Source of the DNA: Lachnospiraceae bacterium
GTDB lineage: Bacteria > Bacillota > Clostridia > Lachnospirales > Lachnospiraceae
Assembly: GCA_014804755.1 (NCBI GenBank)
Contig: JAAUZE010000008.1
Coordinates: 100,109 to 164,108, forward strand
Direction of reading: 5' to 3'
Length of the DNA: 64,000 nucleotides
This document shows, piece by piece, positions 1-64,000 of the stretch. Below the pieces are notes generated by a model. It ran no database searches and was not told the DNA's origin. It worked only from the letters and a program-made list of their open reading frames with translations. Position numbers and translations under genes: made by a program. Position 1 is the stretch's first letter. Every line of letters begins with the position of its first letter.

Positions 1-55
1 CTGGGAGGAATATACGGAGCATACGAGAGAATGCTATATTGATCAGGACGAATAC

Positions 56-229
56 ATGCCGGAGCGAAAAGCGACGACGATGGAGGAACTCATGGAGGGA
101 ATCTGCGAGGTGCTGAAAGAGGATACTCATAAAGAGCAGCGCCATGTCTCGCGCAGACGGATGTTTGCGAAGACGGACGGCAGGTCGTGTGAGCGGTTGA
201 TCCGAAAGATTAAGGATATTAGGAAGTAA
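56..229 (+). CDS. small hypothetical protein (57 aa), below the ORF-track cutoff
   Basis: ATG at 56 preceded by AGGA; open to TAA at 227-229; charged composition. Weak support only. Confidence 0.2.
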   Translation: MPERKATTMEELMEGICEVLKEDTHKEQRHVSRRRMFAKTDGRSCERLIRKIKDIRK

Positions 230-271
230 GGTATCGGAAATGCCCCTAAAAGCGGGCGGATAGGAGCGGTT

Positions 272-982
272 ATGAATGTTGCAATGCTGATCGCCGGCGG
301 AAGCGGGCAGAGAATGAAGCAGGATATACCGAAACAGTTTATCAACGTAAATGACAGGCCTGTCATCGTATATACGTTGGAAGCGTTTCAGAAACATCCG
401 AATGTGGATGCGATCGCAGTCGTATGTCTGCAGGGCTGGGAGGAGATCTTAAGGGCATACGCAAAGCAGTTTAATATCACGAAGCTGCAATGGATTTTTC
501 CGGGTGGAGAAAACGGTCAGGAATCCCTTCGGAACGGTGTGATGGGATTAAAGGAAGTCTGCGACGGTGAAGATCTGGTGATCATTCATGATGCGATCCG
601 TCCGATGGTATCGCAGGAGATCATTTCGGAGAATATCAGCTGCTGCATGCGTCACGGTTCCGCGATCACAGTGATTCCGTGCGCGGAGGCGATGCTTTTG
701 ACGGATGATAAAAACAGCTCCACGGAAATGATACCGAGAGACCGCCTTGCAAGAACGCAGACGCCGCAGGCGTTTCCGCTGAAGAAGCTGGTGTGGGCGC
801 ACGAGGAGGCTGCAAAGCGGGGAATTAAGGAATCCATTGCGACCTGTACGCTCATGATCGAGCTTGGAGAGCAGATTTATTTTTCGACCGGTTCGGAGAA
901 AAATTTGAAATTGACGACGGCGGAGGACATTGAGATATTCAAGGCGCTGCTGCACTCAAAAAAGGATGACTGGATGAAGTAG
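272..982 (+). CDS. sugar/alcohol-phosphate cytidylyltransferase, IspD/TarI family
   Basis: N-terminal 'MLIAGGSGQRM' NTP-binding loop and overall IspD/TarI-like pattern; first gene of a glycosyltransferase operon. Confidence 0.8.
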   Translation: MNVAMLIAGGSGQRMKQDIPKQFINVNDRPVIVYTLEAFQKHPNVDAIAVVCLQGWEEILRAYAKQFNITKLQWIFPGGENGQESLRNGVMGLKEVCDGEDLVIIHDAIRPMVSQEIISENISCCMRHGSAITVIPCAEAMLLTDDKNSSTEMIPRDRLARTQTPQAFPLKKLVWAHEEAAKRGIKESIATCTLMIELGEQIYFSTGSEKNLKLTTAEDIEIFKALLHSKKDDWMK

Positions 983-996
983 CTCACACTGCAGGA

Positions 997-2106
997 ATGG
1001 AGGACATGATGCTGGAAAGCGCCCTGTATCAGGAGGATCTGAAAAAAATAAATGAGGTCGTCTTTTCGGGAGAGGAACTCGAACAGAAAAATGTTTTGAT
1101 CACGGGAGGAACCGGCCTGATCGGTTCCTGTCTTGTCGATGTGTTACTCTTCAGAAATGAACATCTGGGAACGCATATCGGTATCTGGGTGCTGTGCCGC
1201 AATGAGGCGCGCGCGAAAGAGGTATTCGGAACCTATTTGGATAAAGAATACTTTCACCTGATCGTTCAGGACGTTTCCGTACCGCTGCCGCCGGATGCTC
1301 CGAAATCCATGGACTATATCATTCACGCCGCAAGCAAGGGAGATCCGAACAGCTTTGTCACAGATCCGCTCGGTGTGATGAATGCGAATGTATTAGGAAT
1401 GCATTGGCTTTTAGAATATGCGAAGCAGGTAAAAGTAAAAAAAATCCTATATCTGTCCAGCGGGGAGGCATACGGAAAGGTGGATCTGCCGGAGGATCTT
1501 CCAATCTCAGAGACAATGACGGGGCTGCTTGACAGTCTGAAAGTCAGAAACTGTTATGGCATTTCAAAACGGGCGGCGGAGACGATGTGCGTCAGTGCGG
1601 CATGTGAATATCAGGTTCCGGTATGCATCGCAAGATTGTGCCATATCTATGGACCGACCATGACGACGGGTGAAAACAGAGTGATTTTTCAGTTCCTCCG
1701 GAAAGCATTGGATCAGGAGGAAATTGTATTAAAAAGCGAAGGGCTTCAAAGGCGGTCTTACTGCTATGTGGCGGATGCGGCGGCGGCACTGTTTACGATC
1801 CTTTTCCGGGGCGCTCCGGGGGAAGCTTATAATGTGTCGAATGAAAAATCCGTCGTGACGATCCGCGGGCTTGCGGAAATCCTCGGCAGCTATGCGGGAA
1901 GCGGCGTAAAATATGAACAGCAGACAGAGTCAGAGCGCAGAGGAAATTCCGGCATTATGCACGCGGTGCTTGATAATCAGAAGCTCTTAGAGCTCGGCGT
2001 TCGTATGGAATATGATATGGAGGCCGGATTAAAGAGGACGTTGGAAATTATGAAGGAGCAAGAAGATGAAAAAAGAAATCGGGATTGTCATATGCAATTA
2101 CAATAA
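997..2106 (+). CDS. NAD-dependent epimerase/dehydratase (extended SDR)
   Basis: Rossmann motif 'ITGGTGLIGSCLV' and catalytic 'YGISK' (YxxxK). The start may be the ATG at 1009, which has better SD spacing. Confidence 0.8.
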   Translation: MEDMMLESALYQEDLKKINEVVFSGEELEQKNVLITGGTGLIGSCLVDVLLFRNEHLGTHIGIWVLCRNEARAKEVFGTYLDKEYFHLIVQDVSVPLPPDAPKSMDYIIHAASKGDPNSFVTDPLGVMNANVLGMHWLLEYAKQVKVKKILYLSSGEAYGKVDLPEDLPISETMTGLLDSLKVRNCYGISKRAAETMCVSAACEYQVPVCIARLCHIYGPTMTTGENRVIFQFLRKALDQEEIVLKSEGLQRRSYCYVADAAAALFTILFRGAPGEAYNVSNEKSVVTIRGLAEILGSYAGSGVKYEQQTESERRGNSGIMHAVLDNQKLLELGVRMEYDMEAGLKRTLEIMKEQEDEKRNRDCHMQLQ

Positions 2107-3391
2107 ACAGGACTATGTGCTCAAATGTCTGGAATCTTTATTTGCTTCTGATACGGACGATTTTGATGTCTACGTCGTGGACAACGCATCGCAGGATGAT
2201 TCCGTAAAACTGATCAGAGAACAATTCGGGGATCGCGTAACGCTTTTGGTCAATCAGGAAAATCTGGGCGGCTCCGGCGGGTTCAACACAGGACTCAGAA
2301 AAGTGCTGGAGAGCGATTACAAATATTTGATGTGCGTGGATAACGATATTGTATTTGCTCCCGATGCGGTCAGCGCGCTGCGCCGCTTTTTGGAGGAGCA
2401 CGAGGATACGGCGGTGGTAGGCAGCAAAGCGTACTTTATGGACGAGCCGGATAAGATCTGGAATTTCGGCGGGATCATCCGCTTTGATACCTTTATTCAG
2501 CAGGATCAGCATAAAAATTGTATCGATGCGGGACAACTTCCGGAGGTGGTATACGGCGATTATGTTCCCGCCTGCTCTCTGATGGCGCGGGTGGATGCGG
2601 TCAGGAAGGTCGGTATCATGCCGGAGGATAATTTTATTTATTGGGACGATATGGAATGGGGGTATCGATTCCGGCAGGCAGGCTATAAGGTCGCGTCCTA
2701 CGGAAAATCGAAGGTGTGGCACAAGGCCGGGGGCAGGAATGCGGGAAACACCTTTATTCATTACTATATGTGGCGGAATCGGATTCATTTTTTCAGACAG
2801 TTTCTTCCGCCGGAGGACAGGGAACGTTTTGCGGAAAGTCTGCTGACAGAAATGTTCCGAATGATCTATAGCGTCAACCTAAAAGGAGAGACGAATATCA
2901 TACGGACGCTCATGTATGCCTTTGACGACGCCGTACACGGAGTAAGGGGAAAAGCAAAAGAGGGAAGAATTCTGCCAAGGCCTGCCGTGGCGAACCGGTT
3001 AGAGCAGGCATTGTCGGGAAAAGAAAGCGTGCTGATCCGATTTAACGGAAGCTTTGAGGGGATCGGAAACATTATCAAAAATATACGGAAAACCCTGCCG
3101 GATATGCGGATCGCGATTTCCACGGCGGACTGTCCTGAGCAAGTGAAAGAGCTGACAACGCAGTATCCGGACTGTGAAGTCACGGAGCGCTATGAGCCGG
3201 AGAAATTTGCGGCCCATCTGGTCATGTGCGAGCATATTTTTAAGCTGTCACCGGACATGGAAAAGGACTGTTATATCGATCCGTGGTGCAACCTGATCTA
3301 CACGGCAAAAGATTTTATCTATGCCAGCAGCTTTGAGCAGACCAAGGATTTGTTTGTGCTGTGTAAGAAAGAGCTTTTGTGCGGCGATTGA
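2066..3391 (+). CDS. family 2 glycosyltransferase (GT-A) with ~200 aa C-terminal extension
   Basis: 'IGIVICNYNK...' then 'VVDNASQD' and 'CVDNDIV' (DXD) motifs. SD AAGGAG precedes the ATG. Overlaps the upstream gene by 41 nt. Confidence 0.8.
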   Translation: MKKEIGIVICNYNKQDYVLKCLESLFASDTDDFDVYVVDNASQDDSVKLIREQFGDRVTLLVNQENLGGSGGFNTGLRKVLESDYKYLMCVDNDIVFAPDAVSALRRFLEEHEDTAVVGSKAYFMDEPDKIWNFGGIIRFDTFIQQDQHKNCIDAGQLPEVVYGDYVPACSLMARVDAVRKVGIMPEDNFIYWDDMEWGYRFRQAGYKVASYGKSKVWHKAGGRNAGNTFIHYYMWRNRIHFFRQFLPPEDRERFAESLLTEMFRMIYSVNLKGETNIIRTLMYAFDDAVHGVRGKAKEGRILPRPAVANRLEQALSGKESVLIRFNGSFEGIGNIIKNIRKTLPDMRIAISTADCPEQVKELTTQYPDCEVTERYEPEKFAAHLVMCEHIFKLSPDMEKDCYIDPWCNLIYTAKDFIYASSFEQTKDLFVLCKKELLCGD

Positions 3392-3422
3392 AAGCGGACG
3401 TAAAGTATGGAGGAGGAAAGCG

Positions 3423-4847
3423 ATGGATCCGGTTGTAGTATTTGGCGCAGGAACCGGCGGGAAGATCGTGAAGTGGATGCTGAATGATTTTGGTATTCCG
3501 GTCAGGGCCTTTACGGATAACGGCAAGGATAAGTGGGGTACAATACTGGACGGGATTCCGGTGATTCCTCCGGATTCTTTATATGATGACGAAAGCAGGA
3601 TTGTGATCGCAAGCACCTGGGAGAGTGAGATCAGGAAGCAATTGACTGAAATGGGATTGAAAGACCGTGTGGTTGAGAAAGAGGTCTTTATGTATCAATA
3701 CCTGGAACAAAGCGCGGGGGTATATTCCGACCTTTCCGGGTATCCGATCGACAGCAGTAAAAAGCCAACGTTTTTATTCGGCACGGATCTCGGGTTATAC
3801 CAGGGCGGCGTGGAGAGCTGGACCTATACGGTAGCGGACGAGTTAAGAAAAAGGGGATACGGGATCAAGATTCTGACCAATCAGACCTCGCAGCCTGCAC
3901 CGGAACGGTTTCAAAACGACACCTATTATCTGAATATGCGGGGGCGGGAATATTGCAGTGGTTTACGTGATACAGTCCATGTGATCATGGAAAATGCGCC
4001 CTGCGTGGTCATTGATTCCTGGCAGAGCATGACGATGCTTGCGGCGGCAATCGTGAAAAGGCAGAATCAGGTTGCTGTTCGACAACTGATAGAGATAGTA
4101 CATAATAATCTGCCACGGCTCTTTGGAATCGTGAAGAAATTTGAAGCTGAGATCAATGCCTGTATGGGAGTGAGCAGGGATATTAATCGGAGTCTGGTCG
4201 AAGAATATCAAATGGCGCCGGAGAAGGTGCATTATAAAGAGAGCCCGGTAAAATATGATGCAGGCATAGGGCGGGATTATATGTCTGACGAGAGTCAGCC
4301 GCTTCGGATCGGGTACGCGGCGAGGTTGTCGAAAAGTCAGAAAAGGGCGGATTTACTGCCGGAATTGATGGACAGACTGATGGAACGCAAGGTTCATTTC
4401 CGCATGCAGATTGCCGGAAGCGGAGCTCTGCGCGATATGATTCAAAACCATATCACGGAAAAGGGGTACGCGCAGTTTGTGTCCCTTACAGGCTATATTC
4501 CAAGGGAAGAGATGAATCGTTTTTGGAGCAGTCAGGATATTTTTATTAATCTGTCCGAATACGAAGGCACTAGTCTGTCAATGTTGGAGGCGATGGGGAA
4601 CGGATGTGTTCCGATCGTTACGAAAGTCGCCGGATGCGAGGAGTTTGTCGCAGAGGACATGGGATATCTCTGTGAAATCGGTGATCTGGATGCCATGGCG
4701 GAAAAAATTGCATATCTTGACCGGCATAGAGAAAAGCTTGGGCAGATGGGACAGAAAGCGTGTGAATCCGCTAGAAGAAAATGCAGTGTGGAAGCATATG
4801 TGGATCATCTGCTGGGATTGACGGCTGAGGGCAGGGAAAAGGGATAA
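3423..4847 (+). CDS. family 4 (GT-B) glycosyltransferase with N-terminal Rossmann-like domain
   Basis: GT4 E-x7-E motif 'EYEGTSLSMLEAMGNGCVPIV'. SD GGAGGAGG lies before the ATG at 3423; the upstream ORF extension overlaps the GT2 and is rejected. Confidence 0.75.
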   Translation: MDPVVVFGAGTGGKIVKWMLNDFGIPVRAFTDNGKDKWGTILDGIPVIPPDSLYDDESRIVIASTWESEIRKQLTEMGLKDRVVEKEVFMYQYLEQSAGVYSDLSGYPIDSSKKPTFLFGTDLGLYQGGVESWTYTVADELRKRGYGIKILTNQTSQPAPERFQNDTYYLNMRGREYCSGLRDTVHVIMENAPCVVIDSWQSMTMLAAAIVKRQNQVAVRQLIEIVHNNLPRLFGIVKKFEAEINACMGVSRDINRSLVEEYQMAPEKVHYKESPVKYDAGIGRDYMSDESQPLRIGYAARLSKSQKRADLLPELMDRLMERKVHFRMQIAGSGALRDMIQNHITEKGYAQFVSLTGYIPREEMNRFWSSQDIFINLSEYEGTSLSMLEAMGNGCVPIVTKVAGCEEFVAEDMGYLCEIGDLDAMAEKIAYLDRHREKLGQMGQKACESARRKCSVEAYVDHLLGLTAEGREKG

Positions 4848-4971
4848 GTTTATACTGCCGTAGGCGGTACGAGTGAAGAATATTGAATAGCCGGGAAATA
4901 TTATGAGGCGTTGCAGGAAGGCATGAGAGAGCATTGATTGTACTGTTAAACGTGTATATAGGAGGCTGCGC

Positions 4972-6294
4972 ATGGGCAAAAAAATTGGTATCGTCATTTG
5001 CAATTATAATAAAAAACAATTTGTATTATCGTGCATCCAATCAGTACTGGATTCAAGCAGAAAGGATTTTGACGTCTATGTGGTGGATAATGCCTCGACG
5101 GACGGCAGTGCGGACGCGGTGAAAGCGGCATATGGAGACAGGGTCATTCTGATTCAGAACGAGCAAAACCTCGGCGGCAGCGGGGGATTCAACACGGGAC
5201 TCCGCGCGGCAAGGCAGACGGGATACCCCTATTACATGTGCGTGGATAATGATATTGTGATGGATGAGCATAATATTGAAAACCTGCTTTGTTTTTTAGA
5301 AGAGCATCATGAGGTGGGAATCGTCGGTTCCAAGATCTGCCGCATGCAGCACCCGGAACGGCTCCAGGAGCTTGGAGCGCGGCTGGATTTTGAAAAATGC
5401 ACACATGTTCCTTATTATAAAGACCATTTAGACAATGAGGATATCCCGGAGGTGCAGGATTGCGATTATGTTCCGGCCTGTTCGCTGATGGTTCGGGATG
5501 AGGTGATCGATAAGATCGGGCTGCTCCCGGAAGAAAACTTCATTTATTGGGACGATATGGAATGGTGCTATAAGGCAAAGCTTGCGGGGTATCGGGTTGC
5601 GGCGTACCGACAGGCGAAGGTGCTGCATGATATGGGAACCAATTCCGGGGATACGTATTTTTCTACTTATTATTTCTGGCGAAACAGAATTCGTTTTTTT
5701 GCGAGGTATACACCGCAGGATCAAAGAGAAGCAGCGATAGGAACCTTGCTGGAAAATGTTTTTCAGACCATGTACGGCTGTTATTACAAGGGGAAGACAA
5801 ATCAGATTTCCATTATGATGCATGCGCTTGACGATGCGATTCATCATCTCACAGGGAAGGCGGCCGAGGGAAAAATCCTGCCGAAGGATGCGATCGAAGA
5901 CCGGGTGGCAGGATTGTTTGAGACCTATCATAATGTGGTCGTTGAATTTAACGGGGATTACAAGCTGCTTCAGGATATTGTGAAAAAGATACAAAAAGCG
6001 GAGACGGAAGTTTCTCTGCGGATTGTCAGTGACGATGCGGAGGAAGTGCAAAGACAATATCCGGAATATCCCGTTATAAAGAGGGATCAGGTGTCAATCG
6101 AAACGGTTGAGGACTTAAGCGTGTTGTGGCTTGCGATGTGTGAGCATGTATCCAAAGTGGAGGATCACAGCCTGAAAAAGGTTTATATTGACCCGTACAG
6201 TAACCTTTTGGAGAATGAGCGGGATTTGCAGCATTTTGCGGGGTATCAATATAATAAGGATTTGTTTGTGCGCATGTGGAAGGTGCTGCTGTAA
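4972..6294 (+). CDS. family 2 glycosyltransferase, paralog of 2066-3391
   Basis: 'IGIVICNYNKK', 'VVDNASTD' and 'CVDNDIV' motifs. Same two-domain architecture as 2066-3391. SD AGGAGG. Confidence 0.8.
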   Translation: MGKKIGIVICNYNKKQFVLSCIQSVLDSSRKDFDVYVVDNASTDGSADAVKAAYGDRVILIQNEQNLGGSGGFNTGLRAARQTGYPYYMCVDNDIVMDEHNIENLLCFLEEHHEVGIVGSKICRMQHPERLQELGARLDFEKCTHVPYYKDHLDNEDIPEVQDCDYVPACSLMVRDEVIDKIGLLPEENFIYWDDMEWCYKAKLAGYRVAAYRQAKVLHDMGTNSGDTYFSTYYFWRNRIRFFARYTPQDQREAAIGTLLENVFQTMYGCYYKGKTNQISIMMHALDDAIHHLTGKAAEGKILPKDAIEDRVAGLFETYHNVVVEFNGDYKLLQDIVKKIQKAETEVSLRIVSDDAEEVQRQYPEYPVIKRDQVSIETVEDLSVLWLAMCEHVSKVEDHSLKKVYIDPYSNLLENERDLQHFAGYQYNKDLFVRMWKVLL

Positions 6295-6490
6295 GCAGCA
6301 CAGAGATGTCGAATGAAAATGTGTATATTATCGCCGGATGTGCCGTTCTTGGGAATAAAATAGTACAAACGGGATAAAGTGTAGTGCAAAATAAAATAAA
6401 GTATGATATGATACAAGTTAGGTTAAATATATCGGACGCGTCCGGAGAGGGCGCAAAAATATCACGTTTATCATTAGGAGGAAAGAAAAC

Positions 6491-6967
6491 ATGAAAAAAG
6501 GCGGCGTAGCAGTATTTTCCACATTGGTCGGAGCGATTGCAGGGTTTGCGGGAAGCTCCTATCTGGGCAACAAGCAGGTTGCACAGAAGGCAGAGAAGGT
6601 TGACAAGTTCAAGGGTTATTACAACATGCTTAATCAGTGGCTTGTATTAAAGCAGGAGGGTAAATCCTTAGAGAAGTACTTCACGGACAACGGTTATAAG
6701 ACGATTGCCATCTACGGTATGGGAGAGATGGGAAACCGTCTGTATGACGAGCTGAAGGGGACTTCCGTAACCGTAAAATACGCGGTTGACAAAAATGCGG
6801 CAAGCACTTACTCCGAGTTGGATGTCATTGATCCCGAGGACGATTATGAAGAGGTTGACGCGATCGTTGTCAGCGCGATCTTCGCTTTTGATGAGATTGA
6901 GGAGATGCTGAGCGACAAAGTTGAATTCCCGATCGTATCCTTAGAGGATGTCGTGTACGAGGTATAA
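6491..6967 (+). CDS. membrane-anchored hypothetical protein
   Basis: N-terminal TM helix; the 'IAIYGMGEMGNRLYDEL' segment echoes the N-terminal domain of the GT4 at 3423. SD AGGAGG. Confidence 0.5.
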   Translation: MKKGGVAVFSTLVGAIAGFAGSSYLGNKQVAQKAEKVDKFKGYYNMLNQWLVLKQEGKSLEKYFTDNGYKTIAIYGMGEMGNRLYDELKGTSVTVKYAVDKNAASTYSELDVIDPEDDYEEVDAIVVSAIFAFDEIEEMLSDKVEFPIVSLEDVVYEV

Positions 6968-7038
6968 GCGCGGGAAGCGTTTGCCGGGAAGATCACAGAA
7001 GCTGTGATAGAACGGTTTTGTTTATGATGATAGTGGCA

Positions 7039-7071
7039 GGCGCCCAAGTCATAAGACTTGGGCGCTTTTCT
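7039..7071 (+). terminator. rho-independent terminator
   Basis: Stem GGCGCCCAAGTC/GACTTGGGCGC, loop ATAA, followed by TTTTC. Confidence 0.6.
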
Positions 7072-7449
7072 TAGCTTATAGGAAACTCTTTTTTACACGA
7101 TTCAACCGTCAGGTGAATTTTTATATCAAAACATCTGGTCATTGTAACAACGAATAGGATATCTGCTCTTGCTTTTTTGCCGATCAGGATTCATAATATT
7201 TGATAAGCAGCGATTGTGAATCGCAGAACATAATATGTGCGTAACTTTGCTTGTGGATAAGAGATAAGGAGGGATGCACGATGCTGTGTCATATGCGCAT
7301 TGACTTAGGATTCAATCTCTGTACAAGGTCTGATCGTTGGGCAATCCTTGTGCAGAGGGAAAACTAAGAGAATATTCATTGCCCGCATCGGATTTTGTAC
7401 TTATAGGGAACCGCAAATATGAAAAAATAACTATAAGGAGAGAAATTCG

Positions 7450-8724
7450 ATGAATCATAATTATAAAAAATATATTGTTTTTTGGTTAAGTCAGGCGGTA
7501 TCGCAGCTTGGAAGTCAGCTCACGGGGTTTGCATTGATTCTGTGGGCGTATTCACAGAACCATTCTGCGATGACGGTTTCTTTGATGTCCTTTTTTAACT
7601 ATGTACCTTACATTTTAGTGAGTCTGGCGGCGGGAGCGTTTGTTGACAGCCATAGCAAAAAGGGGATCATGCTGGTATCGGATACGATCGCGGCGATCTG
7701 TTCCGTGGTCGTACTCTTTTTAAGCATGTCGGGAGGGCTGCGGGTCTATCATATCTATATGGTCAATTTTGTGATCGGGCTGACGAGCGCGTTCCAAGGA
7801 CCCGCGTCCGCGGTGGCGGTCGGAAAAATGGTGCCGGAGGAGAAACTTGCACAGGTGAGCGGGATGAACTCTTTTTCGGGTAATCTGATCATGGTGTTGG
7901 CGCCGGTGCTTTCCGCGTCGTTATTTGCATTTGGCGGATTAACGATGGTATTAGTGGTTGATCTGTCAAGCTTTGTTTTTGCATTTGCGGTGCTGCTGTT
8001 ACTGATATATATTCCCGAAAATGAGCGGTTACAAGACGATAAAAAATCAATATTTGAAGGATGTGCGGAAGGGTTTCGTTATCTGGCGCGGCAGAAGGCG
8101 ATTTTCACGATCATCATTACGATGGCGCTGCTCAATTTTTTCTCAAGGCTTACCTATGAGAATATTTTGTCGCCCATGATCCTGGCAAGGAGCGGAAATG
8201 ATTCTTTGACGCTCGGGATCGTAAATGCGGTGATGGGGATCGGCGGCATTGCAGGCGGAATTTTGGTTGCCGCGGGGAAGTTTTCGAAGAATAGCGTAAA
8301 GATGATTTATTTTTCCGCGATGTTGTCTTTTTTGCTGGGCGATCTTCTGATGGGTATGGGACGCGGCGTTGTCCTGTGGTCGTTTGCGGGACTGATGGCA
8401 AGTCTGCCGATTCCGTTTATCAATGCGGGTCAGAATGTCATTTTTTATCGTACGGTGCCGACGGAAATGCAGGGCCGGGTATTTGCGGTGAGAAACGCCA
8501 TTCAGTTCTGCACGGTTCCGGTTGGCATCTTATTAGGAGGATTTTTGGCCGACTATGTCTTCGAACCGTTTATGGCGGCGGAATACGGTGTGGTTTCTGC
8601 GCTTCAATTGCTCGTCGGGAAAGGCGCAGGAAGCGGTATGGCGGTGATGTTTTTGTGCACGGGGCTGTTGGGAAGCTTTTTCAGTTATGTGTGCTACAGA
8701 ATCTATGAGAGTCATGCGGAATAA
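7450..8724 (+). CDS. MFS transporter
   Basis: 424 aa with about 12 predicted TM helices and MFS-like loop motifs. Confidence 0.85.
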   Translation: MNHNYKKYIVFWLSQAVSQLGSQLTGFALILWAYSQNHSAMTVSLMSFFNYVPYILVSLAAGAFVDSHSKKGIMLVSDTIAAICSVVVLFLSMSGGLRVYHIYMVNFVIGLTSAFQGPASAVAVGKMVPEEKLAQVSGMNSFSGNLIMVLAPVLSASLFAFGGLTMVLVVDLSSFVFAFAVLLLLIYIPENERLQDDKKSIFEGCAEGFRYLARQKAIFTIIITMALLNFFSRLTYENILSPMILARSGNDSLTLGIVNAVMGIGGIAGGILVAAGKFSKNSVKMIYFSAMLSFLLGDLLMGMGRGVVLWSFAGLMASLPIPFINAGQNVIFYRTVPTEMQGRVFAVRNAIQFCTVPVGILLGGFLADYVFEPFMAAEYGVVSALQLLVGKGAGSGMAVMFLCTGLLGSFFSYVCYRIYESHAE

Positions 8725-8792
8725 AAAGAAGAATTTAACGTAAGAGAATGTATAGCAGCGGAGCGGCAGATAAGGACTGAAAGGGGAAACGA

Positions 8793-9635
8793 TTGGACAG
8801 ACTGTTACTCATTGACGGAAGCAACCTGTTGTTTCAAATGTTTTTTGGCATGCCGGCAAGAATCGTAAACGGGCAGGGAAAAGCGATTCAGGGGACGCTC
8901 GGCTTTGTGGGCGCCATGTTAAAAATCATCCGCATGGTGGAACCCACGCATATGGCGGTCCTATTTGACGGAGAGCATGAAAATCCCCGATGTGAGCTGG
9001 ATTCCGCTTACAAAGCGAACCGGCCGGATTATAGCACGGTATGTGAGGAAGAAAACCCGTTTTCCCAGCTGCCGGATGTATATAAAGCGTTGGATTTCCT
9101 TGGAATCAGGTACATAGAAACGATGGATTGTGAGGCGGACGATCTGATCGCCGGTTATGCGCTGTCATTCGGTCGGAATGAGGAGGTCGTGATCGCATCG
9201 TTTGACAGTGATTTTTTTCAGCTTATCACGGACAAGGTATCCGTGCTTCGTTATCGCGGTGAAAAAACAATGATCTGCACGCCGGAATATGTCAAGGAGA
9301 AATTTGATATTGCGCCGGAGCAATATGCGGATTGGAAATCGCTTGTGGGCGATACGGCGGACAACATTAAAGGTGCGGAAAAGGTTGGCGCAAAGACGGC
9401 GGCTTCGCTGCTTCATGAGTTTGGCACGCTGGAACAGGTTCTTTTTTATGCGGAAAAGATCGCAAAACCGTCCGTGAGACAATCCATCCTCCGGAATGCA
9501 GACAGGCTTCGGGTCAACTATCAAATGATCAAGCTTGCGGGCGGGGCGGCGCTGCCGTTCAGCGGGCAGGAATTGAAGTACCGCTATGACGGAAGGACGA
9601 CCAATGAGGTGTTGACGGGGATCGGATTGCGGTGA
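8793..9635 (+). CDS. 5'-3' exonuclease (Pol I N-terminal/FEN-like)
   Basis: 'LLLIDGSNLLFQ...' PIN/5'-nuclease motifs and a helix-hairpin-helix (H3TH) region. Apparent TTG start. Confidence 0.8.
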   Translation: MDRLLLIDGSNLLFQMFFGMPARIVNGQGKAIQGTLGFVGAMLKIIRMVEPTHMAVLFDGEHENPRCELDSAYKANRPDYSTVCEEENPFSQLPDVYKALDFLGIRYIETMDCEADDLIAGYALSFGRNEEVVIASFDSDFFQLITDKVSVLRYRGEKTMICTPEYVKEKFDIAPEQYADWKSLVGDTADNIKGAEKVGAKTAASLLHEFGTLEQVLFYAEKIAKPSVRQSILRNADRLRVNYQMIKLAGGAALPFSGQELKYRYDGRTTNEVLTGIGLR

Positions 9636-9654
9636 TGAGGAAAGCGGGCTTTGC

Positions 9655-10482
9655 ATGAGGAGCGGAGAGATTGTGGAAAGAGACAAGACTGTGAACAGAA
9701 ATCAGACGATGGAGAACAGTGAGATTATTGAAAGCAATAAGGCGTACTGGAATGAACATGCCGATCTGTGGTTTGGGACAACTGCGCTCCCTGTGTATGG
9801 GGTTCGGTTTCCGACAGGGGATGAGCTGCATCTGTTTGGGGACGTTACGGGTAAGAGGATGTTGGAAATATGCTGCGGCAGCGGGCATTCTTTGAAGTAT
9901 CATGCCGAGAGGGGCGCGGGCGAGTTATGGGGTGTTGATCTGTCGCAGAAGCAGCTTGATAACGCCGCGAGGCTGTTAAAGGAGAGCGGATATTCGGCAA
10001 AGCTGATCTGCTCCAAAATGGAAGCGGAACTCGATGTGCCGAAGGATTATTTTGATTATGTTTATTCCATCTACGGGATCGGATGGACAACGGATCTGCA
10101 GGGGACGTTTGATCATATCGCCTCTTATCTGAAAAAGGATGGGATTTTCATTTTCAGCTGGCATCATACCTTGAATTATTGCGTGGGATGGTCGTGCGAC
10201 GAGAGGAAGGACGTATTTGAAGATGATAAGCTGGTGATGACAAAAAGCTATTACGACGAGTCCTGGTTTAAAATGCCGGTGCATGACAGTGAGGTCATTC
10301 TTTGCAACAGAAAAATGTCAACCTATATCAATGCGCTGGCGAAAGCGGGCTTTGCGATTGAACAGCTGGTGGAGGAAACGGATGACGGGTCCCTGCACGC
10401 CGCAGAGGACGCGGATGCAAAAACGAAAAAAGCACAAATGCTGCCGATCTCATTTTGTATGAAGGCGAGGAAAATGCATTGA
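9655..10482 (+). CDS. class I SAM-dependent methyltransferase
   Basis: Motif I 'MLEICCGSGHSL'. Start uncertain; ATG at 9709 is an alternative. Confidence 0.65.
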   Translation: MRSGEIVERDKTVNRNQTMENSEIIESNKAYWNEHADLWFGTTALPVYGVRFPTGDELHLFGDVTGKRMLEICCGSGHSLKYHAERGAGELWGVDLSQKQLDNAARLLKESGYSAKLICSKMEAELDVPKDYFDYVYSIYGIGWTTDLQGTFDHIASYLKKDGIFIFSWHHTLNYCVGWSCDERKDVFEDDKLVMTKSYYDESWFKMPVHDSEVILCNRKMSTYINALAKAGFAIEQLVEETDDGSLHAAEDADAKTKKAQMLPISFCMKARKMH

Positions 10483-10622
10483 ATTCGTTAAGTGACTGTG
10501 GTAGGATTTAGGGCGATCATAATGATATAAAAGAGTTTCAGATAAGGCGCGGGTTTAGGCGGATTTGTTGTGCAGAAATATTTAAGATTAAGATGATTCG
10601 TTTCTAAGGGGGTGAAGCAGTT

Positions 10623-10892
10623 ATGATGTATCCTTTTTTGACTTTAGAGGACAACACAGAAATTGTACATTCGGAGCAATTGGAAAATGGGGAGGTAAAG
10701 GTATATGTTGAGACACCTGATGAAAAGGATTGTTTTCACAACATGACCTGTTATCTGCCGTCTTATCGCATGGAGGTTCATGGTTATTCAGAGGAACAAG
10801 TCAAATATTATATGGATATTATTAAATCTACGGCACACCTTATTATGGAATTTTCACGAGAAGGAGGATTTATGAATGCCTCGGGTTTTTAA
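10623..10892 (+). CDS. hypothetical protein, partner of the DUF4160 gene
   Basis: 89 aa ORF with SD; overlaps the next gene by 17 nt. Confidence 0.4.
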   Translation: MMYPFLTLEDNTEIVHSEQLENGEVKVYVETPDEKDCFHNMTCYLPSYRMEVHGYSEEQVKYYMDIIKSTAHLIMEFSREGGFMNASGF

Positions 10893-11154
10893 AATCGGCT
10901 CCTATTGGGTTTACTTTTGGGCGAATGAAGGAAGACCGAGTGAGCCTGTACATGTGCATGTGTCAGAAGGAAATCCGTCAGCAAACGCTACAAAGATATG
11001 GATTACTGCTTCGGGTAAATGCCTGCTGGCACATAATAATTCCGATATACCACCAAATGCATTGCGGAATATTATGAGAATCATAGAAGCACGCAGTGAG
11101 GAAGTGATTCAGAAATGGATTTTATTTTTTGGGACGGAAACATATTATTGTTAA
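10876..11154 (+). CDS. DUF4160-like protein
   Basis: 'MPRVFKIGSYWVYFWANEG...PVHVHV' pattern typical of DUF4160. SD GAAGGAGGA. Confidence 0.55.
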   Translation: MPRVFKIGSYWVYFWANEGRPSEPVHVHVSEGNPSANATKIWITASGKCLLAHNNSDIPPNALRNIMRIIEARSEEVIQKWILFFGTETYYC

Positions 11155-11239
11155 TGTCGTTGCAATTAGTGAGTTTAGCCAATATTGGGCTTTTAAATTT
11201 GTGAAGAGGAGGTTTCTATGATGAAAGGAAAGCAGTTTT

Positions 11240-11998
11240 ATGAATAGAGATCACTTTAAAACCATTTGGAAACAGGAAGAGGAAATAGCGCATATTCACG
11301 GTTGGGATTTTTCGCATATTCATGGGAGATACGAAGAAGAAAATGACTTGCCGTGGGATTATGAAAAGATCGTCAGAAGTCACTTAAAAAGCCACTTGGA
11401 TATACTGGATTATGATACGGGCGGCGGCGAGCTTTTACTATCCTTACATCACCCATATGACAAAACATCCGCAACGGAAGGGTATCCGCCCAATGTGGAT
11501 TTGTGTAAGGAAACACTACTTCCGTTGGGGATAAATTTCAAGGAATGCAATGATCCGACAAACATCCCATTTGCCGATGAGGCATTTGACTTAATGATCA
11601 ATCGGCATGGTGATTTTGACGCAAGAGAAATATTTCGATTACTGCGGCAGGATGGTGTGTTTATCACAGAACAGGTGGGCGAAGATAATGATAGGGATTT
11701 AGTGGAAATGGTATTGCCCGGAACAGACAAGCCGTTTCCTGATCTGAATCTTGCAAAGCAGCGGAAGAACTTTGAAGAGGCAGGTTTTCAGATTATGCAG
11801 GCGGAAGAAGCCTACCGTCCGATCACGTTCTATGACGTAGGCGCATTCGTTTGGTTTGCACATATCATTGAATGGGAATTCCCTGATTTTTCGGTGGATC
11901 GGTGTTTTGAGCGGCTGTTGAAAATGCAGGAGATGATTGAAAAAGACGGAAAAGTGGAAGGAACTATTCATCGTTATTTGATCGTTGCAAAAAAATAA
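11240..11998 (+). CDS. SAM-dependent methyltransferase-like protein
   Basis: 'LDYDTGGGELL' motif I-like segment. Confidence 0.55.
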   Translation: MNRDHFKTIWKQEEEIAHIHGWDFSHIHGRYEEENDLPWDYEKIVRSHLKSHLDILDYDTGGGELLLSLHHPYDKTSATEGYPPNVDLCKETLLPLGINFKECNDPTNIPFADEAFDLMINRHGDFDAREIFRLLRQDGVFITEQVGEDNDRDLVEMVLPGTDKPFPDLNLAKQRKNFEEAGFQIMQAEEAYRPITFYDVGAFVWFAHIIEWEFPDFSVDRCFERLLKMQEMIEKDGKVEGTIHRYLIVAKK

Positions 11999-12002
11999 GG
12001 AA

Positions 12003-12040
12003 ATGAGCCGTTGCCCGCCGTGGGTGGCGGCTCATTTTGG
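12003..12040 (+). terminator. rho-independent terminator
   Basis: Stem ATGAGCCG...CGGCTCAT followed by TTTTGG. Confidence 0.55.
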
Positions 12041-12130
12041 CAGTTTGATGAAAGATTAAGAAGCAAAGGTCAAAAATATTTTTTTTTGAAAAACGAGAGA
12101 AAGTTTTGCGGTTACAAATCGCAAAACGCA

Positions 12131-12159
12131 TTGATTTTGAGAGAGAATAAGGGTATACT
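12131..12159 (+). promoter_or_regulatory. sigma-A type promoter (TTGATT-17-TATACT)
   Basis: Sequence match only; lies upstream of the ATPase gene. Confidence 0.4.
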
Positions 12160-12181
12160 TTTCTTGGAGAGGGGTGATTAC

Positions 12182-13393
12182 ATGATAGATAGGCCAATGT
12201 ATATTGATAAAGTGATGGCGTATACGGATGCGCCTTTCGTTAAAATTCTTACGGGTGTCCGTCGATGCGGTAAGTCTACCATACTTAAAATGATCATGGA
12301 GAGGCTGCGCGATGAAAGAGCCATACCGGAAAGTCAGATCGTTAGTTATCGGTTCGATTCGATGGAATATGAAGACATGACTGCAAAGCAGATGTATGCA
12401 GAATTGAAAAGCAGACTCAGCACGAACGGGAGAACTTACTTTTTTTTGGATGAAATACAGGAAGTTTCGGGTTGGGAAAAGGTTGTCAATTCTTTGGTAT
12501 CGGATTTTGATGTGGATTTGTATGTTACCGGGTCAAATTCTAAAATGATGTCTTCAGAGATATCTACGTATCTAACGGGAAGATATATTGCTTTTCGAAT
12601 TTACACACTGTCTTTTCAGGAGTATTTGACATTCAAAGGTCAGCATACTCTGCTAAAAGATACGAGAACGGAACTGGCAGATTATATTCGGCGTGGTGGT
12701 TTTCCGGCCGTTCATCTTCAAGACTATAGTTTGGATGAAATAGATACGATTGTTCGCGACATCTATAATTCCACGATTTTTTCAGATATTGTAAGGCGGA
12801 ATCAGGTTCGCAAGATTGACCAATTAGAGCGCGTTGTGAAATATACATTCCATAATGTAGGAAATACATTCTCAGCAAAATCAATTTCAGACTATTTGAA
12901 GGCGGAGCGCAGGTCTTTGGATAATGAGACGGTATACAGTTATTTGGAGAAACTGGAAAAGGCTTATCTGCTACATCGTTGCTCACGTTATGATTTGCGG
13001 GGCAAGGAAATATTGAAAACACAGGAGAAATTTTATTTGGCAGATACGTCGCTTCGCTATAGTGTTTTGGGATATCAGGCTAATATGACAGCATCTAGTC
13101 TTGAAAATATCGTCTATTTGGAATTATGCCGCCGTGGATATACGGTATATATCGGAAAGACAGACGATGGGGAAGTGGACTTTGTCGCAGTTCGCCAGAA
13201 TGAGAAAGTTTACGTTCAGGTTACGCAGAAGATTGATTCGGAAAAGACAGAGGAGCGGGAATATAAACGGCTGTTGGAAATTCGGGACAATTATCCGAAA
13301 TATGTGTTGCGGACAGATGAATTTGCCGAGGGTAATTATGATGGAATTAAGACGATGCATGTGGCGGATTTTTTGTTAAGTCAGGAATACTAA
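12182..13393 (+). CDS. AAA-family ATPase (DUF4143-type)
   Basis: Walker A 'GVRRCGKST'. SD GGAGAGGGG precedes the ATG at 12182; the longer ORF would run through the upstream terminator. Confidence 0.8.
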   Translation: MIDRPMYIDKVMAYTDAPFVKILTGVRRCGKSTILKMIMERLRDERAIPESQIVSYRFDSMEYEDMTAKQMYAELKSRLSTNGRTYFFLDEIQEVSGWEKVVNSLVSDFDVDLYVTGSNSKMMSSEISTYLTGRYIAFRIYTLSFQEYLTFKGQHTLLKDTRTELADYIRRGGFPAVHLQDYSLDEIDTIVRDIYNSTIFSDIVRRNQVRKIDQLERVVKYTFHNVGNTFSAKSISDYLKAERRSLDNETVYSYLEKLEKAYLLHRCSRYDLRGKEILKTQEKFYLADTSLRYSVLGYQANMTASSLENIVYLELCRRGYTVYIGKTDDGEVDFVAVRQNEKVYVQVTQKIDSEKTEEREYKRLLEIRDNYPKYVLRTDEFAEGNYDGIKTMHVADFLLSQEY

Positions 13394-13401
13394 TGCCTTG
13401 A

Positions 13402-14316
13402 ATGTGTAAAGGGATCATGTGGTTGGAGGAACTTATGAAAATCGGAGAAGTCAGTCTGCTGACAAATGATATAGCGGAAAGGAACATCCAATTGGACAGC
13501 AAAGACCTTATCCTATCAAAAGTCCATAAGCTGATGGCGGCATATCGGGACGGCCTGCTCGGCGGCGAAAGGCTGAAAGAATGCAATTCTTTCAACCACG
13601 AATCTGTACCGCATAGCACAAATTCACAGGCTGGAAAAGGGGCATGGATCATCAAGATGCCGGAACATGAGAACCCCGGTTTGGACAGGGCCTCGAAAGA
13701 GAACTACTTGTATTTTACGTTGCCGATGGCGTTGAATTATCAAAGAAATTCGTATGTTTTGTGGGAGTGCGCCAATCGGTTATACAAGAATGTGCCGGAG
13801 ATTTTTGACTGCGGACATGTATTGCGGATGGCGGAAGCCGATTTGAAAGATTTGCTGGTTCAATATAAGGTCGCATTGCAGCCGAATAAGCAGTCGGTCA
13901 TTTGGAAAACGCTCTGCGCCACGTTCCACGACAAATACGGTGGCGATGTACGGAGCTTTTTCTCGGCGATGAATTATGAAGTATCTGCCATAAAAGAATC
14001 CATAAGCAGGAATAAAAAAGCATTTCCTTATTTGGGCGGCAGTAAAATATGTAATTACTGGCTGTATGTGATGGAGCAGTACACCGATGCAAAATTTGTT
14101 GACCGCGAACATATTACTGTGGCGCCGGATACGCATGTCATCCAGGCGAGTGAGAAGCTGGGCGTGATCAGTGCGGAAGAGGCAAAAAGAGCAGATGTTC
14201 AGCAAATCGTTGCGGATAGATGGAATGAGCTGCTGCGCGGTACGGAATATGTTCCCATTGATATTCATACGCCGATGTGGCTGTGGAGCAGGGGGAAATT
14301 TAAAACAATATTGTAA
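13402..14316 (+). CDS. hypothetical protein with HhH-GPD-like signatures
   Basis: 'FPYLGGSKICNYWL' resembles an HhH hairpin and 'VAPDTHVIQASEKLGV' resembles the catalytic Asp region of endonuclease III-like glycosylases. Start could be 13417 or 13435. Confidence 0.45.
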   Translation: MCKGIMWLEELMKIGEVSLLTNDIAERNIQLDSKDLILSKVHKLMAAYRDGLLGGERLKECNSFNHESVPHSTNSQAGKGAWIIKMPEHENPGLDRASKENYLYFTLPMALNYQRNSYVLWECANRLYKNVPEIFDCGHVLRMAEADLKDLLVQYKVALQPNKQSVIWKTLCATFHDKYGGDVRSFFSAMNYEVSAIKESISRNKKAFPYLGGSKICNYWLYVMEQYTDAKFVDREHITVAPDTHVIQASEKLGVISAEEAKRADVQQIVADRWNELLRGTEYVPIDIHTPMWLWSRGKFKTIL

Positions 14317-14332
14317 AGCAAAAGCTAAACAA

Positions 14333-14365
14333 TTGCTTTACAAATACAGAACCGCGTGATAGAAT
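14333..14365 (+). promoter_or_regulatory. promoter TTGCTT-18-TGaTAGAAT (extended -10)
   Basis: Sequence match upstream of the toxin-antitoxin pair. Confidence 0.4.
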
Positions 14366-14393
14366 GGAAGGGTAAAAAGAAGGAGCGGTAATT

Positions 14394-14654
14394 ATGGCAC
14401 AGGCAATGATTAATTTTCGGATGGATGAAGAATTAAAAAAGAATATGGAAGAAATTTGCAAAGATTTAGGATTAAGCATGACAACCGCATTTACTATTTT
14501 TGCAAAAAAAATGACAAGAGAAAAAAGAATTCCGTTTGATGTATCGTTAGATCCGTTTTATTCAGAAAGTAATATGTCATATTTGAAAAAGGTAGTAGAC
14601 GATATTGAATCAGGAAAATCGGTTCTTTCTGAGCATGAATTACTCGAGGATTAA
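14394..14654 (+). CDS. type II antitoxin, RelB/DinJ family
   Basis: 'MAQAMINFRMDEELKK...FTIFAKKM' ribbon-helix-helix pattern; lies 3 nt upstream of the toxin gene. Confidence 0.7.
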   Translation: MAQAMINFRMDEELKKNMEEICKDLGLSMTTAFTIFAKKMTREKRIPFDVSLDPFYSESNMSYLKKVVDDIESGKSVLSEHELLED

Positions 14655-14657
14655 TGC

Positions 14658-14921
14658 ATGAAGATACTTTGGGAGGAGCGCGCCTGGGAAGAATACTTAG
14701 AGTGGCAGATACAAGACAAGAAAACATTAAAAAGGATTAATGCTCTCATCAAAGAGATACAAAGGAACTGCTACGAAGGGATTGGTAAGCCGGAACCATT
14801 AAAAAATAATTTAAGTGGGTGGTGGAGCAGGCGTATTGATGAAGTAAATCGAATTGTTTATAAAGAAAAAGATGGAGCGGTTATTATAGCATCATGCAAG
14901 GGACATTATGAGGATACATAA
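14658..14921 (+). CDS. yoeB: type II toxin YoeB/Txe family
   Basis: 'WEEYLEWQ...KPEPLKNNLSGWWSRRIDEVNRIVY' closely matches the YoeB consensus. Confidence 0.85.
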   Translation: MKILWEERAWEEYLEWQIQDKKTLKRINALIKEIQRNCYEGIGKPEPLKNNLSGWWSRRIDEVNRIVYKEKDGAVIIASCKGHYEDT

Positions 14922-14953
14922 TGTCCCTTGTTGCGGTATGAAGATCATTTGGG

Positions 14954-15820
14954 TTAGAAATTGTTGTGCCGCAAATAGCATCGAAACGCTTCCGCAACAT
15001 ATTCCGCAGAACCGGTGCCGTTTTTGGTGTCAAAAACGGATCTCAAATAGTCAGTGGAATAGAGATCGATGATCAGGCGGCAATAATTGGCCTGATCGCC
15101 GACCAATTCAGATGGGGCGTTTCCCTGTGCGCGGGCGATGATTTCCTGAACGATTTGCTGCACCTCATCTGAGGAAACGTCCTTTTCTTTATTGGCGGCC
15201 AATTTCACAAAAAGATCCTGCTTCATTTCTTCGGGGATTTCGGAAACCCATTTTTCCATGATCTCTGAAAAATGAGCCAGATTTTCTTTCATCGCCGCGG
15301 TATACGCTTCCATGCTGCCGAACTGTTTGATAGCAAGCTTTGCGACGTTCGGTTCGTCGTCCTTGATTTTTTGAATAAACAGATCATAATTCTCTACACT
15401 GCCCCAGTATTTGATCACCTCATTGGTATTGCGATTCTTGAACTCCTCCAACGCATGAATATAATCGGATAAGTCAAATTCCTTGAAACTCATACAGTTT
15501 TCTCCTTTCTCTAAACGGTCAAGGAGCTGTATCAGCCGGTCTGTGCGGTTGCGCTTTAACAGAAGCAGTTCTTTTTGCTTTTTGAAAGCAGCGATCCTGT
15601 CAAAATCGGGCTTCTCCAATATATCCCGGATATCCTTTAGCTTGAAACCTAATTCCTTGAAAAATAAGATCTGCTGTAATGTCTGTAACGCTTCATCATT
15701 GTACAGGCGGTAACCGGACGGCGTTGTTTCGCTTGGCTTGAGCAGTCCGATTTCGTCATAATACTGCAATGTGCGTACACTGACGTTGGTCAATTTCGCA
15801 ACTTGGCTTGTGGTCCGCAT
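14954..15820 (-). CDS. MerR-family regulator with C-terminal TipAS-like domain
   Basis: 'MRTTSQVAKLTNVSVRTLQYYDEIGLL' MerR helix-turn-helix. SD AAGGAG precedes the ATG at 15820. Confidence 0.8.
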   Translation of the reverse strand: MRTTSQVAKLTNVSVRTLQYYDEIGLLKPSETTPSGYRLYNDEALQTLQQILFFKELGFKLKDIRDILEKPDFDRIAAFKKQKELLLLKRNRTDRLIQLLDRLEKGENCMSFKEFDLSDYIHALEEFKNRNTNEVIKYWGSVENYDLFIQKIKDDEPNVAKLAIKQFGSMEAYTAAMKENLAHFSEIMEKWVSEIPEEMKQDLFVKLAANKEKDVSSDEVQQIVQEIIARAQGNAPSELVGDQANYCRLIIDLYSTDYLRSVFDTKNGTGSAEYVAEAFRCYLRHNNF

Positions 15821-15977
15821 GGGAATCAACTCCTTGCCGATCAGGATTGCGGAATGGTTTCGCAATCACTTGTGGGTTTATAGCCAATCAAAACAGGCTT
15901 AACATATCGTAGGAAGCAGGAAGGAACTGCCGGCCGGTATCATTACTGCTCTCCTGAAAAAAGAATACCGTATCACG

Positions 15978-16790
15978 TTACGTTGAAGTCAAGAGTTTTT
16001 TTGCCACAAAGAGAAAATGATTTGTCTTTCCAAGGTGCTCCGGTTTTTCACAATAAAAGAGGTGCAGTTTCAAATATTGCGCATATCCGGCATCATCAAG
16101 CTGATTGATTCGATCCTCCAATAATTCACTCATGCCGTCTGAGGCGATTTCGTGAATGATAGTAAGATCATTACGGGTGAGCATTTCACGACATTGATTT
16201 AGGTTAAAAAATACAAATGGGAAATTAACTGTTTTGAACGTTTCCCTATCATACTCACCGGTCAGAAGATAGTCCGGGTTATAGCCCCATTCCGTGTAGT
16301 GGAGCATGTCATTATTAATAAAAGCGACAAACAGGGTACCGTCTTTTTTCAACACTCGTTTCGCTTCCCTAATTGCTGTGTTCCGATCCTTTTCATCGTG
16401 CAAATGATAAAGCGGACCGAATAACAGGACAATATCAAACGTTTCATCGTCAAAATCGGATAGGTCGAGAGCGTTTCCCTGTCTGAGATCAATCGTAAGA
16501 CCGTCAGTTATCTTTTCACGGAAATCCGCCACGTTTTTATCCGCAAGTTCAACCGCATTCACGTGGTATCCCTTATTTGCAAAATAAAGACTGTACTCCC
16601 CGGCGCCTGCTCCGAGATCAAGAATTTTCATGCCCTGTTTTAGATATTTTTCAATATATGTGATCGTAGTCGTAAACTCAACTCTGGCTGCATTACTGCA
16701 GTTTAATCTGGATTTTTCATCAAAAAAATGGTAAACAGCATTCACGAGTTCCGCATCGTTCTTGATTTTTTTCAGTTCATTCAGATCCAT
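15978..16790 (-). CDS. class I SAM-dependent methyltransferase
   Basis: 'ILDLGAGAGEYSLYFA' motif I. Confidence 0.7.
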   Translation of the reverse strand: MDLNELKKIKNDAELVNAVYHFFDEKSRLNCSNAARVEFTTTITYIEKYLKQGMKILDLGAGAGEYSLYFANKGYHVNAVELADKNVADFREKITDGLTIDLRQGNALDLSDFDDETFDIVLLFGPLYHLHDEKDRNTAIREAKRVLKKDGTLFVAFINNDMLHYTEWGYNPDYLLTGEYDRETFKTVNFPFVFFNLNQCREMLTRNDLTIIHEIASDGMSELLEDRINQLDDAGYAQYLKLHLFYCEKPEHLGKTNHFLFVAKKLLTST

Positions 16791-16831
16791 TTTCGGTACC
16801 TATCTGAGTTGTTTTGGGGGTAATAGGAATG

Positions 16832-17248
16832 TTATTCTCTCCGAATAATCTTTCTCATACCGCAGCCGCAATATTCGTGCGGTATTTTTTTGAAACCGAG
16901 AGATTCGTAAAACGGTTCTTTTCCCGGCTCCGCAATGAGTTGAATACTTGACCTGCCGCCTGCGGGCGTGTGATCGGATACATAGGTTAACAGCATATTC
17001 AGAATGGTGGTGCCGATTTTTTGCTTTTGAAAATCAGGGCGCACGATGACATCCGCGATCAGATCATATTGTCCGTCGCCGATCAATCTGCCCATGGCGA
17101 TCGTTTCATTATGTTCAACCGCGGTTGCGATATACAGGCTGTTTCGGATCGCATTCTCTGATTGCTCCTTTGAAAAGTTGAGCCATCCGACACTTTCGCG
17201 CAGTTTCGCGTAGTCTTCATAAGATAAGGTATTTTCTTTGTATTCCAT
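16832..17248 (-). CDS. GNAT N-acetyltransferase
   Basis: GNAT motif A 'RPDFQKQKIGTTIL'. SD AAAGGATGA precedes the ATG at 17248. Confidence 0.7.
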   Translation of the reverse strand: MEYKENTLSYEDYAKLRESVGWLNFSKEQSENAIRNSLYIATAVEHNETIAMGRLIGDGQYDLIADVIVRPDFQKQKIGTTILNMLLTYVSDHTPAGGRSSIQLIAEPGKEPFYESLGFKKIPHEYCGCGMRKIIRRE

Positions 17249-17255
17249 GCTGTGT

Positions 17256-17516
17256 TCATCCTTTCCGATTATTCGGGGTGAAAAAGCCCCAGACACAATT
17301 GCTGAATTCTCCGGCGGCAAATGTATGCTGCTGACCATGAATCTTAGCAGTATAAATAGGAAACTTGTATTCCTGACCGTATAAGGGGTCATGAACCGTT
17401 GCGGATTCATGGGTCGGTTTCCATTTGTACTTAAATATATTGACGCCAAATAGGTTTGTATCTCCATCGACACCGGTTACTTCATGCTGCCATGCTTGTT
17501 CTTTCGGGGATTCCAT
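17256..17516 (-). CDS. hypothetical protein (86 aa)
   Basis: Good SD AGGAAAGGAA; ends 8 nt before the GNAT start. Confidence 0.4.
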   Translation of the reverse strand: MESPKEQAWQHEVTGVDGDTNLFGVNIFKYKWKPTHESATVHDPLYGQEYKFPIYTAKIHGQQHTFAAGEFSNCVWGFFTPNNRKG

Positions 17517-17713
17517 ATCGTCGGTTCCTTTCCTTGATAAGCCCTGTCAATCTGGTCTGTTTCATAAAATCATAGCATACTCGCGTTCATATTTCTATAA
17601 CAGTATTGATAAACTGGAATTTTCATGGTATTTGATCGTGAAAGAAATCAGATGGACAACCAGTGTGCGCAATTGCATAATGATTAAAAAACAAAAGAGG
17701 AGCGTGTCTGATT

Positions 17714-18640
17714 ATGAATACGTTACATTGTTGCATGAGGGAATATTTGGAATATTGTCATTATCGGAAGCGGTTGGATTCCAAGACATTGAAGGCTTAT
17801 CGTATTGACTTAAAACAGTATGAGGATTTTTGCGCCGGGGTATCTGATTGTTTTTCCCAAAATGCGGTGGACAATTTTATCACCTGTCTGCACAAACGGT
17901 ATAAGCCCAAAACGGTCAAGCGGAAGATCGCAAGCTTAAAAGCCTTTTTTCATTACATGGAATATAAAGAAATATTGCATGAAAATCCGTTCGTAAAGCT
18001 GGACGTCCGTTTTCGGGAAGCGAAGCTCTTGCCTAAGACCATTCCGTTTCATTCGATACAGGCATTTCTCTCTGCCATCTACACACAAAAAGAACAGGCA
18101 AAATCAGAATATCAGCGGCGATGCTGCGTCAGAGATATTGCCGTGATGGAGTTATTGTTTGCGACAGGAATGCGGATATCGGAGTTGTGTTCGTTAAAAC
18201 CCGCGGATATAGACCTTGAGAGCAATAACATTTTGATATACGGAAAAGGTGCAAAAGAGCGGATGATCCAGCTTGGTAATCGGGAGGTAATCGCTGCGTT
18301 GGTACAGTATCGGGAGACATTTAGAGAGGACATAGAGGTTTGCGGGTATTTTTTTGTGAATCGGTTACAGCATAAGCTATCCGATCAGTCGGTCCGTTTT
18401 ATGATCAATCACTATGCGGAGCTTGCGGGCATCACGCAGCACATCACGCCGCATATGTTCCGGCATTCTTTTGCCACACTTTTATTGGAGCAGGACGTCG
18501 ATATCCGCTATATTCAAAGGATGCTTGGGCACAGCTCCATTAGCACGACGGAGATTTATACGCATGTGTCGAACGCAAAGCAGAAGGATATTTTGGTGCG
18601 CAAGCATCCGAGGAATTTGATGGAGGTGAATGGAGGATAA
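17714..18640 (+). CDS. site-specific tyrosine recombinase (XerC/XerD-like)
   Basis: Catalytic 'HMFRHSFATLLL' and 'LGHSSISTTEIYTHV' (R..H-R-Y box). The stop codon lies inside the left inverted repeat. Confidence 0.85.
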   Translation: MNTLHCCMREYLEYCHYRKRLDSKTLKAYRIDLKQYEDFCAGVSDCFSQNAVDNFITCLHKRYKPKTVKRKIASLKAFFHYMEYKEILHENPFVKLDVRFREAKLLPKTIPFHSIQAFLSAIYTQKEQAKSEYQRRCCVRDIAVMELLFATGMRISELCSLKPADIDLESNNILIYGKGAKERMIQLGNREVIAALVQYRETFREDIEVCGYFFVNRLQHKLSDQSVRFMINHYAELAGITQHITPHMFRHSFATLLLEQDVDIRYIQRMLGHSSISTTEIYTHVSNAKQKDILVRKHPRNLMEVNGG

Positions 18641-18700
18641 TAAGAAATTATCTATTGAATAATGATTTGTATATTGTGAAAAACACCAATTTATCGGAGG
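18634..18700. repeat. IR-L: 67-bp inverted repeat AGGATAATAAGAAATTATCTATTGAATAATGATTTGTATATTGTGAAAAACACCAATTTATCGGAGG
   Basis: Exact reverse complement of 20587-20653. Ends in GGAGG, 5 nt before the ATG at 18706. Confidence 0.9.
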
Positions 18701-18705
18701 TTGAT

Positions 18706-19383
18706 ATGCATGTTCCTAAAGACGCTATTTTAATGCTATCTGGAGTATCATGTGTTGGAAAAACAACTGCAGCGTATGAGATAGTGAAGAATTATCCTGA
18801 ATTTAGAAGAGTAAGTGAATATGATTTGCTGAGAACAGTTGTGCGAACCGCATATGAATGTTTGGCTGAAGAAGCTTATATAGACAAGGATGAATTAATA
18901 AGTAAATATCATGCGTTGTTTGAGTCTATTACAAATAGCAATTTTGAAATTACCAAGTTACAGTCAGAACAATTACTTCCCTACGTTAAGGAGATAATTC
19001 TCAGACAACAAAGGCGACGGATACCAACTATAATAGAAGGTACTGGTATTATACCAAGCGCATATTTTCCTAATAATCAGCCATTAGCATGGTTATCAAA
19101 ACACGTAGTATTTATTAATCTATATATCTCTGACGAGGAAGATCACATTTCCCGAAGACAATCGCGTTCGGAGGAACGTGATTATCATGAATCGGCCAGT
19201 AAAACAGAAATAATTATTTCCCAATCTAGAGCAGGAAAAAATCAGTTATTACATATGCAGGCAATTAAGTTGCAGCAAAAATTTAAAAATGTGTTTAGCT
19301 TGGATGTTTCAAATTATACTCCAAGTCATATGGCAAGCAAAATAATGGAACTTGTTTTTGATTATTTTGATACCTATAACTAA
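18706..19383 (+). CDS. P-loop NTPase/kinase-like protein
   Basis: Walker A 'GVSCVGKTT'. ATG sits 5 nt after the IR-borne GGAGG. The track start 18655 is a TTG inside the repeat. Confidence 0.7.
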   Translation: MHVPKDAILMLSGVSCVGKTTAAYEIVKNYPEFRRVSEYDLLRTVVRTAYECLAEEAYIDKDELISKYHALFESITNSNFEITKLQSEQLLPYVKEIILRQQRRRIPTIIEGTGIIPSAYFPNNQPLAWLSKHVVFINLYISDEEDHISRRQSRSEERDYHESASKTEIIISQSRAGKNQLLHMQAIKLQQKFKNVFSLDVSNYTPSHMASKIMELVFDYFDTYN

Positions 19384-19392
19384 CAATATGAC

Positions 19393-20580
19393 TTATATAT
19401 CGTACAATTCGTTGTAGAGCTTTTCGGTCAAGGGAACCGCTTGTTCCCATACGTTTAAAAATGTATCATAAAGATGTTTTCCACGGCTTTGTATATCATT
19501 TTCGGAAATTTCTATTATTTCAAATGAAGAATTAGTAATTTGGAGAGGGTATCCTTCGCTGTCACATATTATTGGACTATAAAGCACGGCGTTATCACTT
19601 ATGATTATAGATTCTTTGCGTGGGCATTTGTATAGCCTAATCATTTCGCTTATAGGCAAGTGAAATCTATTTTGCATCCTAACAGCCGCTTCCAAACAGG
19701 TTTGTAAATCTGCTAAGAATCTCCTCTCTTTGTCTTTGCTTACAGCTTTGGTCATAGCTTCGCTTTTTGGATGTGGAAATAGACATTTAAAATCCACCCC
19801 ATTATTTATTCCTTCAATGGCTAGATACTTAAAAAAATCATCATTTTCACCTGTAAATATTTTTTTATTCCTTCTGCCATAAAACCATAAACGTTTGCCT
19901 TGATAATCAATTACATTTCGAATAAGTATTTTCGTAAGAACGCTGGTTGAAAATCCTTTATGAAAAAGAATATGCTCCTTGGTTATTTCAGGACTAACTA
20001 TTGTGAAATTTCCATGGTTGTCCTTCATAATTTGCTCAACCAAATCTCTGCAAGTGTCGGGAATCATTTGTTCACGTTGCAAGATCATTTTAACTTCTTT
20101 TATATATGCATTCCAGTGACTATTGAAGTTTTTGATATCTGTATTAGAATCTTTTGCCAATTCTTGTAAAAAACGTTTGAATTCCTCTCGTGATTTCTTA
20201 AAATTATCATTTTCATTATTTAAACGTATAGGGACATAACGATTTAGAGGTTTATCTACCCATGATGACCAATCGGGAATATGTTCAAATAATATTGGTA
20301 TAACTATACTTCCTCCTGGCTCTGCAAAATGTGCACCATACACTACACCTGCTTCATACATTAACCAAGGATTCTTAAAATTATCTGATGTTATACAAAC
20401 GATACATTTATCACTTCTCAAAAGATTATTATGTATTTCATTATCAACGGATGTCCCTTTATACATATCGGGAGAAAAAAACACTTCAATTTTATTTTCT
20501 AATGTATTCAAGATGAATTTTTTTGTTTCTAATGCTAATAATTTACTTTTATCTTTTGACCAGCTAATAAATATTTCCAC
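19393..20580 (-). CDS. TIR-domain protein with uncharacterised C-terminal domain
   Basis: 'IFISWSKDKS', 'EVFFSPD' and 'CIVCITSDNFKNPWLMYEAGVV' match bacterial TIR boxes, including the putative catalytic Glu. GTG start sits 6 nt after the IR-borne GGAGG. Confidence 0.7.
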   Translation of the reverse strand: MEIFISWSKDKSKLLALETKKFILNTLENKIEVFFSPDMYKGTSVDNEIHNNLLRSDKCIVCITSDNFKNPWLMYEAGVVYGAHFAEPGGSIVIPILFEHIPDWSSWVDKPLNRYVPIRLNNENDNFKKSREEFKRFLQELAKDSNTDIKNFNSHWNAYIKEVKMILQREQMIPDTCRDLVEQIMKDNHGNFTIVSPEITKEHILFHKGFSTSVLTKILIRNVIDYQGKRLWFYGRRNKKIFTGENDDFFKYLAIEGINNGVDFKCLFPHPKSEAMTKAVSKDKERRFLADLQTCLEAAVRMQNRFHLPISEMIRLYKCPRKESIIISDNAVLYSPIICDSEGYPLQITNSSFEIIEISENDIQSRGKHLYDTFLNVWEQAVPLTEKLYNELYDI

Positions 20581-20586
20581 TTTGTT

Positions 20587-20653
20587 CCTCCGATAAATTG
20601 GTGTTTTTCACAATATACAAATCATTATTCAATAGATAATTTCTTATTATCCT
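20587..20653. repeat. IR-R: reverse-complement copy of IR-L
   Basis: 100% identity over 67 bp to 18634-18700 in inverted orientation. Confidence 0.9.
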
Positions 20654-21025
20654 TTATCTTTAGAAACTACATCAACAGATACCGTTGAATACTTATTCGT
20701 CCAGCCCGTCAGACGACCTTTTATTACCCAATAACAAATGATCCAGTAGCATCCCATCTACCTAATTTTGTATTGTACTACACGATTGTGCGTATTTCAA
20801 CATCTTTCTCAAATATTCAGTAAATACATACAAGCATTCTTAACTGCTGTCTTTTGCCATGAATATTAAGTTTGCTAATCTCGCCGCTTTACACTATCCA
20901 AGATTTATGAGAAAATGGTTCTGAATTAAGTCAAAACAGTTGAATAAAGTTGCGCAAAGCCCAACTTGCCAATATATACCCATTAACACAGTCTCCGTTG
21001 CTGGAGTATGCGAAAGGAGTCCATC

Positions 21026-21559
21026 ATGTTCTACACCCTCAAAAACGGAAAATCAGTCACTATCAGAAAACCAATCACCAAGGACGCGCAGGACATCGTC
21101 TCCATCATTTCCACCGCAGATGTGGAGACGTTGTTTTTGGCGCGTAATCCGGGCGAGTTCCGCACGACCGCGGAGCGAGAAGAAGCGGTCATTGAAGGCG
21201 TCTTAGCCGATGATGACAGCACATGGTTTGTGGCAGAATACGAGGGCAGGCTGGTAGGTCAATGCTCTGTGGGACTTGTGAGGCGGTATCAGAGATATCG
21301 GCATAGAGCTGAGGTTGCGTTTGTGATCCTGAAAGATTATCAAGACTTAGGAATCGGTGGGAAGATGATGGAGGAATGCATCAAGTGGTGCAGGGAGAAA
21401 GAAGTCACGCAGATCGAACTGGATGTGGTCACAGCCAATCAAAAAGCGCTTTCCATGTATTTGGGCTTTGGATTTGAAGTGACAGGGACCTTGCCGAATG
21501 CATTGCGCTATATGGACGGGACATACGCAGACGAATATAAAATGGTAAAGCGTCTGTAG
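21026..21559 (+). CDS. GNAT N-acetyltransferase
   Basis: 'ILKDYQDLGIGGKMM' motif A. SD AAAGGAG. Confidence 0.75.
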   Translation: MFYTLKNGKSVTIRKPITKDAQDIVSIISTADVETLFLARNPGEFRTTAEREEAVIEGVLADDDSTWFVAEYEGRLVGQCSVGLVRRYQRYRHRAEVAFVILKDYQDLGIGGKMMEECIKWCREKEVTQIELDVVTANQKALSMYLGFGFEVTGTLPNALRYMDGTYADEYKMVKRL

Positions 21560-21703
21560 AAAAAAGATTTCATATCCAATGAAAGATGTTGCAAGCGATT
21601 TTGAGGCATAACGGCTGAAAGGACACGCTCTTTTTAAAATGGTGTGTCTTCAGAAAAGCGCGTATTCTTGTTTATCAAATTGGAGTTAGAGGAGAAAATC
21701 TGT

Positions 21704-22564
21704 ATGGCAGATGACGCACTTACCTGGTTGTTGGAGACAGGAAATCCGGCGGTAAAACATAGGACAAAAATAGAATTACTTGGGCTGGAGGATGACCCAG
21801 CTGAAGCATTCACATGGATTGTGTCAAAACTGCCTGACGATTGGTACAGAGTAAAAGGTTTGTGGTATGCATATTATATCAATGCTCTGGCAGAATGTGG
21901 TCTGAATCAATCCATGATGCCGTCCGAATGGTTCGAAACAGCAATGGACAGAATTCGGGCAGGCTTTGACTTTGGCTGCGAAGCATTCATGCTATTACAG
22001 GCAATGGTTGCCCTTGGATTTGGTGGAAATCCTGATGTGCAGAAAATATTTGCGCTGTTGCATGATAATCGCTTACCGGACGGAGGTTTTCTTTGCGAAA
22101 GACGAAAAGGCAGACTAAAGTATATTCCTAAAAGTTGTTATAAAGCAGATTATTATGCGTTAAGATTATGCTCATGTTGCCGCAAAAAGGGAATCATTCT
22201 CGATATAGAACAGGAGTTAATTCGTTATTTTCTGAGCAGAAATTTATTATTTAGACGGGATAATTTGGATAAATTAATACTTGGGGATAATGAGAAAGAA
22301 GGCTCGCGCAATTCAGATGTATTCTATCCGTTTGAACCGATGCGAATGGGAATTCAAAACATTATGGAAACGATTTCCTCACTTGGGTACGGAAATGATC
22401 CTGCAACTGCAGCCGGTTGGAATTGCTTGAATTCAGCAAAAGATGATATAGGGCGGGTAATTCTGGCCGGTACACTTACGAAGTCTTGGTTGCCAAAGGA
22501 AAAAGTAGGAAAACCAAGTGCGTGGGCAACGTTTTATGCGCTATTGGCTGAAAAAGAACGATAA
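21704..22564 (+). CDS. hypothetical protein
   Basis: SD GAGGAG before the ATG at 21704; no confident domain assignment. Confidence 0.5.
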   Translation: MADDALTWLLETGNPAVKHRTKIELLGLEDDPAEAFTWIVSKLPDDWYRVKGLWYAYYINALAECGLNQSMMPSEWFETAMDRIRAGFDFGCEAFMLLQAMVALGFGGNPDVQKIFALLHDNRLPDGGFLCERRKGRLKYIPKSCYKADYYALRLCSCCRKKGIILDIEQELIRYFLSRNLLFRRDNLDKLILGDNEKEGSRNSDVFYPFEPMRMGIQNIMETISSLGYGNDPATAAGWNCLNSAKDDIGRVILAGTLTKSWLPKEKVGKPSAWATFYALLAEKER

Positions 22565-22687
22565 ATCTTGAATTGCTGGACGTGACACCACAATTATAAC
22601 CACGAAAATGATACTTCCTTTTTGGAAGCGTTTGCCTTCTGAAAATAGCTTATACTGATTCTCAATACATCCGAATTGAGGGGAGAA

Positions 22688-23362
22688 ATGATAAAGGCGA
22701 TATACTTTGATTTGTTTTTTACATTGATTGTTCCGGCATACGAAAAAATAAATAATGAATTTGATATATTAAATTTGTCTGTTGGCGAGTGGGAACAGTA
22801 CGCCGAAAATGATATTTTATATCGTGAAAGGGCTTTGGGTTTCGTTAAAAATGAAAGAGAGATAATAGATAATATCGTGTCTCTTATGCCGTTTGAGGTT
22901 AGTATTGTTCAAAAACAGCAAGTTTTGAATGCTCGTGAAAAGAGGATGCAAAATGCCCTAAAAATGGTATCAAAAGAAATATTAGACGTTTTACAAAAAT
23001 TAAAAGCAGAGAATATCAAATTAGGGCTGATAAGTAATGCAGACTGCATTGATTGTAAATATTGGAACCAATCACCGTTATCTCCGTATTTTGATGATGC
23101 CATCTTTTCGTGTGACGTCGGATTGCTAAAGCCTGATAGACAGATTTATGAGTTAGCAATGCAGCGTTTGCATGTATCTCCGGAGGACAGTCTGTTTGTT
23201 GGTGACGGAGGTTCAAATGAATTATGCGATGCAAAGGAGGCAGGTATGGGTACTGTTTTTTCAGAAATGCTTGAAACGAAAAACGATGAGCAGAAAAAAA
23301 CAATTATCAAATATGCAGATTATCATATTAAGCATATGAGCGAACTGTTTTATTTGCTGTAA
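22688..23362 (+). CDS. HAD-family hydrolase
   Basis: 'IYFDLFFTL' (motif I-like), 'LISNAD' and 'FVGDGGSNEL' (motif IV). Confidence 0.7.
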   Translation: MIKAIYFDLFFTLIVPAYEKINNEFDILNLSVGEWEQYAENDILYRERALGFVKNEREIIDNIVSLMPFEVSIVQKQQVLNAREKRMQNALKMVSKEILDVLQKLKAENIKLGLISNADCIDCKYWNQSPLSPYFDDAIFSCDVGLLKPDRQIYELAMQRLHVSPEDSLFVGDGGSNELCDAKEAGMGTVFSEMLETKNDEQKKTIIKYADYHIKHMSELFYLL

Positions 23363-23452
23363 AGAAAAACTTCCGCTTTATCCAACAGCCAATCAAAAGC
23401 GCTTTCTATGTATCCATGAGTCAGAATATAAATTTAGTAGGAGGATTTCTGC

Positions 23453-23929
23453 ATGCCAATACAAATATCAGCCCAAGAGACAATCAATGCACTAAATGCA
23501 ATTTTTGAGAAACATAAAATGGAGCGTATTTGTGTTTTGGGAACAACATGTTGTGGTAAGACAACCTTGTTAAAACAAATTCCTGGTTGTGTAGATTTGG
23601 ATGATGAATTATGGCCGCAATTAACCAAAGAAGAAGCAGATTTTATCAGCCAAAAACCATGGACAAATGAAATTGGTGACTTTATAGATAAACTGGTTTA
23701 TGAAAAAATATCAGTAAAAGTTGGTCATCCGTTGTTCACTACAATCATTGTAGATTGCGATGTAGTAATATATTTGGATATCAGCGATGAGTTATTGGCT
23801 GAACATTGTAAGAAGCGGGGAAATGATTTTAAAGATTCCATAAATGTAAAGAAATCTATAGAAGGAGATTGGAATAATCACAGAAAAAGTGGTGGAAAAA
23901 CTTTTTATTATTTAACCGTCAATGAGTAA
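23453..23929 (+). CDS. P-loop kinase-like protein
   Basis: Walker A 'GTTCCGKTT'. SD AGGAGGA. Confidence 0.6.
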   Translation: MPIQISAQETINALNAIFEKHKMERICVLGTTCCGKTTLLKQIPGCVDLDDELWPQLTKEEADFISQKPWTNEIGDFIDKLVYEKISVKVGHPLFTTIIVDCDVVIYLDISDELLAEHCKKRGNDFKDSINVKKSIEGDWNNHRKSGGKTFYYLTVNE

Positions 23930-24007
23930 TAATCATGAAAAGAGAACTATAAAAAATAGCATCGCAGGGATACAACAGCATACCACCCGATGAGGAGCCA
24001 AAACCAT

Positions 24008-25162
24008 ATGGAACATAAAGGGACGGTCAGAAAAGAAACAGAAAGCTTGATCTTGCCGGAAATAAAAGAAAATAAACAGATCAAAGGCCTGAAACTGTGC
24101 GAAGACTTTTTCAACGATTGCGCAAAAGCAATTCTTGATGAAAACTTTCCTGAATTAAGATATTCAGCAGGGCTGATCGGCTATGGTTCCGATGTGTTAG
24201 GGTATGATGATGCCGTATCAACAGATCACATGTGGGGACCGCGGTTTTATCTTTTTTTAAGTAAAGAGGATCTGTCAAAAAAGAATGACATCCTTTCGGT
24301 ATTATCCGAAAAGCTCCCTTATACATACGAGGGTTATAGCGTGAATTTCACAGAACCCGATCCGAATGACTGCGGCGTGCAGCATCCCAAACTGATCAGC
24401 GAAGGAAAAGTGAATCCGCTGATCTTCATTTACACATTTGAGGAGTATTTGACGGAACAGATTGGGAAGTCCGATTTAGATCATATCAGTCCGCTAGAGT
24501 GGCTTGCGTTTTCGGAACACAGATTGTTATCATTGGTTTCGGGAAAATTCTTTGTCGATCAGCTAAATTGTGTCGGGACGATCTCCAAGCTGATATACTA
24601 TCCGAAGGACGTAAAGCTGTATCTGATCGCCTCCAATTGGGAATGCATCGCATCGGAGCAGGCTTTTATGAAACGTTGCGGCGCATGCGGGGACGAGATC
24701 GGTTCACGGATCATCTGCGCCAGAATTGCGGAGCGCCTGATGAGGTTATGTTTTTTGTATCAGGACACGTACGCGCCGTATAGCAAGTGGTTCGGAACGG
24801 CATTCAGTAAACTGCCGATTGCTGAGAAAATAAAGCGGGCGATAGAAGGCGCGCTGACTGCGAATTGTTTGACAGAACGGGAAGACCGACTCATCGAAGC
24901 ACAGGCGTTGGTCGCGGATATGCATAATGCAAGCGGGCTTACCGAGTTTGTTGCTTATCAGATCGAAAGCTATTTCGGCAGAAATATCAAGGTGATCTTT
25001 GCCGACAAGTTTGTTGAGGCAACAGTTAAAGAACTGAAAGGAACGGTATTTGAGAACATGCCGTTGATCGGGACATTCAGTCAGATCGGCGGACTCGCGG
25101 GATTTGCCGATGAAAAGGAATCTTACGGGCGGATGGCGAGATTATACTGCGGTGATGAATGA
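24008..25162 (+). CDS. hypothetical protein (possible nucleotidyltransferase-like fold)
   Basis: 'LIGYGSDVLGYDDAVSTDHMWG' resembles a nucleotidyltransferase G[SG]...D.D segment. Confidence 0.5.
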   Translation: MEHKGTVRKETESLILPEIKENKQIKGLKLCEDFFNDCAKAILDENFPELRYSAGLIGYGSDVLGYDDAVSTDHMWGPRFYLFLSKEDLSKKNDILSVLSEKLPYTYEGYSVNFTEPDPNDCGVQHPKLISEGKVNPLIFIYTFEEYLTEQIGKSDLDHISPLEWLAFSEHRLLSLVSGKFFVDQLNCVGTISKLIYYPKDVKLYLIASNWECIASEQAFMKRCGACGDEIGSRIICARIAERLMRLCFLYQDTYAPYSKWFGTAFSKLPIAEKIKRAIEGALTANCLTEREDRLIEAQALVADMHNASGLTEFVAYQIESYFGRNIKVIFADKFVEATVKELKGTVFENMPLIGTFSQIGGLAGFADEKESYGRMARLYCGDE

Positions 25163-25270
25163 GATGGTTAGATGATTGTAAAACGCTAACAACTTCACTA
25201 GTTCATATTGAGTTTTCTGGCCGCCTATGATAATATTCAGAGCAACAAATCGGGACCTGCGGAGGACAAT

Positions 25271-25747
25271 ATGGAGATTTATTCCAATCAGGTTGATGAA
25301 GCAATTAGGATTATGAAGGAAGTTGCTATGTGGGGGCGGAATAAGGGCTTTCGCATATGGCGGGATGAATGGCTGACAAAAGAAGAACTGATTACAATAG
25401 ATGCGCAGCCGGAGAACTTTTATATTGGTAAAATGGATGGTGTTGCAGTCTGTGCGTTTATTTTACAATGGAGGGATTCAGAGTACTGGCCTGATGCGGA
25501 AAATGAAGCTGTGTATTTGCACAAGCTTTGTGTAAGACGTGAATTTGCCGGTAAAAACATGACGCGCTTCATCATAGAAGCAATCAAGCAGCTTTGCAAA
25601 AAGAAGGGAATAAGGTATATACGGTTAGATACAGCACTTGATGAAAAGGTTGTAAGAAAGATATATTTAAAATTGGGATTTAAAATTGTGGATATTATAG
25701 ATTACCCCAATGGACGCTCTATGGCATTGTATGAGTTAGAGGTATAA
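25271..25747 (+). CDS. GNAT N-acetyltransferase
   Basis: 'LCVRREFAGKNMTRFII' motif A. SD GGAGGA. Confidence 0.7.
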   Translation: MEIYSNQVDEAIRIMKEVAMWGRNKGFRIWRDEWLTKEELITIDAQPENFYIGKMDGVAVCAFILQWRDSEYWPDAENEAVYLHKLCVRREFAGKNMTRFIIEAIKQLCKKKGIRYIRLDTALDEKVVRKIYLKLGFKIVDIIDYPNGRSMALYELEV

Positions 25748-25831
25748 ATATCTGTTTATCGGGTTGCTATCTGTTATGGCTGGCAACCCTAATCTGAAAA
25801 GGGAGAACACAAAAACCAAATGGATGGGTGA

Positions 25832-26404
25832 ATGATTCACATGAGTTCTTTATTGCAATCAACAAGAAACACGCGGGTGCTGCCGACAGGTACGATGCGA
25901 TATATTAGGAGCGATGTTCCGGAAAATTTGACTGGTCAGGAAATTCAGTGGCTGCTGGATCAGCATGTAACAACGATTGTGGATTTAAGGTCGGAGGAAG
26001 AATGTGTGAGAAGACCATGCTGTCTGAAAGGACAGGATGGTTTTAAGTATTTTCATCTCCCGGTTACCGGCGGTGGCGATACGCCCAAATCACTGGAACA
26101 TCTTCATGTGGTATATCGACAGATGATAGATGAAAAAATGGACAAGATCATCGATACAATCATGGGTGCGGAATCGAACGTGATGTATTTCTGTACAGCA
26201 GGCAAGGACCGTACCGGCGTCGTATCAGCAATGATCTTGAAACGGCTGGGATTCAGTAATGAAGTGATCATCAATGATTATATGGAGTCAAAGGATAATT
26301 TAATGGAGATGCTCACGGCATATGTGACTGAGCATCCGGAAGTGGATATCGAAATCATCATACCGCACAGGGAAAATATGGAACAATTGTTGAAACGTTT
26401 ATAG
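25832..26404 (+). CDS. protein-tyrosine/dual-specificity phosphatase
   Basis: CX5R P-loop 'CTAGKDRTGV'. Confidence 0.7.
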   Translation: MIHMSSLLQSTRNTRVLPTGTMRYIRSDVPENLTGQEIQWLLDQHVTTIVDLRSEEECVRRPCCLKGQDGFKYFHLPVTGGGDTPKSLEHLHVVYRQMIDEKMDKIIDTIMGAESNVMYFCTAGKDRTGVVSAMILKRLGFSNEVIINDYMESKDNLMEMLTAYVTEHPEVDIEIIIPHRENMEQLLKRL

Positions 26405-26513
26405 AGTTCAGAACGGTCACGTTATCAGGAACATACAAACGTGATGGAATTTTTTTGATGTAAATGCAAATGGCTTGTAATGGAGCAGAAAAGTCGGTAC
26501 GAGGTGACGAAAC

Positions 26514-27044
26514 ATGAGAAAAATCAGTTTATTTATTGCAATGAGCCTCGATGGGTATATAGCGGATAGTAAGGGCGGTGTCGATTGGCTGAAAGGACAA
26601 AGTAGCGATGAAGAGAATATTGACACCTATTCCGAGTTTGTAAAGAATATTGATACAATATTGATGGGGTGGAATACTTATCATCAAGTAGTTACAGAAC
26701 TTTCTCCCAATGAGTGGGTGTATAATGATTTTACAACTTATGTAATTACGCACAATGAGTATACTTCTTCAGAAAAAATTCGATTTACAAGCACAAATCC
26801 TGTTGATTTGATAAAAAGCTTAAAAAAAGAAAACGGAAAAGGTATTTGGATATGCGGTGGAGCTAATCTTATTCAGCAGTTAATAAATGAGGACTTAATT
26901 GACTGCTATTATATTACTATAATTCCAACACTTTTAGGCTCTGGTATTCGGCTTTTTGAAAATGCAAAATCTGAAATTAAGCTAAGATTGCGTAATATAC
27001 AGTCATATAATGGTATGGCAGATTTGATCTATACACGAAGATAA
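26514..27044 (+). CDS. dihydrofolate reductase family protein (RibD C-terminal-like)
   Basis: 'ISLFIAMSLDGYIADSKGGVDWL' and 'WICGGANL' motifs. Confidence 0.75.
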   Translation: MRKISLFIAMSLDGYIADSKGGVDWLKGQSSDEENIDTYSEFVKNIDTILMGWNTYHQVVTELSPNEWVYNDFTTYVITHNEYTSSEKIRFTSTNPVDLIKSLKKENGKGIWICGGANLIQQLINEDLIDCYYITIIPTLLGSGIRLFENAKSEIKLRLRNIQSYNGMADLIYTRR

Positions 27045-27169
27045 CTTGGCATTTATAGAGGGGATGGATATGACGGAAAAAGCTTTATTGTGGAATAGAT
27101 TTATTGAGGGAATTTGTAAAAAGTGCGTGGAGAAAATTTTTCGGGAGATTAGGGCGTAAGTGAGCAGCA

Positions 27170-28165
27170 TCATGTGGAAACCTGTCTTTGCAGTCTCGCT
27201 TTCAGACTGTTCAGGAATCTTTCATTTTCGAGCACAGTAAGCATAGGCCCAAAGGACATGACTTCAATCAGCAGTTCGGTCTCCATATTCCGGTTATAAT
27301 AGATGACGCATTCATAGGTATCCTCATCTATTTTTGTAGTATTTTTTTCATAGTTTGCAAAGTGCAGCATGGCACGCTCAAGGGCATTGCGTTTGTTGAC
27401 AATGCGCAGTTTAAGAGGTTCTTTATAGTAAGAACGCTGAATCATCGCGTCTAAGTCCACAGGGGAGGATAGCGTTTTTGGCATCAGTTTTACGCTCTGA
27501 ATACGGGAAACATTCAGAATTTCCAGCTTCATTCTTCCGTCCGCTTTAGCTTCATGGTGCGAATCTGAATCAAAAGCCGGACGGCAAGGTTTCAAGGCGA
27601 GAATCCGGAATTTGTCATTTTTGACCGAGTATTCCAGACGGGCGGGGATATAGTGGTGATGTACGCGGTTCCCGTTGGGCGCGGTGTAGTCGATGTCCAC
27701 GTACTGTTTCTGTTTCTGTGCCTGAAGCAGAGTCCGAAAGCAGTGGCGGTAATTTTCATCCTCGTAAGGGTCGCTGTCGGCGAACCGATCGAAATAATAG
27801 AACTGTTCCGGTCTCCAAAGCGGAGCAACGGAAGCCAGCATTTTATCCAATGTTTCCAGCTGATCCTGTTCCAGGAACAACCCTATGCGCGGGTCGGACA
27901 GCAGTGCCTTAAGATAGGACTTCTCAAGGCTGGAAACAGGGGTGATAAAGGAGGATGAGAGACGGGAATGGTATAGCTTCCCATCCTTTTCAAATAAATT
28001 CCATGTCCCGTCTTCCAGCCTGGGGATTATGGAGAGCAGGCTCTCCTCAAAACCTTCGTCGCAGATCCGGCGGCGGATGTCTTGCATGGTCAGTGCGTCC
28101 TGACTGCACAGTAAATGTCTTAATACCTGGTAGTAACAGCTATATATTTCTGAGAATACTTCCAT
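27170..28165 (-). CDS. WYL-domain protein with WCX-like C-terminus
   Basis: 'YVDIDYTAPNGNRVHHHYIPARLEYSVKNDKFRILALK' is a WYL-like beta-barrel and the C-terminal '...PMLTVLENERFLNSLKARL' is WCX-like. Lies 15 nt downstream of its paralog. Confidence 0.6.
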   Translation of the reverse strand: MEVFSEIYSCYYQVLRHLLCSQDALTMQDIRRRICDEGFEESLLSIIPRLEDGTWNLFEKDGKLYHSRLSSSFITPVSSLEKSYLKALLSDPRIGLFLEQDQLETLDKMLASVAPLWRPEQFYYFDRFADSDPYEDENYRHCFRTLLQAQKQKQYVDIDYTAPNGNRVHHHYIPARLEYSVKNDKFRILALKPCRPAFDSDSHHEAKADGRMKLEILNVSRIQSVKLMPKTLSSPVDLDAMIQRSYYKEPLKLRIVNKRNALERAMLHFANYEKNTTKIDEDTYECVIYYNRNMETELLIEVMSFGPMLTVLENERFLNSLKARLQRQVST

Positions 28166-28180
28166 AGGTCTTCTTCCTTT

Positions 28181-29425
28181 TCAAGAGTTGTCCTTTATTT
28201 GGTACATCCGGCACATTGTCTGTAGATCCCGATAAAAGCGATGTTCCACGGATTTGTCCGTACATTCCAGAGACAAGATCCTGCCTATGAAGGTGCGGAT
28301 CCAGGGCAGCATCTCATTGCAGTCGAATACTTCTATTTCGTACTGATAAACATTACGTTCTATTCTTGTGACCGTACCGCCTCTGCCCTCACGCTTTAAA
28401 CGTTCCACAATATATTGTTCGGAAGGTTCCAGAGCCTGTATTGTCATAGTCAGCCGGTTAAGGTGGTGTCGGGCATTCCCCTGAAAGGATACGCCCCACA
28501 GATGGCAGCGGTTCCGATCCAGCTGTGCCAGCAGTTCCTCATATTTCTCCGATTGGTCTAAGAGAGTGACGGTTTTGACGGTATCCAGGCGGTAGCAGGT
28601 GAAACGCTTACTTTTTTTCGCATATCCGCATAGAAAACGGCGGCCGCTTCTGGTGCTGGTGAAAATCTGCAGGGGCGTACAGTCGGCGGTATTCAGTGCT
28701 CCGTTTTTGGAGCTTTTTATTTCCAGACGTACATCTGTCTTATGGTTCATGGCATTCAGAAGGTCGAAAAGGATTTCCTCCTCCAAAGTATGTACGCAGA
28801 AGCTGTGTTTCACCCGGAAGGTCCGGTTGTGATGATCAAACTGTTCCGAAAGGTGGTTTCCGATGATCCCGAAGCTCCCTGCCATCTGGTAAAATGCAAG
28901 GGCGTCCAGCATGCTCTCATTGGATTTTATCCAGACAGCCAGAGAATTATCGATGGAAAAAACGATGGTTTTCCCAGATTTCTTTTTATGTAACAGCCCT
29001 TCTTTTTCATAGGCGTTGCATTTTCGGCGAACGGTCTGTATATCGAACAGCGCCTCATATTTCTCAAGCAGGCCGCCTGTTATTTCCTCCGCAGTCAATT
29101 CTGCGCCGTCCTGAAGCAGATCAAGTATCAGAAAATGGAGCACGATATCGTTGTCGGTGAAGCTTTTCGTCTTCCATACCCGAAACAGAGGGTTGGTATC
29201 CAGCAGGTTACTGTCTATGGCGAGAGAAATGTTGGAGCCGTTAGACACATGGTCTTTCCGCACATGATTCCCAAGCCAGCTTTCCAGTCGCCTCCGTTCA
29301 TTGTCGTAGGTTCGGGGGCTTTTGTCCTTGAATTCATCTCTGGTCTTGAAGCCGTAGACAAAAAAATCACGCACATATTCTCTTGTTTTGGGAAAGCTTT
29401 TGACCAGCTCCTGAAAATCAGACAT
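28181..29425 (-). CDS. HTH-WYL-WCX transcriptional regulator-like protein
   Basis: N-terminal wHTH 'KSPRTYDNERRRLESWL', a WYL-like 'PLQIFTSTRSGRRFLCGY' and C-terminal 'IQALEPSEQYIVERLK'. Confidence 0.6.
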   Translation of the reverse strand: MSDFQELVKSFPKTREYVRDFFVYGFKTRDEFKDKSPRTYDNERRRLESWLGNHVRKDHVSNGSNISLAIDSNLLDTNPLFRVWKTKSFTDNDIVLHFLILDLLQDGAELTAEEITGGLLEKYEALFDIQTVRRKCNAYEKEGLLHKKKSGKTIVFSIDNSLAVWIKSNESMLDALAFYQMAGSFGIIGNHLSEQFDHHNRTFRVKHSFCVHTLEEEILFDLLNAMNHKTDVRLEIKSSKNGALNTADCTPLQIFTSTRSGRRFLCGYAKKSKRFTCYRLDTVKTVTLLDQSEKYEELLAQLDRNRCHLWGVSFQGNARHHLNRLTMTIQALEPSEQYIVERLKREGRGGTVTRIERNVYQYEIEVFDCNEMLPWIRTFIGRILSLECTDKSVEHRFYRDLQTMCRMYQIKDNS

Positions 29426-29632
29426 ATTGCCTCCGAATGACCGCCGTTTATGGCAGTTAGTTTTTATTTAGGAATAAATATAACACACTTCGCAACATTT
29501 TTGAAATGATTATTTGGAAAATGTTTCATATACTGATTTTAGTTCATCAAGCAAAACCATATAAAATGCGGCTTTGCATCAGGGAACGGAAGATGAACCA
29601 TATACAAGATAGGAAGAAAGGATGGAGAGGAT

Positions 29633-30865
29633 ATGTTCGTATTGTATAACGAGAATACAAGATTTCCGGTAAAGGTGTGGCTGAAAGATGAGAGTGGGCT
29701 GGAGGGAAAATGTCTGGAGCAGGCATACAACCTGTCGAAGCTTCCTTTCATACATAAATGGGTATGTCTGATGCCTGATACCCATGCGGGTAAGGGAATG
29801 CCCATCGGCGGAGTGATCGCCACAAAGGATGTGATCATCCCCAATGCGGTTGGGGTAGATATCGGATGCGGTATGGATTTTATTCCTACCAATATTCGCG
29901 TGGAGGACATAAAAGGCATTCAGACCGGAAACGGCACCCTGATCCAGTCCATCATCGGAAGCATCATGCGGACGATTCCGCTAAATACAGAGAGATACAA
30001 GGTTCCGCAGGAGTCGGAAGTGCTGGATCGTGCACAGCGGGAAATGGAAAAATATGAGGAGGATGCAGAGCTGGTGCCATTGATTGAGGACGGATATTTT
30101 CAGGTGGGAAGTCTGGGCGGCGGTAATCATTTTATCGAGCTTCAGGAAGATCAGGAAGGATATCTCTGCATTATGATCCACTCCGGAAGCCGTCATCTCG
30201 GAAAGGCAATCTGCGATTACTTCCATAAGAAGGCGGGAGAGCTGAACAGAATGTGGCACAGCGAAGTCAAGGATGAGTATCATTTGTCTTTCTTGCCTGT
30301 CCAGACAAAAGAAGGGCAGCAGTATATCAACTGGATGAATCTGGCGCTGGATTATGCCTTCGAGAACCGCGCCCGTATGCTGGATAAGACCTGTGGCATT
30401 GTGAAAGAGCAGATTGAGAAGCACACGGACCTCACAGTGGAATTCGGAGAGGAGATCAACTGCCATCACAACTATGCGGCATTGGAAAATCATTATGACG
30501 CTAATGTCTGGGTACATAGGAAAGGCGCTACCAGAGTGAGGGAAGGAGAAATGGCTGTGATACCGGGAGCCATGGGATCTTACAGCTATGTGGTGGAAGG
30601 AAAAGGAAATAAGGAATCCTTCTGCACCTCCTCCCACGGTGCTGGCAGAAGATACTCCAGATCCGGCGCCATGCAGGCATTCAGCACAGAGCAGGTCATG
30701 GTGGATCTGAAGGAACAGGATGTTGTGCTGGGAAAGCGCAAGAAAAATGATGTTGCCGAGGAGTGCCGGTTTGCCTATAAGGATATTGACCAGGTTATGG
30801 CACAGCAGCTGGACATGGTCACGCCGGTGAGGAAGTTAAAGACAGTGGGCGTGGTGAAAGGATGA
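29633..30865 (+). CDS. rtcB: RNA-splicing ligase RtcB (E. coli type)
   Basis: 'LMPDTHAGKGMPIGGV', 'GVDIGCGM', 'GGGNHFIE', 'EINCHHNY', 'CTSSHGAGR' and C-terminal 'VGVVKG' are colinear with E. coli RtcB. Confidence 0.9.
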   Translation: MFVLYNENTRFPVKVWLKDESGLEGKCLEQAYNLSKLPFIHKWVCLMPDTHAGKGMPIGGVIATKDVIIPNAVGVDIGCGMDFIPTNIRVEDIKGIQTGNGTLIQSIIGSIMRTIPLNTERYKVPQESEVLDRAQREMEKYEEDAELVPLIEDGYFQVGSLGGGNHFIELQEDQEGYLCIMIHSGSRHLGKAICDYFHKKAGELNRMWHSEVKDEYHLSFLPVQTKEGQQYINWMNLALDYAFENRARMLDKTCGIVKEQIEKHTDLTVEFGEEINCHHNYAALENHYDANVWVHRKGATRVREGEMAVIPGAMGSYSYVVEGKGNKESFCTSSHGAGRRYSRSGAMQAFSTEQVMVDLKEQDVVLGKRKKNDVAEECRFAYKDIDQVMAQQLDMVTPVRKLKTVGVVKG

Positions 30866-30889
30866 GCTCAGCGGGGGTCAAATACCCCG

Positions 30890-30931
30890 CAGTATACTGA
30901 ACAGAAAAGCTGATATGGTGTCAGTATACTG
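30890..30931. promoter_or_regulatory. pair of identical 10-bp palindromes CAGTATACTG, 32 bp centre-to-centre
   Basis: Located at 30890-30899 and 30922-30931, just after the rtcB stop and a GC hairpin (30871-30890). Confidence 0.3.
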
Positions 30932-31039
30932 TGGGATATTTGACAAGGCACGGGTATTGGAAGTCACTTCCTGCCCGGCGGTGCCGACAGCGTGCTGTGC
31001 GGTATTCCACGAATATTCCAACCGGCTTAACGTGGTGTT

Positions 31040-31400
31040 AAGTGAAGGTTTGTGGTGTCGAGGGTTCGAATCCCTCCCGTGTAAACGGTAGCTCAGTGGG
31101 TAGAGTGCACAACATTATGGCAAGACCTGTAAAGTCTGCGGTTCGAATCCGCCCAAAGCAATACTTTTATCCCGATTTCAGGCAAATTCTGCATCTCTGT
31201 GAAGCGCAAAGGATTGCGAAGCAGGGAAAGCGTGAGGGCGCCAAATCAGTCTGCGGCCTGAAGGCCGGGGATACCGCAGATCGGAAGGAGGAACAACACT
31301 CTGTAAAGAATATTGAGAAACGGTGATGATATCCCTTTACAGAGTGCCCTTCCTCCCCACGGTCTGCTGAACCGGGCTTCCGCTTCAGACTGATGAATGA
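31040..31400 (+). ncRNA. structured tRNA-mimic RNA (Y-RNA/YrlA-like candidate)
   Basis: Two T-arm mimics (31060-31076 and 31137-31153, GGTTCGAATCC loops). D-arm mimic TAGCTCAGTGGGTAGAG at 31089-31106 with U8/A9/G18G19. 12-bp perfect hairpin 31297-31308/31335-31346 and long-range pairing 31255-31263/31386-31394. No acceptor or anticodon stems. Confidence 0.45.
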
Positions 31401-31447
31401 GGGATATCAGTATTACTAAAACAAATTAAGATCAGGAGGAGTAAGTT

Positions 31448-32554
31448 ATGAAGTATATTATCAGAGATAATCAGGCAGGGTTTGTATTGAAGAATGGCGT
31501 ATTTCAAAAGATGATCACCGCGGGAACCTGGCATTTTCCTAAGATAGCAGGTTACACGGTCGAGATTGAGGAGATGTCGAATGAACTGGATTATCAGGAG
31601 GTTCCCTATCAGGTGCTTTCCGGAGATGCTGCATTCCTTAATGCCACTGTACATACGGAAATACCGGATGGCTCTGTGGGTTTCATCTACATGAATGGCA
31701 AGCTGACAGCCTTTGCGAGCAGGAAGGATTATGTATTCTGGAATGTGTTTGATACGTATGAGGTCAAAGTTGTGTCCATGGCGGAGACGTTCATCGGAGC
31801 AGAAGTGACGAAGCAGATGCTTTCGCTGGTGCCGAAGCACCTTTATACGGAGGTGTCGGTGGGAGAGGGAGAAATCGGTCTGGTATACTATGACAACGTC
31901 ATGCAGACCCCACTTTCCAAAGGCGTATATCGTTTCTGGAATTACCATCATGTCGTTTCCTGCTGCGTGATTGATATGAAGCAGAAAGAACTGGATATCG
32001 TGGGTCAGGAAATTCTGACCAAAGACAAGATAGGCATCAGAATGAACGTTGCATGCATGTATAAAATACGGGATGCAGTAGAATTCGTTGCAACGATCTC
32101 GGATCTGAAAGGACAGCTTTACCCTGCGGTACAGCTTGTGATCAGAGAGGTCGTGGGCAATTACAAGCTGGACGAGATACTGGAGGCAAAGGAGCAGATC
32201 TCCGGGGAAATCTACGAGGCGCTTAAGGGGCGGGAAGAGATGTTCTGTGTGAATTTCCTCACCGCGGGAATCAAGGATATCATACTGCCCGGCGAGATCA
32301 GGGAGATCATGAATTCTGTCCTTGTGGCGGAAAAGGCAGCTCAGGCAAACGTGATCGCCAGAAGGGAGGAGGTGGCCTCTACCAGATCTCTGCTCAACAC
32401 GGCGAAGCTTATGGACGAGAACCAGACACTCTACAAGCTGAAGGAGCTTGAGTATCTGGAGAAGATCTGTGAGAAGGTAGGCGACATATCTGTCAATGGC
32501 AATGTGGGAATCATGGAGCAATTGGGGAAAATGATGGGGACGAGACAGGGATGA
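31448..32554 (+). CDS. SPFH/band-7 domain protein
   Basis: 'GIRMNVACMYKIRDAVEFV...REVVGNYKLDEIL...AEKAAQANVIARREEV' is a classic SPFH core. SD AGGAGGAG. Confidence 0.8.
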   Translation: MKYIIRDNQAGFVLKNGVFQKMITAGTWHFPKIAGYTVEIEEMSNELDYQEVPYQVLSGDAAFLNATVHTEIPDGSVGFIYMNGKLTAFASRKDYVFWNVFDTYEVKVVSMAETFIGAEVTKQMLSLVPKHLYTEVSVGEGEIGLVYYDNVMQTPLSKGVYRFWNYHHVVSCCVIDMKQKELDIVGQEILTKDKIGIRMNVACMYKIRDAVEFVATISDLKGQLYPAVQLVIREVVGNYKLDEILEAKEQISGEIYEALKGREEMFCVNFLTAGIKDIILPGEIREIMNSVLVAEKAAQANVIARREEVASTRSLLNTAKLMDENQTLYKLKELEYLEKICEKVGDISVNGNVGIMEQLGKMMGTRQG

Positions 32555-32597
32555 TCTAATTAGTTCTTCATGTTTTGGTTATATTGTGTTAAAATAA

Positions 32598-32640
32598 CAG
32601 ATATGGCTCCGGCGGGGAGCCATATCTGTGTTATAAATTC
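32598..32640 (+). terminator. rho-independent terminator
   Basis: 13-bp perfect stem CAGATATGGCTCC/GGAGCCATATCTG with loop GGCG. Confidence 0.6.
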
Positions 32641-32728
32641 AAATTTGTTTAAACAACCATTACTACAACTGAATAAATAACACAACGTCAGAGCGAAATC
32701 CCAATCGTAATTCACGGAGGAACATAGA

Positions 32729-33163
32729 ATGATAAAACAGGCAGAACAAGCAGATGCGTTAACCTTGGCAGAATTGGCAATCCAGATGTGGGAAGACAAT
32801 ACCATATCGGAGCTGGCATCCGAATTTGCGGAAATGATTGGCAGCGAGGATGCGGCTTGCTTTATTCAATATGCGGAGGACAAGCCGATCGGATTTGCGC
32901 AGTGTCAGCTTAGGCATGACTATGTCGAGGGCACGGAGACATCACCGGTCGGTTATTTAGAAGGAATCTTTGTTCAGGACGAGTTTCGCCATAAAGGCTA
33001 TGCAAAAGAACTGCTGCAGGAATGCGAAAAGTGGGCAAAGGGAAAAAACTGTTCTGAATTTGCAAGTGATTGTGAATTAGACAATGTGAATAGTCTCAAA
33101 TTTCATTTGGCAATGGGGTTTGAAGAAGCCAATCGGGTTATTTGTTTTCGAAAAGACATTTGA
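32729..33163 (+). CDS. GNAT acetyltransferase, aminoglycoside 6'-N-acetyltransferase-like
   Basis: Size and 'GYLEGIFVQDEFRHKGYAKELL' / 'KFHLAMGFEE' pattern resemble the AAC(6')-I family. Substrate is not established. Confidence 0.55.
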   Translation: MIKQAEQADALTLAELAIQMWEDNTISELASEFAEMIGSEDAACFIQYAEDKPIGFAQCQLRHDYVEGTETSPVGYLEGIFVQDEFRHKGYAKELLQECEKWAKGKNCSEFASDCELDNVNSLKFHLAMGFEEANRVICFRKDI

Positions 33164-33201
33164 GCAAGGTTAATTGATGCGGGACGAAAGGAATATATAA
33201 A

Positions 33202-33633
33202 GTGGAAAAGCTGAATCAGGAAACAAAAAAGATCATGGAAGAACGGTTCGGAAAAGACAATATTATCGCATTGGCGACGTTGGAAGGCGATATGCCCAGC
33301 GTCCGCAATGTGGACGGATTTTATGAGGATGGGGCGTTTTATACGATCACGTATGCGCTTTCCGACAAAATGAAGCAGATCGAAAAAAATCCGAATGTGG
33401 CGATTGCGGGAGAATGGTTTACCGCGCATGGGAAGGCGGTCAGTCTCGGTTATTTTGGCAGGGCGGAGAATGAGGACATTGCCGGAAAGTTGCGGACGGC
33501 TTTTGCAGAGTGGATTGATAACGGACACAACAATTTTGAAGATGAAAACACAGTCATCCTCTGTGTGCAGCTGACGGACGGTGTTCTTTTTTCACAGGGA
33601 GCAAGATACGAAATTGATTTTAGTGCGGATTGA
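33202..33633 (+). CDS. pyridoxamine 5'-phosphate oxidase-like FMN-binding protein
   Basis: 'IALATLEGDMPSVRNV' PNPOx-like split-barrel signature. Confidence 0.65.
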   Translation: MEKLNQETKKIMEERFGKDNIIALATLEGDMPSVRNVDGFYEDGAFYTITYALSDKMKQIEKNPNVAIAGEWFTAHGKAVSLGYFGRAENEDIAGKLRTAFAEWIDNGHNNFEDENTVILCVQLTDGVLFSQGARYEIDFSAD

Positions 33634-33650
33634 GGAGGGAATAGAAGACC

Positions 33651-34091
33651 ATGATTCATTTTGAAGCGATAACGGAAGAAAATTTTGATGCGGTCATCCA
33701 AATGAAGCGTCCACCGGAGGAGCATTTTGTAGCGTCAAATGCGTACTCTCTTGCGCAGGCGTGGCTGTATCGGGATGCGGGCGATGTGTATCCGTTTGCG
33801 ATCTGCAATAGCGGCGTATCGGTCGGTTTTATGATGCTGGATGAGGATTTGGAAGAACGCTGCCTCATCATATGGAGGATCATGTTCCCGCCGGAGCATC
33901 AGAACCAGGGTTATGGAACACAGGCCATCCAAGAGATTATTCGCATGGCCAAGGAATCCGGGAAATATGATTTTTTGCTTCTGAACTGCGCGCCCGAAAA
34001 TCACATTGCGGCGCATGTTTATGAAAAGCTGGGATTCAAACCGACCGGCGTTGTCAGTCACGGAGAGACGGAGTTAAAGCTGCTTTTTTGA
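33651..34091 (+). CDS. GNAT N-acetyltransferase
   Basis: 'QNQGYGTQAIQEII' motif A. Confidence 0.7.
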   Translation: MIHFEAITEENFDAVIQMKRPPEEHFVASNAYSLAQAWLYRDAGDVYPFAICNSGVSVGFMMLDEDLEERCLIIWRIMFPPEHQNQGYGTQAIQEIIRMAKESGKYDFLLLNCAPENHIAAHVYEKLGFKPTGVVSHGETELKLLF

Positions 34092-34148
34092 AGCTATATA
34101 ACATTTTTAAGAGGCAGAATGTTTCTGATGACAAGGAGGAGTACGCCT

Positions 34149-34685
34149 ATGAAAAGATGCAGATTATCCTATGATGAATGGAAATGTATCCTGTCAAAAG
34201 AGATGACCGGCAAAAGAGTGGTTGGGGACTTTTTTGAGGGATATATTGGTCTGATCGACATTCGACAGGTAAGTGAAGTGCAGAAATGGAAATTGGGCGG
34301 GGAAGAGATCGTGGTCTGCGACGGAGGCATCAAATGGCTGAGTATTTTGCCGCAGAATGATTTTTATTGTATCACTGCCATGATGAATGAAAAAAGCGAT
34401 ATATTGTTATGGTACATTGATATGATCGCGGGTCAGGGAACGGATACGGACGGTATGCCGTGGTTTGACGATCTGTACTTGGATCTGGTGGTTTATCCGA
34501 ACGGAGAAATTAAAGTGGATGACATGGATGAACTGGAAGAAGCGCTGCGGCAAAAAGACATCACGCAGGAACAATTTGATCTTGCGCTTCATACGGCCGA
34601 TCAATTGAAAAAAGGATTGTTAAAGGACATCCATTCTTTTAAGGACTATACATATGCATGCTATGAGCTCCTATGCAAAGATTGA
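34149..34685 (+). CDS. DUF402-like protein
   Basis: 'WFDDLYLDLVVYPNGEIKVDDMDEL' matches the DUF402 core. SD AGGAGGA before the ATG at 34149. Confidence 0.55.
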   Translation: MKRCRLSYDEWKCILSKEMTGKRVVGDFFEGYIGLIDIRQVSEVQKWKLGGEEIVVCDGGIKWLSILPQNDFYCITAMMNEKSDILLWYIDMIAGQGTDTDGMPWFDDLYLDLVVYPNGEIKVDDMDELEEALRQKDITQEQFDLALHTADQLKKGLLKDIHSFKDYTYACYELLCKD

Positions 34686-34793
34686 AAAATCAAAGATTTT
34701 TCTAAAGCGAACAAGTTCGCTTTGCAAATTTGTGCTGACGCCCAAATTCGCGGGCTGTTGGCAGCATGGAGGATTAGTTTGAAGGGAAAAACA

Positions 34794-35396
34794 ATGAATA
34801 TAGGCTTTCAGATCATAGCGATCGTGATATTACTCGTTTTTTACGGGTGCTATTTTACAAAAATGATATTGCAGAGAAAAAAGGGTATACAGACCAATCA
34901 GATGGGAAAAGGGAAAACGGGGCTTGTGAAGCGCATTGAGATTACAATGAAAATCACGTCACTCCTCGTCCCTGCGGCGGAGATTGTCAGTATTGTTTTG
35001 GACGTATCGCCCTTGCCGCTATGGGCAAGAATAGCGGGCGTGCTGATCGGAATCTGCGGAGCGGTGGTTTTTATTTTGGCGGTGGTGACGATGCGGGACA
35101 GCTGGCGTGCAGGCGTTTCGGAAATGGAGCGCACGGAGCTTGTCACAGGCGGTATTTATCAGATCAGCCGCAATCCGGCTTTCCTTGGATTTGACCTTGT
35201 TTACATAGGGATTGTGCTGATGTTTTTTAACTGGGTTCTGCTTGCGGTATCGGTATTTGCCGGTCTGATGTTCCATTTGCAGATCGTGAATGTGGAGGAA
35301 GATTTTTTGGTCCGAACGTTTGGACAAGCTTACCTTGATTATCGAAAAAAGGTGAACCGATATTTGGGGAGAAAGATTGGCAAACAAAATGGGTGA
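34794..35396 (+). CDS. isoprenylcysteine carboxyl methyltransferase-family membrane protein
   Basis: Multiple TM helices and 'NPAFLGFDLVYIG' ICMT/PEMT motif. Confidence 0.65.
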   Translation: MNIGFQIIAIVILLVFYGCYFTKMILQRKKGIQTNQMGKGKTGLVKRIEITMKITSLLVPAAEIVSIVLDVSPLPLWARIAGVLIGICGAVVFILAVVTMRDSWRAGVSEMERTELVTGGIYQISRNPAFLGFDLVYIGIVLMFFNWVLLAVSVFAGLMFHLQIVNVEEDFLVRTFGQAYLDYRKKVNRYLGRKIGKQNG

Positions 35397-35436
35397 GATT
35401 TGGGATTCTGTTTGAGCAGAATCATGGAGGATTAAC

Positions 35437-36159
35437 ATGAACATACACGAATTGGGAACGTGGGAACAGCTTCAGAAAAAATTGACATGGGAGCAGCTCG
35501 GGGGATTTTCGGGAAAACGGATTCTGGAGTTCGGCTGCGGAAACGGCGTGATGGGCGCGCATTATGCAAAGGATAACACTGTGATCGCGATAGAGCCGAA
35601 TGCGCAGGTTTTAACGGAGAATCCGTATGAAGATGTGGAGCAGATCTGCGGGGATTTCAAATTATTATCCCGATATGAGGACGAATCGTTTGATGTGATT
35701 TTTTGTCATAATGTACTGGAATACGCCGCAGAGCGCGCGGAAATCTTAAAGGAATTCCAACGACTGTTAAAAAAAGACGGACTTCTTTCCGTATTGAAGC
35801 ATAACCGTCCGGGGCGCGTCATGCAGATGACGGTACTGCTGAACAATTTTGAACATGCGAATGAATTGCTGGACGGAGCATGTGGCGTGAGTCCGCAGTT
35901 TGGGGAAATTCATTATTACGAGGACGAGGATCTGATCAAATGGGCACCAAAGCTGCGGATTGAAAAGATCCTGGGTATGCGGACATTTTGGGATTTACAG
36001 CAGAATCAGGACATACAGAAGGAAGAAGAATGGCAGCAAAAGATGATGCGTTTGGAGCAGCGGGTTTCCGGCATGGAAGAATATCGGAACATCGCGTTCT
36101 TTCACCATGTTTTTTTGAGAAAAGGGAACTGTTCAGAAAGTGCATCTTCAAAGCTGTGA
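35437..36159 (+). CDS. class I SAM-dependent methyltransferase
   Basis: 'ILEFGCGNGVMG' motif I. Confidence 0.7.
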   Translation: MNIHELGTWEQLQKKLTWEQLGGFSGKRILEFGCGNGVMGAHYAKDNTVIAIEPNAQVLTENPYEDVEQICGDFKLLSRYEDESFDVIFCHNVLEYAAERAEILKEFQRLLKKDGLLSVLKHNRPGRVMQMTVLLNNFEHANELLDGACGVSPQFGEIHYYEDEDLIKWAPKLRIEKILGMRTFWDLQQNQDIQKEEEWQQKMMRLEQRVSGMEEYRNIAFFHHVFLRKGNCSESASSKL

Positions 36160-36302
36160 GGAACGAGGTTTTGAACACTTACGAAGAAATAAAGTCAGCA
36201 TGAGCGAGGGAATACAAGCATGGACTTGTTCTCTATACGAATATGGCGCCTGTGGCATGAACGCATGCGCGTCGCGGTTTGCAGAAAGGCAGGGGGACTT
36301 TT

Positions 36303-37070
36303 ATGATCTTAACAGAGTTTGATTCGATAAAAAAAGCAGTCATCAATCCGGAAGATATTATCAAGCCGGTGGAGGGCATGCCGGAGGTGGCGGTCGCCTG
36401 CTATTCTCATATGACGTTTGAAAGAATGGTCGAGGAATTGGATGCAAAGATCTTTGCGGAGACAAGTACCGCAAATGGTGTGAAACCGGTTTACAAGGCA
36501 GTGTACAAGGGCATGGATGTTGCGCTGTTTATGGTCGACGTGGGCGCGCCTATGAGCGTGGGGATGTTGGAAGATGTATTTATGATGGGCGTTAAGAAAG
36601 CGATCATTTTCGGAACCTGCGGCGTGCTTGACAAAAGCATCGACGACTGTTCTGTCATTATTCCTGATTGCGCGGTGAGGGACGAGGGAACAAGCTACCA
36701 CTATGCGCCAGCATCGGATGAGATCGAAGTAAATAGGAAGTATCTGGAAGTGTTTACCGGTATGCTGGATGAACTTCAGGTGAAATATACGGTAGGGAAA
36801 ACATGGACGACGGATGCGTTTTATCGTGAGACGCCGGAAAAAGTCAGGCGCAGAAAAGAGCAGGGCTGTATCTGTGTGGATATGGAATGCTCGGCGGATG
36901 CGGCAGTCGCGCAGTTTCGCGAAAAAGACCTGATCCAGTTTTTCTATGCGGCGGATAATCTGGATGCGGAGGAATGGGATGTGCGGAGCTTAAGCAATCA
37001 TTCCAAATTGGAGGAAAAAGACCGGATCGCCATGATCGCGCTGGAGCTGGCGGCGCGGGTTTCGCGTTAG
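36303..37070 (+). CDS. nucleoside phosphorylase family protein (PNP/UDP/MTAP fold)
   Basis: 'IIFGTCGVL' and 'ICVDMECSA' motifs. Confidence 0.6.
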   Translation: MILTEFDSIKKAVINPEDIIKPVEGMPEVAVACYSHMTFERMVEELDAKIFAETSTANGVKPVYKAVYKGMDVALFMVDVGAPMSVGMLEDVFMMGVKKAIIFGTCGVLDKSIDDCSVIIPDCAVRDEGTSYHYAPASDEIEVNRKYLEVFTGMLDELQVKYTVGKTWTTDAFYRETPEKVRRRKEQGCICVDMECSADAAVAQFREKDLIQFFYAADNLDAEEWDVRSLSNHSKLEEKDRIAMIALELAARVSR

Positions 37071-37130
37071 GAGACGGTCCGGCCAAGAAAAGCGGTGCGG
37101 ACGATTGAAACGGTGAGGAAGGAGAGAAAT

Positions 37131-37760
37131 ATGAACGCGTATTGGAAGAAAAATCTTTTTCCGCTGGCGGTAGAAATTGCTTTTATCATTTCGTGCTTTG
37201 TGATTCCGGCGGAGTATTTTATCTATACGAATTTTCTGTTTTATTTTGTGCTGCTCCTTTATTTCGTCGCGGTAAAGGATTTCTCGGTAAAGGAGTGGGG
37301 AAGAAGCTTAAAAGCTGGGAAAGCGTTTTGGAAGCCCGTGGGGATCACCGTATTCTTTTTTATGCTGGCGTTTGCGGCAACCATGATATTGGAAAGCACG
37401 TTTCCGCAATGGGATACGGGAATGATCGGATTAAGGCGTGACAATTGGTTCACGCTTGTATTGTTTGCCATTTCGACGATCGTTCTGCCGCCCGTTGTAG
37501 AGGAGACCTTTTATCGGAAAAACCTGATTTTGACGGGAAATAAAAACGTGATGGCGGCGACCGTGATATGCAGCATGCTTCTTTATGCGGCGGAGCATTC
37601 CCTGACGCCATGGGGGATTTTTCTCACGATGCTCTGGGCGCTGCCGCTCAGCGTTTCCTATGTAAAAACCAAGAATGTATTTATCCCGATGACGGCGCAT
37701 TTCATGGTTAATTTCGTGGGAAACGGCGCGGACGTGGTATTTACGATCATCGGCATGTGA
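37131..37760 (+). CDS. CPBP-family intramembrane metalloprotease (CAAX protease-like)
   Basis: 'VVEETFYRK' EExxxR motif plus TM helices. Confidence 0.75.
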   Translation: MNAYWKKNLFPLAVEIAFIISCFVIPAEYFIYTNFLFYFVLLLYFVAVKDFSVKEWGRSLKAGKAFWKPVGITVFFFMLAFAATMILESTFPQWDTGMIGLRRDNWFTLVLFAISTIVLPPVVEETFYRKNLILTGNKNVMAATVICSMLLYAAEHSLTPWGIFLTMLWALPLSVSYVKTKNVFIPMTAHFMVNFVGNGADVVFTIIGM

Positions 37761-37799
37761 TAGTCGGCACGGATGGATCGCAGAAAAAGGAGGAATGGC

Positions 37800-38018
37800 A
37801 TGTTCGGAAAAAAGAAGCTTCAAGTGGAATACTATGACAAAGAAAATGTAAAGCCGGTCATCCGCGCCAGCATCTGCACGGGAGAGCAGGTTGCCGGATT
37901 TAAGAATATTCATACCGGAAAGTTTGAGGAGATCATGCTGATCCGGGACGAGCGGGATAAAGAAGTATTTTTGAGCAGGTACGGCATTTCGGCGGGGGAA
38001 ATCACAAAGGAATATTAA
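37800..38018 (+). CDS. small hypothetical protein (72 aa)
   Basis: SD AAGGAGGAA before the ATG at 37800. Confidence 0.4.
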   Translation: MFGKKKLQVEYYDKENVKPVIRASICTGEQVAGFKNIHTGKFEEIMLIRDERDKEVFLSRYGISAGEITKEY

Positions 38019-38043
38019 TTGCTGCAGAGAAAGAGAGATAAAT

Positions 38044-38787
38044 ATGCAGATAGATTTTTATTATTGGGGCGGCATGTGTCCTATTTCAGACGAAATCATT
38101 CAAATGCTGTCACGTTGGGATAACAAATTTGATATTCGGTTGCATGACATAACAAATGATTTTGATCTGGCAAAAAATAAAAGCATGTTCTTTCCGTTCC
38201 TCACGATTGTGAATCATAAAGAAAGATATTATGGCCCTGTTTCAGAAGCATTCTTACAAACGTTAAGTACGGGAATGCTGCCAAAAGAAACTCCATATAG
38301 AATTACGATGGGAACAGTCGAAAAAAGCGAGGTCATTCAGCCGATACATAAGGATAATTATTTTCTTGCGTCACAGTGTACCGGTAGAAGGAATTGTTCA
38401 GGATGTAGTTCAAAGGTTAAAATGTATCAGGATTTTCCGGATGGAATAATCGGGTTTATGAATATGGATAACGAAACATTGTTGGGGGGCGCGGAGTACG
38501 TTCCATCTTTGTACGTCCCATATGATATTCCTAAGGGACAGGAAATTGCATTTATTACCTGTGTTTATTTGTCAGATGAGACTTTTGATTATAAATCAGC
38601 ACCATTGAGGGCATTAGAACAATATCTGTCAAAGCGGTACAAAAAAGCGATTGTTATTTCAGATGAAGAAGGTACTTTTCCGAATGGGGATTTACAATTT
38701 TTCGAGAAAAACGGATATCATGATGAGAAAGTGATTTTTGAGGATCGTTATTGCAGACTGCATCTCTTAGTGAAAGATTTAATTTAA
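38044..38787 (+). CDS. hypothetical protein
   Basis: Open reading frame with downstream hairpin/T-tract at 38912-38960. Confidence 0.45.
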   Translation: MQIDFYYWGGMCPISDEIIQMLSRWDNKFDIRLHDITNDFDLAKNKSMFFPFLTIVNHKERYYGPVSEAFLQTLSTGMLPKETPYRITMGTVEKSEVIQPIHKDNYFLASQCTGRRNCSGCSSKVKMYQDFPDGIIGFMNMDNETLLGGAEYVPSLYVPYDIPKGQEIAFITCVYLSDETFDYKSAPLRALEQYLSKRYKKAIVISDEEGTFPNGDLQFFEKNGYHDEKVIFEDRYCRLHLLVKDLI

Positions 38788-39072
38788 TAAATAAAAATTT
38801 GATTGACATAGTTGAACTCCATTTATATAATACTAGTATAGATGAGCAATCATCAGGTGAGTCCTACCGATAAGTGGAATCGATAAGAGAGTATTTCCGT
38901 TGCGACGGATACTACCGAAAGGCTATGCTTTGGCGTAGCCTTTTCTATTATTTTTTAACACAAACATGACACACAGATGTCATGTTTTGCGTTCTATGAT
39001 AAATAAAAGCGGAGACAGAAGCGATAAAAGCGATGTGCCGCGGGCGAGGGTGCGGCATACAGGAGGACCGCC

Positions 39073-39987
39073 ATGAAAATAGACAGACTGATCGGAATTT
39101 TGTCCATATTACTGCAAAAGGATACCGTGACCGCGCCTGACCTGGCGGAGAAGTTTGAGGTTTCCAGACGAACGATCAACCGGGATATTGAAGATCTGTG
39201 TAAAGCGGGCATTCCCATTGTGACGCGGCAGGGAGCGGGCGGCGGCATCTCGATCATGGACAACTATAAGATAGACCGGACACTAGTGAATCACGCGGAG
39301 ATGCAGGATATTCTCGCGGGGCTTCGCAGCTTAGACAGCGTAAACGGAACCAATCGGTACGGACAATTGATGGAAAAATTATCGGTCGGTTCCTCGGATT
39401 TTTTAGTCGGAAATCAGTCAGTGCTGATCGATCTCTCCTCGTGGTATAAAGAATCACTTGCGCCCAAGATCGAATTGATACGCGCCGCGATCGATGTGAA
39501 AAAAGAACTGCTGTTTACCTACTATTCTCCGAGCGGTGAATCCGTCCGGCGCATCGAGCCGTATTATCTGATCTTTCGATGGTCAAGCTGGTATGTGTGG
39601 GGCTTTTGCAAAATGCGGGAGGATTTCCGGCTGTTCAAGCTAAACCGCATGGAGGATGTGCGCGTGTCGGAGGAGGTGTTTGTAAAGAGGAAAGCAGATG
39701 TGCCGGATTTAAATGATGAGGGTATCTTTCCCGGCGGAATCAAGGTGAAAGCACTTTTTGAACCGGAATGCAAATGGAGACTGGTCGAAGAGTTCGGGAC
39801 GGAATGCTTTCGGGAAACGGAGAACGGGAAGCTGCTTTTTCAGGCGGATTATACAAACAGGGAAAATCTGATCACGTGGCTCATGACGTTTCGGGAAAAA
39901 GTGGAGCTTTTGGAACCGGAGGAGATCCGGGCGGAGCTTATCGCGTGTTTTGAGAGGATACGCAGAAAATATGATTCGGGCAGCTAG
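39073..39987 (+). CDS. YafY-type HTH-WYL-WCX transcriptional regulator
   Basis: 'LAEKFEVSRRTINRDIEDL' HTH_11, WYL domain and C-terminal 'VELLEPEEIRAEL' WCX signature. Confidence 0.8.
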   Translation: MKIDRLIGILSILLQKDTVTAPDLAEKFEVSRRTINRDIEDLCKAGIPIVTRQGAGGGISIMDNYKIDRTLVNHAEMQDILAGLRSLDSVNGTNRYGQLMEKLSVGSSDFLVGNQSVLIDLSSWYKESLAPKIELIRAAIDVKKELLFTYYSPSGESVRRIEPYYLIFRWSSWYVWGFCKMREDFRLFKLNRMEDVRVSEEVFVKRKADVPDLNDEGIFPGGIKVKALFEPECKWRLVEEFGTECFRETENGKLLFQADYTNRENLITWLMTFREKVELLEPEEIRAELIACFERIRRKYDSGS

Positions 39988-40088
39988 AGAACGGCGGTTC
40001 GGGGGTAAATGGTACAGGCGATGGAGAGAAATAGGATACCTTGTGCATATACTTAAACGCATAGATGGAGTAAGATAGGAGGACAAAG

Positions 40089-40841
40089 ATGAGATATACA
40101 TGGATCGATGAATTTTTGTTAAGCAAACCGGGAGTGACGAAGGATTTGCAGAATGATTGGAATTGGCTTCGCTATCAGATCGGCGGCAAGATGTTCGCGG
40201 CCATCTGCATGGGGGAAAACGATGAGCCTTACTATATCACATTGAAACTGGAACCGATGGAGGGGGAGTTCTTCAGACAGCAATATGAGGACATTGTTCC
40301 CGGCTTTTATATGAATAAAGTGCATTGGAATTCCGTGAAGCCGGACGGCGCAGTACCGGATGAGCTGTTAAAAGATATGCTGGACAAGTCGTATCAGCTG
40401 GTACTTGGCGGACTGAGCAAGAAAAAGCAGAAGGAGATATTGGAAGGCGCGGCTTGCGGTCAGATTGCGGACAGCGAAAAAGGAGCATCGGGCGGAAGCG
40501 GGGATTATGGCAGGGAGGCTGCGCACGAAGCCGGAAACACTTGCGGCGGTACTGCGCACGAAGCACTCAGCTGCTGCGGTACGCAGTGCAGGGAATGCGC
40601 CTGCTATGGAACGATGTGCAAGGGCTGTAATGAGAGTGCCGGAAAAGTGTTCCACGCGCCGGAGGGACAGGCCTGCCCCATTTATGAATGCTCGGTTAAT
40701 CAAAAAAAGCAGAAAAACTGCGGCGGCTGTCAGAACCTTCCGTGCGATATTTGGAGAAACACGAAAGACCCGTCCATGTCGGATGAGGAATTTGAAAACA
40801 ATATCCGGCAGCGAGTCGAAAATGTGAGAAAAACTTGTTGA
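40089..40841 (+). CDS. MmcQ/YjbR-like domain fused to Cys-rich DUF3795-like domain
   Basis: N-terminal YjbR-like region, then 'CCGTQCRECACYGTMCKGC...CGGCQNLPC'. Confidence 0.55.
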   Translation: MRYTWIDEFLLSKPGVTKDLQNDWNWLRYQIGGKMFAAICMGENDEPYYITLKLEPMEGEFFRQQYEDIVPGFYMNKVHWNSVKPDGAVPDELLKDMLDKSYQLVLGGLSKKKQKEILEGAACGQIADSEKGASGGSGDYGREAAHEAGNTCGGTAHEALSCCGTQCRECACYGTMCKGCNESAGKVFHAPEGQACPIYECSVNQKKQKNCGGCQNLPCDIWRNTKDPSMSDEEFENNIRQRVENVRKTC

Positions 40842-40955
40842 ATTCGCGCTAATGATCGCAAACGCAGGAGAAACGAAAAAACCTAGGGCGGTATGCGTTT
40901 ACGGCGGAATGTTCGAAAACATGCAAAAGTAGAAAGAAAAGAGGAAGGAAAGCAC

Positions 40956-41591
40956 ATGGCATTTGATTATAAAAAAGAATACAAGCAATTTTACATGCCC
41001 AAAAACAAACCGGGTATTGTGGAAATACCGCCCATGAATTATCTGGCGGTTCGCGGCAGCGGAGATCCGAATGAAGAAGGAAGCGAGTACAAGCAGTCCA
41101 TCGGACTGCTCTACGCGATCGCGTTTACAATCAAAATGAGCAAAATGGGTGATCACCGGATCGAGGGATATTTCGACTATGTTGTTCCGCCGCTGGAAGG
41201 CTTTTGGTGGCAGGATGGTGTAAAGGGAATCGATTATAGCCATAAAGAAAATTTTCAATTTATTTCCGTTATCAGACTGCCCGATTTTGTGACAAAAGCA
41301 GATTTTGACTGGGCAATCGGGGAAGCGGAGCGGAAAAAGAAAGCGGATTTTTCAAAAGTGGAATGGATGACCTACAATGAGGGTCTGTGCGTGCAATGCA
41401 TGCATATCGGCGCATATGACGATGAGCCGAAAACGGTCCGACTGATGCATGATTTTATGGAGGAGCAGGGTTATGAGCTTGACATTACGGAAAGCCGTTA
41501 TCATCATGAGATTTATTTAAGCGACGCAAGAAAGGTGGCGCCTGAACGGCTTAAAACTGTTTTAAGACATCCAATCAAAAGCGCACTGTGA
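40956..41591 (+). CDS. GyrI-like small-molecule-binding domain protein
   Basis: GyrI-like/Rob C-terminal-like pattern. SD before the ATG at 40956. Confidence 0.65.
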   Translation: MAFDYKKEYKQFYMPKNKPGIVEIPPMNYLAVRGSGDPNEEGSEYKQSIGLLYAIAFTIKMSKMGDHRIEGYFDYVVPPLEGFWWQDGVKGIDYSHKENFQFISVIRLPDFVTKADFDWAIGEAERKKKADFSKVEWMTYNEGLCVQCMHIGAYDDEPKTVRLMHDFMEEQGYELDITESRYHHEIYLSDARKVAPERLKTVLRHPIKSAL

Positions 41592-41712
41592 TGAAAGGAT
41601 TGACATACGGGAGAGCAATTATAGTCTTATTCTTTTTACGGAATTGTGCACCCGTTTATAATTGGTTATAATTGCAATAACAATAAGAATTATACGGAAA
41701 AGGAGACTGAAA

Positions 41713-42135
41713 ATGCAGATCGTACCTACGCTAAGTTTTGGAGGAAATTGTCGGGAAGCCATTCATATGTATGAAAAGGCATTTAATGGGAAGATTAGTT
41801 GTCTGATTACATATGGAGAAGCGAATGATCCCGAATATAATCCGTTGCTTAAAGAAAATCAAAAAGAGTATATATACCATTCGGAACTTGTATTGGGCAA
41901 TCAAAGAATCATTATGAGCGACCATGTGGATATTGAATTTCAAACGTGCTATTCAAATTTCCTCACTGTTATGTATGATACAAAAGAAGAAGTGCAAAGA
42001 GCATATGAAATCATGAAAGAAGGAAGTAAGACAATATATCAACTGGAAGCGACTCCATATAGTTCTTGTCGAGTTGTTTTTGTTGATAAGTTTGGAATTC
42101 GTTGGGGAATTATGACCGAGCAAACAGCGGAATAA
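41713..42135 (+). CDS. VOC/glyoxalase-family protein (PhnB-like)
   Basis: 'MQIVPTLSFGGNCREAI' N-terminus typical of PhnB-like VOC proteins. Confidence 0.6.
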   Translation: MQIVPTLSFGGNCREAIHMYEKAFNGKISCLITYGEANDPEYNPLLKENQKEYIYHSELVLGNQRIIMSDHVDIEFQTCYSNFLTVMYDTKEEVQRAYEIMKEGSKTIYQLEATPYSSCRVVFVDKFGIRWGIMTEQTAE

Positions 42136-42159
42136 AGCAGAGATGCGGGAGAGTCAGTT

Positions 42160-42873
42160 ATGTGCGGACGCTACTATATGGAGGATGATACTGCAAAAGA
42201 GATCGAGAAAGTCATTCGCTGGGTGGATGAAAAACTGCGCGCACAGCGGACTGTGCAGGAAGCAACGCGGAAACAGGAGGCAGGAATTACGCAGGAGAAG
42301 AACCCTTGGAATGAAGGAAAAGGGAACGTTGCGGCAGGAATCGGGAAGGCGGGAGACATTTACCCTGCGGCACTTGCACCCGTGCTCGGCGCCGGGATGG
42401 AAACCGCCGGATACAGAACCTTAGATTGCCGCATGCTGCGCTGGGGACTGCCGGGATATACGCTGAAGGGAAACGGCAAAAAAGGACAGGTTATTTTTAA
42501 TGCACGGAGCGAAACTGCGATGGAGAAACCGACCTTTCGGGAGGGGATAAAAAACCATCGCATTGTGATCCCGGCGGCGGGCTTTTATGAGTGGAACCAC
42601 AAAAAAGAAAAATATCGTTTTCGCAGAACCGATTCGCCCGTACTTTTTATGGCGGGATGTTTTCGGCGTTATGAGGACGGCGATCGGTTTGTCATCCTGA
42701 CAACGGCGGCGAATGCATCTATGGAACCGGTGCATGACCGCATGCCGCTTATTTTGGAACCGGACGAGATCGCGGATTGGATATGGGACGGGGAGCGGAC
42801 GAAAAATCTGTTGGAAAAACAACCCTGCCTTTTAGAGCGCACGACGGACTATGAGCAGATGACGCTCTTTTAA
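42160..42873 (+). CDS. SOS-response-associated peptidase (SRAP/YedK family), abasic-site processing protein
   Basis: N-terminal 'MCGRY' with catalytic Cys2; size 237 aa. Confidence 0.85.
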   Translation: MCGRYYMEDDTAKEIEKVIRWVDEKLRAQRTVQEATRKQEAGITQEKNPWNEGKGNVAAGIGKAGDIYPAALAPVLGAGMETAGYRTLDCRMLRWGLPGYTLKGNGKKGQVIFNARSETAMEKPTFREGIKNHRIVIPAAGFYEWNHKKEKYRFRRTDSPVLFMAGCFRRYEDGDRFVILTTAANASMEPVHDRMPLILEPDEIADWIWDGERTKNLLEKQPCLLERTTDYEQMTLF

Positions 42874-42892
42874 GCGCATGGAAAAAAATACC
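42823..42892. repeat. direct repeat, left copy (3' end of SRAP gene plus 19 bp)
   Basis: 64/70 identical to 45547-45616. Confidence 0.8.
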
Positions 42893-43212
42893 CACAACGT
42901 GCATTTTAGATATATTCCTGAATTGTAAAGTTAACTTCCATATGAAACGGTAAATTCTACATGCACTTTGAAAACGCCATAAATTTTAAAGTTTTTAGTT
43001 ACGATAACTTCCGAAATGTGGTATACTCATCTCAAATTTATGCTAAAAATCGTGTTTAGAAGCATGGCAAACAGGCCTCTGGAAGATGGGTGTGTCAGAC
43101 TAACTTCTACAGGCCGTTAGAGATATGTTTGATTTCTGACCAGCGGCGGTTTTGCATAAGTTTATAAAGCTACTTAAGCAGCTTCGGGGACAGCTTTACT
43201 TCATCGGGTGCG

Positions 43213-43503
43213 ATGTACCGGAGCTGCAGCTTTTGTAGCGTCTCCAGATCTGAGAGGATGGTTCCTTTAAAAATAGTTAGTGCATTATTAATTGTTTCAC
43301 CAATTATTGTACCCATTTCTCCAATTAACAACATTGATATTATATTATCTATTCCGCTAGCATTTTTGGGATTGGCAATTATTGTTGCATGCTCTGTTAA
43401 TGATTATGAGAGCAAAGAACCTTTAGAGTTGAAAGATAAAATTGACCATAATAAATGTACAATAGGTTCTTGTAATCAACTAATTAATTATTTATCAAAA
43501 TAA
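43213..43503 (+). CDS. small hydrophobic hypothetical protein
   Basis: Low-GC ORF with two predicted TM segments; start uncertain (43258 possible). Confidence 0.3.
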   Translation: MYRSCSFCSVSRSERMVPLKIVSALLIVSPIIVPISPINNIDIILSIPLAFLGLAIIVACSVNDYESKEPLELKDKIDHNKCTIGSCNQLINYLSK

Positions 43504-43736
43504 GCATTTAAGTCAAACACATAGTCGTAAGTAACAGGTAGTAAAATTTGAAATACTTAAAGCATAATATAGTGTTACAAAAGAAATAAGACATCAACTA
43601 ATGTGTTTTTATTGTACGACTACCCTTTCATATTATGCAAAAATATGTTCTGTATAGTATTGACACGCAATATGTAGTATAATGTCAATATTGGTATTTT
43701 ATTATAAAACCATTGACAATTGCGAGGAAAATATTA

Positions 43737-44480
43737 ATGAAATCGATAGGAACTTCAATGCATGAAGATTTATCACTATTTATAGATGAATCTGGCAGCA
43801 TAACTAAAACTAATATATCTTTTAATAGGTACTTTATTATTGCCATTCTATTTACACGGAAATATAGTAGATTGCAAAGATATTTTCAAAAGGGAATTGC
43901 GTCTTTATTGCAAAACCCCAAATATAAAATAATGCTGGAAGAAAATGGAGAAATAAAGGGAAGTAAGTTATCGGAAACAAAAAAGAAACCTATTTACGAT
44001 CGTATTATAAGAAATTGCTCAGAAGATTTTGAATTGGGAATAATTGTTTTAGATAATACATATACTACAGATGAGTTTATAAAAAATCATGCTAGAACAT
44101 TCAATTATATATTGCAACTCTACTTAGATAATATGTTTAGACATTGTAGTAAGTATTCTAAAAATACAAGAGATATGAGAATATTGATAGATGAACAAAA
44201 TATTTCTACAGATGCTAAGTATACATTGGATGATTATCTAGAACAGCATTTTACTGTTATGAATCCATTATGTCGCACGGTAGATGTTAAATATACAGAT
44301 TCTAAAAACCACCCTATGATTCAATTAATTGACTTTATATCTAACACTTTTTATCGAAACCTTGAAAAACATGATAAAACAAGTATAGAAACTGTAAAAA
44401 TGTTACTTCCCTATGTTTGTGGCGGAAAAATATTTGATTTTTCAACTAATCATGACACAAGATTAATGTTGGATGAATAA
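43737..44480 (+). CDS. DUF3800-like protein
   Basis: N-terminal 'LFIDESGS' hallmark of DUF3800. SD GAGGAAA before the ATG at 43737. Low GC. Confidence 0.55.
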   Translation: MKSIGTSMHEDLSLFIDESGSITKTNISFNRYFIIAILFTRKYSRLQRYFQKGIASLLQNPKYKIMLEENGEIKGSKLSETKKKPIYDRIIRNCSEDFELGIIVLDNTYTTDEFIKNHARTFNYILQLYLDNMFRHCSKYSKNTRDMRILIDEQNISTDAKYTLDDYLEQHFTVMNPLCRTVDVKYTDSKNHPMIQLIDFISNTFYRNLEKHDKTSIETVKMLLPYVCGGKIFDFSTNHDTRLMLDE

Positions 44481-44883
44481 TATAGAATGTACTTGACAAC
44501 ATTATTATGGTATGTTATATTTACTTCACCAAGTAATTTCCCTTATACGGTGCATGAGGATGTAAGGCGGCTGTAATGTCGTCCACCATAGGGTTTTGGT
44601 AGAAAGACATTCCAGATATGGGATGTTTTTTCGCTTTATAAGTAAATATTTTCATATATAAAAGAGACGGGATTGATCACCTCGTCTCTTTTATTACAAT
44701 GCCCTTTTATTAATTTTAGAAAGGATGTGATCTGATCAATCTAATACTACCACATAGTCCTACAATTAGATTGTGTCAATCACCAAAGCTGTTAACCAAG
44801 CTTTTACAGACTCAGGAGAAACTTAAGAAGAATGTTGTGAAAAAGCAAGAAATGTTGACGTGTGTTTGCTGTTCTTATTTATG

Positions 44884-44912
44884 TTGAACTGCAGGCCTTT
44901 TTCGGGTATAAT
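44884..44912 (+). promoter_or_regulatory. consensus sigma-A promoter TTGAAC-17-TATAAT
   Basis: Exact -10 and near-consensus -35 with 17-bp spacer, 58 nt upstream of the antitoxin ATG. Confidence 0.6.
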
Positions 44913-44970
44913 TCATTCATGGCAGGAAAATAGGTTTCCGATTGGTTCGATCATGAGAGGGGGATTTCCC

Positions 44971-45213
44971 ATGAGCACTTTAGATGCAACAGTTTCCATG
45001 CTGGAAGCAATGCCGGAGGAGGCAAGAATCAAGGTTTTGGAATTTACGAAGCAGTTGTTCAACTCCAGAAAGCCGGCCAATCCGTTTGTCCCGGTCAGTC
45101 AGAGGCAGGTTCATTCCGACCTTACGGAATCACGTCAGCAGATTGCTGCCGGACAGGGATTGAATATGGAAGACGCTTTAGACAGAATGGGAAAACAGCA
45201 TGAATTCATTTGA
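44971..45213 (+). CDS. type II antitoxin (partner of RelE/ParE toxin)
   Basis: 80 aa; SD GAGGGGG; overlaps the toxin start by 14 nt. Confidence 0.6.
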   Translation: MSTLDATVSMLEAMPEEARIKVLEFTKQLFNSRKPANPFVPVSQRQVHSDLTESRQQIAAGQGLNMEDALDRMGKQHEFI

Positions 45214-45523
45214 TGTAATTATTTCACCAAAAGCATTGTCTCAACTGAACAGTTATGTTGATTATCTGCAATATACGCTGCTGAATGATCAGGCAGCTCG
45301 TAATGTGTGGCAGGATGCCATGGAAACACGGGATCAGCTTTCAAAAGCTGTCGAGGGTCTGAAACCCTGTTCTTATCCTCTGCTAAAAAAGAACGAATAC
45401 TGTGTCATCCATTTCATGCGGCACCGCTATCTGATGCTTTATCGGATAGAGGGATCGACCATTTATGTGGATGCGATATATCATCAGCTTCAGGACTATG
45501 AAAATATTTTTGCAGATGAATGA
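45200..45523 (+). CDS. type II toxin, RelE/ParE family
   Basis: 107 aa; 'YRIEGSTIYVDAIYHQLQDYE' C-terminal RelE/ParE pattern. Confidence 0.75.
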   Translation: MNSFDVIISPKALSQLNSYVDYLQYTLLNDQAARNVWQDAMETRDQLSKAVEGLKPCSYPLLKKNEYCVIHFMRHRYLMLYRIEGSTIYVDAIYHQLQDYENIFADE

Positions 45524-45546
45524 GGCCGGTCAAAGCACAAAGGCGG

Positions 45547-45616
45547 CCCTGTCTTTTAGAGCGTACGACGGACTATGAGCAGATGACGCTCGTTTAAACA
45601 TATGGAAAAAAATACC
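45547..45616. repeat. direct repeat, right copy (degenerate)
   Basis: 64/70 identical to 42823-42892; the reading frame is interrupted by TAG. Confidence 0.8.
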
Positions 45617-45661
45617 GGTTGAAAGCAGAACGTATGTTTGCTATAATGTGTCACACAGGAG

Positions 45662-46936
45662 GTGAACACACGTTTGAAATCAGTGATATTTCATATTGAT
45701 GTGAATGCAGCCTTCCTTAGTTGGGAGGCTGTTTATCGTCTGTATCATAAAGGAGGGACAGTGGATCTTCGCGAGATCCCTTCAGCGGTAGCGGGAGATG
45801 CAAGTCTGCGCCACGGCATTATTCTTGCCAAGTCCATACCGGCGAAGCGATATGGCATACAGACGGGCGAGAGCATACCGGAGGCAAAAAGAAAGTGTCC
45901 GGGGCTCACGCTTGCCGCGCCGAACTATAACCTGTATGAGCGCTGCTCTGCGGCGGTGATGGAGATCCTGCGGGAATACTCGGACACCGTGGAGCAGTAC
46001 AGCATTGACGAGGCATTTGTGGATATGACGCAGACCTGCCATTTGTTCGGGGAGCCGGAGCAGACTGCGGAAATGATAAAGGATCGGATTCATCGTGAAT
46101 TGGGATTTACGGTGAATGTGGGGGTGTCGGAAAACAAGCTGCTCGCTAAGATGGCGTCTGATTTTCGGAAGCCGGATAAGGTGCATACACTGTGGAAGTC
46201 GGAAATACAGAGGAAAATGTGGCCGCTCTCCGTATCGGAGCTGTTTTTTGTGGGAAGGGCGACCGCGAAAAAACTATTTTCTGTCGGGATCAGGACGATC
46301 GGGGAGCTTGCGCAGGCGGATCCGGCATATATCAAGAGCATACTCAAAAAGCAGGGAGAGATCGTGTGGGCATTTGCGAACGGGCTGGATTCTTCCCCGG
46401 TGATGAAGCAGGCTCCGGCCAACAAAGGATACGGGAACAGCACAACCACTCCTTTTGACGTGACGGATGCGCCGACAGCCAAAAAAGTGTTGTTGGCGCT
46501 GTCGGAAACGGTGGCGGCAAGGCTTCGCGCAGATGGCGTGCAGATCGGTGTGGCTGCCGTGGGGATCAAAGGAACGGATTTCTCCTACTGCTCGCACCAG
46601 CGTGTACTGCCGGTTTCCACCAATATTACGCTGGAGATTTATCAGGCGGCGTGCGGGCTGTTTGACGAGCTTTGGGGCGGGAGTCCGATCCGGCATCTGG
46701 GCGTGCATACCTCCGGCGTATGCAGAGAGAACTTCACAAGACAGATGAGCCTGTTTGACGGGGCGGACTACGAAAAGCTGGCACGACTGGATACGGCGGT
46801 GGACGCTGTTCGGGAACGGTTCGGCGCGGATGCGTTGATGAGGGCAGCCTTTTTAAATCAACCGATTGACCATATGAGCGGAGGAATCTCAAGAGAAAAG
46901 AGAGAGGCGGATTACAGCGGAATGAAACCGGAATAG
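45662..46936 (+). CDS. Y-family DNA polymerase (DinB/Pol IV-like)
   Basis: 'IFHIDVNAAFLSWE' and 'YSIDEAFVDMT' catalytic motifs; 424 aa. Confidence 0.85.
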   Translation: MNTRLKSVIFHIDVNAAFLSWEAVYRLYHKGGTVDLREIPSAVAGDASLRHGIILAKSIPAKRYGIQTGESIPEAKRKCPGLTLAAPNYNLYERCSAAVMEILREYSDTVEQYSIDEAFVDMTQTCHLFGEPEQTAEMIKDRIHRELGFTVNVGVSENKLLAKMASDFRKPDKVHTLWKSEIQRKMWPLSVSELFFVGRATAKKLFSVGIRTIGELAQADPAYIKSILKKQGEIVWAFANGLDSSPVMKQAPANKGYGNSTTTPFDVTDAPTAKKVLLALSETVAARLRADGVQIGVAAVGIKGTDFSYCSHQRVLPVSTNITLEIYQAACGLFDELWGGSPIRHLGVHTSGVCRENFTRQMSLFDGADYEKLARLDTAVDAVRERFGADALMRAAFLNQPIDHMSGGISREKREADYSGMKPE

Positions 46937-46946
46937 GAGGTGCGCG

Positions 46947-47258
46947 ATGGCATTCGGGGCAGGAAAAGAACATCAGGACGGGCATGCAGGGCAGATACGC
47001 GGGAGGCAGCAGGAGGTTGCCTGTGAGTGCTGGTTTACCAGTACCGGGAGGCTGATACCATTGATGCTGAAGTTAAAAGACGAGGACGGAATGTGCCGAA
47101 CCGTCAGACCGATCATGGTGCATTCCGCTGAGAAAAAAATGTATGCGGGCACGCCCTTTATCGAGTTTGACTGTGAGATTGTGGTGAGGGAACAAAGGAT
47201 ACGCGTATGGCTGATCTATTATCAGAGTGAGAACCGCTGGGTGTTGAACTTCCGGTGA
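46947..47258 (+). CDS. hypothetical protein, possibly YolD-like (commonly found after Y-family polymerase genes in Firmicutes)
   Basis: Position and size only. Confidence 0.35.
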   Translation: MAFGAGKEHQDGHAGQIRGRQQEVACECWFTSTGRLIPLMLKLKDEDGMCRTVRPIMVHSAEKKMYAGTPFIEFDCEIVVREQRIRVWLIYYQSENRWVLNFR

Positions 47259-47270
47259 CGGTGGGAACTG

Positions 47271-49178
47271 TCACCGGAAATTTTCTTTCTTAATAAATTC
47301 AATAAATGCCTTTGCTTCCAGGGGCTTTGAGAAATAATAGCCTTGGATATAGTCGATACCCAGCTCTTCAAGCACGGTCAACTGCTCTTTTGTCTCCACG
47401 CCCTCAGAGACGACCTTTAAGTGCATATCGTGGATCATGTTCATGGCGGCGCGCAGGACGAACTTTGCTTTTTCACCCTTAAAGTATGACTGCGTCATAT
47501 CGCGGTCGAATTTCACGATCTGAACCGGCATGTCCACGATATAGTTTAAGTTCGACTGCCCGCTTCCGAAATCATCCAGCGAAAAGGACACGCCGTAATC
47601 GATTAAGCACCGCATGTTTTCAAGCAGCGTCTTTCGCGTGTTGATCGATGCGGATTCCGTGATTTCCAGATTGATGGATTCGGGAGCGATATGATGTTTT
47701 TGCATAATACTGATGTACGTGTTTGCGAGGGCCTCGCTGTCGCACTGTATGACGGAGAGGTTTGCCTCAATATATTGAATGCCGTAGTCGTTCAGATTCT
47801 GCTCTTTTATAAAACGGCAGGTTTTGTCGAATAGGATCTCGCCGACCTCGCTGATAAGCCCGGTCTCCTCCGCGATGGGGATAAAAAGTCCCGGCGGGAT
47901 GATGCTGCCGTCTTCCCTGCGGATACGCGCCAATGCCTCTGCGGATACGAATTTCTTTTCTTTTGTGGAGTAAATGGGCTGATAAAACACCTCAATCCGG
48001 TCTTCCTTTATGGCGCGCACAAGCGTGCCGAGCATTTCGTCATGCTCGCGTCGTTTTTTCACACTGTCTTCATCTATCGTTATGACAGAGTCCTCCGATG
48101 ATTCCGCACAGTGAGAACGGAAATATTTGAGAACGCCGAGCATTTCCTCTGCATTTTCTGCCACCTTGCAGGAGGGAATGAGGATGTAATTCGGCTGTAA
48201 AAATACCGGCTCCTCATCAGCGTGGTCTGTAAGCCAGCTGCGTCGAAAACGGTCGTAAATGATGCCGCAGGCGTGATAGAGTGCCTCTTTCTCTTCAAAT
48301 TCCAGTGAAAACTCCCGATCGTCCGTCTTGAACACCCGGACTTTCGGAATCCGGCGGATAAACTGTACGATCTCCGCCATGGCTTTCTCCATTTTGGCAG
48401 GCGTCATATTGTTGATGACATGCACATTTTCAAGGGAAAGAAGGATGCCGCAGCAGTCAATGTCCATGTGGTAGCGCTGTTTGATAAATTCAACAAATGC
48501 ATAGCTGTTAAAAAAACCGGTGCTCCTGTCAATGTAAATTTCAGGATTTTCAAGCTCGAAAAATAAAATGACCATTCCCATAACGCTCGCGAAACCGACC
48601 AACAAAAGCTTGCTGTTTAAGAATTGGGTCAGGGCAGCCACAATCCATATCAGCAGCCACAGACGGATGGCGCTGCGGCGTTTGGGGTTCATTGTTTTTC
48701 CGTGCAGAAAAATCTTGAGCAGCGTTGCCAGAATCAAGAGCAGCGCGCCTGCATAGGTGGCGGAGCACGCCAGACCGTGTGTGTATACAATATTGTGACC
48801 GTCATAATAAGTAGAAATGGGAAGCGCAAAGATCAGGATGCCGATCACAATGACCACAACTCCCAGTCTGCGGGTAAACTTGTCCGCCTTGACTAAATGA
48901 TGAATATCGGCGCTTGCGTAGGCAAATGCGATATAACCGGTAGTGATGAGGGAGACGAGATACGCCTTGCATTCGGTTTTCACCAGCCATATCGGGAGAT
49001 GCGCCTGATTGATGATGAGAACGATCGATAAAATATCCAGGATCAGACAAGCGATCGTAATGTAAAGCGCACGCAAAAAGAGTCTTCCGGTATACAGCCC
49101 GATGGTATGCTGGCGTTTGTAGAAATAAAGCAGCAGTAATAGAATGAATACGCCGCCTGTTTGCATCTGAATATTCAT
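47271..49178 (-). CDS. membrane-anchored EAL-domain c-di-GMP phosphodiesterase with degenerate GGDEF
   Basis: N-terminal multi-TM region; 'EALARIRR' and 'LDDFGSG' EAL motifs; no GGDEF motif. Confidence 0.8.
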   Translation of the reverse strand: MNIQMQTGGVFILLLLLYFYKRQHTIGLYTGRLFLRALYITIACLILDILSIVLIINQAHLPIWLVKTECKAYLVSLITTGYIAFAYASADIHHLVKADKFTRRLGVVVIVIGILIFALPISTYYDGHNIVYTHGLACSATYAGALLLILATLLKIFLHGKTMNPKRRSAIRLWLLIWIVAALTQFLNSKLLLVGFASVMGMVILFFELENPEIYIDRSTGFFNSYAFVEFIKQRYHMDIDCCGILLSLENVHVINNMTPAKMEKAMAEIVQFIRRIPKVRVFKTDDREFSLEFEEKEALYHACGIIYDRFRRSWLTDHADEEPVFLQPNYILIPSCKVAENAEEMLGVLKYFRSHCAESSEDSVITIDEDSVKKRREHDEMLGTLVRAIKEDRIEVFYQPIYSTKEKKFVSAEALARIRREDGSIIPPGLFIPIAEETGLISEVGEILFDKTCRFIKEQNLNDYGIQYIEANLSVIQCDSEALANTYISIMQKHHIAPESINLEITESASINTRKTLLENMRCLIDYGVSFSLDDFGSGQSNLNYIVDMPVQIVKFDRDMTQSYFKGEKAKFVLRAAMNMIHDMHLKVVSEGVETKEQLTVLEELGIDYIQGYYFSKPLEAKAFIEFIKKENFR

Positions 49179-49242
49179 AGCCTGAGTAACTCTCCTCTCC
49201 GATATGACCTCATTTTACCATATTTTACATTTAGATGACAAT

Positions 49243-49319
49243 TCCTGTCAGAGTTATTTTTATGCTGTTTATGACAGGAAAAAATAACTGTGGTAGATTT
49301 TCCTGTCATACGTTATAAT
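49243..49319. promoter_or_regulatory. three alternating copies of TCCTGTCA/TGACAGGA overlapping a TATAAT -10
   Basis: Copies at 49243-49250, 49272-49279 and 49301-49308, spaced 29 bp apart; TATAAT at 49314-49319 in the EAL/tmk divergent intergenic region. Confidence 0.3.
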
Positions 49320-49392
49320 GAATTACATGGAGCAGCACAGATGCTGCATGTAAAAATGTTCTGACAAAGAATAGCAGGAGAACGAAACACAT

Positions 49393-50049
49393 ATGGGGAA
49401 GGTAACTGATAGCAGGGAAAACACAGGGCGGGGCAGTCTGATCGCCCTAGAGGGCATTGACGGGAGCGGAAAGAGCACACAGGCGGCGTATCTTTATGAG
49501 CGGTTAAAAAAAGAAGGCGTCTGCTGTGAGCTGACAATGGAGCCGACTGCTTCGCCGATCGGGGCGTTGATCCGGCAAATTTTGAAGGGGGAGTTTCGGA
49601 CGGACAACCGTGTGATCGCGGGGTTATTTGTTGCGGATCGTTTAGATCATTTATTAAACGAAGCGGACGGGATCGCGGCGAAGGTGGAATCCGGTACGAC
49701 CGTGATCACGGACAGATACTATTTTTCTTCCTATGCCTATAACAGTGTGGATATGCCGATGGACTGGGTCATTCAGGCAAATAAGCCGAGCAGCGCGATC
49801 CTAAGACCCGCCGTGAATCTGTTTATTGACGTTGATCCGGATGTCGCGTTGGAGAGAATCGCGAAGAACCGCCGTCATGTGGAGCTGTTTGAGACAAAGG
49901 AAAGACTGAAGCTTGTGCGGGAAAATTACAGGAAAGCGTTTCAGATGCTGGAAAATGAGGAGCGTTGTGTGATCATTGACGGAAACCGCCCACAGGAGGA
50001 GATTGCGGAGAGCGTATGGGAAGCCGTACGGGAGATCCTGTCTAAGTAG
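49393..50049 (+). CDS. tmk: thymidylate kinase
   Basis: 'LIALEGIDGSGKSTQ' P-loop and 'DRY' lid region. Confidence 0.85.
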   Translation: MGKVTDSRENTGRGSLIALEGIDGSGKSTQAAYLYERLKKEGVCCELTMEPTASPIGALIRQILKGEFRTDNRVIAGLFVADRLDHLLNEADGIAAKVESGTTVITDRYYFSSYAYNSVDMPMDWVIQANKPSSAILRPAVNLFIDVDPDVALERIAKNRRHVELFETKERLKLVRENYRKAFQMLENEERCVIIDGNRPQEEIAESVWEAVREILSK

Positions 50050-50118
50050 ACCTCTCATTGGATCAGCGATTCCCAGAGTAAAATATATAGAAACCCTGAT
50101 TGAATCCGTGTTTCCGTA

Positions 50119-50167
50119 AAAAACAGACCGACCTGGTACAATGGTGTATCGGATCGGTCTGTTTTTA
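50119..50167. terminator. bidirectional rho-independent terminator
   Basis: Stem AAACAGACCGA/TCGGTCTGTTT flanked by A/T tracts, between convergent genes. Confidence 0.6.
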
Positions 50168-50269
50168 TGTATCGGAATTTTCGTGCGCTCATTTTTTTTA
50201 TCAACAGAAACTTTCGTGCACGCGAGTTTTGCGTAGCAAAATCTCGCAAAGAATGCCTTGCATTCTTTT

Positions 50270-50701
50270 TTATTCTATCGTGGAAATCTCTTCCTGCTCC
50301 GCTGCCTTTGCCTTTTTGCGGTCAAAGGGTTTGGTTGACGGATCAGCCTGAGCGGTCGTCATGGTACACTTGCCGTCAAAGCATGCATCCTCGTCCACGA
50401 TCAAAGAGCGCGCGGTAACATTGCCGGTAACTTTTGCGGTGGAGAAAAGCTCCAGCCTGCCCTGCACGTGAATATCGCCCGTTACCCTGCCTGAAAGTGT
50501 GACATTCAGAGCCGATATATTGCCGATGATCACGCCGTCCGTGCCGAGTATGACATTTTCCTTACACGTACAGTCGCCGTTTAAGCTGCCGTCAATGCGG
50601 ATGGTTTCGGGGGCGTTGATGTTTCCGTCAAAAACGGCTCCGGCGCCGATCAGTGTGCCGACTGTCTGTGTTTTTCCAACGTCAGTATTTTTTTTTCTCA
50701 T
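50270..50701 (-). CDS. bactofilin
   Basis: Repetitive beta-helix 'GTLIGAGAVFDGNINAPETIRIDGSLNG...' typical of DUF583/bactofilin. SD GGGAGGAA before the ATG at 50701. Confidence 0.75.
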   Translation of the reverse strand: MRKKNTDVGKTQTVGTLIGAGAVFDGNINAPETIRIDGSLNGDCTCKENVILGTDGVIIGNISALNVTLSGRVTGDIHVQGRLELFSTAKVTGNVTARSLIVDEDACFDGKCTMTTAQADPSTKPFDRKKAKAAEQEEISTIE

Positions 50702-50767
50702 AAATTTGTTCCTCCCTTTAGTGCATTGCATTTTGCGATGCCTGTGTTAATGTACGAAGCTCATTTT

Positions 50768-51541
50768 TTAGCCCTTGGTATCCATAATGGAGAGCGGATC
50801 GATCCATTCTTCTCCAAACAGTACCCCATAATCTAATTCCGTGCCTTCAGAAGTGATCGTGAACAGGGAATCTCCTTTATTTACCTGTGCACCTTCTTCC
50901 ACCTTCAATTCGGCATTCTGGCGGTAGAGATAGTAGGTCGTATAGCCGCTTTCATGCACGATCTCGATCATGTAGCGGTAGGTGTCATCCGAATTGATCG
51001 ACCTGACCGTGCCGTTGCCGGCTGCGATAACATCGGTTCCCGACTCAACGGTAAATGAGGTGTACGGGTGTTCATTAGAAAAGGTGGAAGTGATTACTCC
51101 CACGCCGGAGGATGGATATAAAGTGGGAACCAATGCCTCCGCCGCTTCGCGTTCCGCCGCTTCCGCCGCTTCCCGCTCGGCATCTGCGATCGCCTGCAGC
51201 TCCTGTTCCCGCAAATCCAAATCTGAGCGAACTGCAGCCAGTTCCTCCTCCAATGCCTGTTTTTCCTGTGTCCAATTATCTTTTTCGTCTTCCCATTCCG
51301 AAACAAGCCGTTCTTCCGCAAGCTGTTGTTCACGAAGCTGCTGCTGCAATCCGCTCTCGTGCTGTATCTGGGTCAGCGCCTGATAGCTGAGCCATCCGGC
51401 AGCGGCAAGGATCGTGAAAAAGAGAACAAACAACAGACGCAGCGTAGAGCGTGCAATGCGAAAACGCCGATTGCGTCTGTCTATGTTGGAGACAAAAAGT
51501 ACGGAATAGGATTCCTTGCGTTTATGTCGTCGGTTCTTCAT
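50768..51541 (-). CDS. M23-family peptidase with coiled-coil N-terminal region
   Basis: C-terminal LytM-like domain 'HESGYTTYYLY...VNKGDSLF'. SD GAGGGAGG before the ATG at 51541. Confidence 0.75.
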   Translation of the reverse strand: MKNRRHKRKESYSVLFVSNIDRRNRRFRIARSTLRLLFVLFFTILAAAGWLSYQALTQIQHESGLQQQLREQQLAEERLVSEWEDEKDNWTQEKQALEEELAAVRSDLDLREQELQAIADAEREAAEAAEREAAEALVPTLYPSSGVGVITSTFSNEHPYTSFTVESGTDVIAAGNGTVRSINSDDTYRYMIEIVHESGYTTYYLYRQNAELKVEEGAQVNKGDSLFTITSEGTELDYGVLFGEEWIDPLSIMDTKG

Positions 51542-51821
51542 ACGCAAAACCTCCCTCGGAGTCCTGTAAGTACTCGGTACGCATATTATAGTAGCAAATC
51601 GCAAGAAAAGCAAATGGAAAATGCGTTTTAGGGGGTAGAAATTACCGCGTTTTGGTAAAATAAAGCGATGGAAAGCACTTTGCAGCGATTTTTGCTCTTG
51701 TTTTTACCGGGGAGGCACACTATAATGGGAATGCAGGAATCCGGCGTGCGGGGGCATAAAGAGCGTGTGCCGGAAAAAGAAAACCGGATTTGCGGGCAGC
51801 AGAAAGGCATGAGTATCGGTT

Positions 51822-52916
51822 ATGAAAGTAGTTTTACAGAATTTGACAAAAAAATTTCCGAACCGCAATAAAAAAGCGGGCGGCGAGGTCGTTGCAGTGG
51901 ATGATTTTTCCTTTGAAATTCCGGACGGGAAGCTTGTCGGGCTGCTCGGACCCTCGGGCTGCGGAAAAAGTACGACGCTTTTTATGATATGCGGGCTGCA
52001 AAAGCCGACAAGCGGTAAAATCTTTTTCGGCGAGGACGATGTGACGGATTTACCGCCCGAAAACAGGGGGGTCGGTGTGGTGTTCCAAAATTATGCGCTC
52101 TATCCGCATTTGACAGTCAGACAGAATATCACGTTTCCGCTGGAGAACCTCAAGGGTGAGGACAAGCTCACGAAGCAGCAGATGCAGGACAAAGCGCATG
52201 AAGCGGCAAAGCTCGTGCAGATCGAGGAATTGATGGACAGAAAGCCGAACGAGCTTTCCGGCGGTCAGCAGCAGCGCGTTGCGATCGCGCGTGCGATGGT
52301 GAAGATGCCGAAGGTGCTTTTGCTGGACGAGCCGCTTTCGAATCTCGATGCGCGCCTGCGCTTACAGACGCGGGAGGAAATTCGGCGCATTCAGCGGGAG
52401 ACGGGCATTACGACCGTGTTTGTGACGCATGATCAGGAGGAAGCGATGAGCATTTCCGATGTGATCGTCGTTATGAAGGACGGCGTAGTGCAGCAGATCG
52501 GAAAGCCGCAGGAGGTGTATGACGATCCGGTCAATTTATTTGTTGCCAAATTTTTAGGCACGCCGCCGGTCAATCTCTTTGACGGCGAGGTCAAAGCGGG
52601 AATGCTCCATATCGGTGACGACGCCGTACTGTCTGTTCCGGGCGCAGCGGACGGGGCAGTGGATGTCGGCATCCGTCCCGAGGGCTTTCTTTTAAAAGAA
52701 GACGGGGTATTATGCTGTGCGCTGACGGGAGTAGAGGTCATGGGACGCGATATCAGCGTCGTATCGACGAATCCGCATGCGCAGAGCAAGGCGATCCGCT
52801 CCATTATCAACGCGGAGAACAAGGTGGACACGGATGCAAAGGACGTCCGGTTTGCGTTAAAACCGAATAAGGTGCTTCTGTTTCAGAAAGAGACGGGAGA
52901 ACGGATTTATTTTTAA
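51822..52916 (+). CDS. sugar ABC transporter ATP-binding protein (MalK/UgpC-like)
   Basis: Walker A 'GPSGCGKST', signature 'LSGGQQQR', Walker B 'LLLDEP' and a C-terminal regulatory domain. Confidence 0.85.
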   Translation: MKVVLQNLTKKFPNRNKKAGGEVVAVDDFSFEIPDGKLVGLLGPSGCGKSTTLFMICGLQKPTSGKIFFGEDDVTDLPPENRGVGVVFQNYALYPHLTVRQNITFPLENLKGEDKLTKQQMQDKAHEAAKLVQIEELMDRKPNELSGGQQQRVAIARAMVKMPKVLLLDEPLSNLDARLRLQTREEIRRIQRETGITTVFVTHDQEEAMSISDVIVVMKDGVVQQIGKPQEVYDDPVNLFVAKFLGTPPVNLFDGEVKAGMLHIGDDAVLSVPGAADGAVDVGIRPEGFLLKEDGVLCCALTGVEVMGRDISVVSTNPHAQSKAIRSIINAENKVDTDAKDVRFALKPNKVLLFQKETGERIYF

Positions 52917-52937
52917 TACTCAGGAAGGCAGACTAAC

Positions 52938-53708
52938 ATGTCGAAGATTAGTTCCTATGACGAATATATCGAAAAGTTGGATGGGCGGGGCGATGTCATT
53001 GTGTTCCGAGGACAGGCAAACAGCGAGTTTGTGCTGATCCCGTCAGGGCTTCGCGGGGATCACATCCACATTGCGGACAGTCAGATGTTCCGCTTTGTTG
53101 ATGAAATGAAGCAACTGTTTAATTTTGATGAGCTGACCTGTATTGAGATCGCGCAGCATTTTGCACTTCCGACGAGAATGCTGGATTTTTCCTATTCCTT
53201 TGACGTGGCCTTGTTTTTTGCATGCCATGACGCCAAGGGGCGGTACGCGGAAAATGACGGCAAGGTGTTCATTTTTAATAAGAGTAAATATGAGCAAGCG
53301 CTCAGGGAAAGAAGAAAGCTTTCCAGCGAGGTCATCCGGAATAATAAATTTCTGTATGAATGGCTGCAAAAATACATAGATAAGGAATCAACGCTCATGG
53401 GAAACGAGGGCGTTGATATGCCGATCTTTGTGGATGCGACGCAGCAGTTCGACCGGTTGTATATGCAGAAGGGATTGTTCCTGCTCTGGGGGCGGGACGA
53501 GTGCTCCCTTGAAAAAATACTGGAAAATGAACGAATACCGATGTCGCAGCTCATCGATACGATCACGATCGACGCGTGCGCCAAGCCGCGTATTTTGTCC
53601 GAGCTTGCAAAAAAACACATCAGTGAGGATACACTGTATATGAACATCGGAAAGATCAAGGATTTGGTTTACCATATCAAGTATGGAGATAAACCAAAAC
53701 AGGAATGA
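52938..53708 (+). CDS. FRG-domain protein
   Basis: 'VIVFRGQANSEF' FRG motif region; overlaps the permease start by 4 nt. Confidence 0.55.
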   Translation: MSKISSYDEYIEKLDGRGDVIVFRGQANSEFVLIPSGLRGDHIHIADSQMFRFVDEMKQLFNFDELTCIEIAQHFALPTRMLDFSYSFDVALFFACHDAKGRYAENDGKVFIFNKSKYEQALRERRKLSSEVIRNNKFLYEWLQKYIDKESTLMGNEGVDMPIFVDATQQFDRLYMQKGLFLLWGRDECSLEKILENERIPMSQLIDTITIDACAKPRILSELAKKHISEDTLYMNIGKIKDLVYHIKYGDKPKQE

Positions 53709-54610
53709 GGAATTGTATGGAAAAAAATAAATTGAAGGGTTGGCTGTATCTGCTGCCGGCTATTTTGTTTTTGGGATGCTTTATGGTATATCCGCTCATT
53801 GACGTATTTGTGTATTCGTTCGAGGAAAGCTACAATTTTGCTTCCCAGACCTATCAGGGAACCGGTGGCTATAATTTTGCGTATGTTCTGCATGACACGT
53901 ATTTTTTGCAGGCGGTAAAAAATACCTTCCTCATGGTGGTCATCACCGTGCCGCTCTCAACAGGCATCGCGCTTTTGATCTCCGTGGGTTTAAGCTCCAT
54001 CAAACCGCTTCGCAGGCTTTTTCAGACGGTTTATTTTCTGCCGTATGTGACGAATACGCTTGCCGTCGGTCTTGTCTTTATGATCCTGTTCAAAAAGACG
54101 GAGTATACGGACGGACTCGTGAACCTGCTCATTCATTGGTTCGGCGGAGAGTCGGTCGATTTTATTTCCGGACCGTACTGGGCGAAAATGTTTGTCATGT
54201 GTTTTTATATCATATGGGTCGTTATGCCGTTTAAGATCCTGCTCCTCACAAGCGCGCTCTTATCTGTGGATCAGAGCTATTACAACGCGGCAAAGGTGGA
54301 TGGCACGTCGGGCGCGCGTATTTTTAGAAAGATCACGCTGCCGATGATTTCGCCTACGATCTTTTATCTTGTCATCACGGGCTTTATCGGCGCGTTCAAG
54401 GAATACAGCGACGCTGTCGCATTATTCGGGACGAACTTAAATGCGGCGGGAATGAATACGATCGTCGGATATGTGTACGACATGCTTTACGGGGACAGCG
54501 GCGGCTATCCGTCGTATGCCTCGGCGGCGGCGATCATATTATTTGTGATCGTCTTGACGATCACCTGTATCAACCTGCTCATCAGCAGTAAGCACACGAC
54601 GTACAATTAA
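53705..54610 (+). CDS. sugar ABC transporter permease (MalF/UgpA-like)
   Basis: Six TM helices with an EAA-like loop. Confidence 0.85.
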   Translation: MRNCMEKNKLKGWLYLLPAILFLGCFMVYPLIDVFVYSFEESYNFASQTYQGTGGYNFAYVLHDTYFLQAVKNTFLMVVITVPLSTGIALLISVGLSSIKPLRRLFQTVYFLPYVTNTLAVGLVFMILFKKTEYTDGLVNLLIHWFGGESVDFISGPYWAKMFVMCFYIIWVVMPFKILLLTSALLSVDQSYYNAAKVDGTSGARIFRKITLPMISPTIFYLVITGFIGAFKEYSDAVALFGTNLNAAGMNTIVGYVYDMLYGDSGGYPSYASAAAIILFVIVLTITCINLLISSKHTTYN

Positions 54611-54623
54611 GGAGGAATCCTTC

Positions 54624-55499
54624 ATGGCAAAAACGGATACTTATAAGGAGATTGAGCGCACGGCGGCGCGGCGCAAAAAAGGTGTGCGCACGGTCACTTA
54701 TATCCTGCTCACATTGTGGGCGCTCATCGTGCTGTTTCCTTTTTACTGGATGCTGCTGACGAGCATCAAAAGCTACGGCGCGTACAACTCAGAATATATT
54801 CCGCAATTTATTACCCTGTCGCCGACGCTTCAGAACTATGCGGATGCGTTCAGCGCCGTTCCGCTCGGCAGATACCTGCTCAACACGTTTATTTTTACGG
54901 TGGCGACGACCGCGATCATGATGGTGGTCATCACATTGGCGGCGTTCGCGTTTGCGCGTTTGAACTTTCGGGGAAAAAATCTCGTGTTCACGCTGTTTCT
55001 GGCGCTGATGATGATACCGAACGAGCTTGTCATCATTACGAACTTTGCGACGATCACAAACATGAACATGCGCAATTCGTTTTTGGGACTGATCTTACCG
55101 TCCGTCACATCCGTTTTTTATATCTATTTGCTAAAAGAGAATTTTGCGCAGGTGCCGGATTCGCTTTATTATGCGGCGAAAGTGGATGGTACCTCCGACT
55201 TAAAGTATCTGTGCAAGGTGATGGTGCCGATCTGCCGCCCGACGCTCATTACGATCGTGATCTTAAAGGTGATCGAGTGCTGGAATTCCTATGTGTGGCC
55301 GCGCCTCATCACCGACGACGAGCGCTATTTTCTGGTGTCGAACGGCATTCAGGAGATCCGGGAGAACGGTTTCGGCCGTGAAAATATCCCCGCGATGATG
55401 GCGGCGGTCGTTGTGATCTCGCTGCCGCTCATCGTGCTGTTTCTCATTTTCCGCGAAAAGATCATGGCGGGTGTATCAAGAGGGGGGACAAAAGGGTGA
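54624..55499 (+). CDS. sugar ABC transporter permease (MalG/UgpE-like)
   Basis: 'YYAAKVDGTS' EAA loop; six TM helices. Confidence 0.85.
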   Translation: MAKTDTYKEIERTAARRKKGVRTVTYILLTLWALIVLFPFYWMLLTSIKSYGAYNSEYIPQFITLSPTLQNYADAFSAVPLGRYLLNTFIFTVATTAIMMVVITLAAFAFARLNFRGKNLVFTLFLALMMIPNELVIITNFATITNMNMRNSFLGLILPSVTSVFYIYLLKENFAQVPDSLYYAAKVDGTSDLKYLCKVMVPICRPTLITIVILKVIECWNSYVWPRLITDDERYFLVSNGIQEIRENGFGRENIPAMMAAVVVISLPLIVLFLIFREKIMAGVSRGGTKG

Positions 55500-57097
55500 C
55501 GAAAAAAAGAAAGACCGTTCGTTTTTTGCTGTTATCTCTGCTTTTTGCATTTGCCGCGCTGCTTGCAGGCTGTCACGGGTCGAAGGGGCTTGACCCGTTC
55601 GGGATGCCGGAAGAATTCGACACCTCAAGGAATTATACGATCACGTTTTGGGCAAAAAACGATACGAACAAGACGCAGGCGGACATTTACGAGCGGGCGA
55701 TCGCTGAGTTTGAACAGCTGTATCCGAATATCAAGGTGAATCTGCGTTTGTATACGGATTATGGAGTGATCTATAATGACGTCATTACGAATATTTCCAC
55801 GAATACGACGCCGAATGTCTGTATCACTTATCCGGATCACATCGCAACTTATCTGACCGGAACAAATGTCGTGGTTCCTCTGGACGAATTGTTTGCCGAT
55901 GAACGTTATGGTTTCGGAGGGAGCGAGGTGCGTTTTGACGCGGTGGCACAAAACGAGGTCGTTTCCCGTTTCTTGGAAGAGGGTGCGTTTGACGGGCACT
56001 ATTACGCGATCCCGTTCATGCGTTCCACCGAGGCGTGCTATGTGAATAAAACCTATGTGGAAGCGCTGGGTTATACACTGCCCGATGTGCTGACATGGGA
56101 TTTTGTGTGGGAGGTATCCGAGGCGGCTCTGGCGGCGGACGCGGACGGAAATTATATCGTCAACGGGCAGAACGTGCTGATCCCGTTTATCTACAAATCC
56201 ACGGATAACATGATGATCCAGATGCTTAAGCAGACGGGCGGCGACTATTCCACGGATGAGGGGGACATCCTTCTTTTTAACGATACGACGAAGGCGCTTC
56301 TCTATACGATTGCGGAGCATGGAAAGACCAAAGCGTTTTCCACATTTAAGATATCGAGTTATCCCGCCAATTTCCTCAATGCGGGACAGTGTATTTTTGC
56401 GGTCGATTCCACGGCGGGCGCGACATGGATGGGAACGGATGCGCCGCTTCGGGACATCAGCGATGAGAAACTGGTGCAGTTTGAGACCGAGATCAGGATG
56501 GTCCCGCAGTTTGACACGGATGCGCCGCAGATGATCTCGCAGGGACCGTCCGTGTGCTTGTTTAACAAGTCTGACCCGCAGGAGGTATTGGCGTCATGGC
56601 TGTTTGCGCAGTATCTTCTGACGAACAACGTGCAGATCGCGTATGCCGAGACGGAGGGTTATATCCCCGTGACAACGAGGGCGCAGAATGCGGCGGAGTA
56701 TACGGACTATCTGGCGAGGGGCGGCGAGGACAACGCTCTGCACTATGACATCAAGATCAAGGCGGCGAAGCTCCTGATTGACAATATTGACAATACTTTT
56801 GTTACGCCGGTGTTTAACGGCTCGGCATCCTTGCGCAATGCCGCAGGGCAGTTGGTCGAGGAGACAGTGAAGGCAGTCAGGAGGGGGCAGACCGTGGATG
56901 AGGCGTTTATAGAGACGCTCTATGCCGACACGACATCACTGTACCGCTTAGATCAGGGCGGGTCATCCGCGACGGGAAAAACAGACTTAGGTCCGCTCCC
57001 GAAAACGGCGGTTGTTCTGCTTGTTTCGCTGGCGGTCGTATGGATTTTGATCATACTTTATGTCATTTTGCAGGCAAAAAAGCAGAAAAGCTATTGA
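55496..57097 (+). CDS. ABC transporter substrate-binding lipoprotein with C-terminal TM anchor
   Basis: Lipobox 'LLAGCHG', SBP fold, C-terminal hydrophobic 'VVLLVSLAVVWILIILYVIL'. Confidence 0.8.
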   Translation: MTKKRKTVRFLLLSLLFAFAALLAGCHGSKGLDPFGMPEEFDTSRNYTITFWAKNDTNKTQADIYERAIAEFEQLYPNIKVNLRLYTDYGVIYNDVITNISTNTTPNVCITYPDHIATYLTGTNVVVPLDELFADERYGFGGSEVRFDAVAQNEVVSRFLEEGAFDGHYYAIPFMRSTEACYVNKTYVEALGYTLPDVLTWDFVWEVSEAALAADADGNYIVNGQNVLIPFIYKSTDNMMIQMLKQTGGDYSTDEGDILLFNDTTKALLYTIAEHGKTKAFSTFKISSYPANFLNAGQCIFAVDSTAGATWMGTDAPLRDISDEKLVQFETEIRMVPQFDTDAPQMISQGPSVCLFNKSDPQEVLASWLFAQYLLTNNVQIAYAETEGYIPVTTRAQNAAEYTDYLARGGEDNALHYDIKIKAAKLLIDNIDNTFVTPVFNGSASLRNAAGQLVEETVKAVRRGQTVDEAFIETLYADTTSLYRLDQGGSSATGKTDLGPLPKTAVVLLVSLAVVWILIILYVILQAKKQKSY

Positions 57098-57113
57098 TTT
57101 CAAAAGAAATCTA

Positions 57114-57142
57114 TTGATTTCTTTGCGATTGTTGAGTACAAT
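57114..57142 (+). promoter_or_regulatory. sigma-A promoter TTGATT-17-TACAAT
   Basis: Sequence match upstream of the lipoprotein gene. Confidence 0.45.
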
Positions 57143-57213
57143 GTCAACGTGTGATTGTTGAAGGGAGCTCTGAAAGGGACTTCCGCGCATAAAGAAAAAG
57201 AGGAGAGAAAAAA

Positions 57214-57939
57214 ATGAAAAAAAGTGTGGCATTGATTTTAACGTTTTCCCTGATGCTTGCGCTCGCAGGCTGCGGTGGAAAGGGTGATGCAGGAAGCGAT
57301 GTAAAGTCCGAGGGTGTCATGACCCATGCGGAGTACGTGGCTGCGGCAGTGGACGCGCAGGTCGTCGTAGAGACCTATGTACAGGCAAAGCAGGCTTGGT
57401 GGGATAATAAGGCGACGATTTATACGCAGGATAAGGACGGCGCATATTTTATTTACGAGATGGCTTGCTCCGAGGCGGACTACGATAAGCTGACGCCGGG
57501 TACGAAGATCAAGGTTACGGGCTATAAGGCAGAGTGGTCAGGCGAGGTTGAGATTATTGACGCAACGTTCGAGATCGAGGATGGCAATTATGTTGCATCA
57601 GCGCTTGACGTAACGAGCATGCTCGGATCGGATGACCTGATCGCACATCAAAATGAATTTGTATCGTTCAAGGGGATGACCGTGGAGGATGCGGGCAACG
57701 GCGCTGCATTCATGTATAAGTGGGACAATTCCGGTACGGACGGCGACGATCTGTACTTCAATGTTTCCTTAAACGGACAGACCTATACGTTTACGGTAGA
57801 GTCCTATCTGTGTGATAACACGACGGATGTTTACGCGGCAGTCAAGAATCTACAGATCGGCGATGTAGTCGATATGGAAGGTTTCTTATACTGGTATGAG
57901 GGCGTGAATCCGCACATCACATCCGTGACTGTAAAGTAA
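57214..57939 (+). CDS. hypothetical lipoprotein
   Basis: Lipobox 'LALAGCGG'. SD GAGGAGAG. Confidence 0.6.
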   Translation: MKKSVALILTFSLMLALAGCGGKGDAGSDVKSEGVMTHAEYVAAAVDAQVVVETYVQAKQAWWDNKATIYTQDKDGAYFIYEMACSEADYDKLTPGTKIKVTGYKAEWSGEVEIIDATFEIEDGNYVASALDVTSMLGSDDLIAHQNEFVSFKGMTVEDAGNGAAFMYKWDNSGTDGDDLYFNVSLNGQTYTFTVESYLCDNTTDVYAAVKNLQIGDVVDMEGFLYWYEGVNPHITSVTVK

Positions 57940-58039
57940 TCGGACAAAAGGATCATAGCACGTAAAATGAGCGATACATTTGCCAAAACGGCGGGGTACC
58001 GCTCATTTTGTTATCATTGGCGTAAAGAGGAAGCACATT

Positions 58040-60169
58040 ATGAGGTATCAGATACGGCATGCGCTGGTGCAGTACGGCGCGGACACGATTATAGAGGATG
58101 TAAATTTTGAGATTCACGACCATGAGAAAATTGCGGTGGTCGGACGGAACGGCTGCGGAAAGACAACGCTCCTAAAGCTGATCAACGGTGACATTACCAT
58201 GAATAATTTGGACAGCGACGAGACGTGCGGCATTACGATGGCGGGAAAGCAGGAGATTGGTTTTTTACATCAGATCAGCTTTCCGGACGCGGACCTCAGC
58301 GTGGAAGAGGAGATCAAGAAAACCTTTGCCGCGGTGTTTGCCTGCGAGGCGCGCATGAAAGAGATTGAGTGTCAGTTGGAGAGCGGCACGGCGTACAGAA
58401 ACGGCAGCGAAGAGGAAGCTGACGGGATGCAGGACGCAGAACCGCAGAGCGAAGAACAACGGCGGCTGCTCGGCGAATACAATGCGCTGCAAAGGCGGAT
58501 GGAGGCGCTCAGAGGATATAGCTGGCGCAGGGACATGGAGATCATGTTTCAGCAGTTCGGTTTTGCGCTTGCGGACTTACAGCGTCCGATTGGGAGCTTT
58601 TCGGGCGGGCAGCAGACGAAGATCGCGTTTATTAAGCTGCTGCTCTCAAGACCGGACATCATGCTATTGGACGAGCCGACCAACCACCTTGACCTGCAGA
58701 CGATCGAATGGCTGGAAGATTATTTGAAAAAATATGACAAAGCTGTCGTTATTGTATCGCATGACCGCATGTTCCTGGACCGCGTGATCGACGTGACCTA
58801 TGAGATCGAGTATCACCGCATCAAGCGTTATCCGGGCAATTACAGCGCATTCATGAAGCGCAAGGAGGAAGACCTGCAGAAGCAGGAGAAGGATTATGAG
58901 GCGCAGCAGAAGGAGATCAAGCGTCTGACGGAGTGGATCGAAAAGTGGAAGAACACGCCGACAAAGGTGGCGTCCGCGCATTCCAAGCAGATGGCGATCG
59001 AGCATATGGTGAAGATCGAGAAGCCGAGGCGGTTTGACACAAAAACCTTCCGCGCCATGTTTATGCCGCGCATCGAAAGCTATACGGAAGTATTGAATGT
59101 CAAAAACCTAAAGATCGGTTATGACAAAGAGCTTGCGGAGGTTTCTTTTTTATTGGAAAAGGGGCAAAAGCTGGCGATTCTCGGGGAGAACGGTATCGGA
59201 AAATCGACGCTGCTCAAAACGCTTGTCGGGTTGATCCCGCCGCTTTCGGGGAGATTCTCATTCGGTCACAATGTGGAGTGGGGGTATTTCGACCAGCAGG
59301 AAGCGGTCATGAAAGACGCGCCGCCGGAGCAGACGATATTGGATAATTTTTGGGAGGAATATCCGAAGCTTTTGCGCGAGCAAGTGCGGAGCGCGCTCGG
59401 TGCGTTTCTTTTTTCGGGGGAGGATGTCATGAAGCAGATGGGGCAGCTTTCCGGAGGGGAGAAAGTGCGCCTGGAGCTCTGTAAAATGTTTTATCGTAAG
59501 CCGAATCTGCTCATTTTGGATGAGCCGACCAACCATATGGATATGGCGGGAAAGGATGCGCTGGAAAAAATGCTGGGGGATTTTCCGGGGACGATCCTGT
59601 TTGTTTCGCATGACCGCTATTTTGTCAGCCGGATCGCGACGGGCGTGCTGGAATTTGACTTGGGCGAGGTGCGGCAGTATCGGGGCGGTTACGAGGAATA
59701 TTTAGAGGAAAAACAGAAGCGCATGAGCGGGGTCGTGAAGGATACCGTGCGGGAGAACGGAACCGCCGCGCAGGGAAAAAAGAATGCCGCCGGAGAGAAA
59801 GCGGGCGGTGCGGGAACGAATGGCAGTCCGGTACAGGCCGGGCAAAGTAATGCAGGGATGAACGGCAGCGGGAACGCCGCAAAGAATCCGACGCTGGACG
59901 ATGTATTTGACAAGAAAACATATTATAATCCGGGAAAGGTTCTGTCCCGGCTCAAAAAGCAGCTGGAAAAGTATGAAAAGCAGCTTGAGGAGAGCGAGGC
60001 GCGGGCGGCGGAGCTGTCTTTACGCCTCATGGAGCCAGAGCTTGCCTCGGACTATCAGAAGCTGATGGAGCTGCAGGAGCAGTTAGACGGCGAGGAGCAT
60101 TTGCAGGAGACACTGTTGGAGCGGATGATGGAGACCGAGACCGAGTTGCAGGAGATGGAGCAGGCATAA
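58040..60169 (+). CDS. ABC-F family ATPase (Uup-like, two ABC domains plus C-terminal coiled coil)
   Basis: Two Walker A ('GRNGCGKTT', 'GENGIGKST') and two signature motifs ('FSGGQQTK', 'LSGGEKVR'). Low-complexity linker and coiled-coil tail. Confidence 0.85.
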   Translation: MRYQIRHALVQYGADTIIEDVNFEIHDHEKIAVVGRNGCGKTTLLKLINGDITMNNLDSDETCGITMAGKQEIGFLHQISFPDADLSVEEEIKKTFAAVFACEARMKEIECQLESGTAYRNGSEEEADGMQDAEPQSEEQRRLLGEYNALQRRMEALRGYSWRRDMEIMFQQFGFALADLQRPIGSFSGGQQTKIAFIKLLLSRPDIMLLDEPTNHLDLQTIEWLEDYLKKYDKAVVIVSHDRMFLDRVIDVTYEIEYHRIKRYPGNYSAFMKRKEEDLQKQEKDYEAQQKEIKRLTEWIEKWKNTPTKVASAHSKQMAIEHMVKIEKPRRFDTKTFRAMFMPRIESYTEVLNVKNLKIGYDKELAEVSFLLEKGQKLAILGENGIGKSTLLKTLVGLIPPLSGRFSFGHNVEWGYFDQQEAVMKDAPPEQTILDNFWEEYPKLLREQVRSALGAFLFSGEDVMKQMGQLSGGEKVRLELCKMFYRKPNLLILDEPTNHMDMAGKDALEKMLGDFPGTILFVSHDRYFVSRIATGVLEFDLGEVRQYRGGYEEYLEEKQKRMSGVVKDTVRENGTAAQGKKNAAGEKAGGAGTNGSPVQAGQSNAGMNGSGNAAKNPTLDDVFDKKTYYNPGKVLSRLKKQLEKYEKQLEESEARAAELSLRLMEPELASDYQKLMELQEQLDGEEHLQETLLERMMETETELQEMEQA

Positions 60170-60175
60170 GGCAGT

Positions 60176-61081
60176 ATGGATGAGAAGCTATTTAGGATAC
60201 TAAAAAAGGTATATTATAAAAAAGACTATATCAAAGATGAAAAAGGAAATAAAATACGAGTCAAAACGGGGGATGTATTTGATCTGAAATCGAATACCAG
60301 ACAGTATTCTATAGAAAATCTTTCACCAGAAGAGGTCCTGTATTTACAGGAAAGCGGATTTGTTGTAAATGACATCGTCTATGATACACATGACGATAAC
60401 ATTCATAAGTTAAAGGAAATAATCGGTAATTCAAATCTGACATTGCATAATGTGCTTTCTGCCTATATTGCTGGGTTTGGGAGTTTCCCAAGGGGACGGC
60501 AGCCGATTATGAGCTATTTGTTCGCGCGTGCAGTGCCGCTTCATCATTTTTGCAATTCGCAGGGGAGAGATATATGCGAAATCTGCACAATAAAAAGGGA
60601 TTTTTGGTCCGAAAGGGGAAAGGAAATATTTCGCAGATATTGGGGATATTCCTGGAATGAGTTTGTCGATCGGTTTTATATTGATTTAGAAGAATTTGTG
60701 AAATTGCCCCCACGGACAGCTACGGAAGAAGATTTGCAGATTTTCCGCTCTGTAATTGATATGATACGGAATGCGCCGGAGGATGAAACACCCGGACAGT
60801 TGGAACAACGTATCAAAAAGTCAAAACTGATTCCAAACTGTGAAAAATATAGGTTGCGGGGGCAGCTCATGACATTAGCAGAGCTTGGTGTTATGTATAA
60901 TCCATTTATCAAACCATTGTTTGATGGTTTTACGAATTTTAATACCCGCTGCGAGATAGGACGGAAAGTGCCGGGAAGCAGCCGTTCAGATATAATCCTT
61001 CCGCTAAGCGGTTGGCGTGGCAAATATGGAGTCTGTGAAGAACGGTTTGAGGAACTCTTCGGTTCGTTCTATCGCGAATGA
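60176..61081 (+). CDS. hypothetical protein
   Basis: 301 aa ORF with no recognisable domain. Confidence 0.45.
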   Translation: MDEKLFRILKKVYYKKDYIKDEKGNKIRVKTGDVFDLKSNTRQYSIENLSPEEVLYLQESGFVVNDIVYDTHDDNIHKLKEIIGNSNLTLHNVLSAYIAGFGSFPRGRQPIMSYLFARAVPLHHFCNSQGRDICEICTIKRDFWSERGKEIFRRYWGYSWNEFVDRFYIDLEEFVKLPPRTATEEDLQIFRSVIDMIRNAPEDETPGQLEQRIKKSKLIPNCEKYRLRGQLMTLAELGVMYNPFIKPLFDGFTNFNTRCEIGRKVPGSSRSDIILPLSGWRGKYGVCEERFEELFGSFYRE

Positions 61082-61137
61082 GGATCAAATGATACAAGAT
61101 GCATTTTATAAAGAGCTCAGAAAGTAGGAGAACCGGC

Positions 61138-61998
61138 ATGGACGTGCAATGTCTGATCGTGGACGATGAGGTGGAACTTGCGCAGATGACCTGCGAGTAT
61201 TTTGAGATGTTCGGCGTAAGCTGCAAGTATGTGGAGTCGGCGCGGGAGTGCCTTGCTTTTTTAGCCGAAAACACGGTGGGGCTCATTCTGCTTGACATTA
61301 ATCTGGTGAACGAGAGTGGTTTTTCTCTGTGTAAAAAAATAAGGGAAACCTTGGATATTCCTATCTTATTCATCAGTGCGCGCGATAGCGACAGTGATGT
61401 GCTGATCGCCTTAAACATCGGCGGGGACGATTATATCAAAAAGCCCTATTCTTTAAGCGTGCTGCTTGCGAAGGTACAGGTGGTCTTAAAACGCATGGAA
61501 GCGGGGAGGCGGGCGGCAGCGTGTATAAAAGAAGAAGCATTGCAACAGGAAGCCGGCAGGATGGATGGGACAGGAACGGTGAATGATGCAGAGATGGACG
61601 GCGGAGCGGACAATGTCAAAGGAGCCGGAAGCGCTGCGGGAAGCGGGACGGATCAGGGCGGCGCGGACGCGGGGGAACAGGACGGTCCGCTCCGCCTTGC
61701 GGAGGAAAAGCTGTGCGTGTACCTGAAAAAGAATAGGACCGGAGCAACGAGCAGCGCGGAGGAACAGGAGATTCCCTTAAAGGCGAAGGAGTTTGCGCTG
61801 CTTAAATGCTTATATGAGCACCGCGGAACGATCGTGACGAAGGAGCAGTTGTTTCTTTCGGTGTGGGGCGATGCGTTTTACAGTGACGGCACCCTGAACG
61901 TTCATATCAGGAGGCTGCGGGAAAAGCTGGAGGAGGATCCGTCCGATCCCAGGCTCATCAAAACGATCTGGGGAACGGGATATATGCTGGAAGGATGA
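61138..61998 (+). CDS. OmpR-family response regulator with unusually long low-complexity linker
   Basis: Receiver domain 'LIVDDE...ILLDINL', winged helix 'IKTIWGTGYML', and a ~90 aa Gly/Ala/Asp-rich insert. Confidence 0.8.
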   Translation: MDVQCLIVDDEVELAQMTCEYFEMFGVSCKYVESARECLAFLAENTVGLILLDINLVNESGFSLCKKIRETLDIPILFISARDSDSDVLIALNIGGDDYIKKPYSLSVLLAKVQVVLKRMEAGRRAAACIKEEALQQEAGRMDGTGTVNDAEMDGGADNVKGAGSAAGSGTDQGGADAGEQDGPLRLAEEKLCVYLKKNRTGATSSAEEQEIPLKAKEFALLKCLYEHRGTIVTKEQLFLSVWGDAFYSDGTLNVHIRRLREKLEEDPSDPRLIKTIWGTGYMLEG

Positions 61999-62083
61999 TC
62001 AGGATGCCCGCCCGCAAGATGGAAAGTGCAGGCTTTTGGGGGGCGGCGTTGTCGGTACGACGTAATCAGGGAGAGGAAATTTC

Positions 62084-63349
62084 ATGACGAAACTGCGGTA
62101 TTGGCTTTTCTGTTATCTGGCGGTCATGCTTTTGCTTTTACTGTTCATCGGATACGGTTTTGAGCGGACGGATGCGGAAGGCAGAGACATGGTTTTTTAT
62201 CATGAGCAGCGCACATTGGCACAGCAGGCGCTGAGGCGGGGGGAGAACCGGGAGCGCGTGGAACGGGAATACGGCTGCCGGATTCTTCTTTTTTCTGATG
62301 AGGATTATGAGATTGCGCTTGGCAGCGCATACCAAAGTGAGGCGCTCATCATGGATTTGATGTGGGAACAAGAGCCGGAGACAGTCCGGCAGGATGGGGA
62401 GTGCGCCGGCAAGATCGTTTGGAATGTGTCTGAACAACGTTATCGGAGCATGGAGCGGATATTATACAGGCGCATGCTGATCATGTGGGGGATTCTTTTG
62501 GCTGGCGGTCTGCTGCTATTCGGTTTTTTCTATGTGCGCTTTATCCGTCCGTTTACGCAATTGCAGACATTTGCGAGGCAGATCGCAAAGGGGAATCTCG
62601 ATTTTCCGCTGCCGATGCGGAAACGCCAGTATTTCGGCGCATTTACGGAAAGCTTTGACCTGATGCGCGAGGAGCTGAAGCGGGCGAAGGAGAGCGAGTA
62701 TCAGGCGAACCGAAGTAAAAGGGAGCTGGTCGCGGAGCTGTCGCACGATATTAAGACGCCGATCGCCACGATCCGGGCAACCTGCGAGGTATTGCAGGTT
62801 AAGGAACAGAATCCCGATACAAAGGCAAAGGTTGCGGTCATTCATGCGAAGGCGGGTATGGTGGATGCGCTGGCGAACAATCTGTTTCAGGCAAGCTTAG
62901 AGGAGCTGGAGGTTCTGAAAGTGGAACCGGCGGAGGAGCAGTCCCCGTGTATCCGCGAGATGTTTGAAGAGTTACAGGATTACAGCGAGATTCGTATAGA
63001 GGGGGATGTGCCGCACTGCCTTGTGTGGATGGACAGGCTCAGGCTTCGTCAGGTCATTGATAATGTTGTCAGCAATTCGTGGAAATATGCGGGTACGCCC
63101 GTGACAGTTACTTTTTTTGAGACGGATCAAAGGCTCGGAATGCGGATCCGGGACGAGGGTGCGGGCGTGGAGACGGACGAGCTTGTCCTGCTCGGCGAGA
63201 AATTTTACCGGGGAAGCAACGCGAAGGGAAAGAGCGGTTCGGGACTCGGGCTGTATCTGGCAAAGCTGTTTATGGAGCGGATGTACGGAGAAATTCATTT
63301 TTGGCAGGAGGGAGGCTTTGTTGTGGAGCTTTCCCTGAAAAAAGTATAA
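62084..63349 (+). CDS. sensor histidine kinase
   Basis: TM region with HAMP-like segment, H-box 'ELSHDIKTP' and ATPase G-boxes 'GSGLGLYLAK'. Confidence 0.85.
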   Translation: MTKLRYWLFCYLAVMLLLLLFIGYGFERTDAEGRDMVFYHEQRTLAQQALRRGENRERVEREYGCRILLFSDEDYEIALGSAYQSEALIMDLMWEQEPETVRQDGECAGKIVWNVSEQRYRSMERILYRRMLIMWGILLAGGLLLFGFFYVRFIRPFTQLQTFARQIAKGNLDFPLPMRKRQYFGAFTESFDLMREELKRAKESEYQANRSKRELVAELSHDIKTPIATIRATCEVLQVKEQNPDTKAKVAVIHAKAGMVDALANNLFQASLEELEVLKVEPAEEQSPCIREMFEELQDYSEIRIEGDVPHCLVWMDRLRLRQVIDNVVSNSWKYAGTPVTVTFFETDQRLGMRIRDEGAGVETDELVLLGEKFYRGSNAKGKSGSGLGLYLAKLFMERMYGEIHFWQEGGFVVELSLKKV

Positions 63350-63357
63350 AAGACAAA

Positions 63358-63403
63358 AGAAACAGCATCGAAGCCATAAACGGTTTCGATGCTGTTTTTA
63401 GGC
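63358..63403 (+). terminator. rho-independent terminator
   Basis: Stem AACAGCATCGA/TCGATGCTGTT followed by TTTA. Confidence 0.65.
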
Positions 63404-63507
63404 CCGGATGAATAGTCTTGCCATTCCTTCGATAAAGGAATTTTCGTAAAAGGCCGCACATTCCGCATGGCGAAAACGTTATACATGATGAGAGGAGGTT
63501 ATAAGCG

Positions 63508-63957
63508 GTGAATGATCTGGCTGACATTTATGATAAAATATACCGTTTTTGCTTTTATAAAGTGAGAAATTCCTTTGTCGCCGAAGACATCACGCAGGAA
63601 ACCTTTCTCAAATATTTCGGGCAGCAGTCCAAAATACGTCGCGGTCAGGATATGGCTTATCTGTACACGATCGCCAAGAACCTGTGTGTCGATCACTTCC
63701 GGCGAAAGCAGGCTTTGGGATTGACCGAAGATTACCCTGCGGAGGATTTCGCGGAGCAGAGAGAAATCAAGGTAGCTGTCCGAGGCGCGCTCGAAAAGCT
63801 TGACGAGCGGCAGCGCGAGATCATTGTTTTACGATATATCGGCGAGTTGTCAGTGAACGAAACCGCATGCGCGGCGGGAATTTCAAGATTCGCGGTATAT
63901 CGTCTTGAGAAAGCTGCCTTGAAAGAATTGAAAAAACTGATGGAGGGAGTGTTGTAG
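63508..63957 (+). CDS. ECF-subfamily RNA polymerase sigma-70 factor
   Basis: Region 2 'DITQETFLKYF' and region 4 'ETACAAGISRFAVYR'. Confidence 0.8.
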   Translation: MNDLADIYDKIYRFCFYKVRNSFVAEDITQETFLKYFGQQSKIRRGQDMAYLYTIAKNLCVDHFRRKQALGLTEDYPAEDFAEQREIKVAVRGALEKLDERQREIIVLRYIGELSVNETACAAGISRFAVYRLEKAALKELKKLMEGVL

Positions 63958-64000
63958 TATGAAAATCAGGGAGGCTCTGCGAGGCGCTTTTACACCGCCC

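What the first reader, a model, noticed from the sequence alone, without database searches (positions are those of the whole stretch)
31040..31400. Highly structured tRNA-mimic RNA between rtcB and the SPFH gene (Y-RNA/YrlA-like candidate without an Ro gene)
The 580-bp rtcB-SPFH spacer contains two T-arm mimics with canonical GGTTCGAATCC loops (31060-31076, 31137-31153) and a D-arm mimic TAGCTCAGTGGGTAGAG with U8, A9 and G18G19 in place. Neither forms a 7-bp acceptor stem or an anticodon arm, so these are not tRNA genes or simple 3' fragments. Downstream lies a 12-bp perfect hairpin (CACTCTGTAAAG / CTTTACAGAGTG), extended by GGAAGG/CCTTCC and enclosing a 26-nt loop. A 9-bp long-range pairing (ATCAGTCTG at 31255 with CAGACTGAT at 31386) closes the whole region. 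Conserved D-loop/T-loop tertiary-contact nucleotides without an anticodon arm is the design of bacterial Y RNAs (YrlA). In Salmonella these are encoded in the rsr-yrlBA-rtcBA operon, but no Ro/TROVE gene is present here. This could be a new Ro-independent tRNA-like RNA associated with RtcB.
Basis: partly seen in the sequence, partly recalled or inferred. Interest (0 to 1): 0.75.

Follow-up and report, generated by a model that had tools for sequence, protein, structure and literature searches.

The report
Large tRNA-like RNA beside SPFH gene
The tRNA-like pieces are real and form the core of a conserved, roughly 465-base structured RNA that always lies just upstream of a stomatin-like (SPFH) gene in RNA-ligase (RtcB) operons of gut Firmicutes; this pairing was predicted by others in 2016, but the RNA is much larger than a tRNA mimic.

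Summary
Both exact GGTTCGAATCC T-loops and the D-arm are present and unique in the 64 kb. There is no tRNA gene and no TROVE/Ro gene among the ORFs scanned.

The finding covers only part of a larger RNA, about 30951-31414. It has three parts:
- a 5' domain of three hairpins;
- a circularly permuted tRNA module (variable loop, T-arm, GNRA-capped acceptor-like hairpin, U8A9, D-arm) that matches the tRNA-like core of Rfam YrlA at 35.7 bits, below the gathering score of 69, followed by a hairpin and an optional second T-arm;
- a long irregular hairpin closed by a 14-bp long-range helix.

Covariation supports both halves (26 and 25 compensatory pairs, against about 14 in shuffles). The RNA occurs in at least 90 Lachnospiraceae, Clostridia and Bacilli loci, always directly 5' of the SPFH gene. 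Where SPFH is absent, only truncated remnants remain. Two WYL-domain genes lie divergently upstream.

Burroughs and Aravind (2016, as cited by Wang et al. 2018) predicted Band-7-associated tRNA-like RNAs, and occasionally YrlA next to Band-7 genes. This is therefore a new, much larger variant of a known but unvalidated kind. The most likely role is an RNA partner or scaffold of the SPFH protein in an RtcB repair module. A cis-acting leader role is not excluded.

The parts
27170..28165 (-). 331-aa WYL-domain protein, second gene of a pair transcribed divergently from rtcB; inferred regulator
   Evidence: PADLOC WYL model E 4.8e-9. No Pfam or NCBIfam family at threshold. Conserved next to rtcB in most of the 80 genome loci.
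28181..29425 (-). 414-aa WYL-domain protein, first gene of the divergent pair
   Evidence: PADLOC WYL E 1.2e-8. Pfam WYL below threshold, 18.8 bits at residues 218-287. Conserved synteny.
29633..30865 (+). rtcB (RNA 3'-phosphate ligase)
   Evidence: Pfam RtcB, 363 bits.
30877..30944 (+). 24-bp inverted repeat between the rtcB stop codon and the start of the RNA; clade-specific insert, not part of the conserved RNA
   Evidence: the repeat finder I2, 92% complementary. Found only in the window and in L001, L002, L003 and L025, with no other copy in the window. In most loci the RNA starts about 10 nt after the rtcB stop.
30951..31414 (+). The whole conserved structured RNA (5' domain, permuted tRNA module, second T-arm, tail hairpin closed by a long-range helix)
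   Evidence: nhmmer profile hit 30941-31194, E 4.9e-79, and tail profile hit 31346-31414. Covariation. Spacer fold z = -7.98. The ORF frame 31042-31326 is broken by stop codons or frameshifts in most homologues.
30951..30977 (+). P1/P2 bulged hairpin (P1 30951-56 with 30972-77; P2 30959-63 with 30967-71)
   Evidence: 97.7% and 94.6% of cells paired. P2 has 3 pairs with compensatory changes.
30981..31005 (+). P3 hairpin; the invariant GGUGCC and GGUAU strings form its base
   Evidence: 97.7% paired, 5 pairs with compensatory changes. The GGUGCC...GGUAU motif is kept in distant Clostridia, Paenibacillaceae and Bacillales loci.
31026..31042 (+). P4 hairpin, variable in length
   Evidence: 83.7% paired. 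Replaced by two hairpins in the L042-L046 and L062 group.
31050..31112 (+). Circularly permuted tRNA-like module: closing stem P5 (31050-54 with 31108-12, the anticodon-stem analogue), 5-nt variable-loop analogue 31055-59, T-arm 31060-76, acceptor-like 4-bp hairpin with GNRA loop 31077-88, U8A9 31089-90, D-arm 31091-31106
   Evidence: Rfam YrlA partial match 31052-31113. T-arm and acceptor-like hairpin 100% paired, D-arm 95.7%, P5 95.9%. Abundant compensatory changes in 26 diverse homologues.
31123..31137 (+). P7 hairpin (AGAC with GUCU) with a variable 7-nt loop; resembles an anticodon arm but the loop is not conserved
   Evidence: 93.6% paired, 2 covarying pairs. Loop sequences vary.
31138..31152 (+). 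Second T-arm (GCGG-UUCGAAU-CCGC); an optional element of the family
   Evidence: 100% paired, 2 covarying pairs in 35 sequences. Absent in L057, L058, L060, L063, L065, L070 and L079.
31160..31173 (+). 5' strand of the long-range helix (AAUACUUUUAUCCC)
   Evidence: Pairs with 31401-31414. 92.9% of cells paired in 23 sequences, 4 pairs with compensatory changes. The window copy has 12 of 14 pairs.
31245..31394 (+). Tail domain: a long irregular hairpin. Helices: 31246-53 with 31386-93; 31255-57 with 31382-84; 31260-68 with 31372-80; 31276-83 with 31360-67; 31287-93 with 31350-56; apical 31297-308 with 31335-46. Conserved internal loops GGAUACC and UGAA
   Evidence: 90.4% of cells paired against 37-48% when partners are slid. 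25 pairs with compensatory changes against 14.3 +/- 1.9 in shuffles. The apical part varies from 9 to about 240 nt between loci. The GGAUACCG motif is kept in distant loci.
31401..31414 (+). 3' strand of the long-range helix (GGGAUAUCAGUAUU); the conserved RNA ends here, 33 nt before the SPFH start codon
31448..32554 (+). SPFH/Band-7 (slipin/stomatin-like) protein, 368 aa, with an unassigned N-terminal region of about 135 aa
   Evidence: Pfam Band_7, 93 bits at residues 137-308. PDB stomatin and QmcA hits over residues 168-341. NCBI name 'slipin family protein'.

Best explanation
The finding is the tRNA-like core of a roughly 465-nt structured non-coding RNA (window about 30951-31414). This RNA is transcribed together with rtcB and the downstream SPFH/slipin gene, from a promoter probably controlled by the two divergent WYL-domain proteins.

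Shown here:
- The RNA is conserved and its structure is supported by covariation.
- It is not protein-coding.
- It contains a circularly permuted tRNA (the YrlA design) with all the elbow-forming nucleotides.
- It is always immediately 5' of this SPFH subfamily's gene.

Inferred:
- It is the RNA subunit or scaffold of an SPFH ribonucleoprotein that works with RtcB after RNA damage. This would be the Band-7 counterpart of the Ro60/Y-RNA pair.
- The long hairpin, with its conserved GGAUACC/UGAA internal loops, is the likely protein-binding platform.
- The tRNA-shaped module presents a tRNA elbow to tRNA-recognising factors such as RtcB, tRNA nucleases or modification enzymes. It would either recruit them to the SPFH assembly or compete with real tRNAs.
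For: Structure:
- 5' domain: 93.4% of cells paired, 26 compensatory pairs against 14.5 +/- 2.1 in shuffles, 0 of 500 shuffles as high.
- Tail domain: 90.4% paired, 25 compensatory pairs against 14.3.
- tRNA module: covaries across 26 diverse homologues.
- Relation to Y RNA: partial but significant YrlA match restricted to the tRNA-like module. A full-length YrlA-like RNA sits in the same operon position beside a different large protein (DUF2828+DUF7788) in Oscillospiraceae rtcB loci.

Coupling to SPFH:
- The RNA is present in 42 of 49 genome loci with SPFH by automatic criteria, and in 6 more by eye.
- No full RNA occurs in 26 rtcB loci without SPFH. L009 and L020 keep only truncated remnants.
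- About 50 metagenomic hits to a pattern from the 5' domain are family members, and nearly all with enough flank show RtcB, RNA and SPFH in that order; the exceptions are L109 and L146 (no rtcB) and L139 (no SPFH).
- The RNA-SPFH pair persists when rtcB is deleted (L109, L146) or moved downstream (Subdoligranulum L302).

No expression platform:
- There is no plus-strand terminator between rtcB and SPFH.
- The stretch between the end of the RNA and the ribosome-binding site varies in length (about 28-145 nt) and in sequence.

Literature:
- Burroughs and Aravind predicted Band-7 modules with a cognate tRNA-like RNA as RtcB cofactors (quoted in 10.1101/312249).
- Hughes et al. [quoted passage not shown]
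Against: - There are no expression, end-mapping or binding data. Stability as a discrete RNA and binding to SPFH are both unproven.
- A fixed position immediately 5' of SPFH in the same orientation is also what a cis-acting leader would show.
- The SPFH protein has no recognised RNA-binding domain, and its structure prediction failed (pLDDT 46).
- In Salmonella the role of Y RNAs in the rtc operon is itself unknown, so the analogy carries little mechanistic weight.
- The original 2016 description could not be read.
Confidence: 0.5

Rival explanations
1. Cis-acting leader or intercistronic regulatory RNA. The structure controls translation, stability or processing of the SPFH message, for example through autoregulation by the SPFH protein or through sensing of tRNA-binding factors. 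It would have no function in trans.
For: It is always directly upstream of SPFH and in the same orientation, in about 90 loci, including rearranged ones. In Subdoligranulum it forms the 5' end of the SPFH-rtcB transcript, after a terminator. It contains a purine-rich GGAAGGAGG strand paired to CCUUCCUCC, which could in principle compete with the true ribosome-binding site.
Against: No terminator/antiterminator and no conserved helix sequestering the ribosome-binding site were found. The linker to the ribosome-binding site varies in length and sequence. A size of 450-900 nt, with three separately conserved domains and a complete tRNA elbow mimic, is far beyond known leaders. The homologous module occurs in trans-acting Y RNAs. 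The GGAGG/CCUCC helix covaries, so it is not fixed as an anti-Shine-Dalgarno sequence.
Confidence: 0.2
2. Free tRNA decoy. The tRNA-shaped module acts on its own as a competitive inhibitor or sink for tRNA-targeting toxins (anticodon nucleases) or tRNA-binding enzymes during the stress that induces rtcB. Binding to the SPFH protein is not essential.
For: The elbow nucleotides are complete but there is no anticodon loop to cut. Hughes et al. suggested this role for YrlA, which was not cleaved by the Salmonella anticodon nuclease.
Against: It does not explain the strict coupling to SPFH. It also does not explain the conservation of the roughly 350 nt outside the tRNA module.
Confidence: 0.12
3. 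An ordinary Ro-dependent Y RNA (YrlA) whose Ro60/Rsr partner is encoded elsewhere in the genome, outside the 64-kb window.
For: The YrlA model is the best Rfam match. Only 64 kb of the genome could be examined.
Against: The Ro-binding terminal helix and the GNCGAAN0-1G motif are missing. The module is embedded in a larger RNA rather than closed by the 5' and 3' ends. No TROVE gene was found in the window. Related loci that do carry a full-length YrlA-like RNA have a different partner gene in place of SPFH.
Confidence: 0.05
4. Decayed tRNA genes or chance tRNA-like fragments with no function.
For: tRNA-derived sequence strings are present, and the tRNA model gives a sub-threshold hit (21.5 bits).
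Against: Conservation across Lachnospiraceae, other Clostridia and Bacilli. Compensatory changes in every helix, including the non-tRNA domains. The order of the arms is fixed and permuted.
Confidence: 0.01

Closest known systems
YrlA (Y RNA-like A; Rfam RF02553; Chen et al. 2014, PMC4201824)
   Same: The same circularly permuted tRNA design: variable-loop analogue, T-arm, capped acceptor-like hairpin, U8A9 and D-arm, closed by a stem, with the tRNA tertiary-contact nucleotides. Both are encoded in an rtcB operon. Rfam aligns model positions 23-88 to 31052-31113.
   Different: No Ro-binding helix and no GNCGAAN0-1G motif. The score of 35.7 is below the gathering score of 69. No rsr/TROVE gene was found nearby. 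The module is internal to a roughly 465-nt RNA with extra 5' and 3' domains and a second T-arm. The neighbouring protein is SPFH, not Ro60.
b7a-tRNA (Band-7-associated tRNA-like RNA) predicted by Burroughs and Aravind 2016, known to me only through 10.1101/312249 and my recollection of the 2016 abstract
   Same: A predicted non-coding, tRNA-like RNA encoded beside a Band-7/SPFH gene next to RtcB. The 2018 text also says YrlA is occasionally adjacent to the Band-7 gene, which is the configuration seen here.
   Different: b7a-tRNA is described as strongly resembling an authentic tRNA. The window RNA has no 7-bp acceptor stem and no anticodon arm, and it is about six times longer than a tRNA. A true cloverleaf copy occurs in a relative (L069, 50.9 bits). 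Whether the 2016 paper noted the flanking conserved domains could not be checked.
Ro60/Y RNA ribonucleoprotein (D. radiodurans Rsr-Yrn1-PNPase; Salmonella rsr-yrlBA-rtcBA)
   Same: The operon logic is the same: an RNA ligase, a large scaffold protein and a cognate structured RNA with a tRNA-like effector module, all induced by nucleic-acid damage.
   Different: The scaffold protein family differs (SPFH rather than TROVE-vWA). The regulator type differs (a WYL pair rather than the CARF protein RtcR). The RNA architecture differs.
Large structured bacterial RNAs in Rfam (OLE, ROOL, GOLLD, raiA, HEARO)
   Same: Size class (450-900 nt), multi-domain architecture and unknown biochemical role.
   Different: No Rfam family reaches its threshold anywhere in the window. 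Only chance-level hairpin hits fall in the tail. None of those classes contains a permuted tRNA or is tied to an SPFH gene.

Membership tests
YrlA (Rfam RF02553) | tRNA-like module in the order variable loop, T-arm, acceptor-like stem-loop, D-arm, closed by a helix | tested here: met
   cmscan alignment to model positions 23-88. Helices 96-100% paired with compensatory changes.
YrlA (Rfam RF02553) | tRNA tertiary-contact nucleotides (U8-A14, R15-Y48, G18G19 with T-loop positions 55 and 56, T54-A58) | tested here: met
   Read directly from the sequence: T31089, A31095, G31096 with C31059, G31099/G31100, and T31065-C31067/A31069. These columns are invariant or nearly so in 35 sequences.
YrlA (Rfam RF02553) | Ro60-binding helix formed by the RNA's 5' and 3' ends, with the GNCGAAN0-1G motif | tested here: not met
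   Model positions 1-22 and 89-114 are not aligned. The motif is absent from the 582-nt spacer.
YrlA (Rfam RF02553) | Score at or above Rfam's gathering threshold (69 bits) | tested here: not met
   35.7 bits. No hit at gathering thresholds.
YrlA (Rfam RF02553) | Encoded next to an rsr (Ro60/TROVE) gene | tested here: not met
   No TROVE hit in the 30 window ORFs scanned, which include every ORF of 400 aa or more. The rest of the genome was not available.
YrlA (Rfam RF02553) | Binds Ro60/Rsr | not testable with these tools
   Needs immunoprecipitation.
b7a-tRNA (Burroughs and Aravind 2016) | Non-coding RNA encoded beside a Band-7/SPFH gene in an RtcB neighbourhood | tested here: met
   Pfam RtcB and Band_7 flank it. 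The synteny recurs in about 90 loci.
b7a-tRNA (Burroughs and Aravind 2016) | Strong resemblance to an authentic tRNA (cloverleaf with acceptor stem) | tested here: not met
   ARAGORN finds none. The tRNA model gives 21.5 bits, below 29, and covers only positions 7-64. The feature is met in relative L069 (50.9 bits).
b7a-tRNA (Burroughs and Aravind 2016) | Match to the authors' own alignment or definition | not testable with these tools
   The paper (PMC5062991) is not held.
tRNA gene | 7-bp acceptor stem, anticodon arm, detection by tRNA finders | tested here: not met
Cis-regulatory leader (riboswitch, T-box or attenuator) | Expression platform: a terminator/antiterminator, or a conserved helix that sequesters the ribosome-binding site | tested here: not met
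   No plus-strand terminator lies between rtcB and SPFH in the window, L012 or L058. The linker to the ribosome-binding site is not conserved. No Rfam leader family matches.

The most novel reading that the evidence does not exclude
This is an undescribed class of large (450-900 nt) structured RNA, widespread in Firmicutes. It would be built around a permuted tRNA and would assemble with a cytosolic SPFH/slipin oligomer into a Ro-independent, vault-like ribonucleoprotein that acts with RtcB in the response to RNA damage. The 2016 'b7a-tRNA' prediction would then have captured only its tRNA-like fragment.
Probability: 0.3. Interest if true: 0.8.

Novelty: new variant of a known kind. Interest (0 to 1): 0.55.

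Why it matters
- What bacterial Y RNAs and their protein partners do in RtcB repair operons is still unknown.
- This locus offers a second, Ro-free version of the same logic in abundant and partly culturable gut Lachnospiraceae.
- Its RNA keeps the tRNA-mimic module but swaps the protein-binding part. Comparing the two systems could show what the tRNA mimic is for.
- It would also add a large, well-supported structured RNA that has no Rfam family, and it would give soluble SPFH/stomatin-like proteins a first candidate RNA ligand.
- The divergent WYL pair suggests a sensor of nucleic-acid fragments, analogous to the CARF domain of RtcR.

Tried and rejected
- **Reading Burroughs and Aravind 2016** by DOI, PMC id and PubMed id: not held. 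Its content is known only second-hand.
- **Literature searches** for RtcB+SPFH, SPFH+tRNA-like, rtcB+covariation and DUF2828: nothing further of relevance.
- **AlphaFold2 model of the SPFH protein** from 25 close homologues: pLDDT 46, unusable, so no fold search was run.
- **SPFH relatives in viral contigs:** none.
- **Permuted T-loop to D-arm pattern in viral contigs:** more than 120 hits, apparently closely spaced tandem phage tRNA genes. Uninformative and not pursued.
- **blastn of the RNA against plasmids:** no match.
- **Mutual-information scan for extra long-range pairs:** dominated by clade effects. It recovered only helices already proposed.
- **Small hairpin 31171-31182:** 61% paired and it overlaps the long-range helix, so it was rejected.
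- **Candidate CCAU/AUGG pairing (31007-10 with 31117-20):** 92% paired but with no compensatory change. Left open.
- **ORF 31042-31326 (94 aa):** frame not conserved, so it was rejected as coding.
- **Upstream inverted repeat 30877-30944:** not a repeated element and not part of the conserved RNA.
- **Metagenome pattern:** it was short enough that about half of its 100 hits were chance matches. These were removed with the family profile.

Full report
**Observation**

- GAGGG-TTCGAAT-CCCTC at 31060-31076;
- TAGCTCAGTGGGTAGAG at 31089-31105;
- GCGG-TTCGAAT-CCGC at 31138-31152;
- a perfect 12-bp hairpin, 31297-31308 with 31335-31346, and a 26-nt loop;
- ATCAGTCTG paired with CAGACTGAT, although the 5' arm is at 31245-31253, not 31255.

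The two exact GGTTCGAATCC strings are the only exact copies in 64 kb. The D-arm string is unique even with three mismatches allowed, against 0.02 expected by chance. ARAGORN finds no tRNA, and no Rfam family reaches its gathering score anywhere in the window. The 582-nt spacer between rtcB (29633-30865) and the SPFH gene (31448-32554; Pfam) folds much better than shuffled sequence (z = -7.98).

**What the tRNA-like part is**

With permissive thresholds, the best Rfam match is YrlA. It covers 31052-31113 at 35.7 bits (gathering score 69), E 4.5e-6, but aligns only model positions 23-88, which are the tRNA-like module.

Read in tRNA terms, the segment is a circularly permuted tRNA:

| Element | Window coordinates |
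|---|---|
| Closing stem, UUGUG with CACAA (anticodon-stem analogue) | 31050-54 with 31108-12 |
| 5-nt variable-loop analogue ending in C48 | 31055-59 |
| T-arm | 31060-76 |
| 4-bp acceptor-like hairpin capped by GUAA | 31077-88 |
| U8, A9 | 31089-90 |
| D-arm with A14, G15, G18, G19 | 31091-31106 |

This is the YrlA design described by Chen et al. 2014. The Ro-binding terminal helix and its GNCGAAN0-1G motif are absent. The Rfam tRNA model also gives a sub-threshold hit (21.5 bits) that joins the same D-arm to a downstream hairpin and the second T-arm. However, that hairpin's loop is not conserved.

**The RNA is much larger than the finding**

A search with RtcB returned 80 genome loci, mostly Lachnospiraceae. 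blastn and a profile search show that about 237 nt, window 30948-31184, are 73-88% identical in about 40 of them. Two further blocks, around 31245-31315 and 31345-31421, are also conserved.

An alignment of 35 sequences (A1) supports the following elements: P1/P2, P3, P4, the permuted tRNA module, P7 and T-arm 2. Of all cells, 93.4% are paired, against 36-45% when partners are slid. There are 26 pairs with compensatory changes, against 14.5 +/- 2.1 in shuffles.

The string AAUACUUUUAUCCC (31160-73) is the reverse complement of GGGAUAAAAGUAUU, found near the SPFH start in other loci (31401-14 in the window, 12 of 14 pairs). Compensatory changes occur there.

I built a second alignment (A2, 23 sequences). 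Each row joins the profile-matched mid, 5'-tail and 3'-tail segments with N linkers, and the variable apex is cut out. This alignment supports the long-range helix and a long irregular hairpin, 31245-31394. Of all cells, 90.4% are paired, against 37-48% when slid. There are 25 compensatory pairs, against 14.3 +/- 1.9 in shuffles.

The apex varies from 9 to about 240 nt between loci. The conserved RNA therefore spans about 30951-31414. The 94-codon ORF that overlaps it is interrupted or frameshifted in most homologues, so the region is not protein-coding.

**Distribution and genetic linkage**

Among the genome loci with enough flank, automatic criteria detect the RNA in 42 of 49 that carry the SPFH gene downstream of rtcB. 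In six more (L058, L063, L064, L065, L069, L070) it is visible by eye. The remaining locus, L054, has a degraded SPFH gene.

None of the 26 rtcB loci without SPFH has the full RNA. L009 and L020 keep only truncated remnants.

A metagenome scan with a pattern from the 5' domain, which is not tRNA-like, returned 100 stretches. About half are true members. Nearly all of these with enough flank show RtcB, the RNA and SPFH in that order; the exceptions are L109, L146 and L139, described below.

In L109 and L146 rtcB is missing, and the promoter region leads straight into the RNA and SPFH. L139 is the reverse exception: RtcB and the 5' RNA block are present, but the tail and SPFH are replaced by unrelated sequence. 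In Subdoligranulum (L302) the order is WYL, WYL, terminator, RNA, SPFH, then an RtcB-like gene. The constant unit is therefore RNA plus SPFH.

Distant members from Clostridium, Paenibacillaceae and Bacillales keep the GGUGCC...GGUAU hairpin, the permuted tRNA module (which covaries) and the GGAUACCG motif of the tail. The second T-arm is optional. L069 has, after the permuted module, a full cloverleaf tRNA-like element (50.9 bits; ARAGORN calls it tRNA-Thr) and a third T-loop.

**Neighbouring genes**

The two divergent genes, of 414 and 331 aa, have no Pfam or NCBIfam family at threshold. Both match the PADLOC WYL model (E 1e-8 and 5e-9), and the larger one has a sub-threshold Pfam WYL hit. 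They are syntenic with rtcB in most loci. I infer that they are ligand-sensing regulators, taking the place of the CARF protein RtcR.

The SPFH protein is stomatin-like over residues 168-341. I saw no obvious transmembrane segment on reading the sequence. Its N-terminal 135 residues match no family.

No TROVE domain was found in any window ORF of 400 aa or more, or in the 20 genes around the locus. No plus-strand terminator separates rtcB, the RNA and SPFH, so co-transcription is likely.

**Comparison with what is known**

Wang et al. 2018 (bioRxiv 10.1101/312249) report the following from Burroughs and Aravind 2016:
- they found RtcB next to a Band-7 protein and a predicted 'b7a-tRNA' that strongly resembles authentic tRNA;
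- YrlA is occasionally adjacent to the Band-7 gene;
- none of this had been validated experimentally.

The 2016 paper itself is not held. The window therefore belongs to a predicted kind. It fails the membership tests for YrlA (no Ro helix, below the gathering score, no rsr gene) and for a tRNA-like cloverleaf. Its 5' and tail domains have no Rfam match, and I found no description of them in the searchable literature.

In related Oscillospiraceae and Ruminococcus loci, the operon position after rtcB holds tandem Y-like RNAs. These include a full-length YrlA-like match (50.3 bits). They are followed by a protein of about 500 aa with DUF2828 and DUF7788 domains. This supports the view that the RNA-plus-protein cofactor modules are interchangeable.

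**Mechanism**

The structure, the conservation, the non-coding status and the linkage to SPFH are shown. The rest is inferred. My best reading, at about 0.5, is an RNA partner or scaffold of the SPFH protein in an RtcB-linked damage response. In this reading the tail hairpin binds the protein, and the tRNA-shaped module engages factors that recognise tRNA. A purely cis-acting leader (about 0.2) is the main rival, because the RNA is always 5' of SPFH. The absence of any conserved expression platform argues against it. A free tRNA decoy, a Ro-dependent Y RNA with Ro encoded elsewhere, and decayed tRNA genes are less likely.

**Verdict**

This is a new and much larger variant of a known, computationally predicted but experimentally untested kind. 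Interest is moderate to high for RNA-repair and structured-RNA specialists.

Noticed in passing
L076:5750-8003 (also L052, L073, L080): In Oscillospiraceae and Ruminococcus rtcB loci, the position after rtcB holds several tandem Y-RNA-like elements with a repeated G-N-CGUACAGCA-type 5' strand. One is a full-length YrlA-like match (6129-6229, 50.3 bits, below the gathering score of 69). They are followed by a protein of about 500 aa with DUF2828 and DUF7788 domains. This protein may be a Ro-like partner; its relation to TROVE was not tested.
   Followed up: partly
L069:5640-5840: A Bacillales MAG carries three T-loop elements between rtcB and SPFH: the permuted module, a complete cloverleaf tRNA-like element (Rfam tRNA 50.9 bits; ARAGORN tRNA-Thr AGU, 3' end ACCCA), and a third T-loop hairpin.
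   Followed up: partly
window 30877-30944: A 24-bp, 92% inverted repeat that contains two copies of the palindrome CAGTATACTG. It lies between the rtcB stop and the start of the RNA and is present only in the window's closest relatives. It could be an operator, a processing site or a recent insertion.
   Followed up: partly
window 29490-29545: The rtcB upstream region (TTTTTGAAATGATTATTTGGAAAATGTTTCATATA) is nearly identical to the sequence that directly precedes the RNA in loci where rtcB is deleted (L109, L146). It is likely the promoter and operator controlled by the WYL proteins.
   Followed up: no
L301 (E. coli CP061233.1 611-614 kb), 5700-5990 of the locus: E. coli, Citrobacter, Photobacterium and Burkholderia encode full-length homologues (about 30% identity) of this slipin. 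In E. coli the gene is followed by a nucleotidyltransferase gene and has no adjacent rtcB. The 530-nt region upstream of the slipin gene contains two T-arm-like hairpins (GGGG-GUCAAAC-CCCC and UGGG-UUCGAUU-CCCA), although Rfam and ARAGORN report nothing there.
   Followed up: partly
L302 (Subdoligranulum variabile OY725857.1): A rearranged version of the system: WYL, WYL, intrinsic terminator, T-loop RNA with the GGAUACCG motif, SPFH, then a distant RtcB-like gene (29% identity).
   Followed up: partly
window 19393-20580 (-): A 395-aa TIR-domain protein (Pfam TIR_2; PADLOC TIR-TM E 2.7e-16), about 9 kb from the rtcB locus. It sits among many GNAT acetyltransferase genes, a DUF4037 gene and phosphatase genes, and may be a defence gene.
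   Followed up: no
window 32597-32629: A 14-bp GC-rich hairpin 45 nt after the SPFH stop codon. The scan scored it as a terminator on the minus strand. It probably marks the end of the rtcB-RNA-SPFH unit.
   Followed up: no

Follow-up and report, generated by a model that had tools for sequence, protein, structure and literature searches.

The islet that separates the SRAP (YedK-like) gene from the gene for the Y-family DNA polymerase IV (Pol IV) in a Lachnospiraceae genome is best explained as a composite of two independent acquisitions at a hot spot between SRAP and the SOS-type Pol IV promoter, a reading to which we assign a probability of about 0.6. It was analyzed within a window of 64 000 nt (contig JAAUZE010000008.1 of assembly GCA_014804755.1). 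According to the proposed scheme, the first event, old and shared by at least three species, would have been the insertion of a minimal parDE/relBE-type toxin–antitoxin (TA) cassette of 676 bp with duplication of 96 bp of the target, a stretch that begins 51 nt upstream of the SRAP stop and ends immediately 5' of the Pol IV -10. Because these 96 bp were duplicated, SRAP would have kept its 3' end (in copy 1) and Pol IV a complete promoter (in copy 2), while the redundant halves (promoter sequence in copy 1, SRAP sequence in copy 2) would be decaying. In a second, recent and strain-specific event, a 1.96-kb AT-rich fragment may have entered the dead promoter half of copy 1. The functional core of this fragment would be a gene for a DUF3800 nuclease with an RNase H2-like fold and a separately transcribed structured small RNA (sRNA), together 0.95 kb. 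The order and the number of the events are read from a handful of genomes of the clade. The features are listed in Table 1.

Table 1. Features of the SRAP–Pol IV region (positions in the window)
Feature	Position	Strand	Basis or remark
SRAP (YedK-like) gene	42160..42873	+	Pfam SRAP E=2.5e-39, ORF list; last 51 nt open repeat copy 1
Direct repeat copy 1, first 70 of 96 nt	42823..42892	.	SRAP 3' end and 19 nt
Low-GC block, 1961 bp, 30.8% GC	42893..44853	.	Absent from same-species L082/L084 and from L001/L002/L107
Orphan left part of block	42893..43736	.	No Pfam, PADLOC or NCBIfam match
54-aa ORF	43170-43334	minus	Within left part of block
Small hydrophobic ORF, ORFan	43213/43258-43503	+	Sole database match is itself
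DUF3800 gene, 247 aa	43737..44480	+	RNase H2-like fold (model)
Predicted sRNA promoter, TTGACA-17-TATATT with TG	44493..44521	+	Joint best promoter-like score in the region
Structured sRNA, about 105 nt	44528..44631	+	Multi-stem core, then invariant terminator hairpin and T-run
sRNA terminator hairpin and T-run	44607-44631
Second hairpin with T/A runs, bidirectional terminator-like	44660..44692	.	End of conserved DUF3800+RNA unit
Relic GTTGACGTGTGTTTGCT of last 26 nt of copy 1	44854..44870	.	Alignment with L082, L001, L002 and copy 2
TA cassette, 676 bp	44871..45546	+	Common to L001, L002, L082, L084, L107; 44% GC
TA promoter, TTGAAC-17-TATAAT	44884-44912		Promoter scoring
Antitoxin ORF, 80 aa	44971-45213	+	14-nt overlap with ParE gene; no Pfam match
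ParE/RelE toxin gene	45200-45523	+	Pfam ParE_toxin PF05016
Filler, 23 nt	45524-45546		Unique sequence
Direct repeat copy 2, full 96 nt	45547..45642	.	Orphan SRAP 3' fragment, then live Pol IV -35 and LexA-like box
Pol IV promoter	45619-45647		-35 at 45619-45624
LexA-like box GAACGTATGTTT of Pol IV promoter	45628-45639		Inside repeat copy 2
Y-family DNA polymerase IV gene	45662..46936	+	Pfam IMS/IMS_C, NCBIfam DNA polymerase IV

The duplicated target and the toxin–antitoxin cassette

The original prediction rested on 70-bp direct repeats at both ends of the islet, and these are indeed present (42823-42892 and 45547-45616, 64/70 identical or 91%, 2724 nt from start to start). Their perfect cores of 27 and 15 nt occur at these two sites only in the window (0 expected from shuffles), and no dispersed repeat is involved. 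The true length of the repeat is 96 nt, made up of the last 51 nt of SRAP and 45 nt of the spacer; the spacer part includes the Pol IV -35 and the LexA-like box and ends at the -10. This form is uninterrupted in the same-species contig L082 (positions 9576-9671). In the window, the low-GC block has cut copy 1 off from its last 26 nt, of which a 17-nt relic, carrying a dead Pol IV -35 and LexA-like box, remains. Since the same arrangement is present in several independent assemblies, it is not an assembly artefact. The predicted disruption of the second copy by a TAG has to be dropped: the TAG, inside CTTTTAGAG, lies outside the SRAP frame and is found in both copies, and copy 2, read in that frame, has no stop between ATG 45520 and TAA 45597.

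Related genomes hold the site in empty and in partly filled form. In L003, positions 8665-8742 match both repeat copies, and in more than 25 genomes of related Lachnospiraceae SRAP is followed by Pol IV after 61-151 nt. These empty sites, with a single copy of the sequence, agree with the prediction that an insertion splits an SRAP–polymerase pair, though in L003 precise loss of the cassette by recombination between the repeats could in principle have given the same result. Two contigs of the same species (L082 and L084) and three loci of two other species (L001, L002 and L107) have the order SRAP-repeat-TA-repeat-Pol IV, with neither the small ORF nor DUF3800; therefore, the repeats bound the TA cassette only. 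In L082 and L084 the ParE protein is identical, the flanks are 95-98% identical, the low-GC DNA is absent and the uninterrupted 96-nt copies are 89.6% identical to each other. L001, L002 and L107 share these TA junctions, and copy 2 is independently truncated in them, different parts having been lost in L001 and L002. As the remnant of copy 2 in L001 is 97% identical to copy 1, both copies appear to have been alike at the start.

The partly filled sites bear directly on the claim that the whole of 42893-45546 is one site-specific integrative or satellite element whose integrase has decayed or acts in trans, the low-GC part having been lost secondarily elsewhere. It would account together for the repeats at both ends, the empty site in relatives and the low GC. 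However, where the low-GC block sits in the window, L082, L084, L001 and L002 carry an uninterrupted copy of the target, a homologue of both copy 2 and the empty sites, so that deletion of the low-GC part would need exact restoration of the target. The composition is also split: the low-GC block has 31% GC, the TA cassette 44% and the flanks 52-54%. Thus, of the sharp fall in GC described between the repeats, one part stands (26-33% over about 43250-44750 versus 46% in the whole window and 52-54% in SRAP and Pol IV), whereas the cassette does not share it. Finally, each part is found at other sites on its own, the DUF3800+RNA unit with no TA cassette and the TA cassette with no DUF3800. We consider a single element highly improbable.

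The cargo named in the original prediction is all there: the small hydrophobic ORF, the DUF3800 gene and the RelE/ParE pair with its own promoter. By domain, gene layout and own predicted promoter, the cassette qualifies as a putative type II TA system of the ParE/RelE superfamily. The toxin matches PF05016 (30.9 bits versus a cutoff of 23, E=4.1e-7) and has more than 300 homologues, the few of which with a source name are called RelE/ParE toxins, and antitoxin and toxin genes are kept together as a pair at other loci. The cassette contains hardly anything else, the non-TA DNA amounting to 13 nt at its left end and 23 nt at its right. What it shares with relatives elsewhere reaches only from about the -10 box to the stop codon, or from the -35 box if aligned manually. 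No flanking repeats surround these relatives at other chromosomal sites, and the 23-nt filler has no other copy that could have templated it. The toxin itself is 107 aa long versus 109-110 aa in the examined relatives at other sites. The shortened ParE, the unique filler and the repeat-less relatives may be read as signs of an illegitimate joint; long identical flanks would also be expected from an integrase-borne att site or from a single crossover with a circle. In viral contigs, the nearest ParE relatives are only 47% identical.

The low-GC block and its DUF3800 gene with structured RNA

Alignment with relatives shows the low-GC block to be an insertion of its own, later than the cassette and strain-polymorphic, in the promoter-derived half of repeat copy 1. 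Its junctions are messy, with 8 nt missing and a possible duplication of ACGTG, and nothing matched its ends in blastn-short and tblastx comparisons with all DUF3800 loci. Neither DNA comparison nor tblastx matched the left part of the block to a DUF3800 locus, a phage or a plasmid, and no homologues of the small hydrophobic ORF were found. Exact-protein look-ups for orf103 and DUF3800 returned the same arrangement again and nothing else.

The conserved DUF3800+RNA unit spans 43751-44696 (0.95 kb). The protein matches DUF3800 (PF12686) with 52.2 bits (cutoff 21, E=1.4e-13), and residues D17, E18, Q196 and D199, which make up an N-terminal DE and a C-terminal QxxD motif, are invariant across 29 homologues. 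A confident structural model predicts an RNase H2-like fold. The sRNA starts about 48 nt 3' of the DUF3800 stop, at an equal position in six other loci. It is retained 3' of DUF3800 genes down to 52% protein identity, and its conservation exceeds that of the coding sequence. Our own alignment of six sequences gives a structure of 31 pairs, in which 98.9% of the cells are paired and five pairs have changes on both sides; in a control with the partners slid, about 40% are paired. Further compensatory changes can be seen by eye in the homologue from L117.

A full-length match to the Rfam family DUF3800-I (RF02969) covers 44513-44638, but stays below the threshold (26.3 bits, the gathering score being 44.2; E=0.048 if 361 nt are searched and 0.54 for 4 kb). 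The sRNA homologues from L113 and L117 gave no DUF3800-I match at E<=1, and an Rfam search of the whole homologous loci returned nothing at E<=1. The core architecture of DUF3800-I and its UAAG...UGUAA signature are present in the sRNA, which is a divergent variant or a sister motif of DUF3800-I. Antisense pairing of the sRNA with the 5' regions of DUF3800, antitoxin, ParE, Pol IV and SRAP was no better than with shuffles. PADLOC has no DUF3800 model and returned a weak irrelevant match only, and a viral scan for close DUF3800 relatives found none.

The DUF3800+RNA unit is also found at unrelated sites, often defence-island-like. It is tempting to regard the pair as an RNA-dependent nuclease module, probably engaged in defence or in conflict between elements. 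In its full form, in which a stand-alone RNase H2/PIWI-like protein together with its own independently transcribed RNA would constitute a defence or addiction system that travels between hot spots as a 0.95-kb unit, the idea is tentative. A more extreme version has no support: by analogy with the bridge or guide RNAs of some RNase H-fold recombinases, the RNA might direct the insertion of the unit, but the inserted block exceeds the conserved unit and lacks defined ends.

Mobility and the origin of the duplication

The spacer between SRAP and Pol IV emerges as a recurrent insertion hot spot in Lachnospiraceae, in which the insertions preserve the SOS promoter. In other genera the same spacer holds two TA pairs (L037), a PD-(D/E)XK nuclease (L027) or a methyltransferase (L032). 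L037 has patchy local duplications, and there the duplicated SRAP sequence around the TA cargo is much longer. In L051, the SRAP end recurs over 95 nt at a distance of 7.5 kb downstream, which resembled a second att pair, but the recurrence turned out to belong to a whole SRAP paralogue of 642 nt (85% identity), and ordinary genes separate the two copies. C-terminal SRAP fragments next to Pol IV in L064, L074 and L076 reflect disruption of SRAP by ICE or IS110 DNA and involve no duplication. In more distant genera, inspection of the genes 3' of SRAP revealed no obvious recombinases.

At the islet itself there is no sign, in the sequences searched, of a self-mobile integrative element. The prediction that no integrase lies within the interval holds: no recombinase was found in 42893-45546 among ORFs of at least 40 aa, in domain searches or in six-frame translations, nor in annotated genes within about 10 kb or in ten further ORFs of the window. 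No tRNA was found, and neither insertion has terminal inverted repeats. A transposon or insertion sequence is not supported, as the interval contains no transposase domain, terminal inverted repeats are lacking, and a 96-bp duplication is not the short, fixed-length target duplication of such elements. Among 80 genome loci, there was no second type of occupant bearing the repeat. A metagenome scan with the 20-nt repeat core returned one L002-like contig and one chance match only, a viral scan with the core (for attP) gave 0 matches, and neither the low-GC block nor the TA cassette with repeat had a DNA match in BLAST searches of phages and plasmids, although all these collections are incomplete. 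For the suggested decayed, trans-mobilised or satellite element, neither the genome loci nor the metagenome and viral scans yielded a cognate integrase or a shared att. The suggested reconstitution of the target gene end is supported: owing to the duplication, SRAP remains intact, and so does the promoter of Pol IV.

A larger site-specific element (prophage, ICE or island), with attB at the SRAP 3' end and a copy of that end in its attP, could still have left the TA cassette and its 96-bp repeats behind; an internal deletion would have taken the integrase and all the rest, the addictive TA would have survived, and the DUF3800 block would have come later. Flanking repeats that rebuild a gene 3' end are the classic signature of such elements, phage 21 and e14 at icd being examples. 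The zone is indeed subject to deletions, as L001 and L002 lack different parts of copy 2, and ICE genes or IS110 adjoin truncated SRAP in L076 and L064, both from other genera. On the other hand, the 80 genome loci and the metagenome and viral scans yielded no integrase-bearing occupant, and the cassette, with its 13 and 23 nt of other DNA, is nearly bare. Moreover, the repeat reaches 45 nt beyond the SRAP stop into a promoter, which is needless for reconstituting SRAP, and the copies appear to have been identical at origin. A remnant of this kind is, in our view, unlikely.

Recombination between the 96-bp repeats might also excise an integrase-less circle of about 770 bp (cassette and one repeat), whose re-entry into a naive SRAP–Pol IV site by a single homologous (Campbell-type) crossover would regenerate the repeats. 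The 27-nt perfect core and 90% identity over 96 nt are compatible with such exchange. The same junctions occur in three species in which SRAP is more divergent than the cassette; between the window and L002, SRAP DNA is 85% and the cassette 95% identical, which suggests transfer of the cassette. The longer SRAP stretch duplicated around TA in L037 is what one would predict if each repeat is as long as the homology that came in with the cargo. Yet the first origin of the structure would be left unexplained, 96 bp is short for an efficient RecA crossover, no circle junction was observed, and whole-locus exchange via flanking homology explains the mosaic identities equally well. We therefore rate the circle as a somewhat poorer candidate than the remnant, and unlikely as well.

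Under the preferred reading of two separate acquisitions, both pieces would have arrived as transferred DNA, and recombination or repair by the host would have done the joining (illegitimate or duplicative), with no dedicated integrase involved. Later spread may have proceeded via homologous recombination in the conserved flanks, and addiction might explain why the TA pair was retained. More generally, a repeat-bounded low-GC stretch that resembles a single integrative element can be a stack of unrelated acquisitions, and long target duplications can border a bare TA cassette without a recombinase.

Comparison with known systems

Phage 21 and e14 integrate at icd, that is, at the 3' end of a protein gene, and carry the replacement end. 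As in islands of this type, the repeats described here derive from the target 3' end, the target gene is intact and relatives have an empty site. In contrast to them, integrase and other element genes are missing, the insert being just the 676-bp TA cassette; the repeat continues for 45 nt past the gene into the promoter of its neighbour, and a second independent insertion is present. Another parallel is offered by integrase-less accessory or defence hot spots between core genes, which, according to pangenome studies, fill by homologous recombination of the flanks. The locus resembles them in its varied small cargo, which differs by lineage (TA pairs, nuclease, methyltransferase, DUF3800), in presence or absence within a species and in having no mobility gene. 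It differs in the 96-bp target duplication, which plain allele replacement does not yield. In the E. coli dinB-yafN-yafO-yafP operon, a type II TA pair is joined to Pol IV under LexA control. Here, too, such a pair adjoins a Y-family polymerase gene controlled by a LexA box, but it precedes the polymerase gene and has a promoter of its own, it is of another family (ParE/RelE), and it is a secondary insertion.

In type VII retrons, and at Cas12a2, Cas12a3 and type VI-F loci, DUF3800 is known to serve as an accessory nuclease with an RNase H fold (PMC7736814, PMC10910872, PMC12669027, PMC13594972). The domain, the RNase H2-like fold, the non-coding RNA and the defence contexts are common to these systems and the present gene, which, unlike them, stands alone, with no reverse transcriptase, Cas gene or TPR fusion. 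DUF3800 genes with adjacent RNA motifs, DUF3800-I to -XI, have been described (Weinberg et al. 2017, PMC5737381). The sRNA reported here differs from DUF3800-I in scoring below the gathering threshold and in having homologues that the family model does not match. It resembles the published pairs in that the DUF3800 gene is followed directly by a conserved structured RNA ending in an intrinsic terminator. Perhaps the most useful product of the analysis is a handle on the eight-year-old puzzle of these gene/RNA pairs: the locus offers a compact unit with a mapped (predicted) promoter and terminator, a covariation-supported structure and a confident RNase H2-like model, together with natural carrier and non-carrier strains of one species.

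Direct repeats and empty sites between SRAP and Pol IV

The SRAP gene and the Y-family polymerase (Pol IV) gene are separated by an islet framed by a 70-nt direct repeat (Table). The two copies are identical at 64 of 70 positions and lie 2724 nt apart, start to start. Copy 1 consists of the final 51 nt of SRAP and 19 nt beyond, copy 2 sits just upstream of the Pol IV gene, and the perfect 27-nt and 15-nt cores that they share have no further copy in the 64 kb (chance expectation, none). Between the copies GC content is 26-33% over ~43250-44750, against a window mean of 46% and 52-54% for the two flanking genes. Repeats flanking a GC drop were part of the original prediction and were confirmed, as was the cargo that it named (a small hydrophobic ORF, a DUF3800 protein and a toxin pair with its promoter). 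Its claim that TAG breaks the frame of copy 2 was mistaken: the TAG lies off the SRAP frame and is found in copy 1 too. Copy 2 read in that frame amounts to a 17-codon orphan fragment within a 25-codon ORF, the ATG of which overlaps the ParE stop.

Table. Features of the window
Feature	Position (strand)	Description
TIR_2 gene	19393-20580 (-)	395-aa protein
Adjacent ORFs	27170-29425 (-)	331 and 414 aa; no Pfam match
Low-GC stretch	38000-39000	35% GC; 72-aa and 247-aa ORFs without Pfam family
VOC/3-dmu-9_3-mt-like gene	41600-42140	35% GC
SRAP gene	42160-42873	Pfam SRAP, E=2.5e-39
Repeat copy 1	42823-42892	70 nt
Low-GC block	42893-44853	1961 bp
DUF3800 gene	43737-44480	E=1.4e-13
Predicted sRNA promoter		TTGACA-17-TATATT with TG extension
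DUF3800-I model alignment	44513-44638	26.3 bits
sRNA terminator hairpin	44607-44625	CATTCCAGATATGGGATG
Resurfacing repeat end	44854-44870	GTTGACGTGTGTTTGCT
TA cassette	44871-45546	antitoxin and ParE/RelE toxin
ParE/RelE toxin gene		E=4.1e-7; overlapped by 80-aa gene; TTGAAC-17-TATAAT promoter ahead
Repeat copy 2	45547-45616	70-nt form
Pol IV gene	45662-46936	IMS and IMS_C domains; NCBIfam DNA polymerase IV
ORF after Pol IV	46947-47258 (+)	103 aa; no Pfam or NCBIfam family

A scan with the SRAP protein, one genome per species, yielded 80 loci, mainly from Lachnospiraceae metagenome-assembled genomes (MAGs). In more than 25 of them the gap between SRAP and Pol IV is only 61-151 nt. Empty sites, anticipated by the original prediction, were thus found in these loci and in L003, a close relative whose Pol IV is 95% identical to that of the window. 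Alignment of the left window flank extends to position 8742 of L003 and that of the right flank begins at position 8665; since the alignments overlap, both repeat copies correspond to one 78-nt stretch. Judged from these alignments, a single stretch matching both copies is the signature expected of a target-duplicating insertion. At the empty site, 19 nt separate the SRAP stop from the Pol IV promoter, in which a GAAC-N4-GTTT box lies between -35 and -10. By its pattern, we take this box to be a putative Gram-positive LexA-type operator.

The toxin-antitoxin cassette and the later low-GC insertion

Contigs of the same species, retrieved by exact look-up of the ParE protein, come in two states. 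L081 and L083 match the window exactly, whereas L082 and L084 lack 42893-44853 (flanks 95-98% identical). Two loci from different species, L001 and L002, contain SRAP, antitoxin, ParE, Pol IV and nothing more. The repeats belong to the TA cassette and not to the whole interval, which the original prediction had regarded as one site-specific integrative element. A target-duplicating insertion stands, but the identity as a single element does not: L082 and L084 miss the low-GC block and retain cassette and repeats. Contradicted by these unoccupied alleles, the single-element version is highly improbable.

In L082 the repeat is unbroken and 96 nt long (9576-9671 and 10348-10443, 89.6% identical). 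It starts at CCCTG, 51 nt ahead of the SRAP stop, covers the spacer, the -35 of the Pol IV promoter and the LexA-like box, and ends with TTTGCT, at the base before the Pol IV -10. In copy 2 of the window the LexA-like box occupies 45628-45639. The 676 bp between the copies consist of 13 unassigned nt on the left, the TA promoter with its two genes, and a 23-nt filler without a second copy in the window or in the 121 fetched loci. Copy 2 has been trimmed by distinct deletions in L001 and L002, the latter bounded by two GCAGATGA octamers (one at the ParE end, one in the SRAP fragment), and the promoter-derived end of copy 1 is mutated differently in each lineage. Because what L001 retains of copy 2 matches copy 1 at 97% identity and the redundant ends have diverged, the two copies were probably identical at the start and later drifted wherever redundant.

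Elsewhere in chromosomes, relatives of the TA cassette (77-82% identical) occur as solitary units. Their similarity to it begins at the promoter boxes and reaches no further than the stop codon, and no repeats flank them; a mechanism that creates repeats is therefore not the usual means by which the cassette moves. Compared with the relatives examined at other sites, this ParE is shorter by two or three residues. The short ParE, the unique filler and the seemingly identical initial repeats suggest that the joint at the ParE end is illegitimate. A small circle formed through the repeats could have re-entered by a single homologous crossover, a route that we consider improbable.

In the window, copy 1 ends ...AAAAAATACC at 42892, and the rest of the 96-nt repeat resurfaces only next to the TA cassette. 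The block between (30.8% GC versus 44.4% for the cassette) thus interrupts a target that is continuous in L082, L084, L001 and L002 and that has homologues in copy 2 and the empty sites. This block was inserted second, after the cassette. The state without it is ancestral, as a deletion would need exact restoration of the target. The block lacks both terminal inverted repeats and a recombinase, and its junctions are untidy: the right side lacks 8 nt of target, and ACGTG is found on both sides. Its left 850 bp and final 157 bp gave no matches, and its small ORF has no homologue except itself.

The DUF3800 gene and its downstream RNA

DNA similarity to other DUF3800 loci (77-86%) is limited to 43751-44696, that is, the coding sequence and ~216 nt downstream. 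Proteins 66-92% identical to that of the window are encoded at very different places, adjacent to ToxN, GmrSD/Mrr-type or HARE-HTH genes, beside a TnpB gene of IS605 type, or with housekeeping genes on both sides. Distant homologues (28-32%) are encoded by temperate phages of Listeria, satellite phages of Streptococcus and a small number of plasmids.

Downstream of the gene lies a predicted sRNA promoter that ties for the top promoter-like score in the region. The predicted RNA spans 44528-44631 and measures ~105 nt. The Rfam DUF3800-I model aligns end to end, below the gathering score of 44.2. Given this score, and since two homologues of the RNA have no match to the model at E<=1, we treat the RNA as a putative divergent relative of the DUF3800-I motif, not as a member. 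We aligned it with the equivalent regions of six other DUF3800 loci (protein identity down to 52%), and the RNA part proved better conserved than the gene in every comparison. In a five-helix structure, counted on six sequences, 98.9% of cells pair, compared with ~40% for slid partners; both partners changed in five pairs (12 cells). By eye, further compensatory changes are seen in L117, the most divergent of the sequences. No special complementarity was found between the RNA and neighbouring 5' regions. The terminator hairpin is identical in six of the seven aligned loci, including the one with only 52% protein identity, and has one substitution in L111; such conservation goes beyond the needs of termination.

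The association of DUF3800 with RNA has been reported (PMC5737381), an RNase H2-like fold has been predicted for DUF3800 in type VII retrons (PMC7736814), and some Cas12 and Cas13 loci include DUF3800 as an accessory gene (PMC10910872, PMC12669027, PMC13594972). The searchable literature contains no demonstrated function, and PADLOC has no model for DUF3800. A well-delimited DUF3800 and RNA unit with natural carrier and non-carrier strains is the most useful result of this analysis. Carriers are represented in metagenomes ERZ27267579 and SRR11425437, non-carriers in ERZ27276840 and ERZ23499996. Elsewhere in the window, the TIR_2 gene and the two adjacent ORFs may be defence-type genes. Both strain types have the low-GC stretch at 38000-39000, whose neighbours are an Rce1-like gene and a WYL regulator.

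The proposed SRAP-Pol IV hot spot and known systems

SRAP, Pol IV and the 103-aa ORF, 10 nt after Pol IV, form a conserved trio; the ORF keeps its place in nearly all relatives (41-95% identity). Directly upstream of SRAP, the VOC gene is replaced by a carboxylesterase gene in L082, placed otherwise in L002 and not detected in L001, so SRAP is flanked by a second variable spot. SRAP itself (42145-42892) varies in mosaic fashion between species. Identity to L002 is 85% over the whole gene, versus 95% for the adjacent TA cassette; against L003 the 3' 540 nt are 93.5% identical, the first ~100 nt 77%, and the next ~110 nt unalignable. These patterns place recombination breakpoints inside SRAP. 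In L004 (~8740-8775) the SRAP 3' end carries a 17-nt tandem duplication (GCAGATGACTCTGTTTT / GCAGATGACCCTGTTCT) involving the octamer behind the L002 deletion. In Acetatifactor-like genomes (L076 1-3700; L064 4619-6795; L074) only the C-terminal 82-105 residues are left of the Pol IV-linked SRAP, and conjugative-element genes (TTRAP, DUF3849, YodL) or an IS110 transposase precede it; there SRAP is a target of mobile elements.

In other genera the SRAP-Pol IV spacer holds a PD-(D/E)XK nuclease, a methyltransferase or, in L037 (7239-9645), two TA pairs. The 1.6 kb in the latter spacer encode a ParE-like toxin pair and a Phd/YefM antitoxin with its partner, flanked by a 27-nt repeat. As the insert also holds a 66-nt copy from upstream of SRAP and a 35-nt copy from inside SRAP, it is a decayed local (tandem) duplicate of the SRAP region. 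No integrase-bearing element at the site and no matching attP were found in genome, metagenome or viral collections. That the cassette was left by a larger integrase-bearing element, whose insertion could have produced repeats and an empty site, is accordingly unlikely, if somewhat less so than the small circle. Taken together, the solitary TA relatives, the joint at the ParE end, the varied spacer cargo and the negative searches for an integrase-bearing element favor a hot spot (probability roughly 0.6) at which host recombination or repair would join in transferred DNA, in some cases with duplication. The surviving events would be only those sparing SRAP and the Pol IV promoter.

Prophage integration that reconstitutes a gene end resembles the islet in repeats and empty site. 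However, the islet has no recombinase, does not behave as a unit and shows no recurrent att use. Pangenome studies describe accessory hot spots without an integrase, and these are a better fit, to which the islet adds an unusually long target duplication. In E. coli dinB-yafNOP, a type II TA pair likewise lies beside an SOS-controlled Pol IV, but in the window the pair was inserted secondarily and has its own promoter. The locus is a fresh example of known things: a layered hot-spot islet, a ParE/RelE cassette and a DUF3800 gene with a variant partner RNA.
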